Part shown: piece after piece, positions 1 to 64,000 of the stretch
Layout of the letters: each line of letters starts with the position of its first letter
Position numbering within the stretch: the stretch's first letter is position 1
Source of the DNA: an uncultured Anaerolineales bacterium
Lineage (GTDB): Bacteria > Chloroflexota > Anaerolineae > Epilineales > Epilineaceae
Length of the DNA: 64,000 bases
Reading direction: 5' to 3'
Assembly (NCBI GenBank): GCA_964651245.1
Contig: CAZYVI010000008.1
Location: 51,437-115,436, forward strand
Notes under the pieces: model-generated
Database searches by the model: none
The model's input: the letters and a program-made list of their open reading frames with translations, nothing else
Told to the model about the DNA's origin: nothing
Position numbers and translations under genes: made by a program

Positions 1-1245
1 GCTGTCGAAGCCGTCGCCCTCGAGCGTGCGCTCGACGTTGAACGCGGCGTCGAGGACGCGGCGCTCGATGCCGCTGGGGAAGGCGTAGGTCGGGTGGGCG
101 CGGCCATCGAGCTCGCTGCGCAGGGCGATCGTCAGCACCGACCGCCCGCCGCGCGGGGCGAAGTCGAGGTCGGCCAGCAGGCCCTGCGGGACGTCGCGGT
201 TGTCGATGCGCTTGACGACGGCGCCGGAGGCGCGGTCGAAGACGTGGAGGGCCGTGCCCGTCACCAGCGGGTTGTCCTCGGGCCGCACCAGGCCGAGCGC
301 CTCGCGCACGTGGATGCTGCCGAGGTTGGGCAGACCCTCGGCCGGCGGCGTATTGTTGCGCTGGCGGTCGCCGTCCCAGTCGGGGATCGTGCGGGTCAGG
401 AACGCCAGACGACTGCCGTCCGCCGACCAGCGGGCCGGACCGACCGACGTGCCGGTCGCGAACTCGCCGGCCAACGGCTGCTTGCCGCCGCTGGCGACGT
501 CGACGAGGGCGAGCACGAACGCCGCCTGCTGGACCGCCTCGGTCCCCAGGACCTGGGCCGGCCAGACGCCGGGCGCACTCGCCGGCAGCGCGTCGCGCAG
601 GCCGCGGGGGGCGAAGGGCGAACCGCCCAGCGTCACCGGGACGCTGGCGGGCATCGAACCGCCGCCGGCGCGCTCGAGGATGAGCGCCTGCTCGAAGTCG
701 GGGCTGAAGCCGCGGATGGACTCGGCCACGTCGGACAGCGCGTCAACCGTCTCCTCGGACCACGTCCCGTCGGCCGCCCGCAGCGTGACGCGGACGATGC
801 TCACCACCGGCGGCATGTCCTCGCCCGGGATCGCCGACCGCAACACCATCGTCACAAGCGTCTCGTCGTCGACCCAGCGCCAGGCGAGGTTCTGCTCGAA
901 CACGTCGGGCGCACCCGGGCCGAGGCCGGGCGGCATCACGTCGAACGGCGTCTGGTCGCCGGTAGCGAGGTCGATGAACACCGGCTCCTGCTGGATGAAC
1001 GCCAGGCTGAGCGTCCCGCCCGGGTTGGGCTCGGTCAAGAAGAACGGCACGTCGATCGTCGTCGCCGTCTCCAGCAAGCTGCGCTCGTCGGGCGACAGCA
1101 GCTCGGGCACGGTGTCGGTCGACGGGTTGAAGTCGACGATCTCGGCGCGGGCAACCCCGGCGCGGGCGACGCCGAGGGCCAGCGCGGCCAGCGCAGCGGC
1201 GCGGGCGAAGCGGGCGAGGCCGGGGTGTGATCGCGGCGGGACCAT
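1..1245 (-). CDS. Secreted S9-family peptidase-like protein, paralogue of the upstream gene (C-terminal part runs off the window edge)
   Basis: Not in the ORF track; translated by hand from ATG at 1245: MVPPRSHPGLARFARAAALAALALGVARAGVARAEIVDFNPSTD... It has a signal peptide and is collinear with the 1246-3636 protein (EIVDFNP vs DVIDFDP; GSIHVREALGLVRPEDNPLV vs GYWNVQENLGRIPPGENRWL). The catalytic domain lies outside the window. Confidence 0.75.
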   Translation of the reverse strand, partial: MVPPRSHPGLARFARAAALAALALGVARAGVARAEIVDFNPSTDTVPELLSPDERSLLETATTIDVPFFLTEPNPGGTLSLAFIQQEPVFIDLATGDQTPFDVMPPGLGPGAPDVFEQNLAWRWVDDETLVTMVLRSAIPGEDMPPVVSIVRVTLRAADGTWSEETVDALSDVAESIRGFSPDFEQALILERAGGGSMPASVPVTLGGSPFAPRGLRDALPASAPGVWPAQVLGTEAVQQAAFVLALVDVASGGKQPLAGEFATGTSVGPARWSADGSRLAFLTRTIPDWDGDRQRNNTPPAEGLPNLGSIHVREALGLVRPEDNPLVTGTALHVFDRASGAVVKRIDNRDVPQGLLADLDFAPRGGRSVLTIALRSELDGRAHPTYAFPSGIERRVLDAAFNVERTLEGDGFDS

Positions 1246-3636
1246 CTAGCGCACCTCCGTGAGCCAGGGCAGCGGCAGGCCGGGCGCGGGTGCGAGGATC
1301 GGCCGCAGGCGGTCGGCGAGGGCGCCGAACAGGGCCGGGCCGGCCGCGCCGGGCAGGTGGGCGCGGAACCACTCGAGCTGCAGCTGGAAGGCGGCGCGCT
1401 GGCCGCGCGGGCCGGCGTTCGGCACGCCCTGGATGCCGCCGATGCCGTGGCCGTAGCCGATGCCGCGGAAGAAGCGGGTCGGCACGCCCTGGAGCTCGAG
1501 CTGGTCGTGGATGTTCGTGATCGACTCGAAGAACAGGAAGTCGCTCGTGCCGTGGAACAGCAGCAGCGGCGTCCGCATCTTGCCGACGTTGTAGGTCGGC
1601 GAGTCGCGGACGAACTCGGCGGGGTCGCCGGTGGGCGAGTTGCCCAGCAGGTACGCCAGGAAGGGCGACCAGCCGAAGTTGTACTCGTACATCATGTCGT
1701 TCAGCGAGCATTGGGCGTTGCTGGCGGCGTAGAAGTCGGGAAACTCGACGATGCTCTGCAGCGAGAAGTAGCCGCCGTACGAGCAGCCCGTGACGCCGAC
1801 CGCCGCCGGGTTGACGTAGCCCTTGGCGATGAGGGCGTCGACGCCCTCCTTCACGTCGCGGATGTCGCGCTGGCCATAGTTGCGGCCATCCGCCATGGCC
1901 GAGTAGAACGCGGCGCCGTTCGAGTTGCGGCCCGAGCCGTTGACGACGAAGACCGGGATGCCGAACGCGGGCAGCAGCGAGTAAGGGCTCTCGACCGACG
2001 TGCCCCAGGTGTTCGTCATCTGGCCGCCGGGCCCGCCGGCCTGCCAGACGACGACCGGCCGGGCCGTCGGCGGTGTCAGCGACCAGGTCTTGGGGTAGAT
2101 GTAGAGCCCCTCGACCGGCACGCCGGCCGAGGTGGTGTAGGAGATCACCTCGTACGCCAGCCCGGAAGCGTCGCGCGGGCCGGCGTTGAGGTCGGTGACG
2201 GTGGTCAGCGTCGACGACGTGATCGGCGCGTTGTCGTTGCCGACGGCGCCGTAGCGCAGCTCGCCGGGATCGGTGACGTCGAGGAACGTGCCGACGAGCG
2301 TGCCGCCGTTGTAGACGACACCCGAGGGGTAGCTGTGGCCGGTGTACACCGGCTGCGCGGCGGCGTCGGGCGCGGCGAGGTCGACGATGTGGAGGTGGCG
2401 GGTCGTGTTCGTCGGGCTGTTGGCGAGCAGGCGCGTGCCGTCGAGCGGGAGGAACGACGTGCCCGCGTCATCGAAGCCGGGCCGCGACCAGAGGCCGAGC
2501 TTGGCTCCCTCCGGCGAGAAGCGCAGGAGGGCCGTGCCGGCGCTGTACTCGTACAGCGGGTGCTGGCGCCCCTCGAGCACGGATGGCAGGCTGCCGGCCA
2601 CCACGAGCGTGCTGCCGTCGGCGGTCCAGAGCGTGTCGCCGAAGAGCAGCTCGGGGTGGTCGACGTTCTCGACCGTCGTGACGGCATCGTCGTCGAGGTC
2701 GCGGATGTGGAGCCGGCGCTGGGTGAGCCAGCGGTTCTCGCCTGGCGGGATGCGGCCGAGGTTCTCCTGGACGTTCCAGTAGCCGGTCGGCATCCCGCCG
2801 CCGCGGTTGGCGCGGCCGTTGATGTTCCGTCCGGCCCACGGCAGGCCGGCCGAGGTGAGCCACGAGACCTGGCGCGTTCCCGGGCGGGCCGCGAACGAGT
2901 TCAGGGCGCCGAGGACGTCGGTGGCCGGGTCGAGCTCGGCCACCGGCGTCACCGTGCCCTCGGGAAGGGTGACGATGACCAGCTTGGGCACGCCGCCCTG
3001 CGCCAAGCCGACGACGACGTCGGGCTGGCCGACGGCGGCGCGCTCGGCGGGCGTGCGGTTGTCGAACGTCGGCGGCGAAAACGTCTCGACCGCGTCGACG
3101 GTGTTGAGGTCGAGGGCCGGGAAGTTGAGCTTGCCGTCGGGGCCGAGGAACAGGGCGGTGCTGAACTGGTAGCGCCCGGTCGGCATCGTCACCGCGGCGC
3201 CGACCGACAGCCCTTCGGCGTCGAGGTTCACCGTCGCCAGCGCGTATTGCGTCGGCTGGCCTTGCTGCTGCGGCGCGGCCACGACGGCGATGCCCTCGCG
3301 GTCGCCGGTCCAGATCGGGCGGCCGAAGAACGACATCGTCAGCATGTCGTAGGGGCGCTTCTCGCCGCTCGTCGTGTCGAGGACGTAGGTGACGTTGCGG
3401 TTGCCCTCGGGGATCGCGACGAGCGCCCGCGCGCCGTCCGGCGTGACACCGAAGGTCGTCGTGCCGCGGGTGCCGGCCCGGATGGCCTCCCAGCGCTGGA
3501 GCTCTTCGGCCGACAGCCGGTCGGCGAACTGCTCCGGCTTGGCGGGATCGAAGTCGATGACGTCGGCGCTGGCGCGTGCTGGCAGCACGGCCGCGCCAAG
3601 CGCCAAGAACACGGCGGTCAGCCACGTCCTGCGCAT
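1246..3636 (-). CDS. Secreted S9 family (prolyl oligopeptidase / acylaminoacyl-peptidase-like) serine peptidase
   Basis: Start MRRTWLTAVFLALG (ATG 3636, GGAGA RBS). Signal peptide and propeller region, followed by an alpha/beta hydrolase with GCSYGG nucleophile, GTSD Asp and YGHG His. Confidence 0.9.
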   Translation of the reverse strand: MRRTWLTAVFLALGAAVLPARASADVIDFDPAKPEQFADRLSAEELQRWEAIRAGTRGTTTFGVTPDGARALVAIPEGNRNVTYVLDTTSGEKRPYDMLTMSFFGRPIWTGDREGIAVVAAPQQQGQPTQYALATVNLDAEGLSVGAAVTMPTGRYQFSTALFLGPDGKLNFPALDLNTVDAVETFSPPTFDNRTPAERAAVGQPDVVVGLAQGGVPKLVIVTLPEGTVTPVAELDPATDVLGALNSFAARPGTRQVSWLTSAGLPWAGRNINGRANRGGGMPTGYWNVQENLGRIPPGENRWLTQRRLHIRDLDDDAVTTVENVDHPELLFGDTLWTADGSTLVVAGSLPSVLEGRQHPLYEYSAGTALLRFSPEGAKLGLWSRPGFDDAGTSFLPLDGTRLLANSPTNTTRHLHIVDLAAPDAAAQPVYTGHSYPSGVVYNGGTLVGTFLDVTDPGELRYGAVGNDNAPITSSTLTTVTDLNAGPRDASGLAYEVISYTTSAGVPVEGLYIYPKTWSLTPPTARPVVVWQAGGPGGQMTNTWGTSVESPYSLLPAFGIPVFVVNGSGRNSNGAAFYSAMADGRNYGQRDIRDVKEGVDALIAKGYVNPAAVGVTGCSYGGYFSLQSIVEFPDFYAASNAQCSLNDMMYEYNFGWSPFLAYLLGNSPTGDPAEFVRDSPTYNVGKMRTPLLLFHGTSDFLFFESITNIHDQLELQGVPTRFFRGIGYGHGIGGIQGVPNAGPRGQRAAFQLQLEWFRAHLPGAAGPALFGALADRLRPILAPAPGLPLPWLTEVR

Positions 3637-3790
3637 CTGGGTGGGTCTCCTGTGGGGTTGAGCGTTCCGGCGGGCAGTGGGTCGGGCGCAACGGGTTGCG
3701 TCCGATCCCTCCGGGCAGAACGGCGATGATGGCACGGACGTGACCCGCCCGCCAAGGGCGCGACGGCGCGGGCGCCGGTCGCCGCCATCG

Positions 3791-7339
<3,549 letters not shown>

Positions 7340-7388
7340 CGTGACCTCGTGGCGCGTCGCGTCGTCGCGCAGGAGTCGCTGGGGACCG

Positions 7389-7673
7389 TCAGCCGCGCCG
7401 CCGCGGCGACGCTTGGAAGACGTCGAGCACCTCCGACAGCACCCGCTCGCGGGCATCGGGGTCCTCGCCGCGGATGGCGGTGACGAGGCAGCTGTTGAGG
7501 TGGTCCTCGAGGATCAGCTCGGTGACCTTGTCGAGCGCCGCCTGGACGGCACGCACCTGCTGGATCACGTCGATGCAGTAGGCGCCCTCGTCGGCCATGC
7601 GGGTGATGCCGCGCACGTGGCCCTCGATGCTCTTCAATCGGCGTTGGATCGTGGCCTTGTTGGCGGGGCTCAT
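7389..7673 (-). CDS. csoR: CsoR/RcnR-family copper-sensing repressor
   Basis: [13 protein letters not shown]...YCIDVIQQV...DHLNSC carries the Cys/His/Cys copper ligands; the gene lies directly upstream of copA. Confidence 0.93.
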
Positions 7674-7710
7674 GGGCGGATCGGCCTCCTCGTCGAATGC
7701 GAACGCGCGC

Positions 7711-8670
7711 TCAGGGGGTCGCCGGCGCCGTGGTCGCCGTGGCGATGGGACCCATGCCGTGCATGTGGTCGTCGGCGTGCGCGCCCGGCGTCATCGCCCC
7801 GCCCATCCCGGGCATCGATCCGCCCATCGGCATCCCGCCGCCCATCGGCATCGTCGGGCTCATCGGCATCGTGCCCGACATCGGCATCGTGCCGCTCATC
7901 GGCATCGACGAGCCCATCATCCCGCGCATCATCTCGCCCATCGCCCCCGCTTCGCCGTGCATGTGGAGCATGCCGCCGGCGCGCATCTCGGCCATCAATC
8001 GCTCGATGTCGGCGCCGGTGCAGCGGCCCATGATCGTCGTGCCCATGCGGTGGCACGGCATGTCGGCCATCTGCGACGTGTCGACGATGACCTGGCCATC
8101 GCCGGCCTCGGCCGAGGCGGTAGTGCCGGCGAACGTGTCGCCCTCGATCGTCATCGGCAGGACCATGCCGGCCTCGGCGTGGCCGCTGACGTGGCACGTC
8201 ATCTCGAACTCGCCCGGCGCCACGAAGATCGCCTTGACCTCGACCGTCGCGCCCGGCAAGAGCGCGTCGGCGCCGATCCGGACGAGCTCGCCGGGATGGG
8301 TGTGGTCCTCGGCCATGTGGGCGCCGGCGCCGATCTGAGCGATCATCGCCGCGGTGTCGCCGCGCGGCATGATCCGCCACTGATGCGCCAACAGGCCGGT
8401 GTTCGTCACGATGAAGCGGTACGGCACGCCGGTCTGGAAGGTCGTCAGCGTCGGCGTGATGGCGTACTCGCCCACGGTGACCTCGACATCGACCGGCTGC
8501 CCGGCGACGGCGGCGACGGGTGCGTTGGGCTCGGTCGCGGTGATGGCGGCAGGCGCGGCGGCGTCATCGACGTCGCCACCCCGGCAGGCGATCAGGCCGG
8601 CGGAGAGCACGACGCTGCCGAGAACCACGGCGACGCGAGCCGGGCTGAAGCGGGTCATCGCGCTGCCCAT
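7711..8670 (-). CDS. Lipoprotein: cupredoxin domain + one Cx10C His/Met repeat + Met-rich tail
   Basis: Lipobox LIAC. Type-1 Cu ligands AHQW...CHVSGHAEAGM, repeat QMADMPCHRMGTTIMGRC, and PMSGTM-type Met repeats. The ATG overlaps the copZ stop (TGATG). Confidence 0.85.
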   Translation of the reverse strand: MGSAMTRFSPARVAVVLGSVVLSAGLIACRGGDVDDAAAPAAITATEPNAPVAAVAGQPVDVEVTVGEYAITPTLTTFQTGVPYRFIVTNTGLLAHQWRIMPRGDTAAMIAQIGAGAHMAEDHTHPGELVRIGADALLPGATVEVKAIFVAPGEFEMTCHVSGHAEAGMVLPMTIEGDTFAGTTASAEAGDGQVIVDTSQMADMPCHRMGTTIMGRCTGADIERLMAEMRAGGMLHMHGEAGAMGEMMRGMMGSSMPMSGTMPMSGTMPMSPTMPMGGGMPMGGSMPGMGGAMTPGAHADDHMHGMGPIATATTAPATP

Positions 8671-8891
8671 CACGCGGCGCTCCCGGCCCGCGGCGGATAG
8701 TCCCACTCCGTCATCGACGCCACGATCTGCTCGACCGTGGCCGGCGGGTCGAACGCGATCGTGACGCGCTTGGCGGCCGGGTCGCCGGTCACGTCGGTGA
8801 CGCCCGGCACGTCGGCGGTGACGACGCGCTTGATCGTGGCGATGCAGTGATCGCAGCTGACGGCGGGGACCTCGAGGGTCACGGACTCCAT
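8670..8891 (-). CDS. copZ: CopZ-like HMA copper chaperone
   Basis: 73 aa with VSCDHC (CxxC) in an HMA-type sequence. Confidence 0.9.
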   Translation of the reverse strand: MESVTLEVPAVSCDHCIATIKRVVTADVPGVTDVTGDPAAKRVTIAFDPPATVEQIVASMTEWDYPPRAGSAA

Positions 8892-8895
8892 AACG

Positions 8896-9174
8896 TCACT
8901 CCTGGGTGGGGTCGGAAGGCAGGGGCGCGGCCCGGTAGCCGGCCCGGTCGATCGCGGCCACGACGGCGTCGACCGTCACGCGCCGCGGGTCGTACACCAC
9001 AAGCGTCTCGCCGCGGGCAAAGGACGTCGACGACTCGGCCACGCCTTCGAGCGACTCGACCGCCAAGTCGACGGTCATGGCGCAGTTGCCGCACGAGAGG
9101 CCGGTCACCGCGAACGTCTGACGGACATGGCCGGCCGGCAACGCCGACGGCGGGCGCTTGAACGAGATCTTCAT
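8896..9174 (-). CDS. Heavy-metal-associated (HMA) domain protein
   Basis: GLSCGNC motif; the start overlaps the stop of the upstream gene. Confidence 0.85.
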   Translation of the reverse strand: MKISFKRPPSALPAGHVRQTFAVTGLSCGNCAMTVDLAVESLEGVAESSTSFARGETLVVYDPRRVTVDAVVAAIDRAGYRAAPLPSDPTQE

Positions 9175-10220
9175 GGCACCACCTCGATCACGCCGTAGTA
9201 CATGCCCATGCTACAGCTGAAGTCGATCTGACCCGGCGCTGCCGCCGGCAGCTCGACCGTGGTCTCGCCGGTCTCGGGCAGCATCGTGACGATGTTGTAG
9301 GCCGGCACGGTGAAGGCGCGGATGCAGCCCTGCGCGCCGTTCGAGACGAGCGTGAGCGTGGTCGGGATGCCGGCCCGGATCGTCAGCCGCGCCGGCTGAT
9401 AGGCGGTGGATGTGACGTCGATTCGCGCCGCTTGGTGGTCGGCCTGCTCCGCCGCGACGGTCGACGCCGACGCCGGCGCGCCCGAGGCCGGCGCCGCCAC
9501 GCTCGGTCGGCCCGCGCGGGCGAGGTCGCCGCGCCAGCCGAGCAGCCGGGCACCGGAGCGCACCGACAGGGCGGCGATCGCCAGGACGACGACGGCCGCG
9601 ACCGGCTTGAAGACGCGGTAGCGCGCGCCGCCCAACCAGGCGCCGCCGACGGCCAGGCCCAGGAACAGCGGCGCCGTGCCGAGGGTGAAGGCCGCCATGA
9701 TCTGCGCCCCGCGCAGCGGCGACTGCGTCCGCGCCGCCAGCAGCTCGACGGCCAGCGTCACGCTGCACGGGATCAAGACCGTCAGGGCGCCCAAGATCGC
9801 CGGCCCCGCCGCGCCACCCTCGCGCGCCCAGTGGCCGATGAACCGCCGGACCGCCCGCGGCGGGCTGGGAGAGAGGCGCCGCAGGGCCGGATGGACGTCG
9901 AACATCTGCAGCACCAGCAGCGCCATGAGCACCCCGACGCCGACGAGCACCCAGCCCTGGAAGCGCGGGCTGAAGACCTGCCCCACCCAACCGAGCCCGG
10001 CGCCGAGCGCCGTGTACGCCGCGGTCTTGGCCGTCAGGAACTGCACCGCCGGCGCCGCCAGGGCGCGCACCGGCGGCCGCTCGCCTTGCCAGCGCGCCGC
10101 CTGCTGGGCCACGGCCGCCGCCAGCAGCCCGCCTTGGACGGCCATGCAACTCAATCCGCCGACCGAGAGGCCGGCCAGGAAGAACAGCCAGAGGCTCGAA
10201 GCCCCGTCGAGATCGGGCAT
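9171..10220 (-). CDS. TauE/SafE (DsbD_2-like) membrane protein with a C-terminal CupA-type cupredoxin domain
   Basis: Start MPDLDG (ATG 10220). Multi-TM region with GGLSCMAVQGG and LIPCSVT; C-terminal GCIRAF...FSCSMGMYYG. Confidence 0.85.
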   Translation of the reverse strand: MPDLDGASSLWLFFLAGLSVGGLSCMAVQGGLLAAAVAQQAARWQGERPPVRALAAPAVQFLTAKTAAYTALGAGLGWVGQVFSPRFQGWVLVGVGVLMALLVLQMFDVHPALRRLSPSPPRAVRRFIGHWAREGGAAGPAILGALTVLIPCSVTLAVELLAARTQSPLRGAQIMAAFTLGTAPLFLGLAVGGAWLGGARYRVFKPVAAVVVLAIAALSVRSGARLLGWRGDLARAGRPSVAAPASGAPASASTVAAEQADHQAARIDVTSTAYQPARLTIRAGIPTTLTLVSNGAQGCIRAFTVPAYNIVTMLPETGETTVELPAAAPGQIDFSCSMGMYYGVIEVVP

Positions 10221-10266
10221 GAGGCGCGGTCCCCTCACCTGCAATGGGTCGTCGCCGACGAAATGG

Positions 10267-10324
10267 TACCCCCCTGGGGGGGGGGATCGCATCCAGCATA
10301 GTCGAGCCTGTCGCCGCGTGTCAA
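10267..10324 (-). promoter_or_regulatory. Sigma70-type promoter (TTGACA-N18-TATGCT) with downstream C/G-tract CsoR-type operator
   Basis: -35 at 10319-10324 and -10 at 10295-10300 (minus strand). TACCCCCCTGGGGGGGGGGAT at 10267-10287 lies just after the predicted +1. Confidence 0.7.
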
Positions 10325-10390
10325 TGCCCAAGGACCTGTATGGCATGAACAGCAGGTTAGAACGCGGCGTCCTCGGCCAGCCCGCACACC

Positions 10391-10446
10391 TTGACGTCGG
10401 GCGTGACCACGCCATACACTAGCGGACACCCCCGGGGGAGGGGGTC
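10391..10446 (+). promoter_or_regulatory. Sigma70-type promoter (TTGACG-N18-TACACT) with downstream C/G-tract operator
   Basis: -35 at 10391-10396, -10 at 10415-10420, then GACACCCCCGGGGGAGGGGGTC at ~10425-10446. Confidence 0.65.
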
Positions 10447-10527
10447 AACCGTTGCGCCTGGCGCTGCCCAGCGACGCAACGCGCCGGCCCGCGGCGCCCT
10501 CCCCTCTCGCACAGGAGCCGTCCATCC

Positions 10528-11115
10528 ATGCTTCCGATCGCCCATGCCCGCCGCCGCACCGCGGTCGCCGCCGCGGCCGTCGCCGTGTCGATCGCCCTGG
10601 GCGCGTGCGGCAGCGCCGAGCCCGCCGAACCGGCCGCCGAAGCCCCCGCCGCCACCGAGGCCGCTCCGATCGCGGCCACCGACGCACCGGCCGCCACGGA
10701 CGCCGCGCCGGCCGCCGACCCGCTGGCGGCCGCCGGTGGCGACGTCTTCGTCGTCGACCACGTCTCGATGGCCGACCAGCCGTGCCATGTCATGGACCAC
10801 ACGATCATGGGCCAGTGCACCGACGACGACATCGTCACGGTCCTCGCCACCACCGATTGGTTGCCGTTCGACGCCGCGCAGATGGCCGACAGCCCGTGTC
10901 ATGTCATGGACGGCACGATGATGGGCCAGTGCAGCGAGGACGACATCGCCCGGCTGCGCGTCTCCCAGGCGATCGTCGTCGACACGGCGCAGATGGCCGA
11001 CAGCCCGTGCCACGTCATGGGCGGCACGATCATGGGCCGCTGCAGCGTCGAGGACGTGGCTCGGCTGGCGGACGAGGTGCGGCAGACGCGCCCGGCGATG
11101 CCGGCCCAGCCCTGA
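10528..11115 (+). CDS. Lipoprotein made almost entirely of three Cx10C His/Met repeats (putative copper-binding protein)
   Basis: Lipobox LGAC, Ala/Pro linker, then three copies of MADxPCHVMxxTxMGxC. Confidence 0.85.
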   Translation: MLPIAHARRRTAVAAAAVAVSIALGACGSAEPAEPAAEAPAATEAAPIAATDAPAATDAAPAADPLAAAGGDVFVVDHVSMADQPCHVMDHTIMGQCTDDDIVTVLATTDWLPFDAAQMADSPCHVMDGTMMGQCSEDDIARLRVSQAIVVDTAQMADSPCHVMGGTIMGRCSVEDVARLADEVRQTRPAMPAQP

Positions 11116-11149
11116 TCGATCGTCGCGCGGATGACGGCGGCGCGGTCGA

Positions 11150-13402
11150 TCAGCCGCCGTCGTCCGCGCCGTGCGCGGCGCCCGCGTCGGCGCCTGTCCC
11201 GTGGTCCATCCGGTCGCCGTAGATCGCCGGCATCGAACCGTCTTCGTTGGCCACGTCGAACTGGAACATCATCCCGGTCTCGAGGTGCTCGGCGATGTGG
11301 CAATGCACCATCCAGGCGCCCGGGTTCGTGACGTCCATGACCAGGTCGGCCGTCTCGCCGATCGGAACGAGGACGGTGTCCTTCCAGACGAGGTCGCGGT
11401 TCGGCACCCCGTTGCGGCCGACGACGACGAAGCGCTGGCCGTGGATGTGGATCGGGTGCTGCATCGGGTGGGCGCTGTCGGGCCGGTTGTGCAGGCGGAT
11501 CTTGACCTTGTCGCCGACGCGGAAGCGGTAGCGCAGCGCCTCGTTCTCGGCGCCGCTGGCGATGTCGCGCAACACCCAGCGCGTCTCGGCGGCTGTCGAC
11601 TGGCGGTTGGCGGCGAGCATGTCGTCCTCCCACTCGACGCCGCCGGCTGCGCCGTGGGCGCCGTCCTCGTCGTCGTGGACGTCGCCGGCGCCGCTTCCGC
11701 CGCTGTCGCCTGCCGCGCCACCGTCGGTGGTGAGCAGGCTCGGCATGTCGATGTCGAGCTCGAGTTCGACGTCGGGGGCGGCGAAGGCCAGGGCCAGGAC
11801 GTCGCGCATGTCGCCGACGACGTCGGTGTGGATGCGCTCGACGTCGAAGGCGCGGCGGACCGCGTCGTCCCTTCGGCCGGCCGTGGTCACCGTCACCGTC
11901 CCGAGGTCGTAGCGCCGGGTCGGGGTGTCGTGGACGAGCGTCGCCGGCCCCGGCCGATCGAACTGGACCTCGACGATGGCCCGCTCGGCCGGCGCGAGCA
12001 GGATCCGATCGAGGAAGACCTCCTCGGCGAACGCGCCGAGGTCGCCGCCGACGCGCTTCATCCGGGCGCCCTCGAAGCCGAACTCGAACGGTCGGACGTT
12101 GGCGACGTTGACGACGTAGAACCTTACGACGTCACCTTGTCGCACGTCGAGGTCGTAGCGGTCGCGGCCGTTGACGAGCATCGTGTTGCCGAAGCGGCCC
12201 ATGACCGTGAAGTCGGCCACGGGACCACCAAAGGGCACGAGCTCGCCGTCCTCGATGAGCACGTCGTCGAGGACGATCACCTCGTCGCGATCGACCGGGT
12301 TGAAGTAGCCCGGGTCGGACGCCTCGACGACGATGGCGCCGTACATCCCGCCGTCCTGCTGGATGTCCTCGCGGACGTGCGGGTGATACCAGTAGACGCC
12401 CGGATCGGGAAAGGTCAGGGTGTAGGTGTGGCGGCCACCCGGCGGCACGGCCGGCTGGGTCACGCCGGGCACGCCGTCGTCCTTGTTGGCGTGGCGCAGG
12501 CCGTGCCAGTGGATCGTGGTGGGCATGTCGATCGCGTTCGTGAAGTCGACCGTCACGGTGCTGCCCTGGGCCACCCGCAGGATCGGCCCGCCGACCTCGC
12601 CGTTGTAGCCGTAGCCCGGCACCGCGAGGTCGTCGATCGTGCGGGTGATCACGGTCGCCGCGATCTCGACCCGGGCGCCGTCGGCCAGGTCGAACGTGGT
12701 CACGGGCCGTTGCGGCTCGCGGCGCAGCCCGGAGCGCTGGCTGCCCGGCAGGATCGTCGGCCGCTCGGTCGGGCGCGCCGACGCGGCGCTGCTGCCTCGC
12801 TGGGCGCGGATCTCGGCCGCCAGCCGCTGGATGTCGGCTTCGGTGCAGCGGCCCATGATGATCCCGAACATCGCGTGGCAGGCCGCGCTCTTCATCGCGT
12901 TCGGGTCGAACGTGATCCCGTCGCCGAGGTCGCGGACGCCGTCGTCGGACGGGGCGTCGGCGGCATCGCCCACGTCGCTCGTCGGCAATTCGACCACGCC
13001 TTGACCGCCCTTCGACCGCACGAGCTCGGCCAGCACCGCCAGGTCGTCGTCGGTGCAGCGGCCCATGAGGACCGTGTCCATGCCGTGGCACGGGAAGTCG
13101 GCCATCTGGTTCGGGTCGTAGACGATCGGGCCGAGGCCGCCGTCGGACGGGACGACGACGCGGGTGGGGGCGGGGGACGGGTCGGCGTCGCGCTCCGGAT
13201 CGCCCGCAACGGCGGACGGACGCGACGCCGCAGGGTCGCCGTCCTCGGCCGCGCCGCGGGCGGCCGGCGCATCCGGTGTGTCGGTCGGGCCGGTCGTGCA
13301 GCCGCCGAGCGTGGCGAGCGCCACGGTCAGCGCGGTGATCCAGGCGCCACGCGACGCCAAGGAGAACGGATCGAGTCCGGTGTGGCGGAAACGAGACGAC
13401 AT
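11150..13402 (-). CDS. Multicopper oxidase lipoprotein with two N-terminal Cx10C His/Met repeats
   Basis: Lipobox LGGC. Motifs HWHG, WYHPH, HPIHIHG and HCHIAEHLETGMM give the complete T1/T2/T3 ligand set. Confidence 0.93.
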   Translation of the reverse strand: MSSRFRHTGLDPFSLASRGAWITALTVALATLGGCTTGPTDTPDAPAARGAAEDGDPAASRPSAVAGDPERDADPSPAPTRVVVPSDGGLGPIVYDPNQMADFPCHGMDTVLMGRCTDDDLAVLAELVRSKGGQGVVELPTSDVGDAADAPSDDGVRDLGDGITFDPNAMKSAACHAMFGIIMGRCTEADIQRLAAEIRAQRGSSAASARPTERPTILPGSQRSGLRREPQRPVTTFDLADGARVEIAATVITRTIDDLAVPGYGYNGEVGGPILRVAQGSTVTVDFTNAIDMPTTIHWHGLRHANKDDGVPGVTQPAVPPGGRHTYTLTFPDPGVYWYHPHVREDIQQDGGMYGAIVVEASDPGYFNPVDRDEVIVLDDVLIEDGELVPFGGPVADFTVMGRFGNTMLVNGRDRYDLDVRQGDVVRFYVVNVANVRPFEFGFEGARMKRVGGDLGAFAEEVFLDRILLAPAERAIVEVQFDRPGPATLVHDTPTRRYDLGTVTVTTAGRRDDAVRRAFDVERIHTDVVGDMRDVLALAFAAPDVELELDIDMPSLLTTDGGAAGDSGGSGAGDVHDDEDGAHGAAGGVEWEDDMLAANRQSTAAETRWVLRDIASGAENEALRYRFRVGDKVKIRLHNRPDSAHPMQHPIHIHGQRFVVVGRNGVPNRDLVWKDTVLVPIGETADLVMDVTNPGAWMVHCHIAEHLETGMMFQFDVANEDGSMPAIYGDRMDHGTGADAGAAHGADDGG

Positions 13403-13462
13403 GACGGCAGACCTCACATGGGTGGAAGCGTTCGGCGCGCTACGGCGCATGACAGCGTATGA

Positions 13463-13523
13463 TTGACCCCTCCCCCCAGGGGGGGCTATAGAGAGTCTAG
13501 ACACGACGACGGTCCGCTGTCAA
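13463..13523. promoter_or_regulatory. Divergent overlapping promoters sharing one C/G-tract operator
   Basis: + strand: TTGACC(13463)-N18-TATAGA(13487). - strand: TTGACA(13523-13518)-N18-TAGACT(13499-13494). Operator ACCCCTCCCCCCAGGGGGGGCTA at ~13466-13488. Confidence 0.65.
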
Positions 13524-13555
13524 CGGGACCCGCATCGTCAACAAGGGAGGCTGGG

Positions 13556-15625
13556 ATGTCCGAGACCCACGACGGCCATGCGGCGCACCGCCGGCCGGAG
13601 CGCGCTGCGGCGCGGGTGCCGCACGCCCACCACGACATGGCCGATGCCCGCTCCGCCGCGGCGATGGAGGCGGACATGCGCCGCCGCTTCTGGATCGCGC
13701 TTGCCCTGGGCATCCCGGCGATCGCCTACACCCCGATGGTCGGCCACGCGCTCGGACTCCGGCTGCCGACGCCGTTCGGTTTCCCGGCCGACTGGATGTC
13801 GCTGGCCTTCGCAACGCCCGTCGCGCTCTGGGCGAGCTCGGTGTTCCATGTGGGCGCGTGGCGGTCCGTCCGCTCGGGCGTCCTGAACATGAGCGTCCTC
13901 GTCTCGCTCGGCATCCTCGTCAGCTATCTGTTCAGCCTCGGCCTGACGTTCCTCGCTCCCGGCCAGGAGACGTTCTACGAAGCGGCCGTCATGCTCGCCG
14001 TCTTTCTCCTTTTCGGCCACTGGATGGAGATGCGCGCCCGCCGTGGCAGCACGGACGCCGTACGGCTGCTGCTCGACATGGCGCCCCAGCAGGCCACCGT
14101 CGATCGCGACGGCCGTCTCGAGACCGTGCCCGTCGGCGAGGTCGTCGTCGGCGACGTCCTCGTCCTGCGGCCGGGGGACAAGGTCGCCGTCGACGGCGAG
14201 GTCCTCGACGGCGAGACCGCGATCGACGAGTCCATGATCACGGGCGAGTCGCTGCCCGTGGCGAAGGCGGCGGGCGACACCGTCATCGCCGGCACGATCG
14301 GCCAGTCCGGCGCCGTCCGCTACCGCGCGACGAAGGTCGGCGGTGCGACGGCGCTGGCGCAGATCGTGGCGATGGTCGAGCGGGCGCAGAACTCGAAGGC
14401 GCCGGCTCAACGCCTGGCGGACCGCGCCGCCCACTACCTCGTGCTCCTCGCCGTCGGTTCGGGGCTGGCGACGTTCGCGGTGTGGACGCTCGTCGCCGGC
14501 GAGCCGCTGCTCACGGCGCTCACGTTCGCCGTCTCGGCTGTGGTCATCGCCTGCCCCGACGCGCTGGGCCTGGCCACGCCGACGGCGGTCATGGTGGCCA
14601 CCGACCTCGGCGCCAAGCACGGCGTGCTGTTCAAGGAGGCCGTGTCCCTCGAGCTCGCGGCCCGGATCGACGCCGTGATCATCGACAAGACCGGGACGCT
14701 GACCGAGGGACGGCCGCGCGTGACGGACGTCGTCGCCCTGCCGGGGCAGACCGAGGCCGACGTCCTCGCGCGCGCCGCGGCCGTCGAGCGCCGCAGCGGC
14801 CATCCCCTGTCGAAGGCGGTCCTCGACGAGGCCGAACGGCGGTCGCTCGACGTCCCGGCCGAGGTGGACGCCTTCGTCTCCATCGCCGGGCTCGGTGTCC
14901 GCGGCACCGTCGCGGGGCGCGACGTCCTCGTCGGCACGCTGCGCTTGTTCGAGCAGCACGGTATCGATGTCGCCGCCGTCGGCGAGGCCGCGGAACGGCT
15001 CCTGGCGGAGGGCAAGACGCTCATGCTCGTGGCCTTCGACGGCCGCGCCGCCGGGGTCATCGCCGCCACGGATCCGGTTCGGCCGACGGCCCGCGCCGCC
15101 GTCGACGGGCTGAAGGCGCTCGGCATCGACGTCGTCATGATGACGGGCGACAACCGTCACACGGCCGAGGCCGTGGCCAAGCAGGTCGAGATCGACCGCG
15201 TGGTGGCCGAGGTCCTGCCGGCGGACAAGGCCGGCGAGGTCGCCCGCCTGCAGGCCGAGGGACGGTTCGTGGCGATGGTCGGCGACGGCGTGAACGACGC
15301 GCCGGCGCTGGCGCAGGCCGAACTCGGCATCGCCATCGGCGCCGGCACCGACGTCGCGGTCGAGGCCGGCGACATCGTCCTCATGCGCTCCGACCCAGCC
15401 GACATCCTGCGGGCGATCAAGCTGTCCAAGGCGACCGTCACGAAGATGCGCCAGAACCTGTTCTGGGCCGCCATCTACAACGTGGTGGCGATCCCGATCG
15501 CGGCCGGCGTGTTCTACCGCTCGCTCGGGATCATGCTGCGTCCGGAGTTCGGCGCGCTGGCGATGTCGGCCAGCTCGATCACCGTCGTGAGCAACGCCCT
15601 CCTGCTGCGGCGGGCGAAACTCTAG
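13556..15625 (+). CDS. P1B-type heavy-metal (copper) ATPase, CopB-like, with His-rich N-terminus and CPD motif
   Basis: GGGAGG RBS and ATG 13556. Motifs TGES, IACPDALG, DKTGT, TGDN, GDGVNDAP, IYN and MSASS. Confidence 0.93.
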   Translation: MSETHDGHAAHRRPERAAARVPHAHHDMADARSAAAMEADMRRRFWIALALGIPAIAYTPMVGHALGLRLPTPFGFPADWMSLAFATPVALWASSVFHVGAWRSVRSGVLNMSVLVSLGILVSYLFSLGLTFLAPGQETFYEAAVMLAVFLLFGHWMEMRARRGSTDAVRLLLDMAPQQATVDRDGRLETVPVGEVVVGDVLVLRPGDKVAVDGEVLDGETAIDESMITGESLPVAKAAGDTVIAGTIGQSGAVRYRATKVGGATALAQIVAMVERAQNSKAPAQRLADRAAHYLVLLAVGSGLATFAVWTLVAGEPLLTALTFAVSAVVIACPDALGLATPTAVMVATDLGAKHGVLFKEAVSLELAARIDAVIIDKTGTLTEGRPRVTDVVALPGQTEADVLARAAAVERRSGHPLSKAVLDEAERRSLDVPAEVDAFVSIAGLGVRGTVAGRDVLVGTLRLFEQHGIDVAAVGEAAERLLAEGKTLMLVAFDGRAAGVIAATDPVRPTARAAVDGLKALGIDVVMMTGDNRHTAEAVAKQVEIDRVVAEVLPADKAGEVARLQAEGRFVAMVGDGVNDAPALAQAELGIAIGAGTDVAVEAGDIVLMRSDPADILRAIKLSKATVTKMRQNLFWAAIYNVVAIPIAAGVFYRSLGIMLRPEFGALAMSASSITVVSNALLLRRAKL
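15446..15585 (+). repeat. 140-bp exact direct repeat, copy 1 (3' end of the ATPase gene)
   Basis: ATGCGCCAGAACCTG...TCGATCACCGT is identical to 18003-18142 on base-by-base reading. Confidence 0.92.
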
Positions 15626-15657
15626 GACGTCGTCACGCCGCCGTGACAACGTCCTAG
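15622..15657. terminator. 16-bp stem hairpin overlapping the ATPase stop codon
   Basis: CTAGGACGTCGTCACG-ccgc-CGTGACAACGTCCTAG (one mismatch). There is no U-tract. Confidence 0.5.
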
Positions 15658-15767
15658 GGACGATGGAACGGGCATGCGTCTGGGTTGCCCCTGGCTCGGC
15701 CGCGCCGGTGACGCAACGCGCAGGCCCGCCGATCAAGGGAAGGCGAACGGCGACAGGAGGCCGAGTC

Positions 15768-17429
15768 ATGAAGGTCAACCGCCATCCCGCGATTCCCGCG
15801 TCTGCCGCCGCCGTCGCCGTTGTCGCGGCCGCCGCGCTGCGCCTTGGCCCGGCGATGCCGGTGTGGGCGCCGGCGCCACCTGTCCGCGCGCAGGGCGCGA
15901 CCATCTCCATCCGCATCGACACGGCCGCGCGCCACCAGGTGATGGAGGGCTTCGGCGCCACGACGATGCCGCTCGTGTACGGCGACGTCGACCCGCTGCC
16001 GCCGGCGCTGCGCAAGCAGGCGATCGAGGCGCTGTACCGAGACATCGGCGTGCGGACGGGGAACGTCGAGCAGGCGGTCCTCGAGAGCCCCGGCGACTAC
16101 GGCGCGCGGCGAAACGACAACGACGACCCGTTCGTCATCGACCCGGCCGGCTTCCAGTCGGACGGCCTGCGGCGCACCCGCGACAAGCTGCTCGCCGACG
16201 CGTTCGCCCTCGGCTTCGACGGCTACCTGGCCCAGAAGGTGAACGTCCGCTGGGCCAGCCCGTGGCTCGCGGCGATCCGCACGCGCGACCGCCGCCGCTA
16301 CCTGGACGAGGCGGCCGAGCAGGTGCTGGTCGGCGCGCGGGCCTGGCGCGACGTCGTCGGGCGGGCGCCAACGCTCATCCATCTGTTCAACGAGCCGACG
16401 AGCGGCAACGGCGAACTGCAAGGGGGCGACCCGGCCGAGATCGTCGACCTCATCATCGCCTGCGGTGACCGTCTGAAGGCAAATGGCTTTCCCGACGTGC
16501 GCTTCGTCGTGCCCAGCGAGGAGACGGAGCGGCGCTCGCTCGCGGTCATGCGGGCGATCACGGCCAACCCGGCCGCGCGCGCCTACGTCGGGGCGCTGGG
16601 CTACCACCCCTACCCGTACGGCTCGACGTACGCCTCGGTGCCGAACATCCTGCGCACGTCGGGCGATGGCAAGCCCGATCCGGCGGCCGTCGCGGTGCGC
16701 GACGAGCTGCGGGGCGTGGCCCAGGCGGCCGGCCTGCCGCTGTGGATGACGGAGGTCTCGCACGGCGAGCTCGACCCGCGCTCGTTCGATTCGCTGCGCG
16801 GCCGCGCCGTCCACATCCACGACGAGCTGACGTACGCCGACGCCTCGGCGTACTTCGGGATGAACAACATGTGGGACACGTGGTCCCATTCCGAGCACTT
16901 CAAGGGTCGCCAGGACGGCGGCCTCTATTCGGAGGCGGACACGCTCGTCCTCATCGACCTCGACCTCAACAAGGTGGTCATCACCGGCATGGGCTACGCG
17001 ATCGGCCACTGGGCGCGCTTCCTGCCGCGGGGCAGCGTGCGCGTCGAGGCGACGTCGGGCGACCCGCTCGTCCAGGTCACGGCGTTCCTCGACGAGCCGG
17101 CCGGCCGCCTCGTCCTCGTGGCGATCAACAACGACCACGACCCGCGCCCGATCGTCGTGGACGAGGCAGGCGCGGCATTGACCGGAGCCCTGGATGGCAT
17201 CCGGTCGATGGTCGACGTGCGCTGGGCGCCGCTCGACCCCGTGCCGGCCGCTCCGGGGGGCGGCTTCGCCGACGTGCTGCCAGGGCGGAGCGTGACGACG
17301 TACGTCGGGTCGATCGGCACCGCGGTCGGCCCGGAGCCGGCGCCTGGTGCGACGCCATCGCCCTCGCACCTCGCTCCGCCGACGTCATCCCATCGCCTGT
17401 TCGTCCCCGAAGCGCGCCGCTTCCCGTAG
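15768..17429 (+). CDS. Secreted GH30-like (clan GH-A) glycoside hydrolase
   Basis: AGGAGG RBS. Motifs QVMEGFGA, LFNEP (acid/base) and LWMTE (nucleophile). Pro/Thr tail ending RLFVPEARRFP. Confidence 0.8.
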   Translation: MKVNRHPAIPASAAAVAVVAAAALRLGPAMPVWAPAPPVRAQGATISIRIDTAARHQVMEGFGATTMPLVYGDVDPLPPALRKQAIEALYRDIGVRTGNVEQAVLESPGDYGARRNDNDDPFVIDPAGFQSDGLRRTRDKLLADAFALGFDGYLAQKVNVRWASPWLAAIRTRDRRRYLDEAAEQVLVGARAWRDVVGRAPTLIHLFNEPTSGNGELQGGDPAEIVDLIIACGDRLKANGFPDVRFVVPSEETERRSLAVMRAITANPAARAYVGALGYHPYPYGSTYASVPNILRTSGDGKPDPAAVAVRDELRGVAQAAGLPLWMTEVSHGELDPRSFDSLRGRAVHIHDELTYADASAYFGMNNMWDTWSHSEHFKGRQDGGLYSEADTLVLIDLDLNKVVITGMGYAIGHWARFLPRGSVRVEATSGDPLVQVTAFLDEPAGRLVLVAINNDHDPRPIVVDEAGAALTGALDGIRSMVDVRWAPLDPVPAAPGGGFADVLPGRSVTTYVGSIGTAVGPEPAPGATPSPSHLAPPTSSHRLFVPEARRFP

Positions 17430-17471
17430 CGCCGGCGCGTTCCGGCGGCCCATCGCAGAGGAGGTCAGACC

Positions 17472-17984
17472 GTGGAGCCCGATCTGTACTCGCTCCACCA
17501 CCGCAGCGAGGTCGTCGTCGCCCTCGATGCCGACACCCTATTCGCGATGCTGGACGACCACCGGCGGCTGGCGAGCCATATGGAGAGGCCGTCGTGGATG
17601 ATGGCGGGAGCATCGATGCGCGTCGAGACGGACGAGCGAGGCGGGCAGGCCGTCGGCTCGGTCATCCGGCTAGAAGGGCGCGTGCTCGGGCTGAGCCTGG
17701 CGGTGGACGAGGCGGTCACCGTGCGCGTGCCGCCCGTGCGCAAGACGTGGGAGACGCTCGGCGAGCCTCGGCTGCTGGTCATCGGCGCGTATCGAATGGG
17801 CTTTGCCATCGCGCCGTCCGGCACCGGCTCGCACCTCGAGGTGTTTATCGACTATCGGTTGCCCAGGCGCGGACCTAGCCGCGTCCTCGGACTCTTGTTC
17901 GGCCAGGTGTACGCCGCGTGGTGCACCCGGCGCATGTGTGCCGACGCCGCAGCGATGGCGGAGCGGACTGCGACCGACGCCTGA
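17472..17984 (+). CDS. SRPBCC/START-fold (polyketide cyclase-like) protein
   Basis: 170 aa after a GAGGAGG RBS; the pattern LFAMLDDHRRLASHM...YAAWCTRRM fits a small helix-grip fold. Confidence 0.6.
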   Translation: MEPDLYSLHHRSEVVVALDADTLFAMLDDHRRLASHMERPSWMMAGASMRVETDERGGQAVGSVIRLEGRVLGLSLAVDEAVTVRVPPVRKTWETLGEPRLLVIGAYRMGFAIAPSGTGSHLEVFIDYRLPRRGPSRVLGLLFGQVYAAWCTRRMCADAAAMAERTATDA

Positions 17985-18002
17985 CCGACCGGACGGTCGC
18001 AA

Positions 18003-18182
18003 ATGCGCCAGAACCTGTTCTGGGCCGCCATCTACAACGTGGTGGCGATCCCGATCGCGGCCGGCGTGTTCTACCGCTCGCTCGGGATCATGCTGCGTCC
18101 GGAGTTCGGCGCGCTGGCGATGTCGGCCAGCTCGATCACCGTGGTCGGCAACGCGCTGCGCCTGAAGCGGCTGCGGCTCTAG
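18003..18182 (+). pseudogene. Orphan 3' fragment of a P1B-ATPase gene (repeat copy 2 plus an alternative C-terminus)
   Basis: [12 protein letters not shown]...[17 protein letters not shown]. The first 140 bp are identical to 15446-15585; the tail then diverges from VVSNALLLRRAKL*. Confidence 0.85.
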
Positions 18183-18200
18183 CGCGCGGCGCGGGGCCTG

Positions 18201-20306
18201 TCAGCCGAGCCCCCGATCGCGCTTGCCCGCGGCCGGGCCAGACGGCACCAGGCGGCGGTCGAGGCGGCTCAGCTCGGCCGTGAGGGCCTGCACCGCGGTG
18301 CGCAGCGCGCGCACCCGCGGGTTGTGCTCGACGGCGCTCGGCCCATCCTCGGCCGCCTCGGCCTCGGCCTCGCCCAGCTCGAACCGCAGCGACGACAGCC
18401 GATCGCGTGCGGCGCGCTGGCGCAGTCGCAACACCTCGCTGCAGAAGCCGCGGACCGCCGTGGGCTCGTCGCTGGGCGGGCCGGCCAGGGCGCGGCGGCG
18501 GAGCTGCTCGGCCAGCCGGGCGTGGTCGTCCGGCAGGCCGTCGAGGCGGTGCGCATCGGGTGCATCCGGCGGAGCGGTGCCGTGGGCGGCGTAGCGGACG
18601 GCGGCGAGGAGGTCGCGCAGGACCGGCGTCGCGATGTCGTCGTCGTCCAGCGGCGGCTCGCCGAGGGCGCGCAGCGCCGCGTTGAGGGCGGCCAGGCGCG
18701 GCGGCGCGGCCAGCAGGAAGCCGACCACACGGCTGGCGTGGGTGTCGGGCGCGGCGGCGGGGCGCGTCGGCGGCGCGGCGTCGGTCGCGACCGACGCGTC
18801 GTGCTCGCCACCGGCCGAGGCCGCTGCATCGTCCCCGTCGGCGCGATCGGCTGCGCTGCTGGTTTCGGGCAGGGACGGTCCGTCGACGCCGACCACGGCC
18901 GGCACGCCGTCGGCGCGGCCTGCCCGTTCGCCGCCGCGCCGCGCGCCCGCCGGCGCCGGCCGGCGCCGCCCGACCTGCGCCAGCCGTGCCGCCAGCGCCC
19001 GCTCGTCGATGCGCAGCCGGTCGGCCAGGCGCGCCATCCAAGCGCTGCGGACGATCGGGTCGGGGATCTCGGCGATGATCGGGACCAGCCGCTCGGCCGC
19101 GGTCTGCTTGGCGCTCGGGTCGTTCAGGTCGAGGTCGGCGGTCAGGGCGTCGAGGAGGTAGGCCAGCACCGGCACGGCGTCGGCCACGAGACGGCGCCAA
19201 GCGTCGGGATCGGCGCGGATGACGTCGTCGGGGTCGCGGCCGGCCGGCAGGATGGCGACCCGGAGGTCGACCTCGAGCGTGCTGGCGAAGCGGACCGCGC
19301 CGCGCGCCGTCGGCACCGGCACGACGTCGCCGGCGGCGGCCTCGCGCACGACGTCGAGGCCGCGGATCGTGGCCGCCTGGCCGGCGGCGTCGGCGTCGAG
19401 GGCCAGGACGATGCGCTTGGCGAAGCGCTTGAGCAGCGCCACGTGGTGCTCGGTCAGCGACGTGCCGAGGCTGGCCACGACGTTCGTGAAGCCGGCCGCG
19501 TGGGCCCGGATCGCGTCGGTGTAGCCTTCGACGACGACGGCCTCGTCGCGGTCGCGGATCGCCTGGCGGGCGCGATCGAGGGCGAACAGCGTGCGGCCCT
19601 TGTCGAAGATCGCCGTCTGCGGGCTGTTGAGGTACTTCGGCACGCCGTCGGGGTCGAGGGTGCGCGCCCCGAACGCCACCGGCTCGCCGCGGATGTTGTG
19701 GATCGGGATCGTGACGCGGTTGCGGAAGTAGTCGTAGAAGCCGCCGCCCTCGCGCTCGCGCAGCAGGCCGGCCGCGGCGAGCTCGGCGTCCGTGAAGCCC
19801 AGGGCGCGCAGATGGTGGCCGGTCTGGTCCCAGCTGTCGGGCGCGAAGCCCAGGCGGAACGCCTTGGCCACGTCGGAGCCGAAACCGCGCCGTGCCAGGT
19901 AGTCGCGGGCGGCATCGGCTTCCGGCGCGCGGCGCAGCAGGCCGTGCCAGTACTCCGCCGCCGCCAGCACCGCGTCGCGCAGCCGCTTGGAGCGCTCGAC
20001 TTGGGCCTGGGCCTCGGGCGTGGGCGGCGCGAGGTCGACGCCGGCGCGGCGGGCCAGGAGCTCGAGCGCGTCGCGGAACGGCACGTTCTCGACGCGCATC
20101 ACGAAGTCGAACACGTCGCCGCCGGCGCCGCAAGCCCCGAAGCAGCGCCAGGTGCCGCTGTCCGGGAACACGATGAAGCTGGGCGTCCGCTCCTGGTGGA
20201 ACGGGCAGCACGCCTTGAAGTTGCGGCCGGCCTTCTTGAGCGGAACATGCTCGCCGACGAGCTCGACGAGGTCGATGCGGGCGCGGACGTCGTCGATGGG
20301 CGTCAT
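18201..20306 (-). CDS. dnaG: DNA primase
   Basis: Zn finger CCPFHQERTPSF...WRCFGAC, KYLNSPQT, and TOPRIM VVEGYTD / LALDADAAG. Confidence 0.97.
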   Translation of the reverse strand: MTPIDDVRARIDLVELVGEHVPLKKAGRNFKACCPFHQERTPSFIVFPDSGTWRCFGACGAGGDVFDFVMRVENVPFRDALELLARRAGVDLAPPTPEAQAQVERSKRLRDAVLAAAEYWHGLLRRAPEADAARDYLARRGFGSDVAKAFRLGFAPDSWDQTGHHLRALGFTDAELAAAGLLREREGGGFYDYFRNRVTIPIHNIRGEPVAFGARTLDPDGVPKYLNSPQTAIFDKGRTLFALDRARQAIRDRDEAVVVEGYTDAIRAHAAGFTNVVASLGTSLTEHHVALLKRFAKRIVLALDADAAGQAATIRGLDVVREAAAGDVVPVPTARGAVRFASTLEVDLRVAILPAGRDPDDVIRADPDAWRRLVADAVPVLAYLLDALTADLDLNDPSAKQTAAERLVPIIAEIPDPIVRSAWMARLADRLRIDERALAARLAQVGRRRPAPAGARRGGERAGRADGVPAVVGVDGPSLPETSSAADRADGDDAAASAGGEHDASVATDAAPPTRPAAAPDTHASRVVGFLLAAPPRLAALNAALRALGEPPLDDDDIATPVLRDLLAAVRYAAHGTAPPDAPDAHRLDGLPDDHARLAEQLRRRALAGPPSDEPTAVRGFCSEVLRLRQRAARDRLSSLRFELGEAEAEAAEDGPSAVEHNPRVRALRTAVQALTAELSRLDRRLVPSGPAAGKRDRGLG

Positions 20307-20375
20307 GGCGGCAGTATAGGCGCGGGCGGGCGAACGATGCGCCGCGCCCGGCGCGGTCGGGACGCCCCCAACGAC

Positions 20376-20645
20376 CTAGTCGTCCGCCCCCGCCGGCTCC
20401 TTGTCGCCGCTCGGTACGACGAGCTCGCTGGTGAGGGCCTCGTCGAGCTCGGCCAGCGAGGCATAGCCGGCGGCCAGCACCGCCTGGCGGACCAGGCCGA
20501 GCGCCTCGCCGCGCAGGTGCGGCGCCAGCTGGCCGAAGTTCTGGTAGAGCCGGTGTCGACCGCTGCCGGACTGGAGCGTCTTGACGGCCAGCTGCCGCCG
20601 GCGGGCTTGGATCTCGACCGAGACGACGCTTTCGTGACTGGCCAT
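20376..20645 (-). CDS. Small hypothetical protein (~89 aa)
   Basis: MASHESVVSVEIQARRRQLAVKTL... with a GGAGGA RBS and a TACAAT upstream; GC-typical codon usage. Confidence 0.6.
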   Translation of the reverse strand: MASHESVVSVEIQARRRQLAVKTLQSGSGRHRLYQNFGQLAPHLRGEALGLVRQAVLAAGYASLAELDEALTSELVVPSGDKEPAGADD

Positions 20646-20796
20646 GGCCGTGAGGTCCTCCGGGCGCGGGGCGGGTCGGGCGGTGGCCGGGGATTGTAGC
20701 CCCGAAACCACCGCGGCGGGCGGGAAGCCATGCCTCCCGCCCGCCGCGTCTGTGGCAGGGACGCCCGGGCCAGGCCCGAGCCGGTGCGTCAGCGGA

Positions 20797-22314
20797 TCAT
20801 TCGGTGGCGTCGCCGCCGGGCGCGGGCACCCGGGCCGGCGCCAGGCGCACCGGGGCGATCACCGCCCAGCGCGCCGGGGCGGCGAGGTTCGCCGGGCCGG
20901 CGGCGGCGTCGCCCAGGCGCTCGAACGCGCCGAAGGGGATGGGCGGCGGAGGCGCGGGCGGCGTCGGCGGCGTGATGCCGCCACCGCCGCTGCTGCCGGG
21001 CGTGTAGCGCAGCGCCTCGAGCTCGCGCAGCGCCACCGTGGTCGACGGACCGGCCGTCGCCGCCAGCAGCAGGTAGCGCGTGTTGAAGGCGCGCAGGTCG
21101 ATCGTCTCGTCGCCGCCGGTGGCGTTGCGGCGCTGGTAGAGGCCCACCCAGTTGCTACCGTTCCAGGCGTAGAGGATGTAGTCCGTGGCGTGCTTGCCCG
21201 CCACCCAGCGCAGCACGACGCGCTGGATCGTCGCCGTCGCCCCGAGGTCGACGTAGACCCAGGCCGGCAGCCGTGCCGACTCCCAGCTGGTGTTGAGGTC
21301 GCCGTCGACCGCCGCCGCGGCCGGCAGGCCGGGCGTCTCGTGTTCGGCCGTCACCGGCTTGCCCAGGGCCAGGTTCTCCCAGGTGGGGCCGCCGCTCGGC
21401 GTGGCGCCGGGGCCTTTGATCTGCCAGTCGCGCAGCTCGTAGTGGCCGCCGGACAGGTAGGGGTGGACGAGCCAGAGCATGAAGTAGCGGCCGCGGATCG
21501 AGCCGCCGCCGCGGATCGTCCAGGTGTCGTTGCCGGTGCCCTGGGTCGTCGAGCCCAGCTGCTGCCAGGCGCGGACGTTGTCGCGCCAGAGGTAGAGCGC
21601 GTAGCCACGGGCGTGGCGCTGCGGGCCCCAGACGGTCTGGATGCTGGCCACGTCGACCTCGGCGCCGAGGTCGACGTAGATCCACTGGATGTTCTGGGCG
21701 CGGTAGAACGGGTCGCTGCCGCCCAGGCTCGACCAGGGCGAGTTGGGGTCGGCGTCGACGGCGTTCTCGGCCGGGAAGCCGGGCTGGGCCGACGAGGCGA
21801 CGACCGGTCGCCCGAAGGCCAGGTTGTCGCTGCCGCTCGGGCCGCCGACCGGCGTCGCCGTGGGCGCCGGCGGGACCGGCGTGGCGGTGGCCGGCGGCGC
21901 GCCGGTGGCCGTGGGCTGGCCGGGCCCGGCGGTGGCGTTGGGGCACGGGTTGGCCTGGTTCTGGATGCTGACGACGTTGAGGTAGGTGCCGCCGGTGCAG
22001 TTGACCCGCGTCCCCGACACCTCGACCCACTGGTTGTAGAACGCGGCGAACGAGCCGGCGCCGCCCGGTCCCTTGAGCTGCTCGACGACCGCGCCGTTGC
22101 AGTCCAGCAGCACGGCGTCGGGGAAGCACACCCCGGCCCCGGTCGTCACGATGCCGCTGGCCTGGACGGCCTGCCGCAGCGGCGCGGCCGCCGGCGCCGC
22201 GCCGACCGGGCGGGCCGGACCGAGCGCGGCCAAGCCGAAGCCGGCCGCGGCGCCGAGCCCCAGCACGCAGGCGATGGCTCTACGAAAGCGGATGAAACTG
22301 CGCTGCGCGACCAT
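20797..22314 (-). CDS. Secreted protein with two discoidin (F5/8 type C / CBM32-like) domains
   Basis: Signal peptide. Repeated NLAxGxPVxASS...AVDGD..TSW...WxYVDLG motifs separated by Pro/Thr linkers. Confidence 0.85.
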   Translation of the reverse strand: MVAQRSFIRFRRAIACVLGLGAAAGFGLAALGPARPVGAAPAAAPLRQAVQASGIVTTGAGVCFPDAVLLDCNGAVVEQLKGPGGAGSFAAFYNQWVEVSGTRVNCTGGTYLNVVSIQNQANPCPNATAGPGQPTATGAPPATATPVPPAPTATPVGGPSGSDNLAFGRPVVASSAQPGFPAENAVDADPNSPWSSLGGSDPFYRAQNIQWIYVDLGAEVDVASIQTVWGPQRHARGYALYLWRDNVRAWQQLGSTTQGTGNDTWTIRGGGSIRGRYFMLWLVHPYLSGGHYELRDWQIKGPGATPSGGPTWENLALGKPVTAEHETPGLPAAAAVDGDLNTSWESARLPAWVYVDLGATATIQRVVLRWVAGKHATDYILYAWNGSNWVGLYQRRNATGGDETIDLRAFNTRYLLLAATAGPSTTVALRELEALRYTPGSSGGGGITPPTPPAPPPPIPFGAFERLGDAAAGPANLAAPARWAVIAPVRLAPARVPAPGGDATE

Positions 22315-22389
22315 GATCGCTCTCCTCTCTCCTCGGACGCGACGGGCGTCGCCCATGAAGCTCGGCGACACCGCGTGGGTCCGATAACG

Positions 22390-22482
22390 ACGACCGCCGG
22401 CCCGCGTTATGACGGGCCGGCGGTCGTGGTCAACCCCATCGAATGGGGCGGGCGCCCGGCGCCGATCGCCGCCGCCCGCCCC
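22390..22482. terminator. Two adjacent GC-rich hairpins in the intergenic region
   Basis: Perfect 15-bp stem (22390-22404 / 22413-22427) and a 10-bp stem (22445-22454 / 22473-22482), downstream of the 22496 gene. Confidence 0.5.
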
Positions 22483-22495
22483 GCGACGCGCGTCG

Positions 22496-24724
22496 CTAGC
22501 CGCCCAGTGCGACCGTCCGCACGCTCACCGGCAGGAAGATCCGGCCGCCGCTCGGCAGCGCCGTCGGGGGCAGCGGCGTCGCCGTGGGGCCGGTCGCCGT
22601 TGGGACGGTGGTCGGCACGCCGCTGGGCTCGAGGGCGGCGGCGGGGATGCGGCCGACGGTGTCGGGGCTCTGGCTGGCGCGGCCGGTCGGGGCGCCGTCG
22701 ATGTCGTAGCTGACCAGCAGGTCACCGCTGGGCTCGAACGCCAGCGCCGTCAGGCCCGAGACCCCGGTGACGACCGGCGTGAACGACACGCCGACGGCGC
22801 CCGACGCCACCTCGGGCACCAGGCTGATCCGGCGCGTGCCGAGCTCGGCCACGTACAGCCGCCCGTTCGGGCTGAACGCCAGCGCCGTCGGCCGGTCGAG
22901 GCCGGTCACGTGCTCGTGGAACTCGTTCTCGTCGAGGACGTCGCCGTCCTTGTTGACGTCGGTGAGGCGGATGATGCGGCCGGTCGGCGCCTGGAAGCCG
23001 CCCAGCAGCGAGACGTAGGCGGTGTCGGGATCGACCGGCGAGAAGGCGAGGCCGGTCGGGATCGCCTGCTGCGCGCCGTCCTCGTACGGCTCGAGCACGG
23101 CCCAGGTCGACAGCGCGCCGGTGACGGGATCGAGCTTGAGGATATCGTTGGCGCCGGCATCGACGACGAACACCGCGTCGCCGCGCGGGCTCGGCACCAG
23201 ATGCCACGGGTTCGAGTCGATGCCGCCGTCGTTGGGGTCGGCGCCGTCGGGGTTGTGGGCGGTCTCGTAGGCCAGCGTGTCAGCCAGGACGGTCGGCGTC
23301 CCGAGCAGGCCGACCTTGAGGATCTTGGCCGCCTCGGCCGGGCGCAGCTGGCCCGGGCCGCCGGACTGCGCGACGAGCAGGTTGAGCGACGTCGGCGCCG
23401 CGCCGGCGTCGAGCGGCCACGGGATGGCGTGGTTGGCGCCCACGACGCCCCCGCCGGGATCGAGGCTGTTCGTCATGTTGTCCAGCACGGTGAACGCCAT
23501 GGCGGGGTTGTCGAGGCCCAACACCTGGACGCGGCCGTCGCCGTTGCCGGGCGTGAACTCGCCGGGTTTCGGCGTGCCGGTGCCGCCCTCGCTGACGATG
23601 AGAACGTCCTGGTCGACGCCCTGGAAGCTGACCGACTGGAGCCAGAGGCCGTGCGGGTTCTTGAGGTCGCGGATCAGCGGCGTGACCGGCGACGGCGGAC
23701 CGGCGGTCGGCGCCTCGGTCGGCACCGCGGTCGCCGGCGGGGCGGTCGGGCTCGCGCCGTCGCTGACGACGAGCGTGCCCTCCATGCCGTTGGCTCGGTG
23801 CATGCCGACCGAGCAGTAGTAGGCGTACGTCCCCGGAACGGCCGGCGCGGCGAAGGCGATCGCGGCTTGTTCGCCGCCGCGGATGATCGGGGTCCGCTCC
23901 ACCCGTCCGCCGTCGAGCTCGAAGACGATGTCGTGCGTGCCCATCGCGTTCATGAACGTCACCGACAGCGCCTCGGACGGAGCGACGGTGACGGTGCTCG
24001 GGTCGAACGCGAAGTTCGTGCCGGTGAACGTCAGCGCCCGCGGCTGGGTCGGCGCGGTGACGACGAGCACGCCCTCCATGCCGTTGGCCCGGTGCATCCC
24101 CACCGTGCAGTAGAACGGATAGCGCCCGGGCGCCACCGGCGCGTCGAAGGCGACGTTGGCCGTCTGGCCGGCCTGGATGCGGTCGGTCTTGGCCTGGCGC
24201 CCGCCGTCGAGGTCGAAGACGATGTCGTGGAAACCCTGGACGTTCTTGAACGCGATGTCGAGCGACTCGCCGGGCGCCGCCTCGATCTCGTTGGGGTCGT
24301 ACTTGTAGTTGGAGCCCTCGACCGTCACCGTCCGCGCCGCCTGGCCGGGGTCGCCGACGACGAGCGTGCCGGTCATGCCCTGCTGGCGGTGGTTGCCGAC
24401 GTCGCAGTAGTACTCGTAGAGGCCCGGCTCCAGGGGGGCGTTGAACGCCAGCTGGCGCGTCACGCCCAGGCTGGCTGGCTCGACGCGGGCGACGTTGCCG
24501 GCGCCGAGATCGAAGACGATCGAGTGCGGGCTGGTGAGCCCCAAGCCGATGAACAGGACGTCCATCGCCTCGCCCGGCTCGACCTGGATCTCGGTCTTGT
24601 CGAAGGTGTTGTCGGTGCCGGTGATCGTGATCGCGCGCTGCGGCGCGGCCCAGGCGATGGCGCCGCTCACGAGCGCGGTCGCCAGCGCGAGCACGGCAGC
24701 GCCCAACCAGGTCTGGCTGCGCAT
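22496..24724 (-). CDS. Secreted protein: three cupredoxin domains + ScyD/ScyE-like beta-propeller
   Basis: Real start MRSQTWLGAAV (ATG 24724). Three H...YCxVGxHRxxGM units; propeller with DSNPWHL, DAGANDIL and AIPTGLAF; C-terminal RIFLPVSVR. Confidence 0.85.
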   Translation of the reverse strand: MRSQTWLGAAVLALATALVSGAIAWAAPQRAITITGTDNTFDKTEIQVEPGEAMDVLFIGLGLTSPHSIVFDLGAGNVARVEPASLGVTRQLAFNAPLEPGLYEYYCDVGNHRQQGMTGTLVVGDPGQAARTVTVEGSNYKYDPNEIEAAPGESLDIAFKNVQGFHDIVFDLDGGRQAKTDRIQAGQTANVAFDAPVAPGRYPFYCTVGMHRANGMEGVLVVTAPTQPRALTFTGTNFAFDPSTVTVAPSEALSVTFMNAMGTHDIVFELDGGRVERTPIIRGGEQAAIAFAAPAVPGTYAYYCSVGMHRANGMEGTLVVSDGASPTAPPATAVPTEAPTAGPPSPVTPLIRDLKNPHGLWLQSVSFQGVDQDVLIVSEGGTGTPKPGEFTPGNGDGRVQVLGLDNPAMAFTVLDNMTNSLDPGGGVVGANHAIPWPLDAGAAPTSLNLLVAQSGGPGQLRPAEAAKILKVGLLGTPTVLADTLAYETAHNPDGADPNDGGIDSNPWHLVPSPRGDAVFVVDAGANDILKLDPVTGALSTWAVLEPYEDGAQQAIPTGLAFSPVDPDTAYVSLLGGFQAPTGRIIRLTDVNKDGDVLDENEFHEHVTGLDRPTALAFSPNGRLYVAELGTRRISLVPEVASGAVGVSFTPVVTGVSGLTALAFEPSGDLLVSYDIDGAPTGRASQSPDTVGRIPAAALEPSGVPTTVPTATGPTATPLPPTALPSGGRIFLPVSVRTVALGG

Positions 24725-24828
24725 GGCAGGTCCTTTCGCGTCGAACGGAGTGGATTGGGTGGGGCCGGAAGGCACAGGATGCACGCGCGCGGCCGGTTCG
24801 CCAAGCCGCGGGGCGGCCGCGGCCGGCG

Positions 24829-27390
24829 TCAAACCCGGGCCACCCGGGCCAGGATCTGGCTGACGACCTCGTAGTTGACCGTCCCGAGCCAGCCGGCGAC
24901 GACCTCGGCCGTGATCGACCGGCCGCCCTGATGGCCGATCAGGACGACCTCGTCGCCGGTTCGGACGCCCGGGATCGCGGTGACGTCGACCGCCGACTGG
25001 TCCATCGAGACGCGCCCGACGAGCGGGGCGGCGGCGCCGCGGACCAGGACGTGCCGCCAGCGCGTCGGGCCGCGGCGGAAGCCGTCGGCGTAGCCGACCG
25101 GGATCGTGGCGACGCGCGACGCCCGCTCGGCGACCCAGGTCCGCCCGTAGCCGACGGCCTCGCCGGGCGCCAGGTCGTGGACCTGGGCCACCTGGGTCTT
25201 CCAGGCCAGCGCCGGCCGCAGCGCGTCGTCGCCGACGGCGGCCGAGGGCGCGAGGCCGTAGAGCGCGATGCCGGGCCGGACGAGGTCGAACACGGCATCG
25301 TCGCGGCCGAGCAGGGCGGCGCTGTTGGCGGCGTGCGCCAGCGGCGGCCGCACGCCGGCGGCCGCGGCGTCGGCCACGACGCGGCGGAACGTCGCCAGCT
25401 GGGCGTCGGTGGCGGCGCGCGCACCGGGCTCGACCTCGTCGGCGGCGGCCAGGTGGGTGAACAGGCCCTCGACCGCGAGGTGGGGCAGACCGGCCAGCGC
25501 GCCAAGGAACGCCACCGCGTCCGCCGGCGGCAGGCCGAGCCGGTGCAGGCCGGTGTCGACCTTGACGTGGACGGCGACGATGCGGTCCAGGTCGCGGCCG
25601 GCGGCGTCGAGCGCGACGGCCGTGTCGTGGTCGTAGACCGTCAGGGCGACGCCGAGGCCGACGGCGTCGCGGGCCTGCCAGCCGGGCGTCCAGCCCAGGA
25701 CGAGGATCGGGGCGTCGATCCCTTCGCGGCGCAGCGCCGCCGCCTCGGCCAGGCAGGCCACGCCGAGGCGGTCGGCGCCGTTGTGGAGCACGGTGCGGGC
25801 GACGCGCACGGCGCCGTGGCCGTAGGCGTCGGCCTTGATGACGGCCATGAGCGGCACGCCGCCGGCGCGGGCCTTGAGCCGCCGGGTGTTGTCGGCGATC
25901 GCGCCGAGGTCGATCTCGAGCCAGGTCGGCCGATCGGGGCGCAACACGACGATCTGGCGCCAGGCGGCGTCCTGCCGCACCAGGACGTCGCCGGCGCGGT
26001 CGGGATCGGCCATGAGGCCGGCGGTGACGTGCTCCATGCGCGTCACGGCGCTGCCCTTGACGAGCGCCACGGCATCGGCGTCGAGCAGCGGCCGGACGGC
26101 GGCGATGGCGTCCTCGGCGCGGTAGGTGACGGCGATCCGGTCGGCGGCGAGCCCGGCCGCCCGCGCCCCGGCGGCGATGTGCTCGGCCTCGGCGCCGCGG
26201 GTCACGAGGGCGTCGACGGTGCGCGCGGCGCGTGCGCCGACGGCGTGGTGGGCCTCGGCCGAGGCCGCGCCAAGCTCGGCCATGTCGCCCAGGACGGCGA
26301 TGCGCCGGCCGGCCGGCAGCGCCGCCAGGACGTCGAGCGCGGCCTCGACCGCGGCCGGGCTGGCGTTGTAGCTGTCGTCGAGGATCGTGCTGCCGGCGTA
26401 ACCGGCGAGCGGGTTCAGCCGCCCCTTCTGTGGTGGCAGCGTCGCCAGCCGCTCGACGACGTCGGCCGTGGTCAGGCCGAACCGCCGACCGGCGGCGACC
26501 GCCATCAGCGCGGCGGTGACGAAGTGCCGGCCGAGCCACGGGATGCGGGCAGGAGCGACGTCGTCGCCGGCGACGATGTCGAACGCCGTGCCGTCGCGCG
26601 CCAGCCGCACGTCGCGCGCGTACAGGTCGGCCGCCCGGTCGCCGTCGGCGCTGACGCGGACGACCGGCGCGCGCGTCCGGGTCGCCATCCGCGCCACGCG
26701 GGCGTCGTCGGCGTTGAGGACGGCCAGGCCGCCGGGGGCAAGCGCCTCGACGAGCGCGCCCTTCTCGCGCTCGACGCCGTCGAGGTCGCCCAGGGCGTGG
26801 AGGTGGGCGGCGGCGACACGCGTCACGAGCGCCACGGCCGGCGGGGCGATGGCCGCCAACTCGGCGATCTCGCCGAAGCGGTCCGTAGCCATCTCGAGCA
26901 CCAGCACCTCGGGTGCCGCGGCGCCGTCGTCGATCTCGCCCAGGGCGATCGGCAGGCCGAAGGTGTCGTTGAAGTTGCCGGGGTTGCGGAAGACGGACAG
27001 CTGCCCGGCCAGGACGTGGGCGACGAGCTCCTTGGCCGAGGTCTTGCCGACGCTGCCGGTGATCGCCACGACCGGCAGGCCGAGCCGGCGCACCCGCCAC
27101 GCCGCCCAGCGCTCCAGCGCGGCGCGCGTGTCGGGCACGACGATGCACGTGGCCCCCCAGCTCGCGACGTCGGCCGGCCGCTGGCACAGGACGCCGGTCG
27201 CACCGGCGCGCAGGGCGGCGGCGATGTGGTCGTGGCCGTCGGCCTTGGCCGTCCGGACCGCGACGAACAGCTGGCCGGGACGGACGATGCGCGAGTCGAA
27301 GCCGAAGCCGCACCACGCATCGGCAAACGCCGGCCCGGCGACGGCGGCGTCGGGGACGGCGGCGAGCAGGTCGGCCAGGTGGACCGTCAT
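24829..27390 (-). CDS. murF-alr: Bifunctional MurF ligase / alanine racemase fusion
   Basis: MurF: ITGSVGKTSAKE, GNFNDTFG, DDSYNASP, LGDMAELG. Alr: AVIKADAYGHG (PLP Lys), RPGIALYG, YADG, GRVSMDQ. Confidence 0.95.
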   Translation of the reverse strand: MTVHLADLLAAVPDAAVAGPAFADAWCGFGFDSRIVRPGQLFVAVRTAKADGHDHIAAALRAGATGVLCQRPADVASWGATCIVVPDTRAALERWAAWRVRRLGLPVVAITGSVGKTSAKELVAHVLAGQLSVFRNPGNFNDTFGLPIALGEIDDGAAAPEVLVLEMATDRFGEIAELAAIAPPAVALVTRVAAAHLHALGDLDGVEREKGALVEALAPGGLAVLNADDARVARMATRTRAPVVRVSADGDRAADLYARDVRLARDGTAFDIVAGDDVAPARIPWLGRHFVTAALMAVAAGRRFGLTTADVVERLATLPPQKGRLNPLAGYAGSTILDDSYNASPAAVEAALDVLAALPAGRRIAVLGDMAELGAASAEAHHAVGARAARTVDALVTRGAEAEHIAAGARAAGLAADRIAVTYRAEDAIAAVRPLLDADAVALVKGSAVTRMEHVTAGLMADPDRAGDVLVRQDAAWRQIVVLRPDRPTWLEIDLGAIADNTRRLKARAGGVPLMAVIKADAYGHGAVRVARTVLHNGADRLGVACLAEAAALRREGIDAPILVLGWTPGWQARDAVGLGVALTVYDHDTAVALDAAGRDLDRIVAVHVKVDTGLHRLGLPPADAVAFLGALAGLPHLAVEGLFTHLAAADEVEPGARAATDAQLATFRRVVADAAAAGVRPPLAHAANSAALLGRDDAVFDLVRPGIALYGLAPSAAVGDDALRPALAWKTQVAQVHDLAPGEAVGYGRTWVAERASRVATIPVGYADGFRRGPTRWRHVLVRGAAAPLVGRVSMDQSAVDVTAIPGVRTGDEVVLIGHQGGRSITAEVVAGWLGTVNYEVVSQILARVARV

Positions 27391-27460
27391 CGCCTGAGGC
27401 GAGGGCCGGCCCCGACGCCGTCGCCGAGCGCCGCGCGTGCGGCGGGCCGGACGCCCGGGC

Positions 27461-28573
27461 TCACGCCAGCGGCCCGCGCTTCGCCCGGTGCGCGGCCAGC
27501 GAGCGGTCGAGGATCGTTGACACGAGGTCGTGGGGCAGGATGCCGTCCTCGATCGGGCCGAGGAAGACGGTCGAGCTCGGGCTCGAGCCGGGCAGCGTGT
27601 TGGGCTCGCCGACGATGATGCGCCGCGCCCCGCCGTCGTCGGCGCGGGCGTCGCCGCCGTCGGGCGCCACGACGTACATGTCGATGCGGGCGAAGACGCG
27701 CAGCTGCAGCGCCGTGAAGGCGCGCTCGGCGACGTCGCGCACGGCGGCGAGCACCGCGGCCGGCAGGCGGGCCGGTGTGATGTTCTCGCCGTGGCCGGGC
27801 AGGAACTTCTCCTCGATCGTCAGGAACGCCCCCTTGGCCGGCGTCTCGGTCGGGGCGAACGCCCGCGGCCGCCCGCCCTCGTCCTCGAGCACGACGACAG
27901 TGACCTCGACGCCGCGCAGGTGCTCCTCGACGAGGGCGACGGTGTCCCAGGCCAGGGCATCGTCGATCGCAGCGCGCAGCGCGGCGCGGTCGCCCGGCAC
28001 GCCCAGCGCCGTCGAGCAGCCCTCGCGGCTGGGCTTGACGACGCACGGGTAGCCCAGCGCGGTCTCGACGCGGGCGATGGCGGCGTCGGCGCCGGCGGTC
28101 CACTCGGCGGCCGTGACCGCCACCGTCGCCGGGACGTCGATGCCGGCCTGGCGCAGCAGGTCGCGCTGGACGCGCTTGTCCATCCCGAGCGCGCTGCCGA
28201 GGACGCCCGAGCCGACGTAGGGCACGTCGAGCAGCTCGAGCAGCCCCTGGAAGCAGCCATCCTCGCCGTACTTGCCGTGCAGGCCGATGTAGACGACATC
28301 GAACCGCTCCGGCAGCGCCTCCCACGGCAGCCGCTCGGCGTCGTGCGCCAGCCGGGCGTCGATGTCGGCGGTGGTGTTCTGGACGACGAGCGGCAGCGGG
28401 ATCGCCCAGAGCCCGCCCTGGGCGTCCATGTAGACCGCCGACGGGTCCCAGCGGCTGCGGTCGATCGTCTGGAAGATGTGCCGCCCGCTCTCGAGCGAGA
28501 TCTCGCGCTCCGACGAGCGGCCGCCGAGGACGACGGCGACGCGGGGGCGGGGGGCGGGGGGTGGCGGGGTCAT
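27461..28573 (-). CDS. ddl: D-Ala-D-Ala ligase-family protein, paralogue B (EEKF / EGCS variant)
   Basis: Start MTPPPPAP (ATG 28573). Motifs GGRSSERE, LHGKYGEDG, MDK, RID and EPNTLPG. Confidence 0.9.
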   Translation of the reverse strand: MTPPPPAPRPRVAVVLGGRSSEREISLESGRHIFQTIDRSRWDPSAVYMDAQGGLWAIPLPLVVQNTTADIDARLAHDAERLPWEALPERFDVVYIGLHGKYGEDGCFQGLLELLDVPYVGSGVLGSALGMDKRVQRDLLRQAGIDVPATVAVTAAEWTAGADAAIARVETALGYPCVVKPSREGCSTALGVPGDRAALRAAIDDALAWDTVALVEEHLRGVEVTVVVLEDEGGRPRAFAPTETPAKGAFLTIEEKFLPGHGENITPARLPAAVLAAVRDVAERAFTALQLRVFARIDMYVVAPDGGDARADDGGARRIIVGEPNTLPGSSPSSTVFLGPIEDGILPHDLVSTILDRSLAAHRAKRGPLA

Positions 28574-28649
28574 GGGGGGTATTGTACGCAGAGGCGGAAG
28601 GGCGACGACGGGTCGCGCCGATCGATGGGATCGGACGTCGATGGTTCGA

Positions 28650-29735
28650 CTACAACGGCCCCCGCTTCCCCCCATGGTCGGCCAGCGCCACCTCGACGAT
28701 CCGCTCGATGACCATCGCGGCCGTCAGGCCGGCCTCGGCCGCCTGGTGGAACAGGAAGCTGCTCGGCGACATCCCGGACGTGCTGTTCGGGTCGGTGAAG
28801 AGGATCTGGCCGTCCGGCAGTAGGAAGCCGTCGAGGCGGGCGTAGCCCTTGAAGCCGAAGGCGACGAACAGCCGCTCGGCCTCGCGCTGCAGCCGCGCCA
28901 GCGTGGCCGCGTCGACGCGGGCGGGCGTAATCTTCTGCGAGCGGCCGGGCATGTACTTGTCGTCGTAGGTCATGAACGGGTTGGGGCTGACGGTTTCGGT
29001 CGGCAGCAGCGCCTCGGCGCCGCCGCCCGGGGCGCCCAGGACGATGACGCTGAACTCCATCCCATCGAGGTAGGCCTCGACGAGCGCCGCCGTGTCCCAG
29101 CGCAGCGCCTCGTCGATCGCCGCCGCCAGCCCGCCGTCGCCGTCGACGTCCTCGAGGTCCGCCACGACGCTCACGCCGATGCTCGACCCCTCGCGCGCCG
29201 GCAGCACCACGAGCGGCGCGCCGACCGCGGCGGCGATGCGCGCAACGCACGCCTCGCGGTCGGCCGCCCAGTCGGCGGCGGCGACGACGACCTCGCGCGG
29301 CACGGCGAAGCCGTGGGCCGCCAGCAGCCGGTGCGCCATCGGCTTGTCGAGCGACAGCGCGGCGGCCAGGACGCCGGAGCCGGTGTACGGCACGCCGGCC
29401 AGCTCGAGGGCGCCCTGGATGCAGCCGTCGTCGCCGTACTTGCCGTGCAGCGCGATGAACGCGACGTCGACGAGCGCCGGCAGCGCCTCGTACGGCACCT
29501 GCTCAGCGTCGGCCGCCAGCCGCGCCTCGATGTCGGCGCAGGTGTTCTGGACGACGAGCTTGTCGGGCAGCCGCCAGAGCCGCCCGGCGCCGTCCATGAA
29601 CAGCGGCACCGCTGCGAACCGCGCCCGGTCGAGGTGGAACACGACCTGCCGCCCGCTCGCCAGCGACACCTCGCGCTCGCTCGACCGGCCGCCGAGGACG
29701 ACGCCGACGCGGAGGCGGCCCTGGGGGTCGGTCAA
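28650..29735 (-). CDS. ddl: D-Ala-D-Ala ligase-family protein, paralogue A (DDKY / DPNSTSG variant)
   Basis: TTG start. Motifs GGRSSERE, LHGKYGDDG, EGSSIG, YDDKY and RLD. Confidence 0.9.
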   Translation of the reverse strand: MTDPQGRLRVGVVLGGRSSEREVSLASGRQVVFHLDRARFAAVPLFMDGAGRLWRLPDKLVVQNTCADIEARLAADAEQVPYEALPALVDVAFIALHGKYGDDGCIQGALELAGVPYTGSGVLAAALSLDKPMAHRLLAAHGFAVPREVVVAAADWAADREACVARIAAAVGAPLVVLPAREGSSIGVSVVADLEDVDGDGGLAAAIDEALRWDTAALVEAYLDGMEFSVIVLGAPGGGAEALLPTETVSPNPFMTYDDKYMPGRSQKITPARVDAATLARLQREAERLFVAFGFKGYARLDGFLLPDGQILFTDPNSTSGMSPSSFLFHQAAEAGLTAAMVIERIVEVALADHGGKRGPL

Positions 29736-29745
29736 CGTGCGGCGC

Positions 29746-31797
29746 TCAATCCCGCGCCAGCCGCGGCAGGTACAGCGTCGGGGCCGCCGGCGTCGGCGCG
29801 GGGGTCGGGGACGGGTCGCGGGCGACGTCGTCGACGAGCGTCCCGTCGTGGGCGATGCGGATGTGGCGGTTGCGGCCGATCGTCGCGCCGTCGAAGGTGC
29901 GGACCGTGCCGTCGGGGAACGTGACCGTCAGGGTGTAGCTGCAGTCGCGCGCGCCGAGGCCGAAGTGGAGGACCCGGGTGTCGGTCGAGTTGTAGGTCCC
30001 GCGGCCGGCCTTGACCTGGCGCGTGATCTGCTCGCCGCCGCCCGGCCCGCCCTCGCCGGCTGCATCCGCTCCCGCCCAGCGCAGCGTCACGCGCGCGCCG
30101 ATCGCGTCGCGGTTCACGGCCTCGCCGTCGCCGACGACGCGGACGGCCAGCCAGTCGTTGGCTTGGCCGATCGTGTTGCGGAAGAGATGGCCGCTCGAGG
30201 CGCCGGGGCCGCCGCCCAGCAGGAGGTCGAGGTCGCCGTCGCGGTCGTAGTCCGACCAGTTGACGTTGCCGGAGCCGCGCATCCGGGCCGCGGCCTCGGG
30301 GTCGGCGGGGTGGTTGATGCCGCTGGTGAAGCCGACGCTGGCGAACGTGCCGTCGTCGAGCTGGCGGTAGAGCCCGAACCAGCCCTTCTGGTCCGGCTCG
30401 ACGTACTGGGTGTTGGCGTCGTACTTGCGGTCGCGCGAGACGCCGACGTCGAGCCGGCCGTCGTTGTCGAAGTCGGCCAGCGCGGCGTCGATGTCGCCCT
30501 CGTTGTAGGGCAGCTTGCGCGCCTGCCAGGTGTTGCTGAACGCCCAGCCCGCGGCCGCGCCCTGGTTGATGAGGAGCTGCGACGGGTCGGCCCAGCGGCG
30601 CGTGAAGTTCAGGGCGTCGATCTCCTCCTGCGGCCAGCCGCGGTAGCCGGCCGGGATCTCGGTCGAGTGGGCGATCGTCGCCATCAGGAGGTCCATGTCG
30701 CCGTCGTTGTCGGCGTCGTCGCAGTCGACGCCGAAACCGTTCGAGCCGATCCACGTCTCGGGCGGACCGCCCTGCGGCTTCTTGCCGTACTCCATGTCCG
30801 CCCGCCACGTGTTGCCGCCCTCGAACGCCTCGACGCCGCGGGCGCGGGCCTCGTTCGTGAAGCGCCCCTGGCCGTCGTTGATCCAGAGGATGTTGTGGCC
30901 GCGCTCCACCGAGACGCCGTAGGTGGCGACGAAGATGTCGAGGTCGCCGTCGTCGTCGACGTCGCACGTCGTCGAGCCGTTGGACGGCCGCTGCGGGTTG
31001 CCGGCCAGGTCGACGCTGCGGTCGGTGAAGGTGCCGCTGCCGCTGCCGATGAACAGCTGGTCGGGCAGGGCGTAGCTCGTCTGGCCGTTGCCGACGAAGA
31101 TGTCGAGGTTGCCGTCGCCGTTGTAGTCGCCCAGCGCGGCGTTGCCGGCGCCCCAGTAGACGACGCCGGTGCTGTCGACGCCCGCCGGCACCTCGACGCC
31201 GCTGCGGGCGCGGACGGTGAAGTGGCCCTGGCCGTCGTTGAGCAGGATCTGGTGGGTCCGGGGCACCGACATGTCGTAGTGGTTGTGGATGTCGAGCCCG
31301 GCGAAGGCGTCCTGGTCGCCGTCGTTGTCGAAGTCGCCGAAGGCCATGTAGCCGGCCTGGACACCCTTGAGGCCGCTGGCCTCCGAGACGTCGCGGAAGG
31401 TGCCGTCGCCGTTGTTGCGCCACACCAGCCAGTCGAACGGCTGCGGGTTGGCGTCGCCGGCGCGGGTGCCCGGGAACATCGTCGGCGCCGCGATGTCGTC
31501 CCAGCCGTCGCCGTCGATGTCGACCCAGCGCACGCGCGGGTGGGCGCGGGTGCCCGGCGGCAGGACGGCGGGCTTGATGCCGCTGGCGATCGAAACGTCC
31601 TCGAAGAACGGCGCGGCGGGCGCCGTGAGCGGCCGCACCGGGCAGGCCTGGACCGCCGGCGCCGCCACGGCCGGACCGTGCGGCGCGCGGTCGCGCCCGG
31701 CCGTTCCGGCGGCATGCGCCACGGCGGCGGCCGCGACGAGCGCCGCGGCGGCGGCGGCGCGGCGGCGAGCGGGGGAAGCGGGGCGGGCGGCGGTCAT
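29746..31797 (-). CDS. Secreted CRTAC1/ASPIC-UnbV FG-GAP-repeat protein
   Basis: Multiple DxDxDGDxD Ca-binding repeats. C-terminal NDWLAVR...NRDAIGARV...LHFGLG (ASPIC/UnbV-like); ends TLYLPRLARD. Confidence 0.88.
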   Translation of the reverse strand: MTAARPASPARRRAAAAAALVAAAAVAHAAGTAGRDRAPHGPAVAAPAVQACPVRPLTAPAAPFFEDVSIASGIKPAVLPPGTRAHPRVRWVDIDGDGWDDIAAPTMFPGTRAGDANPQPFDWLVWRNNGDGTFRDVSEASGLKGVQAGYMAFGDFDNDGDQDAFAGLDIHNHYDMSVPRTHQILLNDGQGHFTVRARSGVEVPAGVDSTGVVYWGAGNAALGDYNGDGNLDIFVGNGQTSYALPDQLFIGSGSGTFTDRSVDLAGNPQRPSNGSTTCDVDDDGDLDIFVATYGVSVERGHNILWINDGQGRFTNEARARGVEAFEGGNTWRADMEYGKKPQGGPPETWIGSNGFGVDCDDADNDGDMDLLMATIAHSTEIPAGYRGWPQEEIDALNFTRRWADPSQLLINQGAAAGWAFSNTWQARKLPYNEGDIDAALADFDNDGRLDVGVSRDRKYDANTQYVEPDQKGWFGLYRQLDDGTFASVGFTSGINHPADPEAAARMRGSGNVNWSDYDRDGDLDLLLGGGPGASSGHLFRNTIGQANDWLAVRVVGDGEAVNRDAIGARVTLRWAGADAAGEGGPGGGEQITRQVKAGRGTYNSTDTRVLHFGLGARDCSYTLTVTFPDGTVRTFDGATIGRNRHIRIAHDGTLVDDVARDPSPTPAPTPAAPTLYLPRLARD

Positions 31798-31883
31798 CGA
31801 TTCCTCCACGGTCGCGCGGCGCGGTGCCTCGACCGGCGCGGGCGGGCGAGGCGGCTAGGATATCGCGGTTGGCCGGGCGCGGG

Positions 31884-33179
31884 CTAGTCGGTCGGCGGCC
31901 GGCGGAGGGCCGCGCCGCCGCCGTCGACGCCGGCTGCGTCGACGACGCGCACGACGCCCGTCCGGCCGGCGATCTCCGCCGCCCGCTCGGGCCCCGCCGC
32001 GGCCGCGACGCGGTCGACGAGGATGCGCGCCACCAGGCCGATGCTGAGGCGGGCGTTGATCTCGCCGAGCGCATGCCAGCGCTCGACGCCGTCGGCGCCG
32101 CGCCAGCGCCAAGCGTCAACGCCGAACGCGCCGCGGTAGCCGAGCGCCGCCAGGGAGGCGCCGGCGCGGGCGTGGGCGGTGCGCAGTGCGGCGGACTCGC
32201 CCGGCCGAAGCGCCAGGACGCGCTCGATCGCCGCGTCGTCGCCGGGCGCCGGCATCGCCGCCGGGACGTCGACGCCCCGGAAGCGGCCATGGGCGTCGAC
32301 GCGCTGGCGATGAAGCCCGACGGTGTGGACAGCGCCCGCGGCATCGACGAAGCCGACGACGCCAGCGTCGGCGGTGCGGTCGAGCCAGGGCTCGACGACG
32401 GCTTCGCCGTGGCGGTGCAGGAACCGCGCCACGCGCGCCGCGGTCGCCGCGCCGAGAAGGTCGGCGTCGAGCCAGATCCGGTCGCGGCCGGCGGCCGAAC
32501 AGGCGGCTTTGACGACCCAGCGCCGGCTGCCGGTCACCGCCGCCACGGTGGCCTCGAGGGCATCGACGTGGGCCACGAGCGCGCCGGCGTCGTCGAACAC
32601 GGCCGCTCCGGGCGGCGTGCCGGGCAGGCCGGCGGCCGCCGCGAGCGCGACGCCGCGGTGGTTCGCACGGGCGGCGGCGAGCGGTGTGGGCGGCGCCAGC
32701 GCCCAGAGCGCATCGGCGCGCGCATCGCCGGTGTGCGGCGCCGTGCCGGCCGTCGCGTCGTCCGACACGAGCGGCCCGCCCATCGCCGCGCCCGTCGCGG
32801 CCACCGCCGCCCGCAGCGCCGCCACCGCCTCGGTCTCGGCCCAGGCCAGGACGCGACCGCTGGCCGGCGCGTTCGCCGCGTCCGATGCCACACCGCCGTC
32901 GCCCGGCCGCGGCCAGACGACGCACCGGCCGGCGGTGAGGGCGGGCAGGCCGGGCAGGTCGGCCAGGGCGACGCGATCGGCATCCGCGGGCGCGGCCGGC
33001 AGCAGCAGCACGTCGCCGTCGGCGGCGAGGGCGTTGAGGAGCAGCCCGAAGCGCGTGGCCGCCGCTCGTGCGGCGGGGGACAGCGGGGCCGCCGACCGGC
33101 GCAGGCCGAGCGTGCAGGCAAAGTCGGCCTCGGCGGCGAGGTTGGCGACGATGGCGGCGGGGGCTGGCGACGACGGCAT
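31884..33179 (-). CDS. ATP-grasp-like hypothetical protein
   Basis: WVVKAACSAAGR, VVEPW, FGVDAW and EINAR are ATP-grasp-type motifs; substrate unknown. Confidence 0.6.
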   Translation of the reverse strand: MPSSPAPAAIVANLAAEADFACTLGLRRSAAPLSPAARAAATRFGLLLNALAADGDVLLLPAAPADADRVALADLPGLPALTAGRCVVWPRPGDGGVASDAANAPASGRVLAWAETEAVAALRAAVAATGAAMGGPLVSDDATAGTAPHTGDARADALWALAPPTPLAAARANHRGVALAAAAGLPGTPPGAAVFDDAGALVAHVDALEATVAAVTGSRRWVVKAACSAAGRDRIWLDADLLGAATAARVARFLHRHGEAVVEPWLDRTADAGVVGFVDAAGAVHTVGLHRQRVDAHGRFRGVDVPAAMPAPGDDAAIERVLALRPGESAALRTAHARAGASLAALGYRGAFGVDAWRWRGADGVERWHALGEINARLSIGLVARILVDRVAAAAGPERAAEIAGRTGVVRVVDAAGVDGGGAALRRPPTD

Positions 33180-33237
33180 GGCGACGATCCCTACCGGTTC
33201 ACCACGGCAAGGCCGCGCCACCGCCCGACATCATCGC

Positions 33238-33352
33238 TGTAGGGGCACCCCTTGTGGGTGCCCTTCCGCAACCGGCGCACGCCGTTGGACGGCAACCGGC
33301 GCACGCCGTTGGACGGATAGACCAGGGCACCCACAAGGGGGGTGCCCCTACA
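33238..33352. repeat. GTAG-type REP pair (inverted) enclosing a 24-bp tandem duplication
   Basis: TGTAGGGGCACCCCTTGTGGGTGCCCT ... AGGGCACCCACAAGGGGGGTGCCCCTACA, with GCAACCGGCGCACGCCGTTGGACG x2 at 33268-33315. Confidence 0.8.
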
Positions 33353-33373
33353 GGGGGCATCGCGCGGCTGTCG

Positions 33374-34222
33374 TTAGCCACCACCGCCGCCCTGCGCGCG
33401 CGCCTTCAGCGTCGCCAGCGCCTCGCCACGGGCGTCGAGGTCGAGGTCGGTGGCGGCCAGGGCGTCGATGAAGGCTGCGTCGAGGCCGGCGGCGGCGCGG
33501 CCGGCGGCGTCGAAGCGGCGGCCGCGGGCCAGGGCCGGGCGCAGCGGCCAGTCGAGTTGCTGCTGCCATGCCTCCCACATCGAGACGCCGGGCGGCCGCA
33601 GCGCCGCCAGCCACTTCCAGCCCAGCGCGACGTGGCGGATCTCGTCGGCGTGCACCCGGTCGATCACCGCCGCCGACGCCTCGTCGCCGGCGGCGCGGGC
33701 CGCGGCGGCGGTGTCGAGGGTGTGGTCGAGGTTGGCGTTTTCCCAGGTGAGCGCCATCGCGCACAGGAAGCGCAGCGGGGTCGTGAACGACGGCGTCTTG
33801 GCCCAGAAGTAGTCGCTCACGGCGAAGTCGCCGAAGCGCCGGGAGTGGGCTTCGACGCGGGCGATGTACATCCGGGTGTGGCGCTGCTCGTCGACGAGGA
33901 CCGACAGCAGGTCGGCGCGCAGCGCGGGCGGGGCGTCGGGGAAGGCCAGCAACGCCCAGGCGTACAGTTCGACCGCCTGCAGCTCGTGGTTGGCCAGGGC
34001 GTGCAGGATGCGCACCCGGTGGGCCGGGTTGGCGAACCCCGCCAGCCCCGGCACCCGCGCCCGCCGCGCCGGCACCGGCACGAGGCTCGCCGGGCGTGCC
34101 GGCTCGGGCAGGCGCAGCGCCGGCCCGGGCGCGTCGTCGCGCAGGCCGCGCGGCGGCGGGGCGAGGCGGGCGTCGAGCGACGGCGTCGTCAGCAGGGCCA
34201 GGGCGAAGTCGCGCAGCTGCAT
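33374..34222 (-). CDS. Ferritin-like DUF455-family di-iron protein
   Basis: Start MQLRDFAL (ATG 34222). Motifs HALANHELQAVEL, DEQRH, WENANLD and DEIRH. Confidence 0.85.
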   Translation of the reverse strand: MQLRDFALALLTTPSLDARLAPPPRGLRDDAPGPALRLPEPARPASLVPVPARRARVPGLAGFANPAHRVRILHALANHELQAVELYAWALLAFPDAPPALRADLLSVLVDEQRHTRMYIARVEAHSRRFGDFAVSDYFWAKTPSFTTPLRFLCAMALTWENANLDHTLDTAAAARAAGDEASAAVIDRVHADEIRHVALGWKWLAALRPPGVSMWEAWQQQLDWPLRPALARGRRFDAAGRAAAGLDAAFIDALAATDLDLDARGEALATLKARAQGGGGG

Positions 34223-34629
34223 CGGACGGCCATCGTAGCCCGCGCGCGGTCGACCGGCCAGCACCGGGCCGCCGCGCACGCGGTCGGGCGCCGCCGCGGC
34301 GACGGTTGGGGCGACGGCTGGCGCGACGGTTGGGACGCTGGCCAAGCGTGGGGCGGCCGCCCGGCAGGCTGGACGGTCCGGCCGTAGACTGTGGTCGCGT
34401 TTTCTCCTCCTCACAGAGTGTTGAGCCGGACGGCACCCGCTGTCCGGCTCCCTCTGTTTAAGCCCTCGGCGGCGCTCGATTCCGTCCGGTCGGCCCGCAC
34501 GACGGCGGTCCATGCCGGTCGGTTCTAGCGGAGGTCTAGCGGCGGCCCCCCTGCCCGGACCCTTGGCCGCCCGCCCCGCATGGCTATCCTCGTCGCGTCG
34601 CGCCCGCCATCGCTCCGAGGAGCCGCCCG

Positions 34630-36666
34630 ATGCCGACCGACGCGCGCACGCGCAAGTTCCAGGCCGAGACCCGCAAGCTGCTGGACCTGATGATCCACAG
34701 CGTCTACGCCCGGCGCGAGGTCTTCCTGCGCGAGCTCATCTCGAACGCCTCGGACGCCATCGACAAGGCTCGCTACCTGGCGCTGACCGACCCGACGGTC
34801 GACCCGTCCGAGCCGTGGGGCATCCGGCTCATCCCGGACCGCGCGGCCGGCACGCTGACGATCCAGGACAACGGCATCGGCATGACCTACGACGAGGTCG
34901 TCGCCCACATCGGCACGATCGCGGCGAGCGGCACCGAGGCCTTCGCGCGCACGATGGCCGGCGGCGCGGCCGGCGCGGGCGACGACGACGCAGGGGACGC
35001 GGCGGGCGTCGATGGGGCGGACGCCGATGGGGCGGACGGGCGCGGCGAGCGGCCCGAACTCATCGGCCGCTTCGGCGTCGGCTTCTACAGCGCGTTCATG
35101 GTGGCCGACCAGGTCGAACTCGAGACGACGCGCCACGGCGCCGACCACGGCGTGCGCTGGACGTCGAGCGGCGGCGACGCGTACCGCATCGCCAAGCTGC
35201 CGCCCGGGCGGCGCGGGACGCGCATCACGCTGCACCTCAAGCCGATCGCGCGCGGTCAGGGCGCGGCCGAAGGCGACGGGGGCGATCCCCCGCAGGACTT
35301 CACCGATCCGGCCGTGCTGCGCGCCGTCGTCAAGCGCCACAGCGACTTCGTGGCCTTCCCGATCCGGCTCGACGACGGCACGCCGGACGGCCTGTCGAGC
35401 GAGCCGCTGAACTCGATGCAGCCGCTCTGGGCCCGGCCCAAGGCCGACATCGCCGACGAGGCGTACGACGACTTCTACCGCCACCTGACCCGCGACTGGG
35501 AGCCGCCCCTGGCGCACCTCCATGTCAAGGCCGAGGGCCAGCACGAGTACCAAGCGCTGCTCTACCTGCCGTCGCACGCGCCGTTCGACCTCTACCAACG
35601 CGACGGGCGCTGGGGACTGCAGCTCTACGCGAAGCGCGTCTTCATCATGGACGCCTGCCGCGACCTCATGCCCGAGCACCTGCGCTGGGTGCGCGGCGTC
35701 GTCGACAGCCCCGACCTGCCGCTGAACATCTCGCGCGAGACGGTCCAGGAGGACCGGCTCATCGGCGCGATCCGCCGCCACCTCACCCGCCGGGTCTACG
35801 ACGAGTTGGCGGCGTTGTTGGCCGACGACCGCGAGCGCTACGAGCGCTTTTGGCGCGACTTCGGTCCGGTCCTCAAGGAAGGGCTGCACCACGAGCCGTC
35901 CGACGCCGAGCGCCTGCGCGGCCTGCTCTTGTTCCGGTCGACGGCAGGCGACGGGCTGACGACGCTCGACGATTACGTCGGGCGCATGCCCGCCGGCCAG
36001 GCCGAGATCTACCACCTGAGCGGCGACGACGCGGCGCGGCTGCGCCATGCCCCGCAGCTCGAGGGCTTCGCCGCGCGCGGCATCGAGGTCCTGCTGCTGA
36101 CCGATCCGATCGACGAGCTCGTCATGGCGCAGCTCAAGGCCCACGCCGACCGCCTGTTCCGCTCGGCGGCCGAGTCCGACGTCGACCTGTCGGCCGTCGC
36201 GCGCCGCGCCGACGCCGCGGCGGACGGCGGCGCGGCGACAGGCGAAGACAGCGCCCTCGACGCGACCGCCGCCGACGGCGCGGCCCCGGACATCGCCCCG
36301 CTGTGCGACCGGCTGCAGGCGCTGCTGGGCGAGGCGGTGGTGGCGGTGCGGCCGTCCGATCGCCTGACGACGAGCGCCGCCTGCCTCGTGGTGCCGCCGG
36401 GCAGCCCGAGCGACCACCTGGTCCGGCTCATGAAGGCATTCGGGCAGGAGGTCGAGCCGGCCAAGCGCGTCCTCGAGCTCAACCCGCGCCACACCGTGGT
36501 CGCGGCGCTGGCCGCCCGTCTGGCCGCCGCGCCCGACGACGAGGCGCTGGCCGGCTACGCCGAGCTCCTGCTCGACAGCGCGTTGGTGGCCGAGGGCCAG
36601 CCGCCGCGCGATCCGGTCCGCTTCGCCCAGGGCATCGCCCAGGTCATCGCCGCCGCGGCGGGCTGA
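34630..36666 (+). CDS. htpG: Hsp90 chaperone HtpG
   Basis: FLRELISNASDA, DNGIGM, IGRFGVGFYSAF, GVVDSPDLPLNISRE and LELNPRH. Confidence 0.97.
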   Translation: MPTDARTRKFQAETRKLLDLMIHSVYARREVFLRELISNASDAIDKARYLALTDPTVDPSEPWGIRLIPDRAAGTLTIQDNGIGMTYDEVVAHIGTIAASGTEAFARTMAGGAAGAGDDDAGDAAGVDGADADGADGRGERPELIGRFGVGFYSAFMVADQVELETTRHGADHGVRWTSSGGDAYRIAKLPPGRRGTRITLHLKPIARGQGAAEGDGGDPPQDFTDPAVLRAVVKRHSDFVAFPIRLDDGTPDGLSSEPLNSMQPLWARPKADIADEAYDDFYRHLTRDWEPPLAHLHVKAEGQHEYQALLYLPSHAPFDLYQRDGRWGLQLYAKRVFIMDACRDLMPEHLRWVRGVVDSPDLPLNISRETVQEDRLIGAIRRHLTRRVYDELAALLADDRERYERFWRDFGPVLKEGLHHEPSDAERLRGLLLFRSTAGDGLTTLDDYVGRMPAGQAEIYHLSGDDAARLRHAPQLEGFAARGIEVLLLTDPIDELVMAQLKAHADRLFRSAAESDVDLSAVARRADAAADGGAATGEDSALDATAADGAAPDIAPLCDRLQALLGEAVVAVRPSDRLTTSAACLVVPPGSPSDHLVRLMKAFGQEVEPAKRVLELNPRHTVVAALAARLAAAPDDEALAGYAELLLDSALVAEGQPPRDPVRFAQGIAQVIAAAAG

Positions 36667-36763
36667 TCGCCGCGGACGGCGGCGGGCCGGGTGGATGGCG
36701 GTCGGGCCGTCCGTCGGGGTCGTCATCGACCGCCGCGCCGCCGCGGCGCTATACTCGCCGGCC

Positions 36764-37291
36764 ATGGACCGACCCGCCACCGGCGCCGCCCCGGCCGCCG
36801 ACCCGATGCGCGCGTTCGACGCCGAGGCCGCCGCCACGCTCGGACGGCTGGTCCGCGGCCACCGCCAGGCGGCGCTGGCGACGCTCGACGGCGGCGCACC
36901 GCACGTGGCGATGGTGGCCTACGCGGCCGAGGCCGGCTTCGCCGGCTTTCTGCTCCATCTCTCCGACCTGGCGGCCCACAAGCGTCAGCTGCGCGCCGAC
37001 CCGCGCTGCGCGCTGCTGATCTTCGAGCCCGACGACCAGCCGTCCGTCGAGGTGCTGACCCGCAAGCGCGTGGCGCTTCAGTGCGTGGCGGCCGTGCTGC
37101 CCAAGGGCGACGAAGCCCACGCCGCGGCCAAGGCGACCTACCTGGCCCAGCTGCCCAAGCACGCCATGATGTTCGGCCTGGGCGACTTCGACCTGGTCCG
37201 GCTGACGCCGAGCGGCGGGCTCCTCAACGCCGGCTTCGGCCAGGCCTACCGCCTGACGCCCGACGACCTGGCGGCGGCCGCCGCGGCATGA
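36764..37291 (+). CDS. Pyridoxamine 5'-phosphate oxidase-like / HugZ split-barrel protein
   Basis: AALATLDGGAPHVAMV...HLSDLAAHKRQL...MFGLGDFDL. TATACT lies 8 nt before ATG 36764. Confidence 0.8.
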   Translation: MDRPATGAAPAADPMRAFDAEAAATLGRLVRGHRQAALATLDGGAPHVAMVAYAAEAGFAGFLLHLSDLAAHKRQLRADPRCALLIFEPDDQPSVEVLTRKRVALQCVAAVLPKGDEAHAAAKATYLAQLPKHAMMFGLGDFDLVRLTPSGGLLNAGFGQAYRLTPDDLAAAAAA

Positions 37292-38850
37292 CGCGCCGGC
37301 GACGGCGCCGCCGCGCGGGCGCGGCCGCCCGGGCCGTCGCCGCGACATGCGCCGCCGCGCTGGCCCTGGTGCGACCGCCCGGCGCCGACCCGGCCCGGTC
37401 GCACGCCCTCGACACCCCGCCGCCCTCGCCGCTGGCGTTGCCGATCGCCCTCGCCGGCCGCTGGCCGGCCGGCTCTCTCCCGACCGCCCCGGCGGCCACC
37501 GCCACGTCGATCCCGCCGACGCCCCTCCCCGCGATGACGGCGACGCCGACCGACCCGCCCACCCCCACCGGCTCGCCGTCCCCGACGTCGCCGACGCCCG
37601 TGGGCGGCCCGCGCCCGTGGCCCGACACGACCGACGGCGTCCACGTCTTCAACGACCAGATCGTCGGCCTCGGCAACCTGTCCGAAGCCCAGATCCGGTT
37701 CGCCGCGTCGCGCTACGTCGGGACGCAGAAGATGACCCGGCGCGACGCCGATCGGCTGCGGGCGCTCGATCCGGGCTTCTTGATCCTCCACTACCGGCTC
37801 GGCCTCGGCCTCGGCTACCGCGTCGCCGAGGCCGACTGCGCGCCGACGGGCGGCTTCATCCAGATCGTCGACGGTGACCGCTGGGTCGAGGAGTGGCCCG
37901 GCGACCGCGTCGTTCGCGCACCGTGGTTCTTTCCGTGGGCCGGAGCGTCGCGCGTGTACTTCTGCGACTTCGGCTGGTACCTGATGGACGTCGACGATGC
38001 CGACTACCGCGCGTGGTGGACGGCTGAGGTGATGCACCAGCTGGTCGCCAACGACGACGACGCGCTGTTCGCCGACTCGGTCTCGGTGCCCAGCTTCTTC
38101 GGCGCCGACCACTGGCGGCCGCACTTGCCGGTGATCGACGCGGCGTTCGAGGCGGACTGGTCGCGCCGGATCGACGACTGGCTGGCGCACGTCAAGGCGG
38201 CGTTCGGCGAGCGCTACCTGCTGCTCCCCAACGCAGGCAGCTGGGTCACGACGCGCGACGCCACGTCGTACGCCGCCGCGGACGGCGTGATGATCGAGGG
38301 CTTCGCGATGTGGGCGCCGGGACGGCGGTTCGACGTTGGCGACTGGCGGCTGCAGATGGACCGCGTCCTTGGGCTCGCCCGGCGGCGCAAGGTCGTGATC
38401 GCCCAAGCCTACCCGCGCGGCGACGGCAGCCCCGCCGACGTCGACGACCGGCTGTTCGCGCTGGCGTCCTACCTGCTGGTCAAGGGTCGGCGCAGCTACC
38501 TCAACCTCGAGACCAGCCCGCGCGTCGAGTGGTGGCCCGAGTACGAGGTCGACCTCGGCCCCTACCTCGACGAGCCGCCGGCGCGCGTCGATGCGCTGCT
38601 CGAGGGCGCCGGCGGCGACTCGCCCGGCCTGTACGTCCGTCGCTACGCGCGCGGCCTCGTCGTCGTGAACCCGTTCGAGCGACAGCAGTCGCTGGATCTC
38701 GGGCGGACGATGTGGGCGGTGACGCCCGTCGGCGGCGGCGAGGTGCCGGCGGACGGACGAACGGACGGGTGGCGGATCGCGGTCGACCCCGTACAGCGGA
38801 TCGACGTGCGCCCCGGCGGCGCCGACGTGTTGCTGTACGCGGAGCCGTAG
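37288..38850 (+). CDS. Secreted putative glycoside-hydrolase-like (GHL15-type) protein
   Basis: ATGA overlap with the previous gene. Arg-rich signal, LALPIAL motif, Pro/Thr linker, then a TIM-barrel-like domain (ILHYRLG, WYLMD, DALFADS, DGVMIEGF, YLLVKG). Confidence 0.6.
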   Translation: MTRRRRRRRAGAAARAVAATCAAALALVRPPGADPARSHALDTPPPSPLALPIALAGRWPAGSLPTAPAATATSIPPTPLPAMTATPTDPPTPTGSPSPTSPTPVGGPRPWPDTTDGVHVFNDQIVGLGNLSEAQIRFAASRYVGTQKMTRRDADRLRALDPGFLILHYRLGLGLGYRVAEADCAPTGGFIQIVDGDRWVEEWPGDRVVRAPWFFPWAGASRVYFCDFGWYLMDVDDADYRAWWTAEVMHQLVANDDDALFADSVSVPSFFGADHWRPHLPVIDAAFEADWSRRIDDWLAHVKAAFGERYLLLPNAGSWVTTRDATSYAAADGVMIEGFAMWAPGRRFDVGDWRLQMDRVLGLARRRKVVIAQAYPRGDGSPADVDDRLFALASYLLVKGRRSYLNLETSPRVEWWPEYEVDLGPYLDEPPARVDALLEGAGGDSPGLYVRRYARGLVVVNPFERQQSLDLGRTMWAVTPVGGGEVPADGRTDGWRIAVDPVQRIDVRPGGADVLLYAEP

Positions 38851-38865
38851 GCGCCCGGTACGGGA

Positions 38866-39007
38866 TGTAGGGGCACGGCATGCCGTGCCCTTCCGCCCGC
38901 CCAACAGCGAACGTGGGATCGGACGAGGGCACGGCATGCCGTGCCCTTCCGCCCGCCCAACAGCGAACGTGGGATCGGACGAGGGCACGGCATGCCGTGC
39001 CCCTACA
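38866..39007. repeat. GTAG-type REP cluster: three 20-bp palindromes at a 56-bp period
   Basis: GGGCACGGCATGCCGTGCCC x3 with two identical spacers; termini TGTAGGGGCAC / GTGCCCCTACA. Confidence 0.85.
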
Positions 39008-40133
39008 TGGGGCGGGTCGTGGCGTCGGTGGGGGTCGAGGTGGGCGCTTCGAGCAGCCGCTCCTCGTAGATCCGCCGGACCGTCGTCTCGATGTCCGGTT
39101 CCTTGAGCGCCAGATCGACGACGCGCAGGCGGCTCGTCACCCGGGCGATCAGGTCGGCGGCGCTCACCGCGTCGCGGTCGAAGGCGTACGTGATCCGGGG
39201 GCCGTCGCGGGCCACGATGTCGGCGCCGGGGATGGCGAGGCGGTCGTTGCCATCCCCGGCGCGCTCGGGCCGTGCGTCTTCGACGTCGATCTCCTCCGCC
39301 AGGTCGACGACGAGCTCGCGGCGGCCGCCGAAGCGCGCTTGGAGCTCGGGCAGCTGGCCGTCGTAGAGCAGCCGCCCGCCGTCGATGATGAGGACGCGCT
39401 CGCAGAGGCGCTCGACGTCGGCCAGGTCGTGGGTCGTCAGGAGCACGGTGGTGCGGCGCTCGGCGTTGAGGTGGCGGATGAAGCGGCGGACGCGCTCCTT
39501 GGCCACGACGTCGAGGCCGATCGTCGGCTCGTCGAGGAACAGGACGGTCGGATCGTGGAGCATCGCCGCGGCGAAGTCGGCGCGCATCCGCTGGCCGAGC
39601 GAGAGCGAGCGGACCGGCGTCTCGAGGAAGGCGTCGAGGTCGAGGAGGTCGCGGAAGGCGTCGAGGTTGGCGCGGAAGCGCGCCGGCGGGACGCGGTAGA
39701 TGTGGCGCAGCAGATCGAACGACTCGACGACCGGCAGGTCCCACCACAGCGCCGTCCGTTGTCCGAACACGGCGCCGATCGTGGCCACGTGCCGCCGCCG
39801 CTCGCGCCACGGCACCCGCCCGGCGACGGTCAGCGTGCCCGACGTCGGGACGAGCAGGCCGGTGAGCATCTTGAGCGTCGTCGACTTGCCGGCGCCGTTC
39901 GGCCCGAGGTAGCCGACGATCTCGCCGGGGCGCACCGCGAACGTGACGCCGTCGACGGCGCGAACCGTGGCGGCGCGGCGCGGGCGAAGCGCGGCGGGCC
40001 GCCAGCGGCGGGCGGGATGGCCGGCCACCGCGCCGTCGTCGGCCATGCCGTCGGTCGCTCCGTCGGCCGCGCCGCGCCGCCGGACCGTGAAGTGCTTGGC
40101 CAGGTCGCGGACGTCGATGAGGGCGTCGCTCAT
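39003..40133 (-). CDS. ABC-2 exporter ATP-binding subunit
   Basis: Start MSDALIDV (ATG 40133). Walker A GPNGAGKST, LSLGQ, Walker B LFLDEPT and H-loop TTHD. Confidence 0.93.
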   Translation of the reverse strand: MSDALIDVRDLAKHFTVRRRGAADGATDGMADDGAVAGHPARRWRPAALRPRRAATVRAVDGVTFAVRPGEIVGYLGPNGAGKSTTLKMLTGLLVPTSGTLTVAGRVPWRERRRHVATIGAVFGQRTALWWDLPVVESFDLLRHIYRVPPARFRANLDAFRDLLDLDAFLETPVRSLSLGQRMRADFAAAMLHDPTVLFLDEPTIGLDVVAKERVRRFIRHLNAERRTTVLLTTHDLADVERLCERVLIIDGGRLLYDGQLPELQARFGGRRELVVDLAEEIDVEDARPERAGDGNDRLAIPGADIVARDGPRITYAFDRDAVSAADLIARVTSRLRVVDLALKEPDIETTVRRIYEERLLEAPTSTPTDATTRPM

Positions 40134-40987
40134 GTGCCGGTGCTCCGGTAGTGGCGGATGCCGACGCGCCACAACGCCAGCGCGGCGCCGAACGCGGCCA
40201 GGCCGATCGCCGGGCCGACGAAGCGGGCGGCCGGCGGCATGCCGGTCGGGTCGGGCTTGTCGAGGAGGTAGAGGGCCGGGTAGTAGGACAGGAACAGCGT
40301 CGGCACGATGTAGGTGAAGAAGCGCCGCAGCGGCAGCGGGTAGATGTGGGCCGGATACTGGTTCAGCTCGTGGCCGCCGTACGTCAGGATGTTCATCGCC
40401 TCGATCGAGTCGACCGTCCAGAACGTGATCGTCGAGCCGACGACGAACAGCGCGGCGAAGAACGCCATCTGGCCGACGACGAGCACCGGCAGGAACGCCA
40501 GCTTGCCGGCCGTCCAGCGGACGTCGACGAGCCACAGCGCCAGGCCGAAGAGCGCGATCCCCTCGGCGATGGCGCCGACGCGGTGCAGGACGAAGCGCGA
40601 GCCCAGCACCTGGAGGACGAGCGGCGCCGGGCGCAGCAGGATCGCGTCGAACGTGCCCTTGCGCACGCCCTGTCCGAAGTCGGGCGGGTCGAAGCCGCTG
40701 AAGAGCATGTCCATCGTCTTGAAGCTGGTGGCCGTCAGGCCGGCCAGGAACGCGATCTCGCCCAGCCGCCAGCCGCCGAGGGTCTCGAAGCGGACGAACA
40801 ACGCGGCCAGGGCGCCGAACTCGAAGCTGAAGATGAGGAACGAGGTGACGACGTCCATCGCGAACGAGACGCGGAACTGCAGCTGCGACCGGACCTGCGC
40901 CGCCACGAGCCGCACCAGGAGCGCGACGTGGCGGCGCGCGTCCGACGCGGCGCGGCCGAGCGGCGAGCGCGAATCGTCCCGCGCCAC
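40130..40987 (-). CDS. ABC-2 family permease
   Basis: Multi-TM protein with LLRP and NQYPAHIYP; ATGA overlap with the ATPase gene. Confidence 0.88.
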   Translation of the reverse strand: MARDDSRSPLGRAASDARRHVALLVRLVAAQVRSQLQFRVSFAMDVVTSFLIFSFEFGALAALFVRFETLGGWRLGEIAFLAGLTATSFKTMDMLFSGFDPPDFGQGVRKGTFDAILLRPAPLVLQVLGSRFVLHRVGAIAEGIALFGLALWLVDVRWTAGKLAFLPVLVVGQMAFFAALFVVGSTITFWTVDSIEAMNILTYGGHELNQYPAHIYPLPLRRFFTYIVPTLFLSYYPALYLLDKPDPTGMPPAARFVGPAIGLAAFGAALALWRVGIRHYRSTGT

Positions 40988-40990
40988 CGC

Positions 40991-41803
40991 TCAGCCGCCC
41001 AGCACGACGAGCCGGCGGACGCCGGCCCGCAGCACGAGCGCGCCCGCCGCCACGAGCACCGCCGCCCACGCCGCCTGCGCCGCCAGCAGCCGGACGACGC
41101 CGGCGCCGTCGCGCAGCCCCAGGAAGACCTCGGTGACGGCGTTGACGCTGTAGGCGAACGGCGTCAGCGCGCACACGGCCTGCAGCCAGTCCGGGAAGTA
41201 GCGCAGCGGAAACAGGAAGCCCGACGCCAGCCAGCTCAGCGCGAAGACGAAGCGGACGATGCCGCGGGCGTCGGGCGACCAGAACGCGCTGAGGTTGGCC
41301 AGGAACCGCCAGCCGAAACTGATGAGCCACGCCAGGCCGACGCAGGCGGCGGTGGCGGCCCACATCGCGGCGCCGCGCGGCCAGACGAAGCGGCCGCCGT
41401 CGGGCGCCAGCCACGGGAACAAGATCACATAGCCGGCGAGGATCGGCAGCCCGCGCCACACCAGCTGCACCGCGGCGCGGCCCAGGTCATGGGCCAGCCA
41501 GTAGGCCTGGTAGCCGATCGGCCGCAGCAGGTCACCGGCGATCTCGCCGGAGTGGACGCTGCGGGCGACGTCGAACCAGCTGAACGCCGCCAGCGGGCTC
41601 AGGAGCGCCTGGCTGAGCGCGGTGAACGTGATGGCCGCCGGCAGCGTGATGCCGGCGGCCTCGGCGCGGCCGTCGTAGAGCGCGGTCAGGACGGCGACGC
41701 GGACGAGGCCGAAGAAGAAGTTCGTCGCCAGCCCGGCCAGCGCCGCGGCGCGGTACGTCAGGTGCCGCCGCGCGCTCTGGCGGGCGATCGCCACGAGGAG
41801 CAT
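40991..41803 (-). CDS. ABC-2 family permease
   Basis: Multi-TM protein with GEIAGDLLRP and SGFLFPL. Confidence 0.88.
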   Translation of the reverse strand: MLLVAIARQSARRHLTYRAAALAGLATNFFFGLVRVAVLTALYDGRAEAAGITLPAAITFTALSQALLSPLAAFSWFDVARSVHSGEIAGDLLRPIGYQAYWLAHDLGRAAVQLVWRGLPILAGYVILFPWLAPDGGRFVWPRGAAMWAATAACVGLAWLISFGWRFLANLSAFWSPDARGIVRFVFALSWLASGFLFPLRYFPDWLQAVCALTPFAYSVNAVTEVFLGLRDGAGVVRLLAAQAAWAAVLVAAGALVLRAGVRRLVVLGG

Positions 41804-41884
41804 GGCGGCGATTGTGCCATGCCGGGCACGGCGCGCCGGCGCGGGCGGCCGAGGGGCGGTCGCCCGCGCCAGCGCACACCCCGA

Positions 41885-42388
41885 TCAGCCGAACAGTCCG
41901 CCGCCGGTCTCGAGCACCGTCTTGAGGTCGCTCAGGATGAGCGCCCAGCCGCCGCCGCCCTGCGCGAGCGGTGCGCTGCCGCCGACCTGGGCCGCCGTCA
42001 GCGGGGCGCCGGCGAGCTCGTGCGTCACCGTGAGGCGGGTGACGCCGTCCATCTCCGCGGCGGTCTCCCAGGTGACGCGCGAGAAGCCTTCGGCGCGGAC
42101 GTCGTCGTCCCAGCAGAAGCGCCAGGTCTGGACGAGCCGGTGCGGCGGATCGACCTCGACGACCTCGCCGTCGACGATCACCTCGGGCGTGCCCATCGCC
42201 CGCATCTCGGGGCCGGCGATGCCACGAAACGCGCCGCCGGGCCGAAGCTCGTACTCGCTCCAGCCGGGGTAGCCGTAGCGCTTGTTCCACTCGGGCTGCG
42301 TGATCGCGTCCCAAACGGCCTGCGGGGTAGCCCGAATGTAAACGCGGTGGACCTGGGTCGTCGCACCGCTGGCCAGGGTGTCGGTCAT
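41885..42388 (-). CDS. SRPBCC (AHSA1-like) protein
   Basis: Start MTDTLAS. Motifs VYIRATPQAVWDAIT, PPHRLVQTW and GGGWALILSDLKTVLETG; ATGA overlap with ArsR. Confidence 0.9.
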   Translation of the reverse strand: MTDTLASGATTQVHRVYIRATPQAVWDAITQPEWNKRYGYPGWSEYELRPGGAFRGIAGPEMRAMGTPEVIVDGEVVEVDPPHRLVQTWRFCWDDDVRAEGFSRVTWETAAEMDGVTRLTVTHELAGAPLTAAQVGGSAPLAQGGGGWALILSDLKTVLETGGGLFG

Positions 42389-42705
42389 GTCTCGTTCTCC
42401 AGTTCGGTCTTGAGGGTCGCGAGCGCCGCGATCCGACGCTCGGTGAACTTGTCGATCCACCGGTCGTGGATCAGCCGGATGGGCACGGGGTTCAAGAAGT
42501 GCAGCTTCGCCCGGCCCGACCGGCGCGTGACGACCAGGTTCGCCTCCTCAAGCACGCGCAGGTGCTTCATCACCCCGAAGCGCGACATCTCGAGCGTCGA
42601 CTCGAGCTCGGAGAGCGTGCGGCCGTCACGCTCGAAGAGCCGGTCGAGCAGGAAGCGACGCGTCGGGTCGGCGAGGGCTTTGAAGACGCGGTCGTCGTCG
42701 GTCAT
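42385..42705 (-). CDS. ArsR/SmtB-family HTH repressor
   Basis: VFKALADPTRRFLLDRL...MSRFGVMKHLRVLEEANLV; start ATG 42705. Confidence 0.93.
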   Translation of the reverse strand: MTDDDRVFKALADPTRRFLLDRLFERDGRTLSELESTLEMSRFGVMKHLRVLEEANLVVTRRSGRAKLHFLNPVPIRLIHDRWIDKFTERRIAALATLKTELENET

Positions 42706-42711
42706 GGCACC

Positions 42712-42741
42712 ACAATACGTGACCGAACGGTCACCCGTCAA
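42712..42741 (-). promoter_or_regulatory. Promoter TTGACG-N18-TATTGT with a palindromic operator in the spacer
   Basis: GTGACCG-AA-CGGTCAC at 42719-42734 lies between -35 (42736-42741) and -10 (42712-42717); the ATG is 6 nt downstream of the -10. Confidence 0.7.
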
Positions 42742-42774
42742 GTCGATGGCAGCACGCCCACTTCGTCGGCCGCG

Positions 42775-43956
42775 CTAGGCCACCACCCCCGCCCCCACCA
42801 ACCGTTCGACCTCCCCCTCGTCCATCCCCGCCATCTCCCCCAACACCGCCCGGGTATGCTCGCCGAGCCGCGGACCGCGGCGCATCGCCGGCGGCTGGCC
42901 GTCCACGTGGATCGGCGAGCCCGGTACGCGCAGGGGCGTGCCGTCGCTCAGGACGATGCGGGCGAGCATGCCGCGGGCCTCGAGGTGCGGGTCGCACGCC
43001 AGCTCAGCGATGTCGCGGACCGGACCCGCCGGCACGCCGACCGCGTGGAGTTCCGCGAGCACCGCGTCGACGGTCCGCACGCTGCACCACGTTTCGAGGA
43101 TTTCGCGCAAGCGATCGGCGTGGCGGACGCGGTCAGCGTTCGTCGCGAAGCACGGGTCATCGGCCAGCGCCGGGTCGATCCGCGCAGCCAGGGCACGCCA
43201 CAGCCGGTCGTTGCCGACGCCGATGACGAGCCAGCCGTCCGCCGCGCGGTAGCTGCCGAACGGCGCGAGGACGGCATCGGCGTTGCCGGCGCGAGGCGGG
43301 ACGGTGCCCGTGATGTCGTAGCCGGCCAGCGTGTTCTCGAGGACGGCGAACAGCGCGTCGACCATGCCGACGTCGATGTGGGCGCCCTGGCCGGTGCGCT
43401 CGCGGCGCCACAGGGCCGCCAGTAGGCCGACGGCCGCCGTCAGGCCGCTGATCGCATCGGCGACGGCCGGGCCGGTCTTGATGGGCTGTTCGGGCGTGCC
43501 GGTCAGTCCCATCAGCCCGCCGTAGCCCTGCGCCACGATGTCATAGCAGCCGTTGGCCGACAACGGTCCGGTCTGGCCGAATCCGCTCACGCTGACGTAG
43601 ACCAGTCCCGGGTTCAGCCGCGCCGCGTCGGTATAACCGAGACCGACCTGGGCCAAGCGGCCTGGCCGGAAGTTTTCGACGAGCACGTCGACGCGGCCGA
43701 TGAGCCGTCGCAGGACCGCTTGGCCGGCGGCGCTGCGGTCATCGACGGCGATGGACTCCTTACCGCGGTTGAGCGTCTCGAAGTAGCCGCTCGTTCCCGC
43801 GATGAACGGCCCGTACGCGCGGCTGTCGTCGCCGTGCGCCGGATGCTCGACCTTGATCACGCGGGCGCCGAGGTCGGCCAGCAACAACGTGGCGTAGGGG
43901 CCGCTGAAAACGCGGGTGAAGTCGAGGACGGTGAGGCCGGCGAGTGGCCTGCTCAC
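42775..43956 (-). CDS. CaiB/BaiF family III CoA-transferase
   Basis: GTG start overlapping the GNAT stop. Motifs PLAGLTVLDF, GPYAT.LLADLGARVIKVE, NRGKES, VENFRPG and SGFGQTGP. Confidence 0.93.
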   Translation of the reverse strand: MSRPLAGLTVLDFTRVFSGPYATLLLADLGARVIKVEHPAHGDDSRAYGPFIAGTSGYFETLNRGKESIAVDDRSAAGQAVLRRLIGRVDVLVENFRPGRLAQVGLGYTDAARLNPGLVYVSVSGFGQTGPLSANGCYDIVAQGYGGLMGLTGTPEQPIKTGPAVADAISGLTAAVGLLAALWRRERTGQGAHIDVGMVDALFAVLENTLAGYDITGTVPPRAGNADAVLAPFGSYRAADGWLVIGVGNDRLWRALAARIDPALADDPCFATNADRVRHADRLREILETWCSVRTVDAVLAELHAVGVPAGPVRDIAELACDPHLEARGMLARIVLSDGTPLRVPGSPIHVDGQPPAMRRGPRLGEHTRAVLGEMAGMDEGEVERLVGAGVVA

Positions 43957-44906
43957 AGCACGTCCCCGCCCATGCAGTCCCAGTGCGCATAGTCGAACAG
44001 CTCCGCCGGCGTGTCGGCACCGAGCGGCTTGACGGTCAGGTAGTACGGCCGGCGGACCATCGGTAGCGGCACCGTCAGCGAAGTGCGGCGTAGCGCGCGC
44101 CAGATTGGTGAGGCCGGTGTCGCCAGGACGCGGACGATGAGCACTGGACAACGACGGAGCGACGCGGACCACCGGGCGATGAGCGCCGACACGTCGTCAC
44201 CCTCGGCCGCCAGCAGCGTCGCGCCGCGCACGCGCCCCCAACGCTCCCAGCGGAACGCGACGGCGCCCCGGGTCACGCCGCGCTCGTGCCACACGCCGTA
44301 GACGTAGCGGCGGGCGGGCCAATCCAAGTCGCCGTCGTCGCGATAGGCGCGAACGTCGACGGCATCGGCGAAGCGGATGAGGCCGGCGTCGCGGGACGCT
44401 GGCGGCGGCGACGGCCAGGCGTCGGTCAGCGTCAGCTCATGCGGTGCAAAGGGGGATCGCACAGGTCCGAGCAGCAGCGCCGCCCCCGGCCGGAGCCGTC
44501 CGACGACGCGGTAGCCGTAGCCGCGGCTGCGTCGATCGACCTGGACACCGGCCGCGTTCGAGAAACCGACGCCGGCGACGGCGCCGCGCGCGCGCACCTC
44601 CTCGTATACCCGCTCCGCCAGCGGGCGCACGAGCCCCTGCCCGCGGTAGTCCGGATGCACCGCGAGGTTGACGCTCATCCCCACGGGCAAAGGGGCATCG
44701 TACCCCGGGACGCGAAGCGTACGCATCAGGCAGCTGTACTGGGCGGCGAGAACGTCGCCGTCCCAGGCGCCCCACGCCACCACCGGGAAGGACGCATGCT
44801 GCCGCGCGATGACGCGCGCCATGTCCGGGGCGGGGCGATCGAAGGCGGCGGACAGCAGATCCGCCCACGGAGCACTGTCGTCGAGGGACAGGGGGGCGGT
44901 TCTCAC
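43953..44906 (-). CDS. GNAT-family N-acetyl/acyltransferase
   Basis: LAVHPDYRGQGL acetyl-CoA motif and GFSN; two-domain length. Confidence 0.8.
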   Translation of the reverse strand: MRTAPLSLDDSAPWADLLSAAFDRPAPDMARVIARQHASFPVVAWGAWDGDVLAAQYSCLMRTLRVPGYDAPLPVGMSVNLAVHPDYRGQGLVRPLAERVYEEVRARGAVAGVGFSNAAGVQVDRRSRGYGYRVVGRLRPGAALLLGPVRSPFAPHELTLTDAWPSPPPASRDAGLIRFADAVDVRAYRDDGDLDWPARRYVYGVWHERGVTRGAVAFRWERWGRVRGATLLAAEGDDVSALIARWSASLRRCPVLIVRVLATPASPIWRALRRTSLTVPLPMVRRPYYLTVKPLGADTPAELFDYAHWDCMGGDVL

Positions 44907-45044
44907 CGGTCGGCCGGCTCGTCGCCGGGCAAAGCAGCGTTCATTCGGTGGCCTCGACGAACGAGCGGCGATGGATGGACGAACGACAACGTCGGTACGG
45001 GCATAGCGTCGTCGCTGTGAGCGCAGCGGTGTCTGCGCCGGCGG

Positions 45045-45995
45045 TTATCCGATCGGAATCCGCGCCGCGTTGTCTCCCAGCCACGCATCGAACGACTGCA
45101 GCTGCGGGTTGAGGGCGCGCGCCACTTCGGGCGAGCGCGCGCGCAGGAAGTCGTCGCCCCGGATCGCCTGGAACTGGAACATGTTGCCCAGGTCGTCGGC
45201 GCCCGGGAAGCCCAGGGCGCGGTAGTCGTCGAACGGGACGTCGACGAACGAGACCGGGCGGCCGAGGTGGCGGGCCAGCGCGGCGGCCATGCCGTCGCCC
45301 GTGAGGATCTCGCCGGCGACGCCGAACCGTTCGCCCGCCGTGCCCGGACCGCGCTTGAAGATGCCGTACGCGCACCGGCCGATGTCCTCGGCGGCGATGC
45401 CGGGTAGTGCGACGCCGCCGAGCGGCAAGGCGAGCACCAGGTTGCCGTCCGGGCCTACGCGCGGCCCCATGCCGAAGTAGACCAGGTTCTCCCAGTAGTA
45501 CGCGGCGAGCACGTAGCTCGTCGGCGCCGCCTCGGCGGCGAAGATCGCGTCCGCTTCGCCCTTGGCGTCGAAGTGGGGAACCTTGTACGTGCCCTGGAGC
45601 GTCGGCAGCCGGGTGTCGTCGAGCCCGATCCAGTTGCGCGTGTCCTCGAGGGTGGACCACACGACGTGCTCGACCCCCGCACGCTTCGAGGCCCGCGCCA
45701 TGGCCGAGGCCTGCGCCAGCTCCCGCTCGGGCGAGAAGTGCTCCCAGAAGTTCGTGACGCAGAAGACGCCGTGCGCGCCGGCAAACACCGGGTCGAGGCT
45801 CGCCGGATCGTCCGCATCGCCGGCGACGACCTCGGCGCCCAGCGCCGCCAGCGCCTGCGCCTTCTCGCCGTCGGGGTTGCGGGTGATGGCGCGCAGGGCG
45901 AACGGTCCGTCGGTGTCGGCGAGGATGGCTCGGGCCAGACCGCCGCCCTGGGCGCCGGTGGCGCCGATGACGGCCAGGATCTTCTTCGCGGGCAT
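45045..45995 (-). CDS. NmrA/HSCARG-family NAD(P)-binding protein
   Basis: GATGAQGG, VFCVTNFWEH, WSTLED and PHFDAK. Confidence 0.92.
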   Translation of the reverse strand: MPAKKILAVIGATGAQGGGLARAILADTDGPFALRAITRNPDGEKAQALAALGAEVVAGDADDPASLDPVFAGAHGVFCVTNFWEHFSPERELAQASAMARASKRAGVEHVVWSTLEDTRNWIGLDDTRLPTLQGTYKVPHFDAKGEADAIFAAEAAPTSYVLAAYYWENLVYFGMGPRVGPDGNLVLALPLGGVALPGIAAEDIGRCAYGIFKRGPGTAGERFGVAGEILTGDGMAAALARHLGRPVSFVDVPFDDYRALGFPGADDLGNMFQFQAIRGDDFLRARSPEVARALNPQLQSFDAWLGDNAARIPIG

Positions 45996-46118
45996 GGGGG
46001 GGGTCCTATCGTGCTTGGCTGGGTGGGCGGGTGTGGGCGCCTATTCTACAGTTGGGCCACAGCACCGCTTCGGTATCCCGCCGTGGCCGCGACCTTCCGC
46101 CTCTGATACACTGCCACC

Positions 46119-46508
46119 ATGGCCAACCCGCTCGCCACGTCATCCCCCCAGGTCGCCGACGCCCACCGCGCCACGGTCCGCCGCCGCGACGCCGAGGACG
46201 CCGCCGCCCGTGCCGCCAAGCGCGAACGCGCATGGTCGGTCGCACGATCCTGCGCGGCGCTCCTCCGCGATCGGTTCGGCGCCGAGCGGGTCGTCGTGTT
46301 CGGTTCGCTGGTCGAGGACGAGGGCCGATGGTTTGGCGCTCGCTCCGACATCGACCTTGCCGCGTGGGGCATTCAAGACGACGACTACTTCACGGCGGTG
46401 GGTCAGCTGCAGGGTGTTTCCGCCGAGTTCGAGGTCGACCTCGTGGCCATGGAGCGCTGCCCGGCGCACCTTGCGGAGCCGATCTCGAACCATGGAGCGG
46501 AGCTTTGA
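46119..46508 (+). CDS. Minimal nucleotidyltransferase (MNT) antitoxin
   Basis: VVVFGSLV...SDIDLA...VDLV; TACACT lies 6 nt before the ATG. Confidence 0.88.
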   Translation: MANPLATSSPQVADAHRATVRRRDAEDAAARAAKRERAWSVARSCAALLRDRFGAERVVVFGSLVEDEGRWFGARSDIDLAAWGIQDDDYFTAVGQLQGVSAEFEVDLVAMERCPAHLAEPISNHGAEL

Positions 46509-46825
46509 AGCCAAGCTACCGGACGCTGGCGGGACGCATCCGGCATGAGCTGCCGGCATTGGCGCGCGTCGCGCAACGTGCCCAAGGCTCACTCGAGGCC
46601 GCTCGCCGCGCGGACGATGATCGCTATGTCGATGCAGCAGCGCTGAACCTCCACGGGCAACTCGATCGATACCGCGGTCTTCGCCACGTCGTGCGCAACG
46701 CCTACACCTACAACCTCGATGCTGGACAGATCGCGGTGTTGGTGGCCGACGTTGGAGGCGTGGTGGATGAGACAACGACACAGCGGATGGCATTCGCCGC
46801 ATGGCTGGATGCCGCCGCCGGCTGA
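46505..46825 (+). pseudogene. HepT/HEPN-like toxin, apparently with an internal in-frame deletion
   Basis: TTGA overlap with the MNT gene. The 106-aa product has ALNLHG joined directly to QLDRYRGLRHVVRNAY. Confidence 0.65.
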
Positions 46826-46899
46826 TCCACGACCCGCGCCCGTCATCGGACGCACTCCAATCATCTATCGACGACCGAATGGCAGTGCGCGCAGGCGGG

Positions 46900-48174
46900 T
46901 CATGGCCCGCACCCCCTCGCCCGCTCCAGCAACAGCGCCCGCTCGCGCCCGTTGCGCGTCATCCCCGCCGCCCGCTCGAATGCGGCGCGCGCCTCGTCGA
47001 AGCGGCCGAGCTTGGCCAATAGGTCGCCGCGGACGGCGGGGAGGAGGTGGTAGCCGTCGAGCGCGCCGCTGGCCGCGAGGTCATCGGCGATCCTCAGGCC
47101 CTCGGCCGGGCCGAACGCCATTGCCACCGCCACGGCGCGGTTCAGTTCGACGACGGGAGACGGCGCCAGCTGGGTGAGGGCGTCGTAGAGGGCGGCGATG
47201 CGGGGCCAGTCGGTGTCTTCGGCGCGGGCGGCGCGGGCGTGGCAGGCGGCGATGGCGGCCTGCAGCGCGTACGGCCCGAGCGCGCCGCCCAGCGCCTCGG
47301 CGCGGGCCAGCGCGGCGAGGCCGCGGCGGATCAGGAGCGGGTCCCAGCGGGCGCGGTTCTGGTCGAGCAGGAGAACCGGCTCGCCGGTCGAGCCGACGCG
47401 GGCGTGGGCGCGGGATGCTTGGATCTCGAGGAGGGCGACGAGGCCATGGACTTCGGGCTCGCCTGGCGCAAGGCCGGCCAGGACGCGGCCCAGCCGCAGC
47501 GCCTCGTCGCACAGCGCGGGCCGGAGCCAGTCGTCGCCGGCGGTGGCGGCGTAGCCCTCGTTGAAGATGAGGTAGATCACCTCGAGCACCGACGCCAGGC
47601 GGTCGGCGCGGTCGGCGCCGCGCGGCGTCTCGAACGGCACCCGCGCCTCGGCCAACGTCCGCTTGGCCCGCACGATCCGCTGCGCCACCGTCGATTCGGC
47701 GACGAGGAAGGCGCGGGCGATCTCGTCCGTCGTCAGGCCGCCCAACAGGCGCAGCGTCAGCGCGACGCGCGCCTCGCGCGACAGCACCGGGTGGCAGGCG
47801 ATGAAGACGAGCCGCAGCAGGTCGTCGCCGACGTCGTCGCCGGCGTCGGGCGCCGGCATTTCGCCGTGGTCGGCGGCCGACGCGTCGTGCTCCGCCGCGA
47901 GATCGCGGGCGATCGTCGCGACCTTGTCGTCGTGGCGCTGGCGGCGCCGCAGCTGGTCGATCGCCTTGTGCTTGGCCGCCGCCATGAGCCAGGCGCCCGG
48001 GTTGGCCGGAATCCCCGCTGCCGGCCACTGCTGCAGCGCCGCGACGAGCGCGTCCTGCGCCAGGTCTTCGGCCAGACCGACATCGCCGGCGAAGCGCGCC
48101 AGGCCGGCGATGACCCGCGCCGACTCGATGCGCCAGACGGCGTCGATGGCGCGGTGGGTGGCTTCGATCGTCAC
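46900..48174 (-). CDS. ECF42-type sigma factor with C-terminal TPR-like extension
   Basis: Likely GTG start at 48174. Motifs AEDLAQDA, NPGAWL, DDLLRLVFIACHP, QRIVRAKRTL, YLIFNEGY and LNRAVA. Confidence 0.88.
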   Translation of the reverse strand: MTIEATHRAIDAVWRIESARVIAGLARFAGDVGLAEDLAQDALVAALQQWPAAGIPANPGAWLMAAAKHKAIDQLRRRQRHDDKVATIARDLAAEHDASAADHGEMPAPDAGDDVGDDLLRLVFIACHPVLSREARVALTLRLLGGLTTDEIARAFLVAESTVAQRIVRAKRTLAEARVPFETPRGADRADRLASVLEVIYLIFNEGYAATAGDDWLRPALCDEALRLGRVLAGLAPGEPEVHGLVALLEIQASRAHARVGSTGEPVLLLDQNRARWDPLLIRRGLAALARAEALGGALGPYALQAAIAACHARAARAEDTDWPRIAALYDALTQLAPSPVVELNRAVAVAMAFGPAEGLRIADDLAASGALDGYHLLPAVRGDLLAKLGRFDEARAAFERAAGMTRNGRERALLLERARGCGP

Positions 48175-48293
48175 CGCTCGATCATCACACATCCGGCCGT
48201 GACCGTCATGTTGCACCTGGCAGTCCGTCGCGACCCGCGCGAGGCGATCCGCGCGACCGACCCGGGCGACCGCCGGCTACGATGACGCGCCGT

Positions 48294-49163
48294 CTATCGT
48301 GCCACCCGGCCAAGTGGCCACCCGGCCAGTGGCTCAGCGCGCAAGTACTCCTGGTATGTCCGCTCGCGCGCCGTCCTCCGCCACCAGCCGTACTGGATCG
48401 CCATGAGCGGGCCGAGGACGACCATCACCGGGAAGATGGGCAGCTGCACGCCCAGCAACGGCAGCGCGATGAGGCCGCCGATCGCGCCGAGCCCGAGGAC
48501 CAGCGCCGTGAGGCCCGCCCGGCGGCCGAACGCCTTGCGCAGCACCAGCGGAAAGACCGCGGCCATCAGCTGGTCGCCGAGGCCGATGGCGGCGAGCGCG
48601 CCGGGCTCCGCGGTGACCGGCCACATCGTGATCGGCGCGAACGGGCGGCCCTGGAGGGTCGTGAACAGGTGGCCCATGTGCGGCAGGAGCGTCGTGGCCG
48701 TGACGTCGTAAGCGATGAGCAGGCCGCCGAGCAGCGCGGCGTCGCGGGCGCGCATCCCGCTCTGGGCCCAGAGGTTGGCGGCGCCGATGACGGTGACGAC
48801 GAGGACGGCGTTGTTGGCGGCCAGGAACGCGGGATCGGCCGGACCGAGGCGCGTCGCGGCGAGGACGCCGGCGATGCACGCCGCGCTCGCCAGCCAGATC
48901 CATACCCGCCCCCGCAGCACCGGCTCGAACGTCAGGTACAGGATCCCCAGCGTGCCCAACGTCAGGACGCCGATCCCGATCGCCTCGCTCACGCGCAGAT
49001 AGAACATCGGGACCAGGACGATGGCCGTCATCATGAACGCCAGGTCGGCCCCGTTCATCAACCCGATGGGCGGACGTACGACGCGATAACGCCGAAAATA
49101 CGCCCACGCTCCACCGGCCGCGGCGACGACGAAGCCATAGACGACGCACGACGCGGCGGCCAT
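48294..49163 (-). CDS. Presenilin/signal-peptide-peptidase-like GxGD intramembrane aspartyl protease
   Basis: Multi-TM protein with IAYD-x8-HM (48705-48710), AIGLGD (48573-48584) and a PAL-like FPVM. The ATG overlaps the ligase stop (TGATG). Confidence 0.75.
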   Translation of the reverse strand: MAAASCVVYGFVVAAAGGAWAYFRRYRVVRPPIGLMNGADLAFMMTAIVLVPMFYLRVSEAIGIGVLTLGTLGILYLTFEPVLRGRVWIWLASAACIAGVLAATRLGPADPAFLAANNAVLVVTVIGAANLWAQSGMRARDAALLGGLLIAYDVTATTLLPHMGHLFTTLQGRPFAPITMWPVTAEPGALAAIGLGDQLMAAVFPLVLRKAFGRRAGLTALVLGLGAIGGLIALPLLGVQLPIFPVMVVLGPLMAIQYGWWRRTARERTYQEYLRAEPLAGWPLGRVAR

Positions 49164-50644
49164 CAGAACGTGGCCTCGCGCAGGTCGCAGCGCATCGGCA
49201 GCGGTTGCCGCAGCGCATCGCGGTGTTCGGCCAAGTGAAGCGACGTGAGCGGCACGCCCTGCGCCTCCAGCGCCGCGGCGACCACCCGGCGGTCGGCATC
49301 GCCCTGGCCGCGGGTGACGACCTCGACCGCCACGCCGTCGCCGTCCGCCCAGAAGCCGCACCGGGCCGGCAGCGGCACGATCGGCAGCGCTTCGAGCGCC
49401 TCGAGGACATCGCGCGGCGTCGTCCAGCCGGCGGCGTGGCGCACGGCGAAGCGGCGCTTGCCGAGGAGGTCGCTCGTCGCCGGCATGTGGCGGAGACTGC
49501 AATCGAGCGGCCCCGCGACGGCCGTCACGAGGTCCTCGGTGTTGTAGCGCAGCGTGACCATGGCCTCGCGGTACGGCGCGAAGGGTGTGGCGACGAGGAC
49601 GCCGAGCTCGCCGGGTGCGGCGGGGCGGGGGATGGGCGACGCGTCGTCACCGGCGTCGCCAACCGCTCCGCCCTCGGGCAGGCTGTCGATGGCGACGACC
49701 TCGACGAGGCCGTGCCCCGGATCCCAGTGGAGGTGCCCGGCCTCGCACCGGACGGCGCCCAGCGGCCAGGTCTCGGTCATGCCGAAGCCCTCGACGAGCC
49801 GGACGTCGCCGAACGTTTCCCGCGCCCGGCGGCGCAAGCCGTCGGTCACGATCTCGCCGCCCACCGAGAGGGTGGCCAGGCCGAAGTCGGCAGGCCCCAT
49901 CCCGGCCGCCGCGGCGGTTTCGACGAGCTCGCCCAGATAGGAGCTGTACGTGTTGAGGTAGCTGGCGCGCGCCTTCCGGTCTGGCAGTCCGTGCGTCTCG
50001 GTCAGCAGGCGCAGCCCGATCTCGGGCGCCACGAGCCCGGCCTGATACCATACCGCGCCGATCCGCTCGATCGCCCGCGAGAAGTACTGGTTGCCGAGCG
50101 TCGCGCGCGAGCTCGTGCTGACCTGCACGACATCGTCCGGCAGGATGCTACCGCGCTGGAGGAACGTCAGCGCGTTCAGCAGCACGACGGCCTCGACTTC
50201 GTGGGCGGTGAAGTAGGTGTGCGTCGGCCGCCCGGTCGTGCCGGTCGTCGTCGTCCGGAAGGCCGGCGGTGCGCCGCGCCGCACGAACGCCTCGGGCGCC
50301 GCGCGCATCGCCGCCTTGGGTGTCAGCGGCAGGCGGGCGATGTCGTCCCACGTCAGGTGGCCGGGCTGGACGCCGGCGGCGTGGAGCACCGGACCGTAGT
50401 ACGACGTCTCGTCCCGGCCGCGCCGGGCCATGGCGCGAAAGCGCCGCAGTTGCAGATCGCGCCGCATCGCCTCGTCCAGCGGCGGCCCGGATAGCGCCGC
50501 GTCGGCATCGTCCCCAAGCAACCCGAATTTGCGGCGCGTGCTGACGAGCCCCTCGACGAGCGCGGACAAGGCGCGCGTCGAGATCGGCGCGCCGAACAGG
50601 AGCGACGCGGCGTGGCGGAGTTGGGCGACGGCGACTTCGATCAT
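49163..50644 (-). CDS. PaaK/phenylacetate-CoA-ligase-like adenylate-forming enzyme
   Basis: PLTPK, TTGTTGRP (P-loop), VGGE, FGMTE and LRYNTEDL. Confidence 0.85.
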   Translation of the reverse strand: MIEVAVAQLRHAASLLFGAPISTRALSALVEGLVSTRRKFGLLGDDADAALSGPPLDEAMRRDLQLRRFRAMARRGRDETSYYGPVLHAAGVQPGHLTWDDIARLPLTPKAAMRAAPEAFVRRGAPPAFRTTTTGTTGRPTHTYFTAHEVEAVVLLNALTFLQRGSILPDDVVQVSTSSRATLGNQYFSRAIERIGAVWYQAGLVAPEIGLRLLTETHGLPDRKARASYLNTYSSYLGELVETAAAAGMGPADFGLATLSVGGEIVTDGLRRRARETFGDVRLVEGFGMTETWPLGAVRCEAGHLHWDPGHGLVEVVAIDSLPEGGAVGDAGDDASPIPRPAAPGELGVLVATPFAPYREAMVTLRYNTEDLVTAVAGPLDCSLRHMPATSDLLGKRRFAVRHAAGWTTPRDVLEALEALPIVPLPARCGFWADGDGVAVEVVTRGQGDADRRVVAAALEAQGVPLTSLHLAEHRDALRQPLPMRCDLREATF

Positions 50645-50701
50645 GGGGGGCGTCTCGCATCACACGTGCACAGCGGTCGGGAGTCGGCGCCGTGTCAGAC
50701 A

Positions 50702-50751
50702 GCGCGAAGCCCCAGACAGCCCGCGCTGCGGACCCGTCTGGGGCTTCGCGC
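50702..50751. terminator. Perfect 16-bp stem-loop between the small peptide ORF and the ligase
   Basis: GCGCGAAGCCCCAGAC-N18-GTCTGGGGCTTCGCGC. Confidence 0.65.
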
Positions 50752-50823
50752 CGTCGGCCGCTACCGGGTTCAACGTGGCGACGGTGGCCACGTCGGGTGT
50801 TGGGTAGGCGGTCGTCGGTGCGG

Positions 50824-50910
50824 TTACTGCAACACGAGGCCGACGCCGAAGCCGACGTTGGCGATGGAAGCGGCGGCGTAACGGACAAAGGTCAGGGCGG
50901 TGCGGATCAT
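50824..50910 (-). CDS. Unannotated 28-aa peptide (candidate precursor/signal peptide)
   Basis: AGGAGAG-7nt-ATG; MIRTALTFVRYAAASIANVGFGVGLVLQ-TAA. It is too short for the ORF track. Confidence 0.7.
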   Translation of the reverse strand: MIRTALTFVRYAAASIANVGFGVGLVLQ

Positions 50911-50979
50911 GCTTGGACTCTCCTAGATCGTGGGATCGCGGTGCCGCTTCGTTGCGGCCGTTCGTCGTGAACGGGTGCC

Positions 50980-51024
50980 AGAGTACGGGATGTCCCGCGG
51001 TGGGTGGGTAGGGCGAAACCCTAC
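50980..51024 (-). promoter_or_regulatory. Candidate LuxR-activated promoter: palindrome plus -10 element
   Basis: GTAGGG-CGAAA-CCCTAC at 51008-51024 is centred ~43 nt upstream of the +1 implied by TACTCT (50980-50985). No canonical -35 is evident. Confidence 0.55.
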
Positions 51025-51060
51025 TTCGCGCGCGCGCCGCCCTACGTGCCCGTCCCGCAG

Positions 51061-53712
51061 TCACACCGCGTCGGCCGGACCCCCCCGCAGGCGCGCGCGG
51101 CCCCAGCCGGCGATCTCGCGCCGGTTGCCGAGGCCGAGCTTGGCCAGGATGTTAGAGACGTGCTTCTCGACGGCCTTCACGCTCACGGCCATTCGCTCGG
51201 CGATCTCGCGGTTCGTCAGGCCGTGGGTGATCCAGAGGGCGACCTCAAGTTCGCGCGGCGAGAGGCCGCTGTCGTCCGTCGCCGACAGGAGCGGCTCGCC
51301 GGCTCCGTGCGGCGGGGCGGCCGCGGACGGGGCGAGGGTCGCGGGGTGGCTGCGATCGCCTGGCCCTGCACCCGTCTCGGACAGGCGCGCCGCCACGGCC
51401 AGGGCTTCGGCCACGGCTCCCTTGAGGTCGAGCGCCACACCGGTCGCCCAGGCGGACTCGAAGGCGAAGCGGCCGAGTGCGGACCGGAGCGCCGCGATCT
51501 GGTCCTGCTGCAGACGCCGTTCGTGCGGGATCGACACCGTGCCGGTCGATTCCAGCGCCTGGATGCCGGCTGCCGTGAGCCGGGTAGCCACCTTGAGGTC
51601 GTCGATGGAAGGGGGCACTTGCGACGTCATCGTGCGCGGCGGGGTGTTCGGGCCGCCGAACGGACGGAGGACGGGCGTGCCGGCAAGCGAGGCGACGACG
51701 AGCAAGGCGAAGCCGATGGCCTCGGGATCCTCGTGCTCGGCGTGGATCTGCAGGCATGCGTGGACCGTTCGAGCCGCAGACGCGATCTGGCCATCGATGT
51801 GGTCCAGCGTGGCCAAGCCCATCCGACATGTCGCGACGGCGTAGCGAAACTCGACGGCGGCGAATCGCTCAATGGCCTGATCCAGCATCGACCGGGCGTC
51901 CGCGAACCGGCCGGCCAAGAGGGCAACGGCCGACAGAAAGAGACAGCTCCGGCCGACTTCAACGTCGTCGCCGCACTGGCGCGCCAGCACCAACGCTTCG
52001 TCCAGCTCGCTGCGAGCGCGTTTCAGGTCGCCGTCGTGGTACCAGCACAAGCCCCGGCTGTTCGCGGCGGCCACGACATCCCGCGGGCTGCCGCCCGCAC
52101 GTCCGTGTTCGAAGGCTCGGGTGAAGTGGTCGCGGGCAAGGGCATGTTCGCCACGTCCGCAGGCGATGTTTCCCAGATCTCGACAGATTTGCGCGCCGCT
52201 AGCGTGATCGCCATCCGGACCGATCAGGTCCATGGCCGCAGACAAGTGCGACGCTGCCGCCTCATGCTCCATGCGGAACTGCGCGAACAGGCCCAGCGTC
52301 CGATGCGCCTGCGCCCGGTCCATGGGCGCACCCAGTCCTGTTGCCAGCGCCTGCTCCATCCATCGGCGGCCTTCCGTCACGAACAGCTCCCGCAGCCAGA
52401 ACCGACGGAGGCCGACGGCCAGCCGTACGCCCGCAATGCCGTCGTTGCCCGAGTCCAGGCTCCACTCCAGGGCCGCCCGCAGGTTGGCCTGATCGGCGAA
52501 GAGCGCGGCCCGCGCCTCAACGAGGTCGCTTCCTGTGCCCATCAGGTGGGGCTCCAGCCGTTCGACCAGACGCACAAGATACCAGGCATGCGCCCGTTGC
52601 AGCGCCCCAAAGTCACCCGACGCGCGAAGCTTCTCGCGGGCGAAGGCGTGCAGCACTTCGAGCAACCCAAAGCGCGCCACGCCCGCCACCTCGCTTGTGG
52701 ATCGGACGAGGCTCTTGGCGATGAGCCCGTCGAGCGCATCCAAGATGCCGTCGACGGCTAAGACACCGCCGCCACTTGCCGATTCGCCGTTCGCCGCGCC
52801 GCACACGGCCTCGACCGCCTCGAGCGTGAAGCCGCCGTTGAACACGCCCAGCCGCCGGAAGAGGATCTGCTCGGCCTCCGAGAGCAGGTCGTAGCTCCAC
52901 TGCATCGTCGCCGCCAGGCTGCGGTGGCGCTCCGGGCGATCGACGGCGGCGCCGCCGAGCAGGGATAGCCGCTCGTCCACCCGCTGTAGCATGGCCGCCG
53001 GGCTGAGGACGCGCGCCCGGCCGGCCGCCAACTCGAGCGCCAGCGGCAGCCCGTCCAGTTGCCGGCAGAGCTCGACCGTGGCCCGCACGTTCCCTTCGCC
53101 GAGCACGAACGACGGATCGACGGCCTGCGCCCGATCGACGAAGAGGCCGACGGCCGGGTAGCGCCCGATCGCCGGCAGCAGTTCGCCCAGCGGTCGGTCG
53201 CCGAGCTGGTCCAGGTTCGGGAGCGGCAACGGCTCGACAGGCCAGCGCCGCTCGCCGCGCAAGCCGAGCACGGTGCGGCTGGTCACGAGGATCTTGAGCC
53301 CTGGGCAGCACTCGACGAGGGTTGACACTACCGGCGCGGCGTCCGTTACTTGCTCGAAGTTGTCGAGGATAAGGAGCATCGACCGGTCGCCGATCGCTGC
53401 GGCGAGAGCGCCGGCGAGTGCGGGACCGCGCTCCGCGGCAACGCCGAGCACCTCGGCGATGGCCGGGGCGACGAGGTCGGGTACGGTGATCGCGGCCAGT
53501 TCGACGAACCAGACGCCGTCGCTGAAGACGTCGAGAACGTCGTGCGCCACGGCCAAGGCGAGCCGCGTCTTGCCGATGCCGCCCGGGCCGGTGAGGGTCA
53601 GCAGGCCGGAATTGTCGTCGGTGAGCGCCGCCCGGAGGCGCTCGCGGTCGCCCTCTCGGCCGAATAGGGTCGTCCGGTCGATGTGCAGGTTGTGGGTTGC
53701 GTTGACGCCCAC
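51061..53712 (-). CDS. STAND ATPase-TPR-LuxR HTH transcriptional regulator
   Basis: Walker A GPGGIGKT, Walker B LLILDNFEQ, CRQLDGLPLALELA, TPR-like region, and C-terminal LSPRELEV...NREIA...VEKHVSNILAKLG. Confidence 0.93.
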   Translation of the reverse strand: MGVNATHNLHIDRTTLFGREGDRERLRAALTDDNSGLLTLTGPGGIGKTRLALAVAHDVLDVFSDGVWFVELAAITVPDLVAPAIAEVLGVAAERGPALAGALAAAIGDRSMLLILDNFEQVTDAAPVVSTLVECCPGLKILVTSRTVLGLRGERRWPVEPLPLPNLDQLGDRPLGELLPAIGRYPAVGLFVDRAQAVDPSFVLGEGNVRATVELCRQLDGLPLALELAAGRARVLSPAAMLQRVDERLSLLGGAAVDRPERHRSLAATMQWSYDLLSEAEQILFRRLGVFNGGFTLEAVEAVCGAANGESASGGGVLAVDGILDALDGLIAKSLVRSTSEVAGVARFGLLEVLHAFAREKLRASGDFGALQRAHAWYLVRLVERLEPHLMGTGSDLVEARAALFADQANLRAALEWSLDSGNDGIAGVRLAVGLRRFWLRELFVTEGRRWMEQALATGLGAPMDRAQAHRTLGLFAQFRMEHEAAASHLSAAMDLIGPDGDHASGAQICRDLGNIACGRGEHALARDHFTRAFEHGRAGGSPRDVVAAANSRGLCWYHDGDLKRARSELDEALVLARQCGDDVEVGRSCLFLSAVALLAGRFADARSMLDQAIERFAAVEFRYAVATCRMGLATLDHIDGQIASAARTVHACLQIHAEHEDPEAIGFALLVVASLAGTPVLRPFGGPNTPPRTMTSQVPPSIDDLKVATRLTAAGIQALESTGTVSIPHERRLQQDQIAALRSALGRFAFESAWATGVALDLKGAVAEALAVAARLSETGAGPGDRSHPATLAPSAAAPPHGAGEPLLSATDDSGLSPRELEVALWITHGLTNREIAERMAVSVKAVEKHVSNILAKLGLGNRREIAGWGRARLRGGPADAV

Positions 53713-53774
53713 GGATCCAGCCCGCGATGGTACGTGGTTCGCGTATCAGGCAGGATAACGTAGCGGGCAGAGGC

Positions 53775-53811
53775 GGCCAAGGGGGCGTCTGTCGTGGTTG
53801 CCCCCTTGGCC
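53775..53811. terminator. 12-bp stem hairpin downstream of the DGPF gene
   Basis: GGCCAAGGGGGC-N13-GCCCCCTTGGCC. Confidence 0.5.
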
Positions 53812-53840
53812 GTCGAGGCAGTGCTCCACCCTCTGGCCCC

Positions 53841-54272
53841 CTACACCCCCTGCTGCGCCTCCACCTGCGCCCGCAGCCGCTCCTCTTGGGCCTGCAGCTC
53901 CGGCGTGTACTCGGCGCCGAAGTCCTCAGCCTCGAAGACCGGTCGGATCTCGATCACCGAGTCCTCGAGCATCGGGTTCGGGCAGCGCTTGACCCACTCG
54001 ATCGCCTCGTCCATCGAGCGCACCTGCCACAGCCAGAAGCCCGCCACGAGCTCCTTGGTCTCGGCGAACGGGCCGTCGACGACGGTCCGCTTGGGGCCCG
54101 AGAACAGGACGCGGGCGCCCTTCGAGCTCGGGTGGAGCCCTTCGCCGGCCAGCATGATGCCGGCCTTCACCAGCGCCTCGTTGTAGTTGCCCATGTCGGT
54201 CATCAGCTGCTCGCTGGGCATGACGCCCGCCTCGCTGTCGGCCGTGGCCTTGACGATCACCATCACGCGCAT
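53841..54272 (-). CDS. YCII-related DGPF-domain protein
   Basis: GEGLHPSS, VVDGPFAETKELVAGFW and IEIRP; AGGAG RBS. Confidence 0.93.
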   Translation of the reverse strand: MRVMVIVKATADSEAGVMPSEQLMTDMGNYNEALVKAGIMLAGEGLHPSSKGARVLFSGPKRTVVDGPFAETKELVAGFWLWQVRSMDEAIEWVKRCPNPMLEDSVIEIRPVFEAEDFGAEYTPELQAQEERLRAQVEAQQGV

Positions 54273-54333
54273 CTTCGTTCTCCTGGTCGTTGGGGTTCGG
54301 GGGCGAGGCCGCGATCTCGGCCGCTATCCATGC

Positions 54334-54360
54334 GTCGAACGGCGCGACGCGCAATCGACA
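54334..54360 (-). promoter_or_regulatory. ECF42-type promoter TGTCGA-N17-CGAC
   Basis: TGTCGA (54355-54360) and CGAC (54334-54337) on the minus strand upstream of the DGPF gene match the ECF42 consensus as I recall it. Confidence 0.6.
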
Positions 54361-54467
54361 CGATGGGCGACGACATCGCGAAATTCGTCGACGTTCGTCC
54401 GCCGCCTCGGTCGCACCGGCGATGCGCCCCACCTCCCGCGCCGTTGCGCCCCGCCGGCGCGCCGGCG

Positions 54468-55508
54468 CTATTCCGCCCGCGCCAGCCGCGCCGCGATGCG
54501 GCGGGCCATGCCGCGGCGGCGCGGATCGAGGTCGAGCTGGTGGGCGCCGTACTGCAGCAGGATGCGATCGCTCTCGGTCAGCGGCTCGGTGCGGGCCGTG
54601 ATCTCGTCGATGACGCCCCGGAAGTAGGTGCCCCAGTCGGGCCGGCGACCGTCGATGTCGTCGAAACCGTAGGCGTGCGCCAGCGTCCACGAGCCGAAGA
54701 CGCCGCCGGCGCGGGCGCCGACGTGCGGGTCGGCGGCCAGGGCTGCTACGGCGCGGCCCACGAAGCACGGCGTCTCCGACTGCGCGAAGTGACGGTCGGC
54801 GGCGACGGCGTCGCGCCAGTTGGCCTCGGTGACGCCGAAGTGGGCCAGGACCGCCTCGGAGCGCAGGAAGCCCGGCGTCACCGTCAGCGCGGTGACGCCG
54901 GTGCCCGCCAGGTCCTTGGCCATGCTGTAGCCGAGCCGGATCGTGGCCAGCTTCGCGAGGTCGTAGAAGAGCGTCCCGCGGTAGCCGTAGAAGTCGCCGT
55001 CGGTGACCTCGACGATGAGCCCGCTGCCCTGGGCCACCATGAGCGGTGCGCCGTGACGGGCGGTGATGACATGGGTCCAGACGGCCGACTCGAGCATCTG
55101 ACGGCCCTTGGCTAGATCGAGGCACCAGAACGGCGTGTCCCACTCGGTGAGCGGGTCACCGCCCCAGATGTCGTTCACCAGCACGTCGAGCCGACCGAGG
55201 TCGCGCGCCACGCGCTCGAACAGCGCGATCACCTCGGCTTCGACGCCGTGGTCGACCCGCACTGGCACGCCGATGCCGCCCGCGGCATCGACGAGGGCGG
55301 CGGTCTCCTCGATCGTCTCGGGGCGACCGTCGGCGGTCGCCGACGACGACCGTCCGGCGGCGCGGCTGCTGCGGCCGGTGCACACGACGGTGGCGCCGGC
55401 CTCGCCGAGCATCCGCGCGATGCCGCGCCCGGCCCCGCGCGTCGCGCCGGCGACGACGGCGACGCGGCCGGCGAGGGGGCGGGGGTGGGTCGTGGTCGTC
55501 GCGGTCAT
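54468..55508 (-). CDS. Short-chain dehydrogenase/reductase (SDR)
   Basis: Start MTATTT (ATG 55508). Motifs GATRGAGRG, LDVLVND and YDLAK (YxxxK). Confidence 0.92.
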   Translation of the reverse strand: MTATTTTHPRPLAGRVAVVAGATRGAGRGIARMLGEAGATVVCTGRSSRAAGRSSSATADGRPETIEETAALVDAAGGIGVPVRVDHGVEAEVIALFERVARDLGRLDVLVNDIWGGDPLTEWDTPFWCLDLAKGRQMLESAVWTHVITARHGAPLMVAQGSGLIVEVTDGDFYGYRGTLFYDLAKLATIRLGYSMAKDLAGTGVTALTVTPGFLRSEAVLAHFGVTEANWRDAVAADRHFAQSETPCFVGRAVAALAADPHVGARAGGVFGSWTLAHAYGFDDIDGRRPDWGTYFRGVIDEITARTEPLTESDRILLQYGAHQLDLDPRRRGMARRIAARLARAE

Positions 55509-55800
55509 GGCGCCATTGTAGCGTCGCCGCTCCGCGCCGCCCGCCGGCCCCTGGACAGCTGTCGCGCTCCCCTGCCGCGCCCGGCGGGCCGGACTTGACC
55601 CGCGTCGGCCGCGGTGCGCTATAGTGCCGCCGTCCACAGCTCACCCGGTTGCCCGCCAGGAGCCGCCGCGCCCGCCACCCCACGCCCCGGTCCCGCGCCG
55701 ACCGCCATCGAGCAGCCAAGCACCAGGGCTCTCCCAATCGCCCTCCCGCGCGCCGATGCGCCCGTCGCGATCGTCCCGATCCGACGGCCCTGTCGGTCCG

Positions 55801-56068
55801 TGCGCCGGGCACCCCGCGGCGGGTAGCGGCCGACGACGGGGCGGGTGGAGTCGACGAGGTGGAGGTTCCCGGACGCGCCGGGCTAACCCGCGGGCGGTGG
55901 CCGCGGCCGGAGACCCGGCAGCGGACGCCGCGACGGCGATGCGGACAGCGTCGCCGGCGGGGAACATTCGACAGATCGGTGGATGCCTCCTGGGCTGGCA
56001 CGGCCCAAGGTCTGCTCTCCTGAACCCACAAGCCGCCGCCAAAGCCGCCGGGCGACCGGCGGGACAAC
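55801..56068 (+). ncRNA. glmS ribozyme: glmS ribozyme (GlcN6P riboswitch), variant with a large insertion
   Basis: GCGCC at 55802, GACGAGG at 55853, GGAGG (55861) pairing with CCTCC (55986), TCGA-CAGA-TCGG, GGATG, a P3-like stem, and AAAGCCGCCG-GGCGAC-CGGCGGGACAA P4. It lies directly upstream of glmS. Confidence 0.8.
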
Positions 56069-56113
56069 GCGGTCGGCAGTGCGTGCGACACCGAACCGCA
56101 TCAGGAGAGCACC

Positions 56114-57961
<1,848 letters not shown>

Positions 57962-58014
57962 GCCGCCAGCGCCGCCTCGCCGGCCGCCCGGCCGCGCGCC
58001 GATAGGCGGCCGCT

Positions 58015-59331
58015 CTGGACGGCGAGCGCCCGGAGCGCAGGCTCCGGATCGTCGTGCTCGGGCCGTTCGGCCTGGGGCCCAAGATGACGATCCGGCGCCG
58101 CGCCCTGCCCGCGGCCCGGGCGCTCGCCGCGCGCGGCCACACCGTGACGCTGCTGCTGCCGCCATGGCACACGCCCGACATGGCCGGCCGGGCCTGGGAC
58201 GACGCACCGGGCGTGCGCGTCGTCCTGGTCTCGCTGGCCGGGCTGCGCCTGCCGGTCGTCGGGCACCTCGTGGTGGCGGCACGGATGGCGCGCTTGGCCC
58301 GCGCGCTGCGGCCCGACGTCGTCCTCGCCTGCAAGCCCAAGGCGTACGGCGGCCTGGCGCTGACGCTGCTGTGGTGGCTGCGCCGGGCGCGCCTCGGCCC
58401 ATCCGCGGCGCTCGTCGTCGACAGCGACGACTGGGAGGGGCCGGGCGGCTGGAACGACCTCGAGCGCTACAGCCGGCTTCAGCGCGCGTTCTTCGCTTGG
58501 CAGGAGCGCTGGGGGCTGAGCCACGCCGACCAGGTCACCGTCGCCAGCCGCGCCCTCGAGGGCCTGGTCTGGGCGCTGGGCGTGCCGCCGGCGCGGGTGA
58601 CGTACCTGCCCAACGCCGTCGACGACAGCGCGGCAGCGGGGGAGGAGGCCGCCTCCCCCGCGACCGAGGCCGTTCCGGAAGCCGACCGTGGCGATCGCGT
58701 CGGCAGCGCCACCGCAACCCGCCCGCCGTCGCTGCTGCTCTACACCCGCTTCTTCGAGTTCGACCTCGCCCGCCCGCTCGACGTCATCGCGCGGCTCCGG
58801 GCGCGCCTGCCGGGCGCGCGGCTCGTCGTGGCCGGCGCCGGGTTGTTCGGCGAGGAGCGCCGGTTCGCCGCCCTGGCCGCGGAGCGCGGCCTGGCCGACG
58901 CCGTCGACGTCCGCGGCTGGGTCGACGCGGCCGGCGCGGCCGCGGCGCTGGCCGCGTCGGATGCGGCGCTCTACCCGTTCGACGACACCCTCGTCAACCG
59001 CACGAAGTCGCCGTTCAAGTTGCTCGAGCTCATGGCCGCCGGGCTGCCGGTCGTCGCCGACGCCGTCGGCGAGCTGCGCGAGGTGATCGTCGATGGCGCG
59101 AGCGGCCGCCTCGTGCCGCCCGGCGACGCGGCGGCGATGGCCGACGCCGCGGCCGAGGTGCTGGCCGACCCGGCGCTGCGCGCGCGCCTCGCCGACGGTG
59201 CGCGGGCGCGGATCGCGGCCGGCTACCGCTGGTCCGCTATGGCCCCGGCGCTCGAGGCGGTCTTCGTCGCGGCGCTCCGGGTGCGCGCCGCGACCGCCGC
59301 GCGCGCACGCAGCGTCGTCCATCGGCCATAA
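58015..59331 (+). CDS. GT4-family glycosyltransferase (start uncertain: CTG 58015 or GTG 58054)
   Basis: RIVVLGPFG N-terminal strand, DSDDWEG, KSPFKLLELMAAGLPVV and GELREVI. Confidence 0.88.
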   Translation: MDGERPERRLRIVVLGPFGLGPKMTIRRRALPAARALAARGHTVTLLLPPWHTPDMAGRAWDDAPGVRVVLVSLAGLRLPVVGHLVVAARMARLARALRPDVVLACKPKAYGGLALTLLWWLRRARLGPSAALVVDSDDWEGPGGWNDLERYSRLQRAFFAWQERWGLSHADQVTVASRALEGLVWALGVPPARVTYLPNAVDDSAAAGEEAASPATEAVPEADRGDRVGSATATRPPSLLLYTRFFEFDLARPLDVIARLRARLPGARLVVAGAGLFGEERRFAALAAERGLADAVDVRGWVDAAGAAAALAASDAALYPFDDTLVNRTKSPFKLLELMAAGLPVVADAVGELREVIVDGASGRLVPPGDAAAMADAAAEVLADPALRARLADGARARIAAGYRWSAMAPALEAVFVAALRVRAATAARARSVVHRP

Positions 59332-59581
59332 CCAGGGCCGAGGCTGCGGCGTCACAACACCCGGAAGCGGGCGGCCCGGTGCCGGCTGGCGGCGGACCGC
59401 GCCTGGCGCTACGCTTACGACAACCCCCCCACCGGCCGTCCCCCACCGCCGCCGGGAAGTCCGATCACGCGCCGCGCCGCACCGGCGAGCGCAGCCGCCG
59501 GCCGAGCCGCCCCCGCTCCGGCCGCGCGCGGGCCCCCACGCCCCGGGCACGGGCCGCCGATGCCAGAGGAAGAGAGCCACC

Positions 59582-62500
59582 ATGCCCGGTCCGTTCCTGC
59601 CCACCCGCCGGCCGTGGATGCGCCGGGCGTTGCCCGTCGTCGCCGCCACGCTCGTCTTGGCGCTCAAGCCCGCGCCGGCGCCGCCCGGCGGCGCGACGGC
59701 GCAGGCCCAGGCGCTGCAGAGCTGGGCGCTGACCGAGTCGCGCGCGGCCGGCTTCGCGGCGGGCGGTCTGCTCCAGGCGGGCGGCATCGCCGCCGCGCCG
59801 GGTGGGCGGTTCTACGTGGCCGACACCGGCCACCACCGCATCGCCGTGATCACGCCCGATGGGAGCGTCGAGCGGGCGTTCGGCCGCTTCGGCAACGGGC
59901 CGGCCGAGCTCAACCAGCCGCGCGACGTAGCGTTGAACGCCGGCCGCGACCGCGTCTACGTCGCGGACCGCGCCAATCGGCGGCTGGCCGTCTTCACGCT
60001 GGGCGGCGATCCGATCGGCGAGTGGCTGTCGGCGGTCGACGGCCAGGCGTTCGTGCCGCACGCGGTGGCGGTGGCGCCCAACGGCGATGTCTACGTCCTG
60101 TCCGACGGCTCGCGGCGCGTCGAGCGCTTCACGTGGGACGGCGCCTGGCTGGACGGCTTCGGCGGCGCCGGCGGCGCGCCCGACCAGTTGGCCGGTCCCA
60201 ACGAGCTGGCCGTCACGGCCGACGGCCGCGTCCTCGTCGCCGACACCGCCGGCGTGCCTGGCGAAGACCGCACCGTGCCGCTCGGCCGGCTGTCGGTCTT
60301 CTCGGCGGGCGGCGAGCTGCTGACGCGGCTGGCGTTCAAGGGCGTTCGCGACGTCGCCGTTCATCCCGACACCGGCGCGGTCTGGGTGCTGCACAACGGC
60401 CCCTCGGGCGATCGCGACCAGATCACGGTGCTCGACGCGGCGCTCGTCCAGACCGACGTCGTGTCGAGCGACATGCTGCCCGAGGCCGAGCGGTTTGCCC
60501 CGTCCGACCGCCTAGCGCTGAACACCGGCGGCCGACTGGCACTGACCGGCGGGGCCACGGGCGATCCCGGCCGGCCGCTGCAGGGCCTCCGCCAGTACGC
60601 CACCGGCCGCGGCCTGCCCACGCTCACCGTCACCACGCTCGCCGATCCGCTGGCGGGCGACCGGATGCTCGAGCCGGTGGCCATCGACGTCGCCGCCGAC
60701 GGCCAGCTCTACGCCGCCGAGCGCGATCTCGGGATCGTGCGGCGCTATGCGGCCGACGGCGCGTTCGACCGCACCTTCCCCAGCCTCGGCGCCGACGAGA
60801 TCGCCGTCGTCCCCGGCGGCGACCTCGTCGTCGGGGCCAGCGGCGGCGCCTACGCCGTGCGGCTGGACACCGCGGCCGGCCGCGAGCGCTGGCGCTGGAC
60901 GTGCGACTGCCTCAACGGCTTCGGTCTGGCCGCCACCGCCGATCGGCTCTACGCCACCTCGGCGCTGTCGGGCTCGCTGCTGGCCTACGATCCGTCCGGC
61001 TTGGCCCCGACCGGCCGGTTCGCCGTCGCCCAGCCCGGCTACGCCTGGCCGCTCGACGTCGACCTGGGCCCCGACGGGCGGCTGTACGCCGCCGGCGGCG
61101 AGCGCGGCGACGTGGCGGTCCTCGACGCCGCCACCGGGCAGCACCTGGGCGGCTGGCCGATCGGGGGCGGCGGGCCGCACCGGATCAGCGTCGGCCCGGA
61201 CGGCACGGTGTTCACGCTGCGCTTCGACGGCAGCGTGGCCGCGTGGGCGCCCGACGGTACGCCGATCGCGTCGTGGCCGGTGGCGCCGGCGGCCGGCTTC
61301 GGCTACGCCGTGCCGGCCGACCTGGCGGCCGGGCCGCTCGGCCGGGTCTACGTCGTCGACGCGGCGTCGCGGGCGATCCTGGTCTACGACCCGCAGCCCG
61401 GCGCGCCGGCCACGCCGACGCCGGTGCCCGCGCCGCCATGCAGCGTGACCGGCGACAAGACGGCCCGGCCGGCCCAAGTCGTCCTCGGCCAGCCGGTCAC
61501 GATCGACCTGACGCTCGACCTGCAGTGCCGCGGCGGCGTTGCGCCGGCCAGCGAGATCATGCTCATCGTCGACCGCTCGAACTCGATGGCCGGCGTCAAG
61601 CTCGCCGCGGCCAAGGCGGCTGCCGACAGCTTCGCCGCCTCGCCGAGCCTCGACCTGGCCACCCATCGGCTCGGGCTGATCTCGTTCTCGGACATCATCT
61701 CGCTCGATGCGCGCCTCACCCACGATCGCGCCGCCGTGCGCGCCGCGGTCGCCGACATCCAGCACACCGGCAACACCGACCTGGCGACGGCGCTGCGCCG
61801 CGGCACCGAGCACGTGCTGGCCGCGGGCCGGCCGGATGCCCGGCCGGTGCTGCTCCTGATGACCGATGGCAAGCCCAGCCGCCTCGGCCAGCCCTACGTC
61901 GACACCGTCGTCGAGGCCGCCCGCGCCAAGGCGCGCGGCGCCCTGGTCTTCACGATCGGGCTGGGCGACACGATCGAGACCGACCTCCTGGTCGCCGTCG
62001 CCGGATCGTCGAGCCGCTACTTCGCCGCGCCGCGCCCCGACCAGCTGGGCTCGATCTACACCGAGCTGTCACAGACGGTGGGCGGCGTCGTGGCCACCGA
62101 CGTCCGCGTCGTCGACGGTCTCGGCGCCGACGTGGCCTACGTGCCCGGCTCGGCGTCGCGCGGCGGCGCCCCCAGCGGTGGCGACGTCGTCTGGACGCTG
62201 GGCGCGCTGCCGAGCGGCACCGTCACGCTGTCGTTGCAGGTGACGCCGGGTCGACTGGGCCGGATCCCGACGAACACGCGCGCCACCGCCAGCTACACCG
62301 CCGCCGGCCAGCGCTACACGTTCGAGTTCCCGGTGCCCGAGGTCGAGGTCGTGGCGGCGCCGACGGCCACGCCGACGCCCACCCCGACCCCGACGCCGCG
62401 CGTCACCGGACCGTCGACGGTCTATCTGCCGATCGTCGAGCGCAACCACTGCCAGCCCGACGACGCCCGGCTGGGGGTCGAGATCGTCCTGGTCGTCGAC

Positions 62501-63004
62501 ACCTCGTCGTCGATGGCCGGCGCACCGATCGATGCCGCCAAGGCCGCCGGCCGGCTGTTCGTCGACCTCGTCGACCGCCGCCGCGACCGGGTGGCGCTGG
62601 TGACGTTCGACGAGACGGCGCGGCTGGCGCAGGCCCTGACGAACAACGCGGCGCTGTTCAAGGCCGCCCTCGACGCCATGACGACGTCGCCCGGCACCCG
62701 GCTCGACCTCGGCCTGGCCAAGGGCGCCGAGGAGCTGCGGCTGCGCGCCCGCAACGGCAGCCAGCGCGTGCTCGTCGTCATGTCCGACGGCCAGCCGTCG
62801 GCCGGCACGCGCGACCCGGCGCTGCGGACCGCGGCCGACGTCCGGCGCAGCGGGGCGACGGTGTTCGCGATCGGCCTCGGCCAGGCGGACGGCGCGTTCT
62901 TGAGCGCGCTGGCGTCGAGCAGCCGCCACGTCTACCACGCCCCGAACCCGGCCGACCTCGAGCAGATCTACCGGCGGATCGCGGCGGAGCTGCCGTGCCG
63001 CTGA
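59582..63004 (+). CDS. Large secreted NHL-repeat + two-vWA-domain protein
   Basis: Start MPGPFL (ATG 59582). NHL repeats (FYVADTGHHRI, LNQPRDVA, VYVADRANRR); two MIDAS motifs (DRSNSM, DTSSSM); internal TVYLPIVER. Confidence 0.88.
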   Translation: MPGPFLPTRRPWMRRALPVVAATLVLALKPAPAPPGGATAQAQALQSWALTESRAAGFAAGGLLQAGGIAAAPGGRFYVADTGHHRIAVITPDGSVERAFGRFGNGPAELNQPRDVALNAGRDRVYVADRANRRLAVFTLGGDPIGEWLSAVDGQAFVPHAVAVAPNGDVYVLSDGSRRVERFTWDGAWLDGFGGAGGAPDQLAGPNELAVTADGRVLVADTAGVPGEDRTVPLGRLSVFSAGGELLTRLAFKGVRDVAVHPDTGAVWVLHNGPSGDRDQITVLDAALVQTDVVSSDMLPEAERFAPSDRLALNTGGRLALTGGATGDPGRPLQGLRQYATGRGLPTLTVTTLADPLAGDRMLEPVAIDVAADGQLYAAERDLGIVRRYAADGAFDRTFPSLGADEIAVVPGGDLVVGASGGAYAVRLDTAAGRERWRWTCDCLNGFGLAATADRLYATSALSGSLLAYDPSGLAPTGRFAVAQPGYAWPLDVDLGPDGRLYAAGGERGDVAVLDAATGQHLGGWPIGGGGPHRISVGPDGTVFTLRFDGSVAAWAPDGTPIASWPVAPAAGFGYAVPADLAAGPLGRVYVVDAASRAILVYDPQPGAPATPTPVPAPPCSVTGDKTARPAQVVLGQPVTIDLTLDLQCRGGVAPASEIMLIVDRSNSMAGVKLAAAKAAADSFAASPSLDLATHRLGLISFSDIISLDARLTHDRAAVRAAVADIQHTGNTDLATALRRGTEHVLAAGRPDARPVLLLMTDGKPSRLGQPYVDTVVEAARAKARGALVFTIGLGDTIETDLLVAVAGSSSRYFAAPRPDQLGSIYTELSQTVGGVVATDVRVVDGLGADVAYVPGSASRGGAPSGGDVVWTLGALPSGTVTLSLQVTPGRLGRIPTNTRATASYTAAGQRYTFEFPVPEVEVVAAPTATPTPTPTPTPRVTGPSTVYLPIVERNHCQPDDARLGVEIVLVVDTSSSMAGAPIDAAKAAGRLFVDLVDRRRDRVALVTFDETARLAQALTNNAALFKAALDAMTTSPGTRLDLGLAKGAEELRLRARNGSQRVLVVMSDGQPSAGTRDPALRTAADVRRSGATVFAIGLGQADGAFLSALASSSRHVYHAPNPADLEQIYRRIAAELPCR

Positions 63005-64000
63005 GAGCGGGCGGCGGCCGATCGCTCCGGCGCGCCGCGGCGACGGCCTTCGCCGCGCTGGCGGCCGGCCTCGGCGCGCTGGCCGACCGGCCGGCGGCAC
63101 CGCCTGGCGCGGCGGCCGCCGGCCGGTCCGTCGGCGACCTCCGGCCGCTGCTGAGCGTGCCGGTCGACGACGGCGAGCCGATCGCGGTCGCCGCGCGCCC
63201 CGACGGCGGCGCGGTGGTCGCCGTGGCCCCGATCGTGGCCCAGCCGGCGGCGTTTGCCGCGCTGCGCTTCGTCGACGCCGCCGGCGTCGAGGTGGGGCGC
63301 CGCGTGCCGCGCGACGGACAGGGGCGGGCGGTGCTGCCGCTGGCGGTGGCGGTGGCGGCGCTCGACGCCGACGGCGTCGTCGTGTCCACCGCCGACGGGC
63401 TGCTGGGCTACGACGGCGCCGGCGGACTGCGGTTCGACCGACCGGCCGGGGACGGCCACCCCGACTTCGGCCCGGCCGCGCGCGGCCTGGCCGTGGCGGG
63501 CGAGCGGCTCTACGGTGTCGACCTGGCCCACGCGCGGCTGCTGGGCTACGACGCCGGCTCCGGCCTGCTGCGGCAGCGCCTCGGCACCGCCGGCGCCGGC
63601 GCATCGAGCTTCCTGGCGCCGCGCGACGTCGCCGTCCTGGCCGACGGGCGCCGCGCCGTGGCCGACCACGGCAACCGCCGGCTGACGCTGCTCGACGCCG
63701 ACGGCAACCCGGCCGGCCGCTGGCCGCTGCCGGGCCGCCCGGTCGCCGTCGCCGCGGCGGCGGACGGCACGTCGGTCGTGGTGCTGGACGACGACAGCCT
63801 GGTGACGCTCGACGCCCGTGGCGTGCCGGTCGCCCGCGTCGGCGGCCACGGCCGCGGCGACGGGCAGCTGCGCGACGCGGCCGACGTCGCGATCGGGTCC
63901 GACGGGCGCGTTTGGGTGGCCGACCGCGGCAACCGCCGTCTCGTCGTGCTGGGGGATGGCCCCGGCGGCGCGGCGACGGCAACGGCGACGGCGGCCGCGA
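62995..64000 (+). CDS. Secreted NHL-repeat protein (partial, runs off the window)
   Basis: Not in the ORF track; translated by hand from GTG 62995: VPLRAGG...FLAPRDVAV...VADHGNRRL...QLRDAADVAIGSDGRVWVADRGNRRL. Confidence 0.75.
   Translation, partial: MPLRAGGGRSLRRAAATAFAALAAGLGALADRPAAPPGAAAAGRSVGDLRPLLSVPVDDGEPIAVAARPDGGAVVAVAPIVAQPAAFAALRFVDAAGVEVGRRVPRDGQGRAVLPLAVAVAALDADGVVVSTADGLLGYDGAGGLRFDRPAGDGHPDFGPAARGLAVAGERLYGVDLAHARLLGYDAGSGLLRQRLGTAGAGASSFLAPRDVAVLADGRRAVADHGNRRLTLLDADGNPAGRWPLPGRPVAVAAAADGTSVVVLDDDSLVTLDARGVPVARVGGHGRGDGQLRDAADVAIGSDGRVWVADRGNRRLVVLGDGPGGAATATATAAA

Follow-up and report, generated by a model that had tools for sequence, protein, structure and literature searches.

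Cu(I) sites in the periplasm, or otherwise exposed outside the cytoplasm, are typically built from Met and His, not Cys. In CusF, a carrier of about 90 aa with an OB-fold and no cysteines that hands Cu(I) to a partner, the ligands are His36, Met47 and Met49 on adjacent strands, an H-x10-M-x-M arrangement completed by a capping Trp. Inside the cell one beta-alpha-beta-beta-alpha-beta fold with CxxC thiolates, the HMA domain, serves both as the stand-alone carrier CopZ and as N-terminal domains of the receiving enzyme CopA. Cuprous oxidases carry Met-bearing accessories that recruit Cu(I), namely the Met-rich domain of CueO (PMC11494321) and the T1 beta-hairpin of the Thermus thermophilus multicopper oxidase (MCO; PMC11766367), both of them internal, largely flexible and devoid of Cys or a fixed motif. 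CutF (DUF2946) is a small exported proteobacterial protein found beside a multicopper oxidase and tied to CopZ-CopA export (PMC8456105); it has a CxxHC (CxxxC) motif and a C-terminal Pro-rich motif, and is neither repeated nor fused to other proteins. CopI joins a cupredoxin to His/Met-rich regions that are intrinsically disordered peptides (PMC13308877).

Here we explore a Cys/His/Met repeat found in a 64 kb stretch of DNA from an uncultured Anaerolineales bacterium (hereafter the window), in order to delimit the repeated module, to trace its family and to weigh which of its conserved residues could bind copper.

Six copies of one module in the window

A six-frame scan of the window with the regular expression CH.M.{4}MG.C returned exactly six matches, to which a looser pattern added none. 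The chance expectation, given the residue frequencies of the window's own six frames, is 1e-5, and 50 shuffles gave 0 matches. When all six-frame ORFs were searched with a profile of 95 family copies the same six were recovered and no others (57-74 bits, domain E 1e-17 to 1e-22), the next-best match having an E of about 1. Regex and profile thus place the copies exactly where a first-pass annotation had put them (Table 1). Nine residues, D4, M8, C13, H14, M16, M21, G22, C24 and D28 in module numbering, are fixed in the alignment of all six, and the cysteines are spaced by 11 codons (33 nt) in each, as had been described. The unit is longer than the 30 aa or so first proposed, since the conserved stretch covers about 38 aa, from a [IVL]-[VT]-[VIYF]-D strand through the end of an amphipathic helix. 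Pairwise identities among the six of 34-61% (aa) and 54-75% (nt) show that they are neither recent duplications nor assembly artefacts. The CHAMF signature of the second oxidase copy is typical for that position across genomes.

Table 1. Modules, host genes and surrounding copper genes, in window coordinates
Feature	Position	Strand	Basis or remarks
Motif matches	10783-10818, 10897-10932, 11008-11043	+	six-frame regex scan
Motif matches	8020-8055, 13055-13090, 12845-12880	-	six-frame regex scan
Module copy 1, three-repeat lipoprotein	10747..10860	+	FVVDHVSMADQPCHVMDHTIMGQCTDDDIVTVLATTDW; regex, alignment, profile, AF2 pLDDT 94-97
Module copy 2, three-repeat lipoprotein	10861..10974	+	LPFDAAQMADSPCHVMDGTMMGQCSEDDIARLRVSQAI; regex, alignment, profile, AF2 model
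Module copy 3, three-repeat lipoprotein	10972..11085	+	IVVDTAQMADSPCHVMGGTIMGRCSVEDVARLADEVRQ; regex, alignment, profile, single-domain AF2 pLDDT 87.2
Single module, CopI-like lipoprotein, between cupredoxin domain and Met-rich tail	7978..8091	-	regex, alignment, profile
Module copy 1, multicopper oxidase N-terminus	13013..13126	-	regex, alignment, profile
Module copy 2, multicopper oxidase N-terminus	12803..12916	-	regex, alignment
195-aa lipoprotein gene	10528..11115	+	signal peptide, lipobox LGAC, Ala/Pro linker, three modules, nothing else
CopI-like cupredoxin lipoprotein gene	7711..8670	-	T1-type C-x4-H-x4-M site, one module, Met-rich tail
Three-domain multicopper oxidase lipoprotein gene	11150..13504	-	two N-terminal modules, Met-rich insert absent
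DsbD_2 (CcdA-like) membrane protein fused to Cupredoxin_1	9171..10415	-	profile matches, homologue loci
Two small HMA (CxxC) CopZ-like genes	8670-8891 and 8896-9174	-	HMA profile
CsoR-family copper-sensing repressor	7389..7673	-	Trns_repr_metal, E 3.6e-26
CopA, CPC-type Cu(I) P1B ATPase	3791..7456	-	likely start ATG 7339
Second P1B-type ATPase	13463..15625	+	His-rich N-terminus, CPD replaces CPC/CPH, likely start ATG 13556
G/C-tract operator-like site TTGACCCCCTCCCCCGGGGG	10429..10448	-	divergent intergenic region, DsbD_2-cupredoxin operon / three-repeat gene
Operator-like site, second copy	13463..13483	+	divergent intergenic region, oxidase / second ATPase

Host proteins and surrounding genes

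All three hosts carry a lipobox (LIAC, LGAC, LGGC) and are lipoproteins, as previously stated; the module pairs account for all of their cysteines other than those of the lipobox and the T1 copper site. The smallest host was said to consist almost solely of the repeat, and indeed its signal peptide is followed by a disordered Ala/Pro-rich linker of ~45 aa and then by three back-to-back modules. In the CopI-like lipoprotein gene the start ATG, at 8670, shares bases with the stop codon of the HMA gene before it (TGATG). The protein contains CHVSGHAEAGM, has sub-threshold Pfam matches to Cupredoxin_1, Cu-oxidase_2 and SoxE, and matches NCBIfam CopI weakly (E 1.6e-5; its 24.7 bits are far short of the cut-off, 280), so that by its sequence it is classed as cupredoxin-like and not as a CopI equivalog. 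Its tail of ~95 aa, 30-35% Met and rich in MPMSGT repeats, follows directly after the module. With CopI it has in common the combination of a cupredoxin and Met/His-rich sequence (PMC13308877). Where CopI has disordered peptides beside its cupredoxin, this lipoprotein has a predicted folded Cys-His-Met module between the cupredoxin and a Met-rich tail.

The oxidase matches Cu-oxidase_3, Cu-oxidase and Cu-oxidase_2 of Pfam (E 1.6e-30, 2.7e-11 and 6.6e-35), displays the copper motifs HWHG, HPH, HIHG and HCHIAEH, and has no Met-rich window anywhere in its sequence. Its true start probably lies downstream of 13504, because the operator-like site falls inside the longest ORF. That site has two matches against 0 expected, and the copy between the oxidase and the second ATPase is conserved at the same place in a related locus (L007). 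CopA bears a C-terminal extension of ~360 aa whose cupredoxin domain is a homologue of the one in the cupredoxin lipoprotein. With a further one on the DsbD_2 protein, the cluster is unusually rich in such domains.

A rare family in copper clusters

Out of 1.84 billion proteins the 38-column module profile identified only 48 representatives, of which 31 reach E<=1e-10. This is a genuine and rare family, in which the three host architectures of the window are met with again, and copies cluster by host protein and position, not by genome, which indicates old, separately maintained positions. Most members have a lipobox, the remaining ones being TM-anchored or fragments, in agreement with the extracellular location first assumed. 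His-, Met- or acid-rich tails are found beside the module. The window copies share what defines the family: a profile match over ~38 aa with M8, C13-H14, M16, M21-G22 and C24, an extracytoplasmic tether and a neighbourhood of copper genes.

The repeat had been thought to match no recognised domain, which the databases bear out. A whole-library hmmscan of the hosts and eight further family members gave no Pfam or NCBIfam match on the repeat at E<=1, hmmsearch with a 20-copy profile found 0 PDB sequences at E<=10, and Foldseek, which is weak on 40-residue domains, found nothing in the PDB at E<1, its best hits having E 3.1 (single module) and 1.6 (three-repeat protein) with low TM-scores. Only one member turned up under a RefSeq/nr name, and that name is 'hypothetical protein'. 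HMA (PF00403), a ferredoxin-like fold of ~65 aa with a GMxCxxC loop, was rejected, as none of the three hosts matches it at E<=1 in a search that gave strong matches for CopA and for both small genes next door; the C-x10-C motif and the predicted strand-hairpin-helix fold also contradict it. CusF (PF11604) was rejected on the lack of a Pfam match and of a Foldseek PDB match with E<1. YHS/TRASH, CopC/PcoC, PCuAC, DUF1541 (CopL) and DUF2946 (CutF-like) were not returned by hmmscan against Pfam and NCBIfam either.

Neighbourhoods were determined by tblastn of the window cop proteins on eight genome loci as well as L001, L013 and L017. Each of the 11 canonical homologue loci whose flanks were long enough, 8 of them in named Chloroflexota or unclassified MAGs and 3 in metagenome or other assemblies, is a copper cluster, which corroborates the association with cop loci. 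Around every module gene some of CopA, CsoR, HMA, DsbD_2-cupredoxin, MCO and cupredoxin lipoprotein are present. L005 and L008 share the gene order dsbD2cup-HMA-repeat-copA, all on a single strand. The stand-alone repeat protein lies beside CopA without a nearby oxidase in these two and in L001, so that it must do more than serve the oxidase, and a relay to the oxidase is not obligatory. Two variants are of interest for comparison: the gene of P0048, a protein with two copies, ends 4 nt before a gene for an HlyD-type membrane-fusion protein, an arrangement like that of cusF-cusB, and P0040, an archaeal MCO, carries a variant hairpin motif as an insertion in the interval where the Thermus MCO has the hairpin over its substrate entrance (PMC11766367).

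Conservation and predicted fold

M-C-H-M-M-G-C is complete in 79 of the 95 copies. G22 and C24 occur in 95/95 and C13 in 93/94, while D4 and D28 vary; the nine residues first listed as invariant are so in the window, but these two aspartates are not in the wider family. Met is found at position 11 in 19/95 copies, resulting in M-x2-M. The six copies that lack H14 have also lost M8, M16 and M21 but keep C13, G22 and C24 (6/6), it being understood that such degenerate copies were found only through their adjacency to canonical ones.

AlphaFold2 (AF2) confidently predicts the module as a strand, a beta-hairpin and a helix, unmatched among PDB folds. A single module, modelled from 74 repeat sequences in an alignment of paralogous repeats, reached a pLDDT of 87.2. 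The three-repeat protein has 94-97 over residues 71-185, with an identical secondary-structure pattern three times, and its modules are predicted as one rigid body. DSSP assigns one antiparallel ladder in 4/4 modelled modules (P12:x23, H14:M21 and M16:T19; in the three-repeat protein residues 85+96, 87+94 and 89+92). Cys-Cys distance and ligand geometry were deduced from this register. In the models it gives the hairpin two distinct sides, one with H14, M16 and M21 and a hydrophobic one with C13, V15, I20 and C24, where C13 and C24 are diagonal in the ladder and not directly opposite each other.

What the module may do

We consider it somewhat probable that the module is a disulfide-stapled, CusF-like His/Met site which relays Cu(I) exported by CopA to the oxidase. 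It would be an independently folding domain of ~38 residues, a strand, a loop, a beta-hairpin with a two-residue turn and an amphipathic helix, exposed on the outside of the cytoplasmic membrane. A buried structural disulfide between C13 and C24 would span the hairpin base, with G22 opposite C13 leaving space for it, and [ST]25-x-x-[DE]28 would cap the helix. H14 and M16, which are i and i+2 in one strand, would lie on the exposed face with M21, their direct neighbour in the opposite strand. Joined by M8 of the loop before the hairpin, they may create a CusF-type Cu(I) site with thioether and imidazole ligands. The likeness is one of chemistry and proposed role, one His and two Met on neighbouring strands plus a capping residue in a small extracytoplasmic carrier, to which the position of P0048 adds a genetic parallel. 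In sequence and fold the two are unrelated, and the module, unlike CusF, has a Cys pair, is lipid-anchored and tandemly arrayed, and is fused to its presumed targets.

The three-repeat lipoprotein would then be a membrane-tethered acceptor and buffer for Cu(I) expelled by CopA, and the modules on the oxidase and on the CopI-like cupredoxin would be given Cu(I) as modules of the same kind exchange ligands, after which it would go to the redox centres and be oxidised to Cu(II). As in CopZ and the N-terminal HMA domains of CopA, one fold is used both by a free-standing carrier and by domains at the N-terminus of the enzyme that receives the metal; a fold shared by carrier and target suggests like-with-like docking and ligand exchange, and we infer that the module may dock chaperone, cupredoxin and oxidase together, as was first suggested. 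The difference is that the module is extracytoplasmic and has another fold and motif, and that genuine HMA proteins are present in the window as well. The two oxidase modules would replace the Met-rich recruitment insert of CueO, being carried by an oxidase in which such an insert is missing, while the P0040 variant lies in the interval of the Thermus hairpin. Unlike those elements, the module is predicted to be an autonomous folded N-terminal domain, and it also occurs on other proteins.

The His/Met assignment has a counterpart, as invariant cysteines are equally expected if they are the primary Cu(I) ligands, and a CcdA/DsbD_2-type neighbour, from a family of thiol-reductant exporters, fits a need for reduced cysteines. 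The Cys pair with His14, and perhaps a Met, could thus form a Sco-, CutF- or CueP-like thiolate site, which we regard as rather unlikely. The DsbD_2-cupredoxin protein would keep the cysteines reduced, or re-reduce them after copper-catalysed oxidation, and the module would be a high-affinity metallochaperone inserting cofactor copper into oxidase or cupredoxin, or else a redox-gated Cu(I) trap, in contrast to a low-affinity substrate relay. C13 and C24 are indeed among the most conserved positions, and degenerate copies that retain the Cys pair alone could bind Cu(I) two-coordinately. The DsbD_2/Cupredoxin_1 gene is within about 2 kb of the module gene in 9/11 related loci, and in L005 and L008 the two genes have the same orientation, as they would in one operon; DsbD_2-cupredoxin-HMA trios are, however, also known in cop loci that lack the module. 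The MCO CutO depends for its activity on CutF (PMC8456105), which resembles the module in being small and exported with a Cys/His motif, although the module has no sequence match to DUF2946. Against thiolate ligation, the predicted ladder places the Cys pair opposite the His/Met set, on the hydrophobic side that faces the helix. The loss of the four His/Met positions en bloc, independently of the Cys pair, suggests two separable features, a disulfide more easily explains the invariant Gly opposite C13, and extracytoplasmic exposed Cu(I) carriers mostly use Met/His. The first-pass annotation had left the choice between a Cys-ligated site and a disulfide-closed His/Met3 loop; the latter better fits family conservation and predicted hairpin geometry.

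The module could also bind no metal and be a small disulfide-stabilised interaction or spacer domain with Met and His at its interface, joining the three lipoproteins to each other or to CopA, or anchoring them to the cell envelope. It is common to exactly those proteins expected to cooperate, its three tandem copies are modelled as a single rigid body, and copies without His/Met persist. We nevertheless find this improbable, for interfaces rarely fix one His and three Met in 79/95 copies across different hosts and positions, His/Met3 is a canonical soft-metal ligand set in contexts that are all copper-specific, and metal capture typically goes with features such as the additional Met 11 and the adjacent tails rich in His, Met or acidic residues. 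The site could instead trap Ag(I) or Hg(II), or bind Cu(II) and help the cupredoxin domains in electron transfer or sensing. This would agree with Ag(I) binding by CusF-like Met/His sites and with the many cupredoxins, but is the least probable reading, since the regulator is of CsoR and the pumps are of CopA type, mer/sil genes were not seen and Met3His favours Cu(I) over Cu(II).

The module is a new domain family inside a known kind of system. Judged from sequence and models, it is most likely a new small extracellular Cu(I)-binding unit of a Chloroflexota copper-resistance cluster, deployed in three membrane-tethered proteins.

Copies of the module in the window

The window was scanned in all six frames with the pattern CH.M.{4}MG.C, which gave exactly six matches; the chance expectation from the window's own six-frame residue frequencies is 1e-5 matches, and 50 shuffles of the window contained none. 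A profile built from 95 family copies recovered the same six from all six-frame ORFs of the window with scores of 57-74 bits and no others: neither additional nor degenerate copies turned up in the rest of it, the C-terminal extension of CopA included (next best E-value about 1). The first-pass annotation had described a unit of about 30 aa with invariant residues D4, M8, C13, H14, M16, M21, G22, C24 and D28. Alignment of the six copies bears out all nine residues, but the conserved unit is longer and spans about 38 residues, starting with a [IVL]-[VT]-[VIYF]-D strand and ending with an amphipathic helix. Since the copies share only 34-61% identity at the protein and 54-75% at the DNA level, they are old and have been maintained separately. 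The nucleotide identities, together with grouping of the copies by position across genomes, rule out recent intragenomic duplication or gene conversion.

Features of the copper cluster, with module motifs and operator-like sites (window positions)
Feature	Position	Strand	Location	Identified by
CopA, CPC-type ATPase with N-terminal HMA domain	3791-7456	-		Pfam/NCBIfam
CsoR-family repressor	7389-7673			Pfam/NCBIfam
Cupredoxin-like lipoprotein, weak CopI similarity	7711-8670	-		Pfam/NCBIfam
Module motif, one copy	8020-8055	-	ORF 7711-8706	Six-frame scan
Two CopZ-like HMA proteins	8670-8891, 8896-9174			Pfam/NCBIfam
DsbD_2 membrane protein fused to Cupredoxin_1	9171-10415			Pfam/NCBIfam
Operator-like site	10429-10448	-	Divergent intergenic region	
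Three-repeat protein	10528-11115	+		No Pfam/NCBIfam model on repeat
Module motif, three copies	10783-10818, 10897-10932, 11008-11043	+	ORF 10528-11115	Six-frame scan
Three-domain multicopper oxidase	11150-13504	-		Pfam/NCBIfam
Module motif, two copies	13055-13090, 12845-12880	-	ORF 11150-13504, near N-terminus	Six-frame scan
Operator-like site	13463-13483	+	Divergent intergenic region	
Second P1B ATPase	13463-15625	+		Pfam/NCBIfam

The gene cluster and the host proteins

Pfam and NCBIfam models reveal a complete copper cluster. GC content is 70-78%, and the flanks carry DnaG, a Mur ligase/alanine racemase ORF and HtpG, which indicates a chromosomal setting. The Mur ligase/alanine racemase ORF (24832-27819, minus strand) is a single stretch of 996 codons from stop to stop with Mur ligase domains at residues 173-590 and, after them, an entire alanine racemase (636-996), and represents either a fusion or two in-frame genes.

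All three module-bearing proteins of the window have a lipobox (LIAC, LGAC and LGGC) and, besides the lipobox and type-1 copper cysteines, contain no cysteines other than the module pairs. In the three-repeat protein a signal peptide and about 45 residues of disordered Ala/Pro linker precede three contiguous modules. A Met-rich insert is absent from the oxidase. The cupredoxin lipoprotein runs from its module directly into a tail of about 95 residues, 30-35% of them Met. This tail (residues 237-331; 7711-8000, minus strand) contains MPMSGT/MPMGGG repeats and up to 13 Met per 40 residues, and the tails of its homologues are Met-, His- or Asp-rich. The upstream HMA gene ends in a stop codon that shares bases with the start ATG of the cupredoxin lipoprotein gene (TGATG, 8668-8673, minus strand), which suggests translational coupling; the longest ORF of the lipoprotein, starting at 8706, is probably too long.

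The 1221-aa ORF of CopA has a long C-terminal extension of about 360 aa (3791-4876, minus strand) without any Pfam match. Its residues 930-1080, approximately, are homologous to the neighbouring lipoprotein's cupredoxin domain at about 35% identity, an 11-residue stretch included. The extension is kept in locus L007, and long CopA genes (1153-1174 aa) occur in loci L001 and L013. The second P1B-type ATPase (13556-15625, plus strand) has no HMA domain; it carries a His-rich N-terminus (HDGHAAH...HAHHD) and, in its transmembrane metal site, CPD in place of CPC/CPH (VVIACPDALGLATP).

The window contains exactly two matches to a 20-21-nt site, TTGACCCC(C)TCCCCC(C)(A)GGGGG, where 0 are expected; one lies in each of the two divergent intergenic regions that border the repeat and oxidase genes. 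The corresponding place in an Ardenticatenales MAG has the site as well (L007, 13032-13052). No match to the classical CsoR operator, TACCC-N-GGGTA, was found. The G/C-tract site is probably a -35 box joined to a CsoR-type operator made of a C-tract and a G-tract. Its position points to later starts for the second ATPase, at ATG 13556, and for the oxidase, downstream of 13504.

Family members and genomic context

The family census is that of an index-free profile search of 1.84 billion representatives, which yielded 48 proteins, 31 of them at E<=1e-10. A word-index search with a 46-column alignment gave three short proteins from seven candidates, a yield that reflects a limitation of the word index and is not evidence of absence. 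Similarly, scanning genomes with the 195-aa three-repeat protein alone returned zero loci, exact-peptide patterns being too strict, and the alignment-based scan returned eight. Seven of these are in Chloroflexota MAGs (Epilinea, Anaerolineales, Ardenticatenales and Caldilineae) and one is in an unclassified bacterial MAG. The family is rare and has a narrow phylogenetic range, and this restricts its reach.

Most members have a lipobox. The architectures comprise lipoproteins of 120-200 aa with two or three repeats; multicopper oxidases (MCOs) with two N-terminal copies; cupredoxin lipoproteins in which one or two copies precede a tail rich in Met, His or acidic residues; membrane proteins of the DUF2231 type that have His-rich linkers and carry between one and four copies; and short proteins with a single, TM-anchored copy. 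In weaker variants the hairpin loop has five residues and the helix is missing; the hosts are an MCO encoded on a contig that appears to be archaeal and a His-rich lipoprotein with two copies. The former, P0040 (L014, 4203-5840), has a variant motif at its N-terminus and a second variant copy between domains 2 and 3, immediately ahead of the conserved IEWEDDML; its contig has 39% GC, the archaeal assignment is based on the Ribosomal_S6e and PAC2 genes nearby, and the gene after P0040 is MauE-like (5840-6406). The latter, P0048 (L015, 29-499), combines two variant hairpin motifs (MPCHxMPDGSLMGDC) with a His-rich tail, and 4 nt downstream starts an HlyD/Biotin_lipoyl_2 membrane-fusion gene (503-1759), a layout like that of cusF-cusB.

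Homologues of the repeat are tied to copper genes: cop genes surround the module genes in the eight loci as well as in L001, L013 and L017. Gene order in L007 (Ardenticatenales MAG SJ541) is the same as in the window, with 47-94% protein identity, which makes the source of the window a related high-GC Chloroflexota. The three host classes occur together in L007, L009, L010 and L011. In L001, L005 and L008 the stand-alone repeat protein adjoins CopA and no oxidase is found within 10 kb, so its primary link is with the pump. The nearest relative of a copy in another protein is usually found at the same position in the same host class, as in 8 of 11 cases for both cupredoxin copy 1 and copy 2 of three-repeat proteins. 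Two DUF2231 members, P0012 (L013, 3625-5061) and P0036 (L017, 8001-8813), lie inside clusters of DsbD_2-cupredoxin, HMA, CsoR and CopA genes; such fusions point to a copper-related role of this DUF2231 subgroup.

Search for known relatives and predicted fold

Neither Pfam nor NCBIfam models matched the repeat at E<=1 in the window proteins and eight other family members, and a 20-copy profile found no PDB sequence at E<=10. Foldseek against PDB gave best E-values of 1.6-3.1, all with low TM-scores, its power being limited on so small a domain. HflXr, UreE and tryptophan hydroxylase, which appeared among the PDB profile and Foldseek matches, are at noise level. Two hits on the repeat protein were likewise dismissed as noise: Peptidase_C4 (E 0.16) and LpqN (E 1.3e-3), the latter covering the signal peptide and Ala-rich region. 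The sole member found with an nr name is a 'hypothetical protein', and text searches on the motif and on Chloroflexi copper systems turned up no account of the domain. The earlier description of the repeat as unassigned therefore stands, and the module almost certainly constitutes a new extracytoplasmic domain family, which we class as new within a known kind of system.

AlphaFold2 modelled a single module, with 74 repeat sequences as input, at a mean pLDDT of 87.2, in the order strand (4-6), hairpin (16-18/21-23) and helix (28-41). For the three-repeat protein this pattern appears three times, with a pLDDT of 94-97 over residues 71-185. The DSSP bridges of all four modelled modules are consistent with one antiparallel ladder (85:96, 87:94 and 89:92 in the three-repeat protein). 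Such an arrangement would place H14, M16 and M21 on one face of the hairpin and C13, V15, I20 and C24 on the other, hydrophobic face, which must pack on the helix. G22 would be directly opposite C13; this register fits a buried C13-C24 disulfide with the glycine giving it room. Residues [ST]25-x-x-[DE]28 presumably form the helix N-cap.

Conservation and the putative metal site

The set M8-C13-H14-M16-M21-G22-C24 is complete in 79 of 95 copies. G22 and C24 occur in all 95 and C13 in 93 of 94, and Met is frequent at position 11 among the 95 copies, giving M-x2-M. In six copies H14 is replaced by Q, T or A, and each of these has also lost M8, M16 and M21 while keeping C13, G22 and C24. These degenerate copies, the second or third in P0011, P0015, P0023, P0024, P0035 and P0037, retain the helix and always adjoin an intact copy. 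Joint loss of the histidine and three methionines indicates that they form one dispensable functional unit, with the cysteine pair and glycine behaving as scaffold.

From the ladder register, an exposed Cu(I) site would be made up of H14, M16 and M21, with M8 contributed by the loop. That copper handling is the role of the module is very probable, and a His/Met site with a structural disulfide, as suggested by the register, is somewhat better than an even guess. The main alternative, a thiolate site (Cys2His), seems unlikely, yet it has several points in its favour. The cysteines are invariant; in 9 of 11 loci the module is found together with a DsbD_2-cupredoxin gene, whose product could hold the cysteines reduced and which in L005 and L008 shares the strand of the repeat gene; and CutF, a CxxHC protein required for the MCO CutO, is a precedent showing that such chaperones exist (PMC8456105). 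Ligand-type residues and the CsoR/CopA context make a metal-free docking domain very improbable, and another metal or a redox role slightly more so.

A proposed Cu(I) relay

With a His/Met site, copper could be passed on as follows. Cytoplasmic HMA chaperones would deliver Cu(I) to CopA, which would pump it out. The repeat protein, lipid-anchored on its flexible linker of about 45 residues, would catch it at three His/Met sites, and ligand exchange would move it to the like modules on the oxidase N-terminus and the cupredoxin lipoprotein, after which it would be oxidised to Cu(II). The CueO Met-rich domain recruits Cu(I) (PMC11494321); the oxidase modules may fill this role here, such a domain being absent. 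In the Thermus MCO a hairpin sits over the substrate entrance (PMC11766367), and the variant hairpin motif of P0040 falls in the matching interval. This placement and the cusF-cusB-like setting of P0048 are in line with the scheme as a whole; its relay step to the oxidase we propose tentatively, at somewhat less than even confidence. More speculative, and on balance doubtful, is the view of the module as an extracytoplasmic counterpart of CopZ/HMA, in which one fold on the lipid-anchored carrier, the cuprous oxidase, a CopI-like cupredoxin and DUF2231 membrane proteins would let Cu(I) from CopA pass between identical sites by homotypic docking until oxidised. The Cys pair might then act as a redox gate that the co-encoded DsbD_2-cupredoxin protein opens and closes, so that the uptake and release of copper would depend on the reducing power of the cell.

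Comparison with known systems

In site chemistry the module most resembles CusF, whose site consists of His36, Met47 and Met49: the putative ligands are likewise at i and i+2 on one strand with a third on the neighbouring strand. With the CopZ/HMA pairing it shares the common fold on carrier and target, and with Met-rich oxidase inserts the recruitment. It belongs to none of these classes, as all profile and fold tests were negative. The known carriers (CusF, CopC, Met-rich inserts and CutF) are mostly proteobacterial, and how single-membrane bacteria handle CopA-exported copper on the outside face and supply Cu(I) to cuprous oxidases is only partly understood. Here a compact, confidently predicted 38-residue domain, for which no sequence or fold relative was found, occurs both in a stand-alone carrier and in the carrier's likely targets, within a copper cluster that is strictly conserved in Chloroflexota. 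Should it bind Cu(I), thioether/imidazole coordination would gain a new minimal structural solution, a donor and an acceptor bearing one common module could be tested against each other directly, and copper loci of poorly studied phyla could be annotated with a new sequence marker. Being small and arranged in tandem, the module is also attractive as an engineered metal-binding tag. As a candidate for a minimal Cu(I)-binding fold not described before, and for a copper relay outside the cell in monoderm bacteria, it is clean and well suited to experiments.

Follow-up and report, generated by a model that had tools for sequence, protein, structure and literature searches.

A small-peptide gene recurrently linked to a PaaK-family adenylating enzyme and a presenilin-fold protease candidate in Chloroflexota and Actinomycetota

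Results

A 28-codon frame in the window, as we call the whole 64-kb stretch of DNA that was analyzed, is a real and previously unannotated gene, and dozens of genomes, from Actinomycetota and Chloroflexota, have it beside the genes for a PaaK-type adenylating enzyme and a membrane protease of presenilin fold. The first-pass annotation had described on the minus strand a STAND-TPR-LuxR regulator, a palindromic box, a small ORF, a hairpin, an adenylating ligase, and an intramembrane protease; each was found in its place and on that strand, which confirms the observation as a whole. Its interpretation, according to which the peptide would be cleaved and acted on by the ligase, with a secreted product that may feed back on the regulator, is supported overall, and the gene identities hold. 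The features are as follows.

48294 to 49163, minus strand: candidate presenilin/SPP-fold GxGD intramembrane aspartyl protease, 289 amino acids, nine transmembrane helices (TM), N-out/C-in (AF2 model, motifs)
49163 to 50644, minus strand: PaaK-family ANL adenylating enzyme, 493 amino acids, distinct subfamily (PDB sequence matches, AF2 model, motifs)
50698 to 50755, minus strand: strong stem-loop with no T-tract, between the peptide and ligase genes (repeat search and folding)
50761 to 50823 (approximate limits), minus strand: decayed remnant of a second peptide gene (comparison with L047)
50824 to 50910, minus strand: precursor-like peptide gene, 28 amino acids, MIRTALTFVRYAAASIANVGFGVGLVLQ (homologs at other loci; sole profile match in the window)
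50919 to 50924, minus strand: Shine-Dalgarno sequence AGGAGA (sequence)
50958 to 50974, no strand assigned: second small inverted repeat, CCGTTC-N5-GAACGG, between the box and the ribosome-binding site (repeat I23)
51008 to 51045, no strand assigned: candidate operator, GTAGGGCG-N14-GTAGGG-TTT-CGCCCTAC on the coding strand (inverted repeats I4 and I25)
51061 to 53712, minus strand: STAND (NB-ARC/AAA_16)-TPR-LuxR (GerE) regulator, 883 amino acids, LAL/MalT-type architecture (Pfam)

Our comparison covers 50 loci that have the ligase or the protease: the window, 46 in species genomes, and three on contigs. At the species level, the ligase is encoded alongside the protease in 46 of the 46 genome loci found through the latter, across Chloroflexota and Actinomycetota; in 45 of these it is the next gene upstream, and in L030 it is located about 3.3 kb upstream. 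Over the full set, the two genes are adjacent in 46 loci and co-encoded wherever sequence is available, the co-occurrence that the first-pass annotation had proposed looking for. A reverse search with the ligase as the starting point also recovers the protease. In the window, the ligase TGA and the protease ATG overlap by one base (TGATG), the coupling noted earlier. No other gene family is common to more than 13 loci, and by neighborhood comparison an exporter or a further tailoring enzyme is absent from most of them; in L048, an MFS_3 exporter gene sits inside the operon, between the ligase and protease genes.

The small peptide gene

The small ORF had been annotated with a strong ribosome-binding site, and AGGAGA indeed lies 8 nt upstream of its ATG. 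A profile built from the homologous peptides matched exactly one of 12,563 frames across the whole window, the 28-amino-acid ORF (30.8 bits; E = 1e-7), and this single match shows that the ORF is more than chance. Whether homologous ligase-protease loci contain a conserved small ORF had been named beforehand as a point on which the proposal could fail; such a homolog is present in 45 of the 50, in one to five copies per locus, which favors the proposal. Three of the five loci without it are truncated contigs, and in L007 and L016, whose flanks are adequate, no peptide gene was seen. Three placements of the gene occur: ahead of the ligase gene, directly behind the protease gene (16 loci have it downstream of the protease), and on the opposite strand, as in L001. 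The homologous peptide genes start with ATG, and nearly all 50 have a GGAGG-type ribosome site ahead of them. Within close groups of these genes, synonymous and nonsynonymous codon differences number 42:3, 10:1, and 8:1, and by this measure of sequence change the peptide gene is under purifying selection at the protein level. The window's decayed remnant, from which the start and some of the frame have been lost by deletion, corresponds in position to a complete second copy in L047, MIRTILCFVRYAAVAFANVGFGIRLN, which has a GGAGA site of its own.

A motif common to the peptides, [YF]-x-[RK]-Y-x4-L-x4-F, is followed by a tail of 4 to 9 residues; in the window peptide, F-V-R-Y-x4-I-x4-F precedes the tail GVGLVLQ. 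Among 44 distinct peptides, Tyr or Phe at position 1, Arg or Lys at position 3, and Tyr at position 4 occur in all 44, Phe14 in 42, and Leu9 in 40. This segment is kept across phyla more strongly than many RiPP leaders and so could be the functional part, or a subunit. Between paralogs within one locus, tail positions differ in 66% of cases, versus 21% elsewhere in the peptide, and a change of the last residue is seen in 0 of 14 such comparisons (Fisher P = 1e-10). That residue is Asn, Gln, Ser, or Thr in 43 of 48 peptides (Asn in 22 of the 48). Streptomyces-type peptides end in Ala, Val, or Ser and have no Gly before the Phe; given these differences, a single C-terminal chemistry may not hold. 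With lengths of 22 to 30 residues, net charges of +1 to +5, and four acidic residues across all 48, the peptides appear signal-peptide-like, that is, cationic with an uncharged stretch. The median length of this stretch, 13 residues, falls short of a normal transmembrane helix, which leaves membrane insertion uncertain.

The arms of the window stem-loop are 20 nt long and 95% complementary, enclose a loop of 18 nt, and contain the 16 perfect pairs that had been annotated as a perfect 16-bp hairpin; folding gives -58 kcal/mol (z = -7.3 versus shuffles). The base of the stem is kept in L047. Most homologous loci likewise have a stable stem-loop behind their last peptide gene, whatever the position of that gene, with z below -2 in 30 of 42 tested. 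In the window it is probably a partial terminator or transcript stabilizer, and its location after the peptide gene suggests that peptide mRNA is made in excess of enzyme mRNA.

The adenylating enzyme and the membrane protease

The ligase has a weak AMP-binding match in Pfam, and its NCBIfam and PDB matches are PaaK-like (E = 6e-16 in the PDB sequence search). The best Foldseek matches of its AF2 model (pLDDT 88) are BT_0428, PaaK1, AjiA1, NatL2, HCL, and ClxA, and the P-loop and other core motifs are conserved (TTGTTGRP, GGE, TE, YxTED), all of which bears out its naming as a PaaK-like ANL enzyme. We rejected PaaK orthology: the NCBIfam PaaK model gives 54 bits against a cutoff of 700, and the gene is linked to the protease at every locus with sequence, two results that also speak against a plain aryl-CoA ligase. 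Matches to the PaaK and BagE/FevW models of NCBIfam are weak and fall far below every equivalog cutoff. The PaaK family includes, besides phenylacetate-CoA ligase, members that form esters or amides independently of CoA, such as NatL2, AjiA1, BagE/FevW, and ClxA. While the ligase shares their fold and core adenylation motifs, it is only about 20 to 24% identical to PaaK-family structures, has about 40 extra N-terminal residues, and is partnered with peptide and protease genes instead of aromatic catabolism or benzoxazole genes. The usual ANL C-terminal catalytic Lys is not obvious, and an invariant Arg485 lies near that position; H304, H306, and C382 are invariant and C300 nearly so. The acyl substrate could be a small acid.

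The protease candidate matches no sequence in Pfam, NCBIfam, or the PDB. Its AF2 model (pLDDT 91; pTM 0.90) has the nine-helix fold of SPP/SPPL, presenilin, and archaeal PSH (MEROPS A22): the 14 best matches in the PDB all belong to SPPL2a, presenilin-1, or archaeal PSH, after which there is an abrupt drop to noise. As in A22 proteases, YD (152-153) lies in predicted TM6, GLGD (194-197) at the start of TM7 just after a beta-hairpin, and a P-L motif in TM9, which places the catalytic-type D153 and D197 in TM6 and TM7. In the homolog alignment, D153, G194, G196, D197, and P252 are invariant, L253 is nearly so, and Y152 and L195 occur in at least 90%. Model and motifs thus uphold the GxGD protease identity. 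A positive-inside count predicts the N-out/C-in topology of SPP, and the candidate substrate here is signal-peptide-like. In contrast to A22 members, the protein is bacterial, lacks a sequence match to the Pfam presenilin/SPP models, has GPL instead of PAL, and shares its operon with genes for an adenylating enzyme and a dedicated small peptide. We know of no bacterial member of the presenilin/SPP fold that has been characterized.

The regulator and its candidate operator

Pfam domains substantiate the regulator as a STAND-TPR-LuxR protein, with AAA_16/NB-ARC at the N terminus, TPR_12/TPR_MalT in the middle, and GerE, the LuxR helix-turn-helix, at 816-868. LAL/MalT-type STAND regulators of actinomycete gene clusters likewise combine a P-loop NTPase, a TPR sensor region, and a C-terminal LuxR helix-turn-helix, and the window regulator also adjoins genes that it presumably controls. 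It scores far below both NCBIfam cutoffs for MalT and AfsR, and orthology to either was rejected; related loci put XRE or nucleotide-cyclase outputs on the same NTPase-TPR core. In 11 of the 50 loci, about a fifth, an ORF for a STAND NTPase is found no more than about 6 kb from the module. STAND-TPR proteins with LuxR, XRE, or cyclase outputs recur beside it, and two loci found from the ligase side have three or four of them, whose output domains are of the XRE or cyclase type.

The palindromic box noted earlier is a 17-bp palindrome, GTAGGG-N5-CCCTAC, at 51008 to 51024 within the candidate operator. It is unique in the window, where 0.05 matches are expected by chance, and almost unchanged in L047, a relative 85% identical. 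There, the block GAAGTAGGGTTT[C/T]GCCCTACCC is kept while its flanks diverge, and CCCGTTCACGACGAAC of the second inverted repeat is identical.

Discussion

The analysis shows gene identities, folds, motifs, a predicted topology, linkage that is conserved, a peptide under selection, and its leader/tail pattern; we infer a substrate relationship, an order of steps, a chemistry, export, and possibly sensing. It is fairly probable, in our judgment, that the trio forms a self-contained peptide-maturation module. Its substrates would be one or more cationic ribosomal peptides of 22 to 30 residues, with the shared motif as an N-terminal and central recognition segment and a hypervariable tail ending in a lineage-fixed Asn, Gln, Ser, or Thr. 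Two translationally linked enzymes, the cytoplasmic PaaK-family enzyme and the 9-TM presenilin/SPP-fold protease, would act on them. The ligase would use ATP to activate a carboxylate, most likely the peptide's own C terminus, given a last residue that stays fixed among variable neighbors; the activated group would then form an ester or amide, either intramolecular or intermolecular. The signal-peptide-like segment would next engage the membrane protease N-in/C-out, and cleavage between the conserved leader and the tail would free a small, modified C-terminal product that leaves the cell; some loci encode an MFS exporter in the operon. In the window, the LAL-type regulator immediately upstream probably drives the operon via the conserved GTAGGG/CCCTAC box, and the stem-loop probably keeps peptide mRNA above enzyme mRNA.

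Known systems share parts of this scheme. Streptococcal SHP/Rgg peptides and enterococcal sex pheromones are cut from signal-peptide-like precursors by an intramembrane protease (Eep for the pheromones) and sensed by TPR proteins (reviewed in part in PMC13361665). They resemble the module in their 22- to 30-residue precursors with a basic N terminus, a hydrophobic stretch, and a variable C-terminal active part, and in combining an intramembrane protease with a repeat-containing cytoplasmic regulator encoded nearby. Yet their protease is a zinc site-2 enzyme shared with housekeeping and not encoded with the peptide, they have no adenylating enzyme, their RRNPP receptors lack a STAND NTPase, and their hosts are Firmicutes. 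In TMcin RiPPs, as proposed here, a dedicated cluster-encoded intramembrane protease removes the leader in the membrane (bioRxiv 2026, PMC13252029). That protease is, however, a DUF3267 S2P metalloprotease instead of a presenilin-fold enzyme; the precursor combines a leader of 45 residues with a complete transmembrane helix, the pathway further involves disulfide formation, an ABC exporter, and an escort protein (PMC13252029), and there is no ANL enzyme. Short precursors, a functionally fixed last residue, and an adenylate-forming enzyme also characterize microcin C, whose C-terminal Asn is modified by the ThiF-like ATP-dependent MccB (reviewed in PMC12250964), and the nitrilobacillins, whose C-terminal carboxylate is modified by an asparagine-synthetase-like ATP-dependent enzyme (PMC13060819). 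The enzymes there are of the ThiF/E1 or Asn-synthetase type, as opposed to ANL/PaaK here, where C-terminal activation is a proposal.

Alternatively, the small protein could be a permanent subunit or cofactor, either a membrane tether or activator of the ligase or a PEN-2-like partner of the protease, in a complex acting on another target, such as ordinary signal peptides, a lipid, or an aryl acid. The very strong conservation of its N-terminal and central motif across two phyla, the lack of exporter and tailoring genes at most loci, and a hydrophobic stretch too short for a normal transmembrane substrate agree with such a role; a single locus can nonetheless have as many as five divergent copies, hypervariable in the tail but with the last residue fixed, as is typical of substrates and not of subunits, and the apparent excess of peptide mRNA points the same way. 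We regard a subunit role as rather unlikely. Regulated intramembrane proteolysis, which we hold to be unlikely, would instead free the conserved N-terminal fragment, here the functional product, to the cytoplasm, where the ligase would perhaps process its new C terminus and the STAND-TPR proteins would sense it, the tail being disposable or the sensing end. SPPs release N-terminal signal-peptide fragments into the cytosol, and the SPP-type orientation, the greater conservation of the N-terminal part, and the cytoplasmic location of the ligase and of STAND-TPR proteins, with their interchangeable outputs, are compatible with this. However, a disposable tail would hardly account for diversification combined with a fixed final residue, the L048 operon contains an MFS exporter, and STAND proteins are missing from most loci.

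In the window, an ORF and a strong hairpin stand directly upstream of the ligase gene, as if a cis-acting leader peptide and its hairpin attenuated an otherwise unrelated ligase-protease operon. Gene order effectively refutes this very improbable reading, since the peptide gene follows the protease in 16 loci and is on the opposite strand in L001; moreover, amino acids are conserved while codons change, the gene is multicopy, and the hairpin lies 3' of it even where it is last in the operon. Finally, databases label ligase homologs "phenylacetate-CoA ligase" or "AMP-binding protein," as would be expected if an ordinary phenylacetate-type aryl-CoA ligase, an unrelated membrane protein, and a chance ORF were coincidental neighbors. 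This is contradicted, and scarcely credible, given linkage in all 46 genome loci of two phyla, overlapping stop and start codons in the window, ligase scores far below the PaaK equivalog cutoffs, a highly specific peptide profile, and no paa catabolic genes found nearby.

The first-pass annotation knew of no described pathway with this enzyme combination; homolog names in databases are uninformative, and neither they nor a full-text literature search yielded a description of the peptide-ligase-protease trio. The peptides are absent from a collection of 15 billion proteins in which we looked for them. Recurring in dozens of genomes from two phyla, the trio makes a strong candidate for a family of processed peptides not described before, which may be a signal or a natural product.

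Organization of the locus

Four collinear genes on the minus strand span positions 48294-53712 of the window, where GC content is 70-78% throughout (about 72% in the genome). All the elements that the first-pass annotation had described (regulator, palindrome, small open reading frame [ORF], hairpin, ligase, and protease) were located, at the following positions.

Features of the locus in the window
51061-53712, minus strand: STAND-TPR-LuxR regulator, 883 aa, domains from Pfam
Between the regulator and peptide genes: 150-bp intergenic region with the palindrome, a half-site, and a second inverted repeat
51008-51024: 17-bp palindrome GTAGGG-N5-CCCTAC, occurring once in the window against 0.05 expected
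Near the palindrome, in the intergenic region: additional GTAGGGCG half-site, from repeat analysis
50958-50974: second small inverted repeat, in the intergenic region
50824-50910, minus strand: small ORF, 28 aa, MIRTALTFVRYAAASIANVGFGVGLVLQ, with AGGAGA 8 nt before the ATG
About 50761-50823, minus strand: decayed remnant of a second peptide gene, from comparison with contig L047
50698-50755, minus strand: stem-loop with 20-nt arms and an 18-nt loop
49163-50644, minus strand: ligase, 493 aa
48294-49163, minus strand: membrane protein, 289 aa

The claimed hairpin has 16 perfect positions within its 20-nt arms and a folding energy of -58 kcal/mol (z = -7.3), and the claimed coupling of ligase stop and protease start takes the form of a TGA and an ATG that share one base. 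No Rfam family was found in 48000-54500 at E <= 1 or in the entire window at gathering thresholds; thus, neither the hairpin nor the palindromic box, a candidate operator, is a known RNA. A scan of the whole window (1-64000) for tRNAs found none. Consensus sigma-70 promoters and intrinsic terminators were likewise absent from 50600-51100, a result that is uninformative at about 72% GC. A 438-aa ECF sigma factor extended at its C-terminus by DUF6596/TPR (46900-48216, minus strand) is encoded 78 bp downstream of the protease gene, and a YCII-domain protein (53841-54272, minus strand) just upstream of the regulator. These neighbors are probably unrelated, since neither is conserved in related loci.

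Distribution and linkage of the ligase and protease genes

Scanning one genome per species with a profile of the membrane protein yielded 46 loci. Their hosts are Chloroflexota (Anaerolineae, Chloroflexia, Thermomicrobiales, Ktedonobacterales, and Caldilineaceae) and Actinomycetota (Streptomyces, Kitasatospora, Actinomadura, Jatrophihabitans, Acidimicrobiia, Nitriliruptorales, Rubrobacteraceae, and Solirubrobacterales), along with one bin labelled Brocadiaceae. In all 46 loci, the protease gene is preceded on its own strand by the gene for a ligase homolog; these homologs are 34-60% identical and full length where the contig permits. The two genes are directly adjacent in 45 loci, and in the locus L030 two other reading frames, about 3.3 kb, lie between them. 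When the reading frames of the 46 loci were clustered all against all, with shadow frames over both enzyme genes set aside, no further family was widely shared; the largest was that of STAND regulators, found in 13 loci.

Searching from the ligase gives the same picture of linkage. The metagenomic locus P0140, found in this way, encodes a ligase, a 280-aa protein without a Pfam domain, and four flanking STAND proteins. Another, L048, encodes a ligase, an MFS_3 exporter, and a protein of 272 aa that shares 49% identity with the window protease, together with three STAND-TPR proteins with XRE-type DNA-binding domains. The exporter gene of L048 (6504-7733) sits between the ligase and protease genes. 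In L035, an MFS transporter fused to CarboxypepD_reg (1816-3645) is encoded divergently upstream of a Streptomyces-type peptide gene.

The additional contig L047 has the same gene layout as the window, with a ligase 85% identical to that of the window and the 3' end of the regulator gene. Its box, GAAGTAGGGTTT[C/T]GCCCTACCC, is almost unaltered and CCCGTTCACGACGAAC is unaltered; the flanking sequence has diverged. Conservation extends to the base of the hairpin stem. The first peptide of L047 is MIRTALRFVRYAAAAVTNVGFAVGLVLQ; a second, MIRTILCFVRYAAVAFANVGFGIRLN, is intact at 409-489, has its own ribosome-binding site, and ends in Asn like the Chloroflexota type. All that is left of this second copy in the window is the decayed remnant that separates the 28-aa ORF from the hairpin.

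The small ORF as a conserved gene

Homologs of the 28-aa peptide were identified by a motif search and then by a profile search of six-frame translations in 50 loci (the 46 genome loci, contigs L047 to L049, and the window). They are present in 45 of the 50, in one to five copies, so the conserved small ORF on which the first-pass proposal of a peptide system hinged does occur in homologous loci; L006 is counted among the 45 solely through a divergent match of 13.9 bits. Three of the five loci without a peptide gene (L002, L004, and L005) are contigs that lack the relevant flank. The other two, L016 with full flanks and L007 with 4.5 kb of upstream sequence, have an intact ligase-protease pair and no peptide gene by profile; their peptide may be encoded elsewhere, be too divergent for detection, or have been lost. 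Across the whole 64-kb window, the 28-aa ORF is the sole match to the peptide profile.

The position of the peptide gene varies. It lies upstream of the ligase gene in the window, in Chloroflexota, and in Streptomyces-type loci; it lies 50-100 bp downstream of the protease gene in 16 loci, all from Actinomycetota except L012 (a Chloroflexia bin); and it is on the opposite strand in L001. In nearly all copies, the ATG follows a GGAGG-type site by 5-10 nt. Synonymous codon differences outnumber non-synonymous ones by 42:3 among four Acidimicrobiia loci, 10:1 between L013 and L021, and 8:1 between two Streptomyces loci; judged by these counts, the peptide gene is under purifying selection. A stable stem-loop (z < -2) follows the last peptide gene, whatever its position, in 30 of the 42 loci tested.

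Taken together, conservation, varied position, synonymous bias, and the stem-loops exclude both a chance ORF, against which the ribosome sites also count, and a cis-acting leader peptide; attenuation by such a leader is ruled out by the gene order. Neither Pfam nor NCBIfam holds a family for the 28-aa peptide. An exact look-up of ten peptides among 15 billion predicted proteins recovered the window ORF alone, which is nameless there, and none of its nine homologs. The peptide family is therefore unannotated.

Peptide anatomy

We compared 48 distinct peptide sequences of 22-30 aa. They share the motif [YF]1-x-[RK]3-Y4-x4-L9-x4-F14, which is preceded by 3-10 Lys/Arg-rich residues and followed by a tail of 4-9 residues after F14. 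The window, L047, and the genome loci supply 44 of these sequences: all have Y4, Y/F1, and R/K3, 40 have L9, and 42 have F14. The peptides are cationic, with net charges of +1 to +5 and only four acidic residues among all 48 taken together, and their longest uncharged stretch measures 11-19 residues (median, 13). Their sequence is closer to that of a signal peptide standing alone, with an n-region and an h-region, than to that of a complete transmembrane helix.

The tail behaves differently from the rest of the peptide. Between paralogs of the same locus, tail positions differ at 66% and the remaining positions at 21%, and yet the last residue differs in none of 14 comparisons (Fisher p = 1e-10, with pairs that are not fully independent). 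This last residue is N, Q, S, or T in 43 of the 48 peptides. A conserved motif at positions 1-14 with a variable tail is the pattern of a bipartite peptide, with a putative recognition part and a diversifying core; a conserved body, a hypervariable stretch, and a fixed end residue point to the C-terminus as the site of enzyme action.

Three types can be distinguished. In type I, mostly from Chloroflexota and including the window, the peptide gene is upstream and the tail ends in N or Q. In type II, the gene is downstream and the tail ends in S or T, with L024 (G) and L012 (Q) as exceptions. Type III, from Streptomyces, Kitasatospora, and Jatrophihabitans, has 22-aa peptides resembling MVKHYLKYALSTLSAAMFAHMA and a ligase about 35% identical to that of the window. 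Some actinobacterial peptides, those of L013 (6890-6973), L021 (2704-2787), and L032 (2946-3035), end in ...VGFAAC-KST or -SSS. Such an end recalls a lipoprotein signal peptide: F-A-A-C is similar to a lipobox, and its Cys is followed by three residues only. This Cys is not conserved across the wider family.

The membrane protein

No Pfam or NCBIfam model matched the window membrane protein, and 33 homologs had no Pfam match even at E <= 10, Presenilin, Peptidase_A22B, and SPP included. The family profile likewise found nothing among PDB sequences at E <= 10. All of the more than 200 homologs are unnamed or called "hypothetical protein." When 1.84 billion cluster representatives were searched with the profile, only 583 relatives emerged at E <= 0.001; the family is therefore small and compact.

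An AlphaFold model was built on an alignment of the 33 homologs, which are 44-80% identical to the window protein. It has nine long helices, with a pLDDT of 91.3 and a pTM of 0.90. Foldseek matches to this model in the PDB were, from rank 1 to 14, exclusively human SPPL2a, presenilin-1 (in gamma-secretase), and the archaeal PSH, with a probability of 1.0 and TM-scores of 0.5-0.6; the next match (E = 0.55) is noise. Within the sixth helix (139-159), D153 is invariant in the 33 homologs and Y152 is conserved in at least 90%. G194, G196, and D197 are also invariant, with L195 in at least 90%; this GLGD motif follows immediately on a predicted beta-hairpin and opens the seventh helix (195-212), in which D197 falls. 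The ninth helix (247-264) carries G251-P252-L253, with P252 invariant and the other two residues in at least 90%, so that the motif is GPL(M), not PAL. The YD and GxGD positions coincide with those of presenilin; the GPL motif, which has the Pro and the Leu of PAL, may correspond to the PAL site.

The first-pass claim of a GxGD intramembrane protease is thus upheld at the level of the model: the protein has a predicted presenilin/SPP fold with conserved YD and GxGD, which makes it a candidate protease. The link to presenilin is one of fold and motifs, because no sequence profile matched, and by sequence the protein is not a member of the curated A22 families. A type IV prepilin peptidase or FlaK (MEROPS A24, the other GxGD proteases) was considered and found no support: the Peptidase_A24 profile matched neither the protein nor its homologs, and no FlaK or prepilin peptidase appears among the 50 structural matches listed by Foldseek.

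Positive charges are distributed unevenly along the protein. Loops 1, 3, 5, and 7 and the C-terminus have on average 3.6, 1.7, 2.0, 3.0, and 5.6 Lys plus Arg per sequence, and the N-terminus and loops 2, 4, and 8 have 0.1, 0.2, 0.5, and 0.4. The predicted topology places the N-terminus outside, and loops 1, 3, 5, and 7 and the C-terminus in the cytoplasm, as in SPPs. Signal peptide peptidases have this N-out/C-in orientation and cut N-in/C-out segments; presenilin is oriented the opposite way.

The ligase

The predicted PaaK-like ANL ligase is borne out by fold, PDB sequence matches, and core motifs. In a phmmer search of the PDB, the protein matches PaaK-type ligases (E = 6e-16 for 4r1l). Its AlphaFold model (pLDDT 88, pTM 0.89) has the two-domain adenylate-forming fold, and Foldseek matches are BT_0428, PaaK1/2, AjiA1, NatL2, HCL (2-hydroxyisobutyryl-CoA ligase), and ClxA, at E = 1e-24 to 1e-17. 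The P-loop TTGTTGRP, GGE, TE, and Y-x-T-E-D motifs are kept. Among 29 homologs, G135, T137, G138, P140, G262, G263, T290, E291, R366, and D371 are invariant, and at least 90% have T133, T134, T136, E264, Y367, and T369.

A phenylacetate-CoA ligase ortholog can be rejected, since scores against the NCBIfam PaaK equivalogs are far below the cutoffs (54.2 bits against 700 for NF041878; 29.5 against 646 for TIGR02155). The protein therefore represents a separate subfamily and is, as modeled, a PaaK-family adenylating enzyme by fold, not PaaK. NatL2, AjiA1, and BagE-type enzymes form esters or amides without CoA; with such structural neighbors, the fold need not mean CoA-ligase chemistry. Throughout the subfamily, H304, H306, and C382 do not vary, and C300 hardly does. 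These residues (C300, H304, and H306 in the motif RCxxGHLH; C382 in LTCxLxHLP) could form a metal site or provide a catalytic feature that PaaK lacks.

Associated regulators

The regulator in the window was annotated at first as a STAND-TPR-LuxR protein, and Pfam finds all three parts: AAA_16 and NB-ARC at 16-147, TPR_12 and TPR_MalT at 465-655, and GerE at 816-868. It scores 24.9 bits against the MalT equivalog (cutoff, 537) and is far below the AfsR cutoff too; by its domains it is of the LAL/MalT type (LAL, large ATP-binding LuxR-family regulator), not a MalT equivalog. Of the 50 loci, 11 have a STAND NTPase reading frame no more than about 6 kb from the module, and P0140 adds another. Several loci have multiple copies, with LuxR, XRE, or nucleotide cyclase plus LuxR outputs. 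The paralogous STAND NTPase-TPR proteins of P0140 carry guanylate/adenylate cyclase outputs, with or without GerE, and those of L048 (1-4171 and 8609-11164) have an N-terminal XRE helix-turn-helix; with outputs that differ in this way, the link to the module seems to lie in the NTPase-TPR core. A LuxR-family gene that is shorter and divergent is found in two Streptomyces loci. The association is enriched without being universal; it would fit either control of the module or detection of its product through the TPR domains, and proves neither. A STAND-based phage-defense role was dropped, as PADLOC defense models run on the regulator, ligase, and protease gave only a trivial helix-turn-helix match.

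Proposed mechanism and alternatives

The best-supported reading is a three-gene peptide-maturation module that comprises one or more substrate peptides, a cytoplasmic adenylating enzyme, and an SPP-like intramembrane protease; we treat the membrane protein as SPP-like because its predicted orientation is that of the SPPs. That the module is real we regard as nearly certain, and the peptide is probably a substrate of its enzymes. The ligase would activate a carboxylate with ATP. The most probable candidate is the peptide C-terminus, favored because the terminal residue is fixed and its neighbors diversify; such activation of the C-terminal carboxylate is, as a claim of its own, rather doubtful. 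An ester, amide, or imide would result. The signal-peptide-like body would guide the peptide to the membrane, its basic N-terminus staying on the inner side, a placement that agrees with the predicted orientation of the protease, whose cut would part the conserved body from the short modified tail and release the latter. In L048, the operon includes the gene for an MFS exporter; we give somewhat less than an even chance to the product being the exported C-terminal part. Through the conserved box, the LAL regulator encoded upstream in the window probably switches on transcription, and the stem-loop would leave peptide transcripts in excess over enzyme transcripts, as seen in many RiPP operons.

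Two main rivals assign the peptide another role. It may be a permanent small subunit, a reading to be set against the tail that diversifies before a fixed end residue. Alternatively, the conserved N-terminal fragment may be the product and act inside the cell on STAND-TPR proteins, which neighbor the module in some of the loci. Attenuation or a coincidental adjacency of the genes is contradicted by gene order and linkage.

Joining all the parts of the maturation reading gives a larger proposal that we consider unlikely as a whole: the first bacterial presenilin/SPP-fold family with a dedicated, linked natural substrate, and a new class of ribosomal peptides with C-terminal activation whose tail is a signal read by STAND-TPR receptors. 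Here, the ANL enzyme would act on the fixed last residue, turning Asn/Gln into a cyclic imide or Ser/Thr into a lactone or ester, or ligating the peptide to another molecule. The intramembrane protease would then free a modified peptide of about 4-9 residues, a diffusible signal for STAND-TPR receptors with interchangeable LuxR, XRE, and nucleotide cyclase outputs.

Relation to known systems

None of the superfamilies is new: the parts are assigned to the presenilin/SPP fold, the PaaK-type ANL enzymes, and the LAL regulators. In overall logic the module is similar to RiPP clusters, with a conserved short gene beside enzymes and a putative bipartite precursor. The likeness to RRNPP peptide quorum sensing (Rgg/SHP) is one of logic only, since those receptors combine HTH and TPR without an NTPase, whereas the neighbors here are STAND NTPase-TPR proteins. 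Eep cuts SHP or sex pheromones from signal-peptide-like precursors within the membrane, and by analogy the module would be alike in the intramembrane cutting of such a precursor. TMcin, cut from its precursor by an S2P intramembrane protease (PMC13252029), and nitrilobacillin offer analogies and are not the same system.

The first-pass annotation knew of no pathway with this enzyme combination. We likewise found no description of the trio in full-text literature on presenilin/SPP, intramembrane proteases, PaaK-like/ANL enzymes with RiPPs, and bacterial presenilin, and no earlier description of the module in the database names of homologs. The description of decRiPPter (PMC7794033) does not mention CoA ligases. 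The obligatory pairing of a presenilin-fold protein with an ANL enzyme is new. So, judged from sequence searches, are the peptide family and, as far as the model holds, a family of presenilin-fold proteases in bacteria whose candidate substrate is genetically linked. The module is thus a candidate for a new class within ribosomal peptide maturation and signaling systems.

Such a module would bring an unannotated peptide family and a new ANL/presenilin-fold pairing to ribosomal peptide biosynthesis and signaling, in phyla that rank among the major natural-product sources. Presenilin/SPP research would also gain a simple bacterial system, with the substrate gene beside the enzyme and no accessory subunits, useful for studying substrate recognition by GxGD proteases. 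As the module consists of three genes only and occurs in culturable Streptomyces, Kitasatospora, and Actinomadura, the hypothesis is directly testable. Actinomycetes have very many STAND/LAL regulators, most of them with no ligand known, and the module is a possible source of such ligands. If the larger proposal were true, the module would represent a cell-cell signaling circuit previously unrecognized in Actinomycetota and Chloroflexota.

Follow-up and report, generated by a model that had tools for sequence, protein, structure and literature searches.

A predicted presenilin/SPP-fold protease of a new, divergent bacterial branch is encoded with a PaaK-like ligase and small precursor peptides

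The stretch of DNA analysed here (the window, 64,000 nucleotides from an uncultured Anaerolineales bacterium) encodes on its minus strand a membrane protein of 289 amino acids with the predicted fold of the presenilin/SPP (A22) proteases. The evidence makes it likely that this protein is a catalytically competent di-aspartyl enzyme of a new and divergent A22 branch, oriented in the membrane as SPP is, and that together with a neighbouring ligase it matures precursor peptides encoded beside it. Family members invariably occur together with a PaaK-like, ATP-dependent ligase and with tiny genes for peptides whose tails are hypervariable, and on this ground they probably mature short secreted peptides.

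The protease gene and its predicted fold

Minus-strand translation of 48294..49163 yields the 289-residue protein, which the ORF, an AlphaFold (AF2) model, Foldseek, the family alignment and hhalign together characterise as a predicted nine-TM, presenilin/SPP-fold GxGD aspartyl intramembrane protease. A first-pass annotation had called it a presenilin/SPP-like protease, and all the motifs that it quoted are present in the translation: IAYDVTATTLLPHM (residues 150-163, nt 48675-48716), PITMWP (residues 177-182, nt 48618-48635), AIGLGDQLM (residues 192-200, with GLGD at nt 48573-48584) and FPVM, each on the minus strand. The first putative catalytic Asp belongs to Y152-D153 in TM6 (codons at 48705..48710, minus strand) and the second to G194-L-G-D197 at the start of TM7 (48573..48584, minus strand), and F244-P-V-M247, just before TM9, is the equivalent of the PAL motif (48423..48434, minus strand). 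In A22 proteases the catalytic Asp pair is likewise formed by a YD motif in TM6 and a GxGD motif in the adjacent TM7 (PMC2947513). A predicted extracytoplasmic beta-hairpin of residues 178-194 (48582..48632, minus strand; DSSP strands 178-182 and 190-194 in the AF2 model) runs straight into GLGD and is a candidate docking strand for a substrate tail. The ATG at 49163 shares one base with the TGA of the upstream ligase gene (TGATG), and the conservation of Y22, R30 and G34 in the N-terminal region shows it to be the true start of the protease; the 254-residue version of the protein in a public protein collection is too short.

The AF2 model (pLDDT 92, pTM 0.90) contains nine long TM helices, at the upper end of the eight or nine first estimated. 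Y152-D153 lies within helix 6 (residues 139-159), G194-L-G-D197 opens helix 7 (195-212), and FPVM stands just before helix 9. When the model was searched against the PDB with Foldseek, the top 15 of the 50 matches listed were all A22 structures (SPPL2a, PS1 and PSH; prob 1.00, TM 0.49-0.64), the next had a TM of 0.14 and all others were at or below 0.22. SPPL2a 9k93 was the best match (TM 0.62/0.64), accompanied by PS1 in many gamma-secretase entries and by PSH (4hyg, 4hyc), so that a confident model led to presenilin-family structures, as had been proposed from the motifs, and not to an unrelated fold.

At the sequence level the relationship is far more distant. Aligned to the PSH profile with hhalign, the family profile places all three motifs in a single register over 205 columns (E 0.0017), with YD on YD (PSH Y161-D162), GxGD on GxGD (G217-M-G-D220) and FPVM on PSH LPPL (L275-P-P-L278), in agreement with the original YD, GxGD and PAL assignment. 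Another run gave the same three-motif register at E 0.0092, and the hhalign probability was low (4-15%), which amounts to a weak profile-profile signal. The window protease has no Pfam or NCBIfam match at E <= 1, the A22 Pfam models PF01080, PF04258 and PF06550 match none of 30 family members at E <= 10, and searches of PDB sequences with the single sequence or a 30-sequence profile gave no relevant match. The family profile likewise yielded no meaningful hhalign alignment with single PS1 or PSH sequences, and in an exhaustive profile search the best 150 of 583 matches all fell within the protease family itself. Homology to A22 therefore rests on the predicted fold together with the weak profile-profile alignment, and the family is a new, very divergent branch that is not a member of A22 by database criteria.

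GxGD enzymes of the A24 type (prepilin and preflagellin peptidases) are common in bacteria, which is the one point in favour of assigning the window protein to them instead. FlaK, for example, is listed as a GxGD protease (PMC4985597). We regard such an assignment as extremely improbable, since no Pfam Peptidase_A24 match was found in 30 family members at E <= 10, the 50 Foldseek matches listed, whose top 15 are all A22, include neither FlaK nor another A24 structure, and there are no pilin or flagellin genes nearby in 49 loci. The nine TM helices, the YD motif and the proline at the position of PAL are moreover features that A24 lacks, and the distinction from prepilin peptidases drawn in the first-pass annotation thus stands.

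Lysine and arginine are distributed unevenly in the presenilin-type protein, with 17 or more in loops 1-2, 3-4, 5-6 and 7-8 and the C-terminal tail against 3 in the other loops. By the positive-inside rule, the single basis of this call, the protease would be oriented as SPP is, N-out and C-in, with the TM6-TM7 loop and its beta-hairpin outside. The topology of SPP is opposite to that of presenilin, and SPP cleaves type II substrates (PMC2947513).

Conservation within the protease family

In an alignment of 203 family members, 199 (98%) retain D153 and 95% have Y152 (F in 4%), G194, G196 and D197 are found in 99%, 95% and 98%, respectively, and P245 and M247 of the PAL position in 98.5% and 92%. 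The literal P-A-L is absent; the conserved P245, in F-P-V-M or in the F-P-L-L that replaces it in the Streptomyces subfamily, aligns with L-P276-P-L of PSH. Conservation of YD, GxGD and P-x-M/L extends to the distant Streptomyces/Kitasatospora subfamily, while overall identity among family members is only 33-55%. Because the YD and GxGD motifs are conserved across the 203 members, they are not chance matches.

The closer resemblance to archaeal PSH that had been read from the window sequence holds in part. The motifs quoted for PSH (YD-x8-HM and GxGDxxM) are correct when checked against PDB 4hyc (VYD-AISVYRTK-HM and GMGDLIM), and the window protein shares them; neither HM nor xxM is family-wide, however, as the H is not conserved, position 163 is M in 63% and T in 33% of the family, and the M of GLGDxxM is replaced by L in 61%.

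The same alignment bears on the idea that the presenilin-fold protein is not a protease and serves as a channel, as an exporter or as a membrane scaffold of the ligase, the peptide being cut by another enzyme or left uncut. Such a role would suit a cassette that has no transporter, so that an export function must sit somewhere, and the unusually conserved cytoplasmic loops and C-terminal tail of the family (NLWAQSGMxARD and, C-terminally, ERTTWQYLxAEP) suggest a partner-binding surface. We nevertheless judge it improbable: the Asp pair in its YD and GxGD contexts and the proline at the position of PAL are retained at 98% despite the low overall identity, as would be expected of a catalytic site, and active-site states of SPPL2a and PS1 with bound inhibitor are among the best structural matches.

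Gene linkage and the partner ligase

The protease gene has constant company. In 48 of 48 non-redundant loci, which span Chloroflexota, Actinomycetota and one Brocadiaceae (a MAG), it directly follows the gene for a PaaK-fold adenylating enzyme of about 490 residues, and outside the window 1-16 nt separate the two genes, or they overlap. The association with a small operon and its 28-residue peptide, noticed at first in the window, is stronger than that one sequence could show: peptide, ligase and protease travel together across two phyla. We found 46 loci of the protease family among 185,579 species genomes; the cassette counts 583 clusters at 50% identity in metagenomes and is also carried by cultivable strains of Streptomyces, Kitasatospora and Actinomadura. 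Among these are Streptomyces sp. NBC_00212 and Actinomadura syzygii GKU157, whose precursor tails read GAHGAT or GAHGST. All-against-all clustering of the ORFs of 49 loci revealed no conserved transporter or immunity gene and no further conserved enzyme, modifying or otherwise.

This distribution makes it very unlikely that the protein is a general housekeeping signal-peptide peptidase or a membrane quality-control protease whose neighbours are coincidental. Its SPP-type orientation would fit such a function, given the part of its eukaryotic relatives in clearing signal peptides (PMC2947513). Against this, the protease is tied to the ligase in every one of the 48 loci and to precursor genes in 42 of 49, in Chloroflexota, Actinomycetota and the Brocadiaceae MAG alike, and its rarity among species genomes fits an accessory cassette and not a core function.

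In the window, the gene for the PaaK-family adenylate-forming enzyme (49163..50644, minus strand, 493 aa) is translationally coupled to the protease gene, and its assignment is based on PDB matches, on an AF2 model searched with Foldseek and on the P-loop. Among PDB sequences it matches phenylacetate-CoA ligases (4r1l, E 6e-16), its model matches PaaK1, BT_0428, AjiA1, NatL2 and ClxA at TM 0.6-0.77, and the adenylation P-loop TTTGTTGRPT is intact and conserved. The relatives include enzymes that form esters or amides independently of CoA, namely NatL2, AjiA1 and ClxA by fold and BagE/FevW by NCBIfam. A full-text literature search found no PaaK-family enzyme in a ribosomal peptide pathway. Full-text searches also returned no description of the protease family, for which neither Pfam (2025) nor NCBIfam (June 2026) has an annotation, and the peptide-ligase-protease cassette is likewise absent from Pfam, NCBIfam and the searchable literature.

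Precursor peptides

The precursor gene of the window (50824..50910, minus strand) encodes 28 residues, the leader MIRTALTFVRYAAASIANVGF followed by the variable tail GVGLVLQ, and is preceded by AGGAG 9 nt 5' of its ATG. An HMM made with 18 peptides from elsewhere in the family's loci, outside the window, matches it with E 5e-7, the sole significant match among 1070 small ORFs of the window (next E 9.5), and neither Pfam nor NCBIfam has a match to the peptide. Precursor genes of 22-29 codons lie on the same strand and within 4 kb of the protease in 42 of 49 loci; in the other seven the contigs are broken off, or the peptide is on the opposite strand or farther away.

All these precursors share one layout, in which a conserved leader (..RYxRYALxxLxxVGF) is followed by a hypervariable tail of 4-8 residues. 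The boundary is sharp and follows (V/I/A)-(G/A)-(F/Y/M), and the residue just before it is always F, Y or M. Tandem copies, each with its own AGGAG, occur in locus L004 (seven), L003 (five) and L005 (three). In L004, nucleotide identity is 0.88 in the leader (0.81 at third codon positions) and falls to 0.29 in the four variable tail codons, below that of the non-coding spacers (0.41-0.55), while the terminal Asn codon never varies and every tail has 5 residues. The tandem arrays with their own AGGAG, the conserved leader, the fast tail and the invariant end mark the precursor as a real, selected gene. Short precursors that join a conserved leader to a variable core, next to a putative modifying enzyme and a protease, are the features of a RiPP-type cassette. 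The last tail residue is N or Q in Chloroflexota, S or T in most Actinomycetota and A, V, S or G in others, and there is no one chemistry of side-chain cyclisation that would suit every tail.

A short ORF near an RNA hairpin might also be read as a uORF governing an attenuator. We rejected this for the precursor gene, which lies 3' of the protease in most Actinomycetota, occurs in arrays of up to seven copies and has an amino-acid sequence conserved across phyla.

The variation pattern also bears on which part of the precursor is the product. It might be the conserved N-terminal peptide of 21 residues, the tail being a disposable cap whose removal exposes a ..VGF-COOH end; the PaaK-like enzyme would then adenylate this end and ligate it to CoA, an amine, a lipid or a protein, in a processing-then-ligation logic like that of ubiquitin, Pup or sortase. 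The invariable F, Y or M before the boundary, the strong conservation of the leader across phyla and the apparent lack of constraint on all tail residues except the last would agree with this, as would the place of the ligase in the phenylacetate-CoA ligase family, whose relatives activate arylacetic and aryl acids. Yet tail codons that outpace non-coding spacers in divergence, with length and last residue fixed, have the look of diversifying selection on a product and not of the decay of a cap, and a discarded tail would not easily account for seven paralogues that differ essentially in the tail alone. In the topology favoured here, moreover, the new C-terminus would lie near the outer face, away from the cytoplasmic, ATP-dependent ligase. 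We therefore consider the leader a rather unlikely product, and the tail the better candidate.

Neighbouring regulator and intergenic hairpin

Directly upstream of the precursor gene lies a gene for an 883-residue STAND NTPase-TPR-LuxR(GerE) regulator (51061..53712, minus strand; Pfam domains GerE, TPR_12, TPR_MalT, AAA_16 and NB-ARC). In about 14 of 49 loci (~30%) a STAND-TPR-HTH regulator adjoins the cassette, usually next to the precursor gene. The window's 883-residue protein is probably the regulator of the cluster and possibly a sensor of the peptide; RRNPP-like signalling would call for a cytoplasmic TPR regulator encoded beside a short secreted peptide matured at its C-terminal end, and the architecture seen here is equally typical of ordinary cluster regulators.

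Between the precursor and ligase genes, RNAfold predicts a long stem-loop of about 27 bp (50698..50755, minus strand). The intergenic region folds at -100 kcal/mol (z -5.8), with none of 200 shuffles as stable, and comparable hairpins are found 3' of the last precursor gene in most loci of the same gene order. No U-tract terminator was found, and the hairpin probably serves as an attenuator or stabilises the 3' end of the precursor transcript. A scan of the operon for consensus promoters and terminators found nothing, which is expected because the DNA is 73% G+C.

A proposed maturation pathway

Taken together, our results lead us to propose that the protease is not a housekeeping enzyme but the partner of the translationally coupled PaaK-like enzyme in the processing of the 22-29-residue precursors, with D153 (YD, TM6) and D197 (GLGD, TM7) as the putative catalytic pair and P245 in the PAL position. 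The ATP-dependent ligase would act first, in the cytoplasm and most likely on the C-terminal carboxylate of the precursor, which is the likeliest target because it is the only handle common to all tails and because the last residue is the sole constrained tail position. This order would be forced, as the ligase is expected in the cytoplasm and the active site of the protease would face outward. The basic N-terminus (MKK, MLK, MTR or MIR) would then hold the precursor N-in/C-out, like a type II substrate of SPP. Insertion in this orientation is uncertain, because the leader, with its two Arg and a hydrophobic stretch of only about 11-13 residues after the last of them, is closer to an amphipathic helix than to a standard TM segment.

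Once the leader helix has entered the protease, the short tail may pair as a beta-strand with the hairpin of residues 178-194. In gamma-secretase, the substrate adopts a beta-strand on the C-terminal side of the scissile bond; this strand pairs with others that flank TM6 and TM7, and the enzyme releases short C-terminal peptides, tri- and tetrapeptides (PMC7248309). Cleavage is expected at or near the conservation boundary, which in the window precursor would be between F21 and G22, and a peptide of 4-8 residues, probably modified at its C-terminus, would be set free on the outer side of the membrane, so that a separate exporter would not be needed.

With its hypervariable tails, multi-copy arrays and neighbouring STAND-TPR-HTH regulators, the cassette suggests a signalling (pherotype-like) or otherwise bioactive peptide as its product; a signalling role is no more than suggested, because STAND-TPR regulators occur in only about 30% of loci and also serve as ordinary cluster-situated regulators. 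A bolder version, which we put forward tentatively and hold to be possible but not the likelier case, is that the protease is leader protease and exporter at once, that the ligase pre-modifies the C-terminus, and that the peptides are strain-specific signals read by the STAND-TPR-LuxR regulators.

Presenilin-type proteases are central to the biology of Alzheimer's disease and to membrane signalling. A compact bacterial enzyme of this fold, with 289 residues, no partner subunits and an operon-encoded candidate substrate of 22-29 residues available in many variants, would open to bacterial testing how presenilin-type enzymes recognise a helix, unwind it and measure a short C-terminal product, and the cassette would make very short modified peptides by a new route that has no need of a dedicated exporter. 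If the bolder version were true, the protease would be the first of the presenilin family with a genetically defined natural substrate in prokaryotes, the ligase would be the first ANL enzyme acting on the C-terminus of a ribosomal peptide, and the whole would be a categorically new ribosomal-peptide system.

Comparison with known systems

In the microcin C pathway, the heptapeptide MccA, which ends in Asn, is adenylated by the E1/ThiF-like enzyme MccB. The cassette resembles it in its very short ribosomal peptide, a C-terminal Asn and an ATP-dependent enzyme able to activate the C-terminal carboxylate. Its ligase is however an ANL enzyme and not E1/ThiF-like, microcin C is not known to have a leader or a membrane protease, and many tails of the cassette end in S, T, A or G and not in N.

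The small precursor of the AgrB-AgrD system of staphylococci combines an amphipathic helix at its N-terminus with a short hypervariable core that varies between pherotypes. The system has a dedicated polytopic membrane peptidase whose gene adjoins that of the precursor, no known dedicated ABC exporter, and a sensor histidine kinase. AgrB is a cysteine-type enzyme that cyclises its substrate via an acyl-enzyme intermediate. A small precursor with a variable core, an adjacent membrane peptidase and the lack of a dedicated exporter are common to both systems. The window protease would, unlike AgrB, form no covalent intermediate because it is predicted to be di-aspartyl; the proteases are unrelated, and the cassette differs further in its ATP-dependent ligase. 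Its product would come from the extreme C-terminus of the precursor, and the role of sensor, should one exist, would fall to a cytoplasmic STAND-TPR protein.

From the PaaK-family ligases NatL2, AjiA1, ClxA and BagE/FevW, with which it shares fold and adenylation motif, the partner enzyme is set apart by about 55 additional helical residues at its N-terminus, by a C-terminal domain that has diverged and by being obligatorily paired with both a membrane protease and ribosomal peptides.

Among the A22 enzymes, PS1 in gamma-secretase (A22A; 6iyc, 6idf, 7c9i) has the same fold as the window protease model (TM 0.53-0.58). The beta-hairpin before GxGD matches the position of the PS1 strands that pair with the substrate beta-strand, and the proposed release of a short C-terminal peptide resembles the release of tri- and tetrapeptides by gamma-secretase (PMC7248309). 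In contrast to PS1, the window protease appears to have the opposite orientation, with a proposed N-in/C-out substrate, and it lacks the large TM6-7 loop, any sign of endoproteolysis, and nicastrin, APH-1 and PEN-2.

SPP and SPPL2a (MEROPS A22B; 9k93, 9k92) share with it the nine TM helices, YD in TM6, GxGD in TM7, the proline motif before TM9 and a short spacing of 44 residues between the two Asp, and would also share the N-out/C-in orientation, the type II substrate and the independence from partner subunits. Identity in the structural alignment is about 14-16%, and PF04258 does not detect the window protease, which differs from these enzymes in being bacterial, in its three-gene cassette with an adenylating enzyme and candidate mini-substrates of its own, in extra conserved cytoplasmic motifs and in the replacement of PAL by P-V-M or P-L-L.

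PSH/MCMJR1 (PF06550; 4hyc, 4hyg) is likewise a prokaryotic, stand-alone protease of presenilin fold and of similar size (301 aa), and its structure matches the window protease model with a Foldseek TM of 0.52/0.61. It has been studied with borrowed eukaryotic substrates, and to our knowledge no natural substrate is known for PSH or for other prokaryotic relatives of presenilin, whereas the window protease has a candidate substrate encoded alongside it.

Results

The protease is encoded by 289 codons on the minus strand (48294..49163) of the window, whose G+C content is 70-78% throughout. The four motif strings quoted when the first-pass annotation proposed a bacterial presenilin/SPP-like (A22) enzyme, rather than an A24 peptidase, were all located in the minus-strand translation: IAYDVTATTLLPHM at residues 150-163, PITMWP at 177-182, AIGLGDQLM at 192-200 and FPVM at 244-247. 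A public protein collection holds a 254-residue form beginning at Met36, a gene call that omits the first TM helix (window 49056-49163). The 289-residue form is the correct one: Y22, R30 and G34 are invariant in the family alignment, and the start codon of the protease gene overlaps by a single base with the stop codon of the ligase gene before it (TGATG).

The protease matched no family in Pfam or NCBIfam, thirty of its relatives gave no match to the A22 families even at E <= 10, and a PDB sequence search, with a single sequence or a profile, returned no match. An AlphaFold2 model built from a 30-sequence alignment is confident (pLDDT 92.1, pTM 0.90), and consists of nine long helices, with an additional beta-hairpin (178-182, 190-194) and one short helix inserted between helices 6 and 7. 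The top 15 PDB matches of this model in Foldseek are presenilin-family proteases only, each at probability 1.00, and the predicted fold is thus of the kind that had been proposed, not an unrelated one. They include human SPPL2a (9k93; E 1e-4, TM 0.62/0.64), presenilin-1 in a dozen gamma-secretase entries (TM 0.53-0.58) and the archaeal presenilin homologue PSH (4hyg, 4hyc; TM 0.52/0.61). Match 16 falls to TM 0.14, and no A24 peptidase occurs among the 50 matches listed.

Profile comparisons were made with query sequences checked against PDB entries (presenilin-1 against 5a63_B, 467/467 residues identical; PSH against 4hyc_A, 300/301) and with PSH homologues that all carry PF06550. Profiles of 20-30 sequences gave a sole hhalign alignment (E 0.0092), which pairs Y152-D153 with PSH Y161-D162 and G194-L-G-D197 with G217-M-G-D220. 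With 203 family and 116 PSH sequences the alignment covers 205 columns (E 0.0017), and also pairs F244-P245-V-M with PSH L275-P276-P-L, the PAL position. At hhalign probabilities of 4-15% these alignments are corroboration of homology, not proof; three motifs in one register, together with the fold match, are nevertheless as expected from distant homology. The probable membership of the protease in the presenilin superfamily rests on its predicted structure.

The family comprises at least 214 clusters at 90% identity in a word-indexed search; an exhaustive search (E <= 1e-3) counts 583 cluster representatives at 50% identity. Among 203 near-full-length members, the residues of the putative active site are strongly conserved: Y152 (95%, with F in 4% more), D153 (98%), G194 (99%), G196 (95%), D197 (98%), P245 (98.5%), M247 (92%, replaced by L in a Streptomyces/Kitasatospora subfamily to give F-P-L-L) and P252 (97.5%). 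The first-pass annotation had also likened the 'HM' following YD and the 'xxM' following GxGD to the archaeal enzymes; the window protease does agree with PSH here, but the likeness does not extend to the family, in which H162 is variable, M163 is kept in 63% and L predominates at position 200. The family has motifs of its own, all on the predicted cytoplasmic side: YFRRYxVxRPPIGV after TM1, NLWAQSGMxARD between TM5 and TM6, RKAFGR after TM7 and, at the C-terminus, ERTTWQYLxAEP.

When K/R residues were counted per loop, with limits taken from the helices of the predicted model, at least 17 fell in loops 1-2, 3-4, 5-6 and 7-8 plus the C-tail, and three in the N-terminus plus loops 2-3, 4-5, 6-7 and 8-9. 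By the positive-inside rule, this charge bias would put the C-terminus on the inside, whereas the N-terminus and the hairpin-bearing loop between TM6 and TM7 would face outward. D153 and D197 would then lie about six and three residues, respectively, from the outer helix end.

Scanning 185,579 species genomes located 46 protease loci; these and the contigs of four relatives yielded 49 non-redundant loci, the window included. They occur in Chloroflexota (Anaerolineae, Chloroflexia, Thermomicrobiales, Ktedonobacterales, Caldilineaceae), in Actinomycetota (Streptomyces, Kitasatospora, Actinomadura syzygii, Jatrophihabitans, Acidimicrobiia, Rubrobacteraceae, Solirubrobacterales, Nitriliruptorales) and in one Brocadiaceae MAG. 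All-against-all ORF clustering of the 49 loci found only two universal protein families, the protease and a ligase of about 490 residues, and no conserved transporter, immunity gene or second enzyme. The ligase gene is immediately upstream of the protease in all 48 loci where this position is visible. At one locus (L001, a Chloroflexia MAG), the region a few kb away from the cassette (14080-16861) contains reverse-transcriptase ORFs of the group II intron type (RVT_1, Intron_maturas2 and HNH domains) as well as a phage-type integrase, which hints at a mobile neighbourhood there.

The ligase is a PaaK-family adenylate-forming enzyme, named 'phenylacetate-CoA ligase' or 'AMP-binding protein' in databases. 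Its PDB sequence matches are phenylacetate-CoA ligases (4r1l, 6e-16; 2y4o, 4e-10) as well as AjiA1 and NatL2-type ligases, and NCBIfam gives weak matches to PaaK, the DVU_1553-type ligase and BagE/FevW. Conserved elements are the P-loop TTTGTTGRPT, a GYGMTE motif and an invariant K396. Foldseek neighbours of its AF2 model (pLDDT 87) are BT_0428, PaaK1 (TM 0.67/0.77), AjiA1, NatL2, HCL and ClxA. An N-terminal extension (residues 1-55; 50480-50644, minus strand) forms three helices absent from PaaK and less confidently modelled (pLDDT 57-88); its possible binding partners are the leader peptide and the protease's conserved cytoplasmic loops.

The third member of the cassette, the precursor, is a 28-codon ORF (50910..50824, minus strand) with AGGAG 9 nt upstream of its ATG. 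A peptide HMM built without it recovers it at E 5e-7, the sole significant match among 1070 small ORFs of the 64-kb window (next match E 9.5). In 42 of the 49 loci, an HMM of the family peptides finds a same-strand precursor less than 4 kb from the protease; the remaining seven loci either sit on truncated contigs or carry the precursor on the opposite strand or farther off. The precursor is a real, conserved gene family, whose L001 counterpart reads MKAIIKYARYALASLATIGFKLSSN. The gene order is peptide-ligase-protease in Chloroflexota, the window and one Streptomyces/Kitasatospora subfamily (22-mer MVKHYLKYALSTLSAAMF plus AHMA), and the other order, ligase-protease-peptide, is that of most remaining Actinomycetota, whose tails include AACKST, AVYKSS, AAKTS and GAHGAT. 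That subfamily (L040-L050, which also covers Jatrophihabitans) is distinct: its 22-aa precursors, MVKHYLKYALSTLSAAMF followed by AHMA, LHMV, MHMS or VHNS, have a conserved His within the four-residue tail and lie about 1.6-2.3 kb upstream of proteases that are 33-39% identical to that of the window and have FPLL instead of FPVM.

The plan of the precursors is constant: a basic N-terminus, a conserved leader of helix-like character that closes with (V/I/A)-(G/A)-(F/Y/M), then an abrupt switch to a tail of 4-8 residues, constrained only in length and in its last residue (Asn or Gln in Chloroflexota; usually Ser or Thr in Actinomycetota). Three loci carry arrays with near-identical leaders and randomised tails: L004 (5406-6281, seven genes, unit spacing 127-150 nt), L003 (9032-9871, five genes downstream of the protease) and L005 (6231-6527, three genes). 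The seven tandem L004 copies, each preceded by its own AGGAG, share the leader MKKLT(I/F/L/V)(R/H)YIRYALALLAN(V/I)G(F/Y) and end in KLTAN, MGGAN, AIYAN, QIYAN, LSGTN, KLSLN and GLSLN. Pairwise nucleotide identity among these repeats is 0.88 in the leader (0.81 at third codon positions), 0.90 in the Asn-plus-stop codons, 0.41-0.55 in the non-coding spacers and 0.29, essentially random, in the four variable tail codons. Since the tails diverge more than the non-coding spacers while keeping length and end residue, this points to diversifying selection on the product and not to decay.

A nearly perfect stem-loop of about 27 bp (50698..50755, minus strand; region z-score -5.8) occupies the precursor-ligase gap. 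It has no U-tract; strong hairpins stand at the equivalent position in most peptide-upstream loci, some with U-tracts (L008, L051). The stem-loop is consistent with a precursor transcript that is abundant in its own right.

The gene immediately upstream of the precursor encodes an 883-residue STAND-TPR-LuxR protein (51061..53712), whose relatives are neighbours of the cassette in about 14 of the 49 loci and usually adjoin the precursor gene; four other loci have NarL-type two-component pairs. This arrangement would suit a TPR receptor that senses the peptide, as in RRNPP systems, and the cassette peptide might hypothetically serve in signalling, but an ordinary cluster-situated activator fits equally well. 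Some of the neighbouring STAND-TPR regulators (L004 1-4453, L005 11807-15109) additionally contain a guanylate/adenylate cyclase domain (PF00211), suggesting that in Chloroflexota the cassette is linked to cyclic-nucleotide signalling. The block is flanked by an ECF sigma factor gene with DUF6596 (46900-48216, minus strand), which starts 78 nt after the protease stop and is not conserved beside the cassette elsewhere, and by a YCII-domain gene (53841-54272, minus strand). Genes of these two types are often direct neighbours in Actinomycetota, and the 5.5-kb LuxR-peptide-ligase-protease block may therefore be an insertion between them.

Discussion

The simplest reading of the cassette is a minimal three-gene peptide-maturation system, with the protease as sole candidate for the leader peptidase and, because no transporter is conserved, for the exit route from the cell as well. 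The ligase would act on the precursor first and the protease would cleave afterwards, since the ligase is cytoplasmic and uses ATP. What the ligase modifies is the weakest link of this scheme. We favour activation or modification of the precursor C-terminus, because its carboxylate is the sole group common to all tails and is what the PaaK enzyme class activates; an imide from Asn/Gln or a lactone from Ser/Thr might result, or the carboxylate might be condensed with an external nucleophile, the type of reaction that NatL2, AjiA1 and ClxA carry out on small acids. The tails are too diverse for one common chemistry, and an alternative ligase substrate may be the conserved leader ending in Phe. 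The precursor would probably sit in the membrane N-in/C-out, in agreement with a protease loop 6-7 outside; membrane insertion is uncertain for a leader of amphipathic character that has two Arg and a short hydrophobic stretch.

We found no description of a cassette that combines a mini-precursor, an ANL ligase and a presenilin-fold protease, whether in Pfam 2025, in NCBIfam June 2026 or in the literature searched. That the whole system represents a categorically new mechanism of peptide maturation and export seems to us a doubtful, if conceivable, proposition. By its predicted structure the protease resembles SPP or PSH in fold and motifs, although it lies outside every A22 family by curated sequence criteria and has conserved features of its own. 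Its probable orientation is SPP-like and opposite to that of presenilin, and type II (N-in/C-out) segments are SPP substrates (PMC2947513). A gamma-secretase substrate unwinds at the C-terminal end of its helix; past the scissile bond it forms a beta-strand, paired with two strands that flank TM6 and TM7, and the released products are short C-terminal peptides (PMC7248309). The predicted hairpin of the protease runs straight into GLGD, and the precursor, a helix followed by about five residues, would fit the substrate geometry of a presenilin fold.
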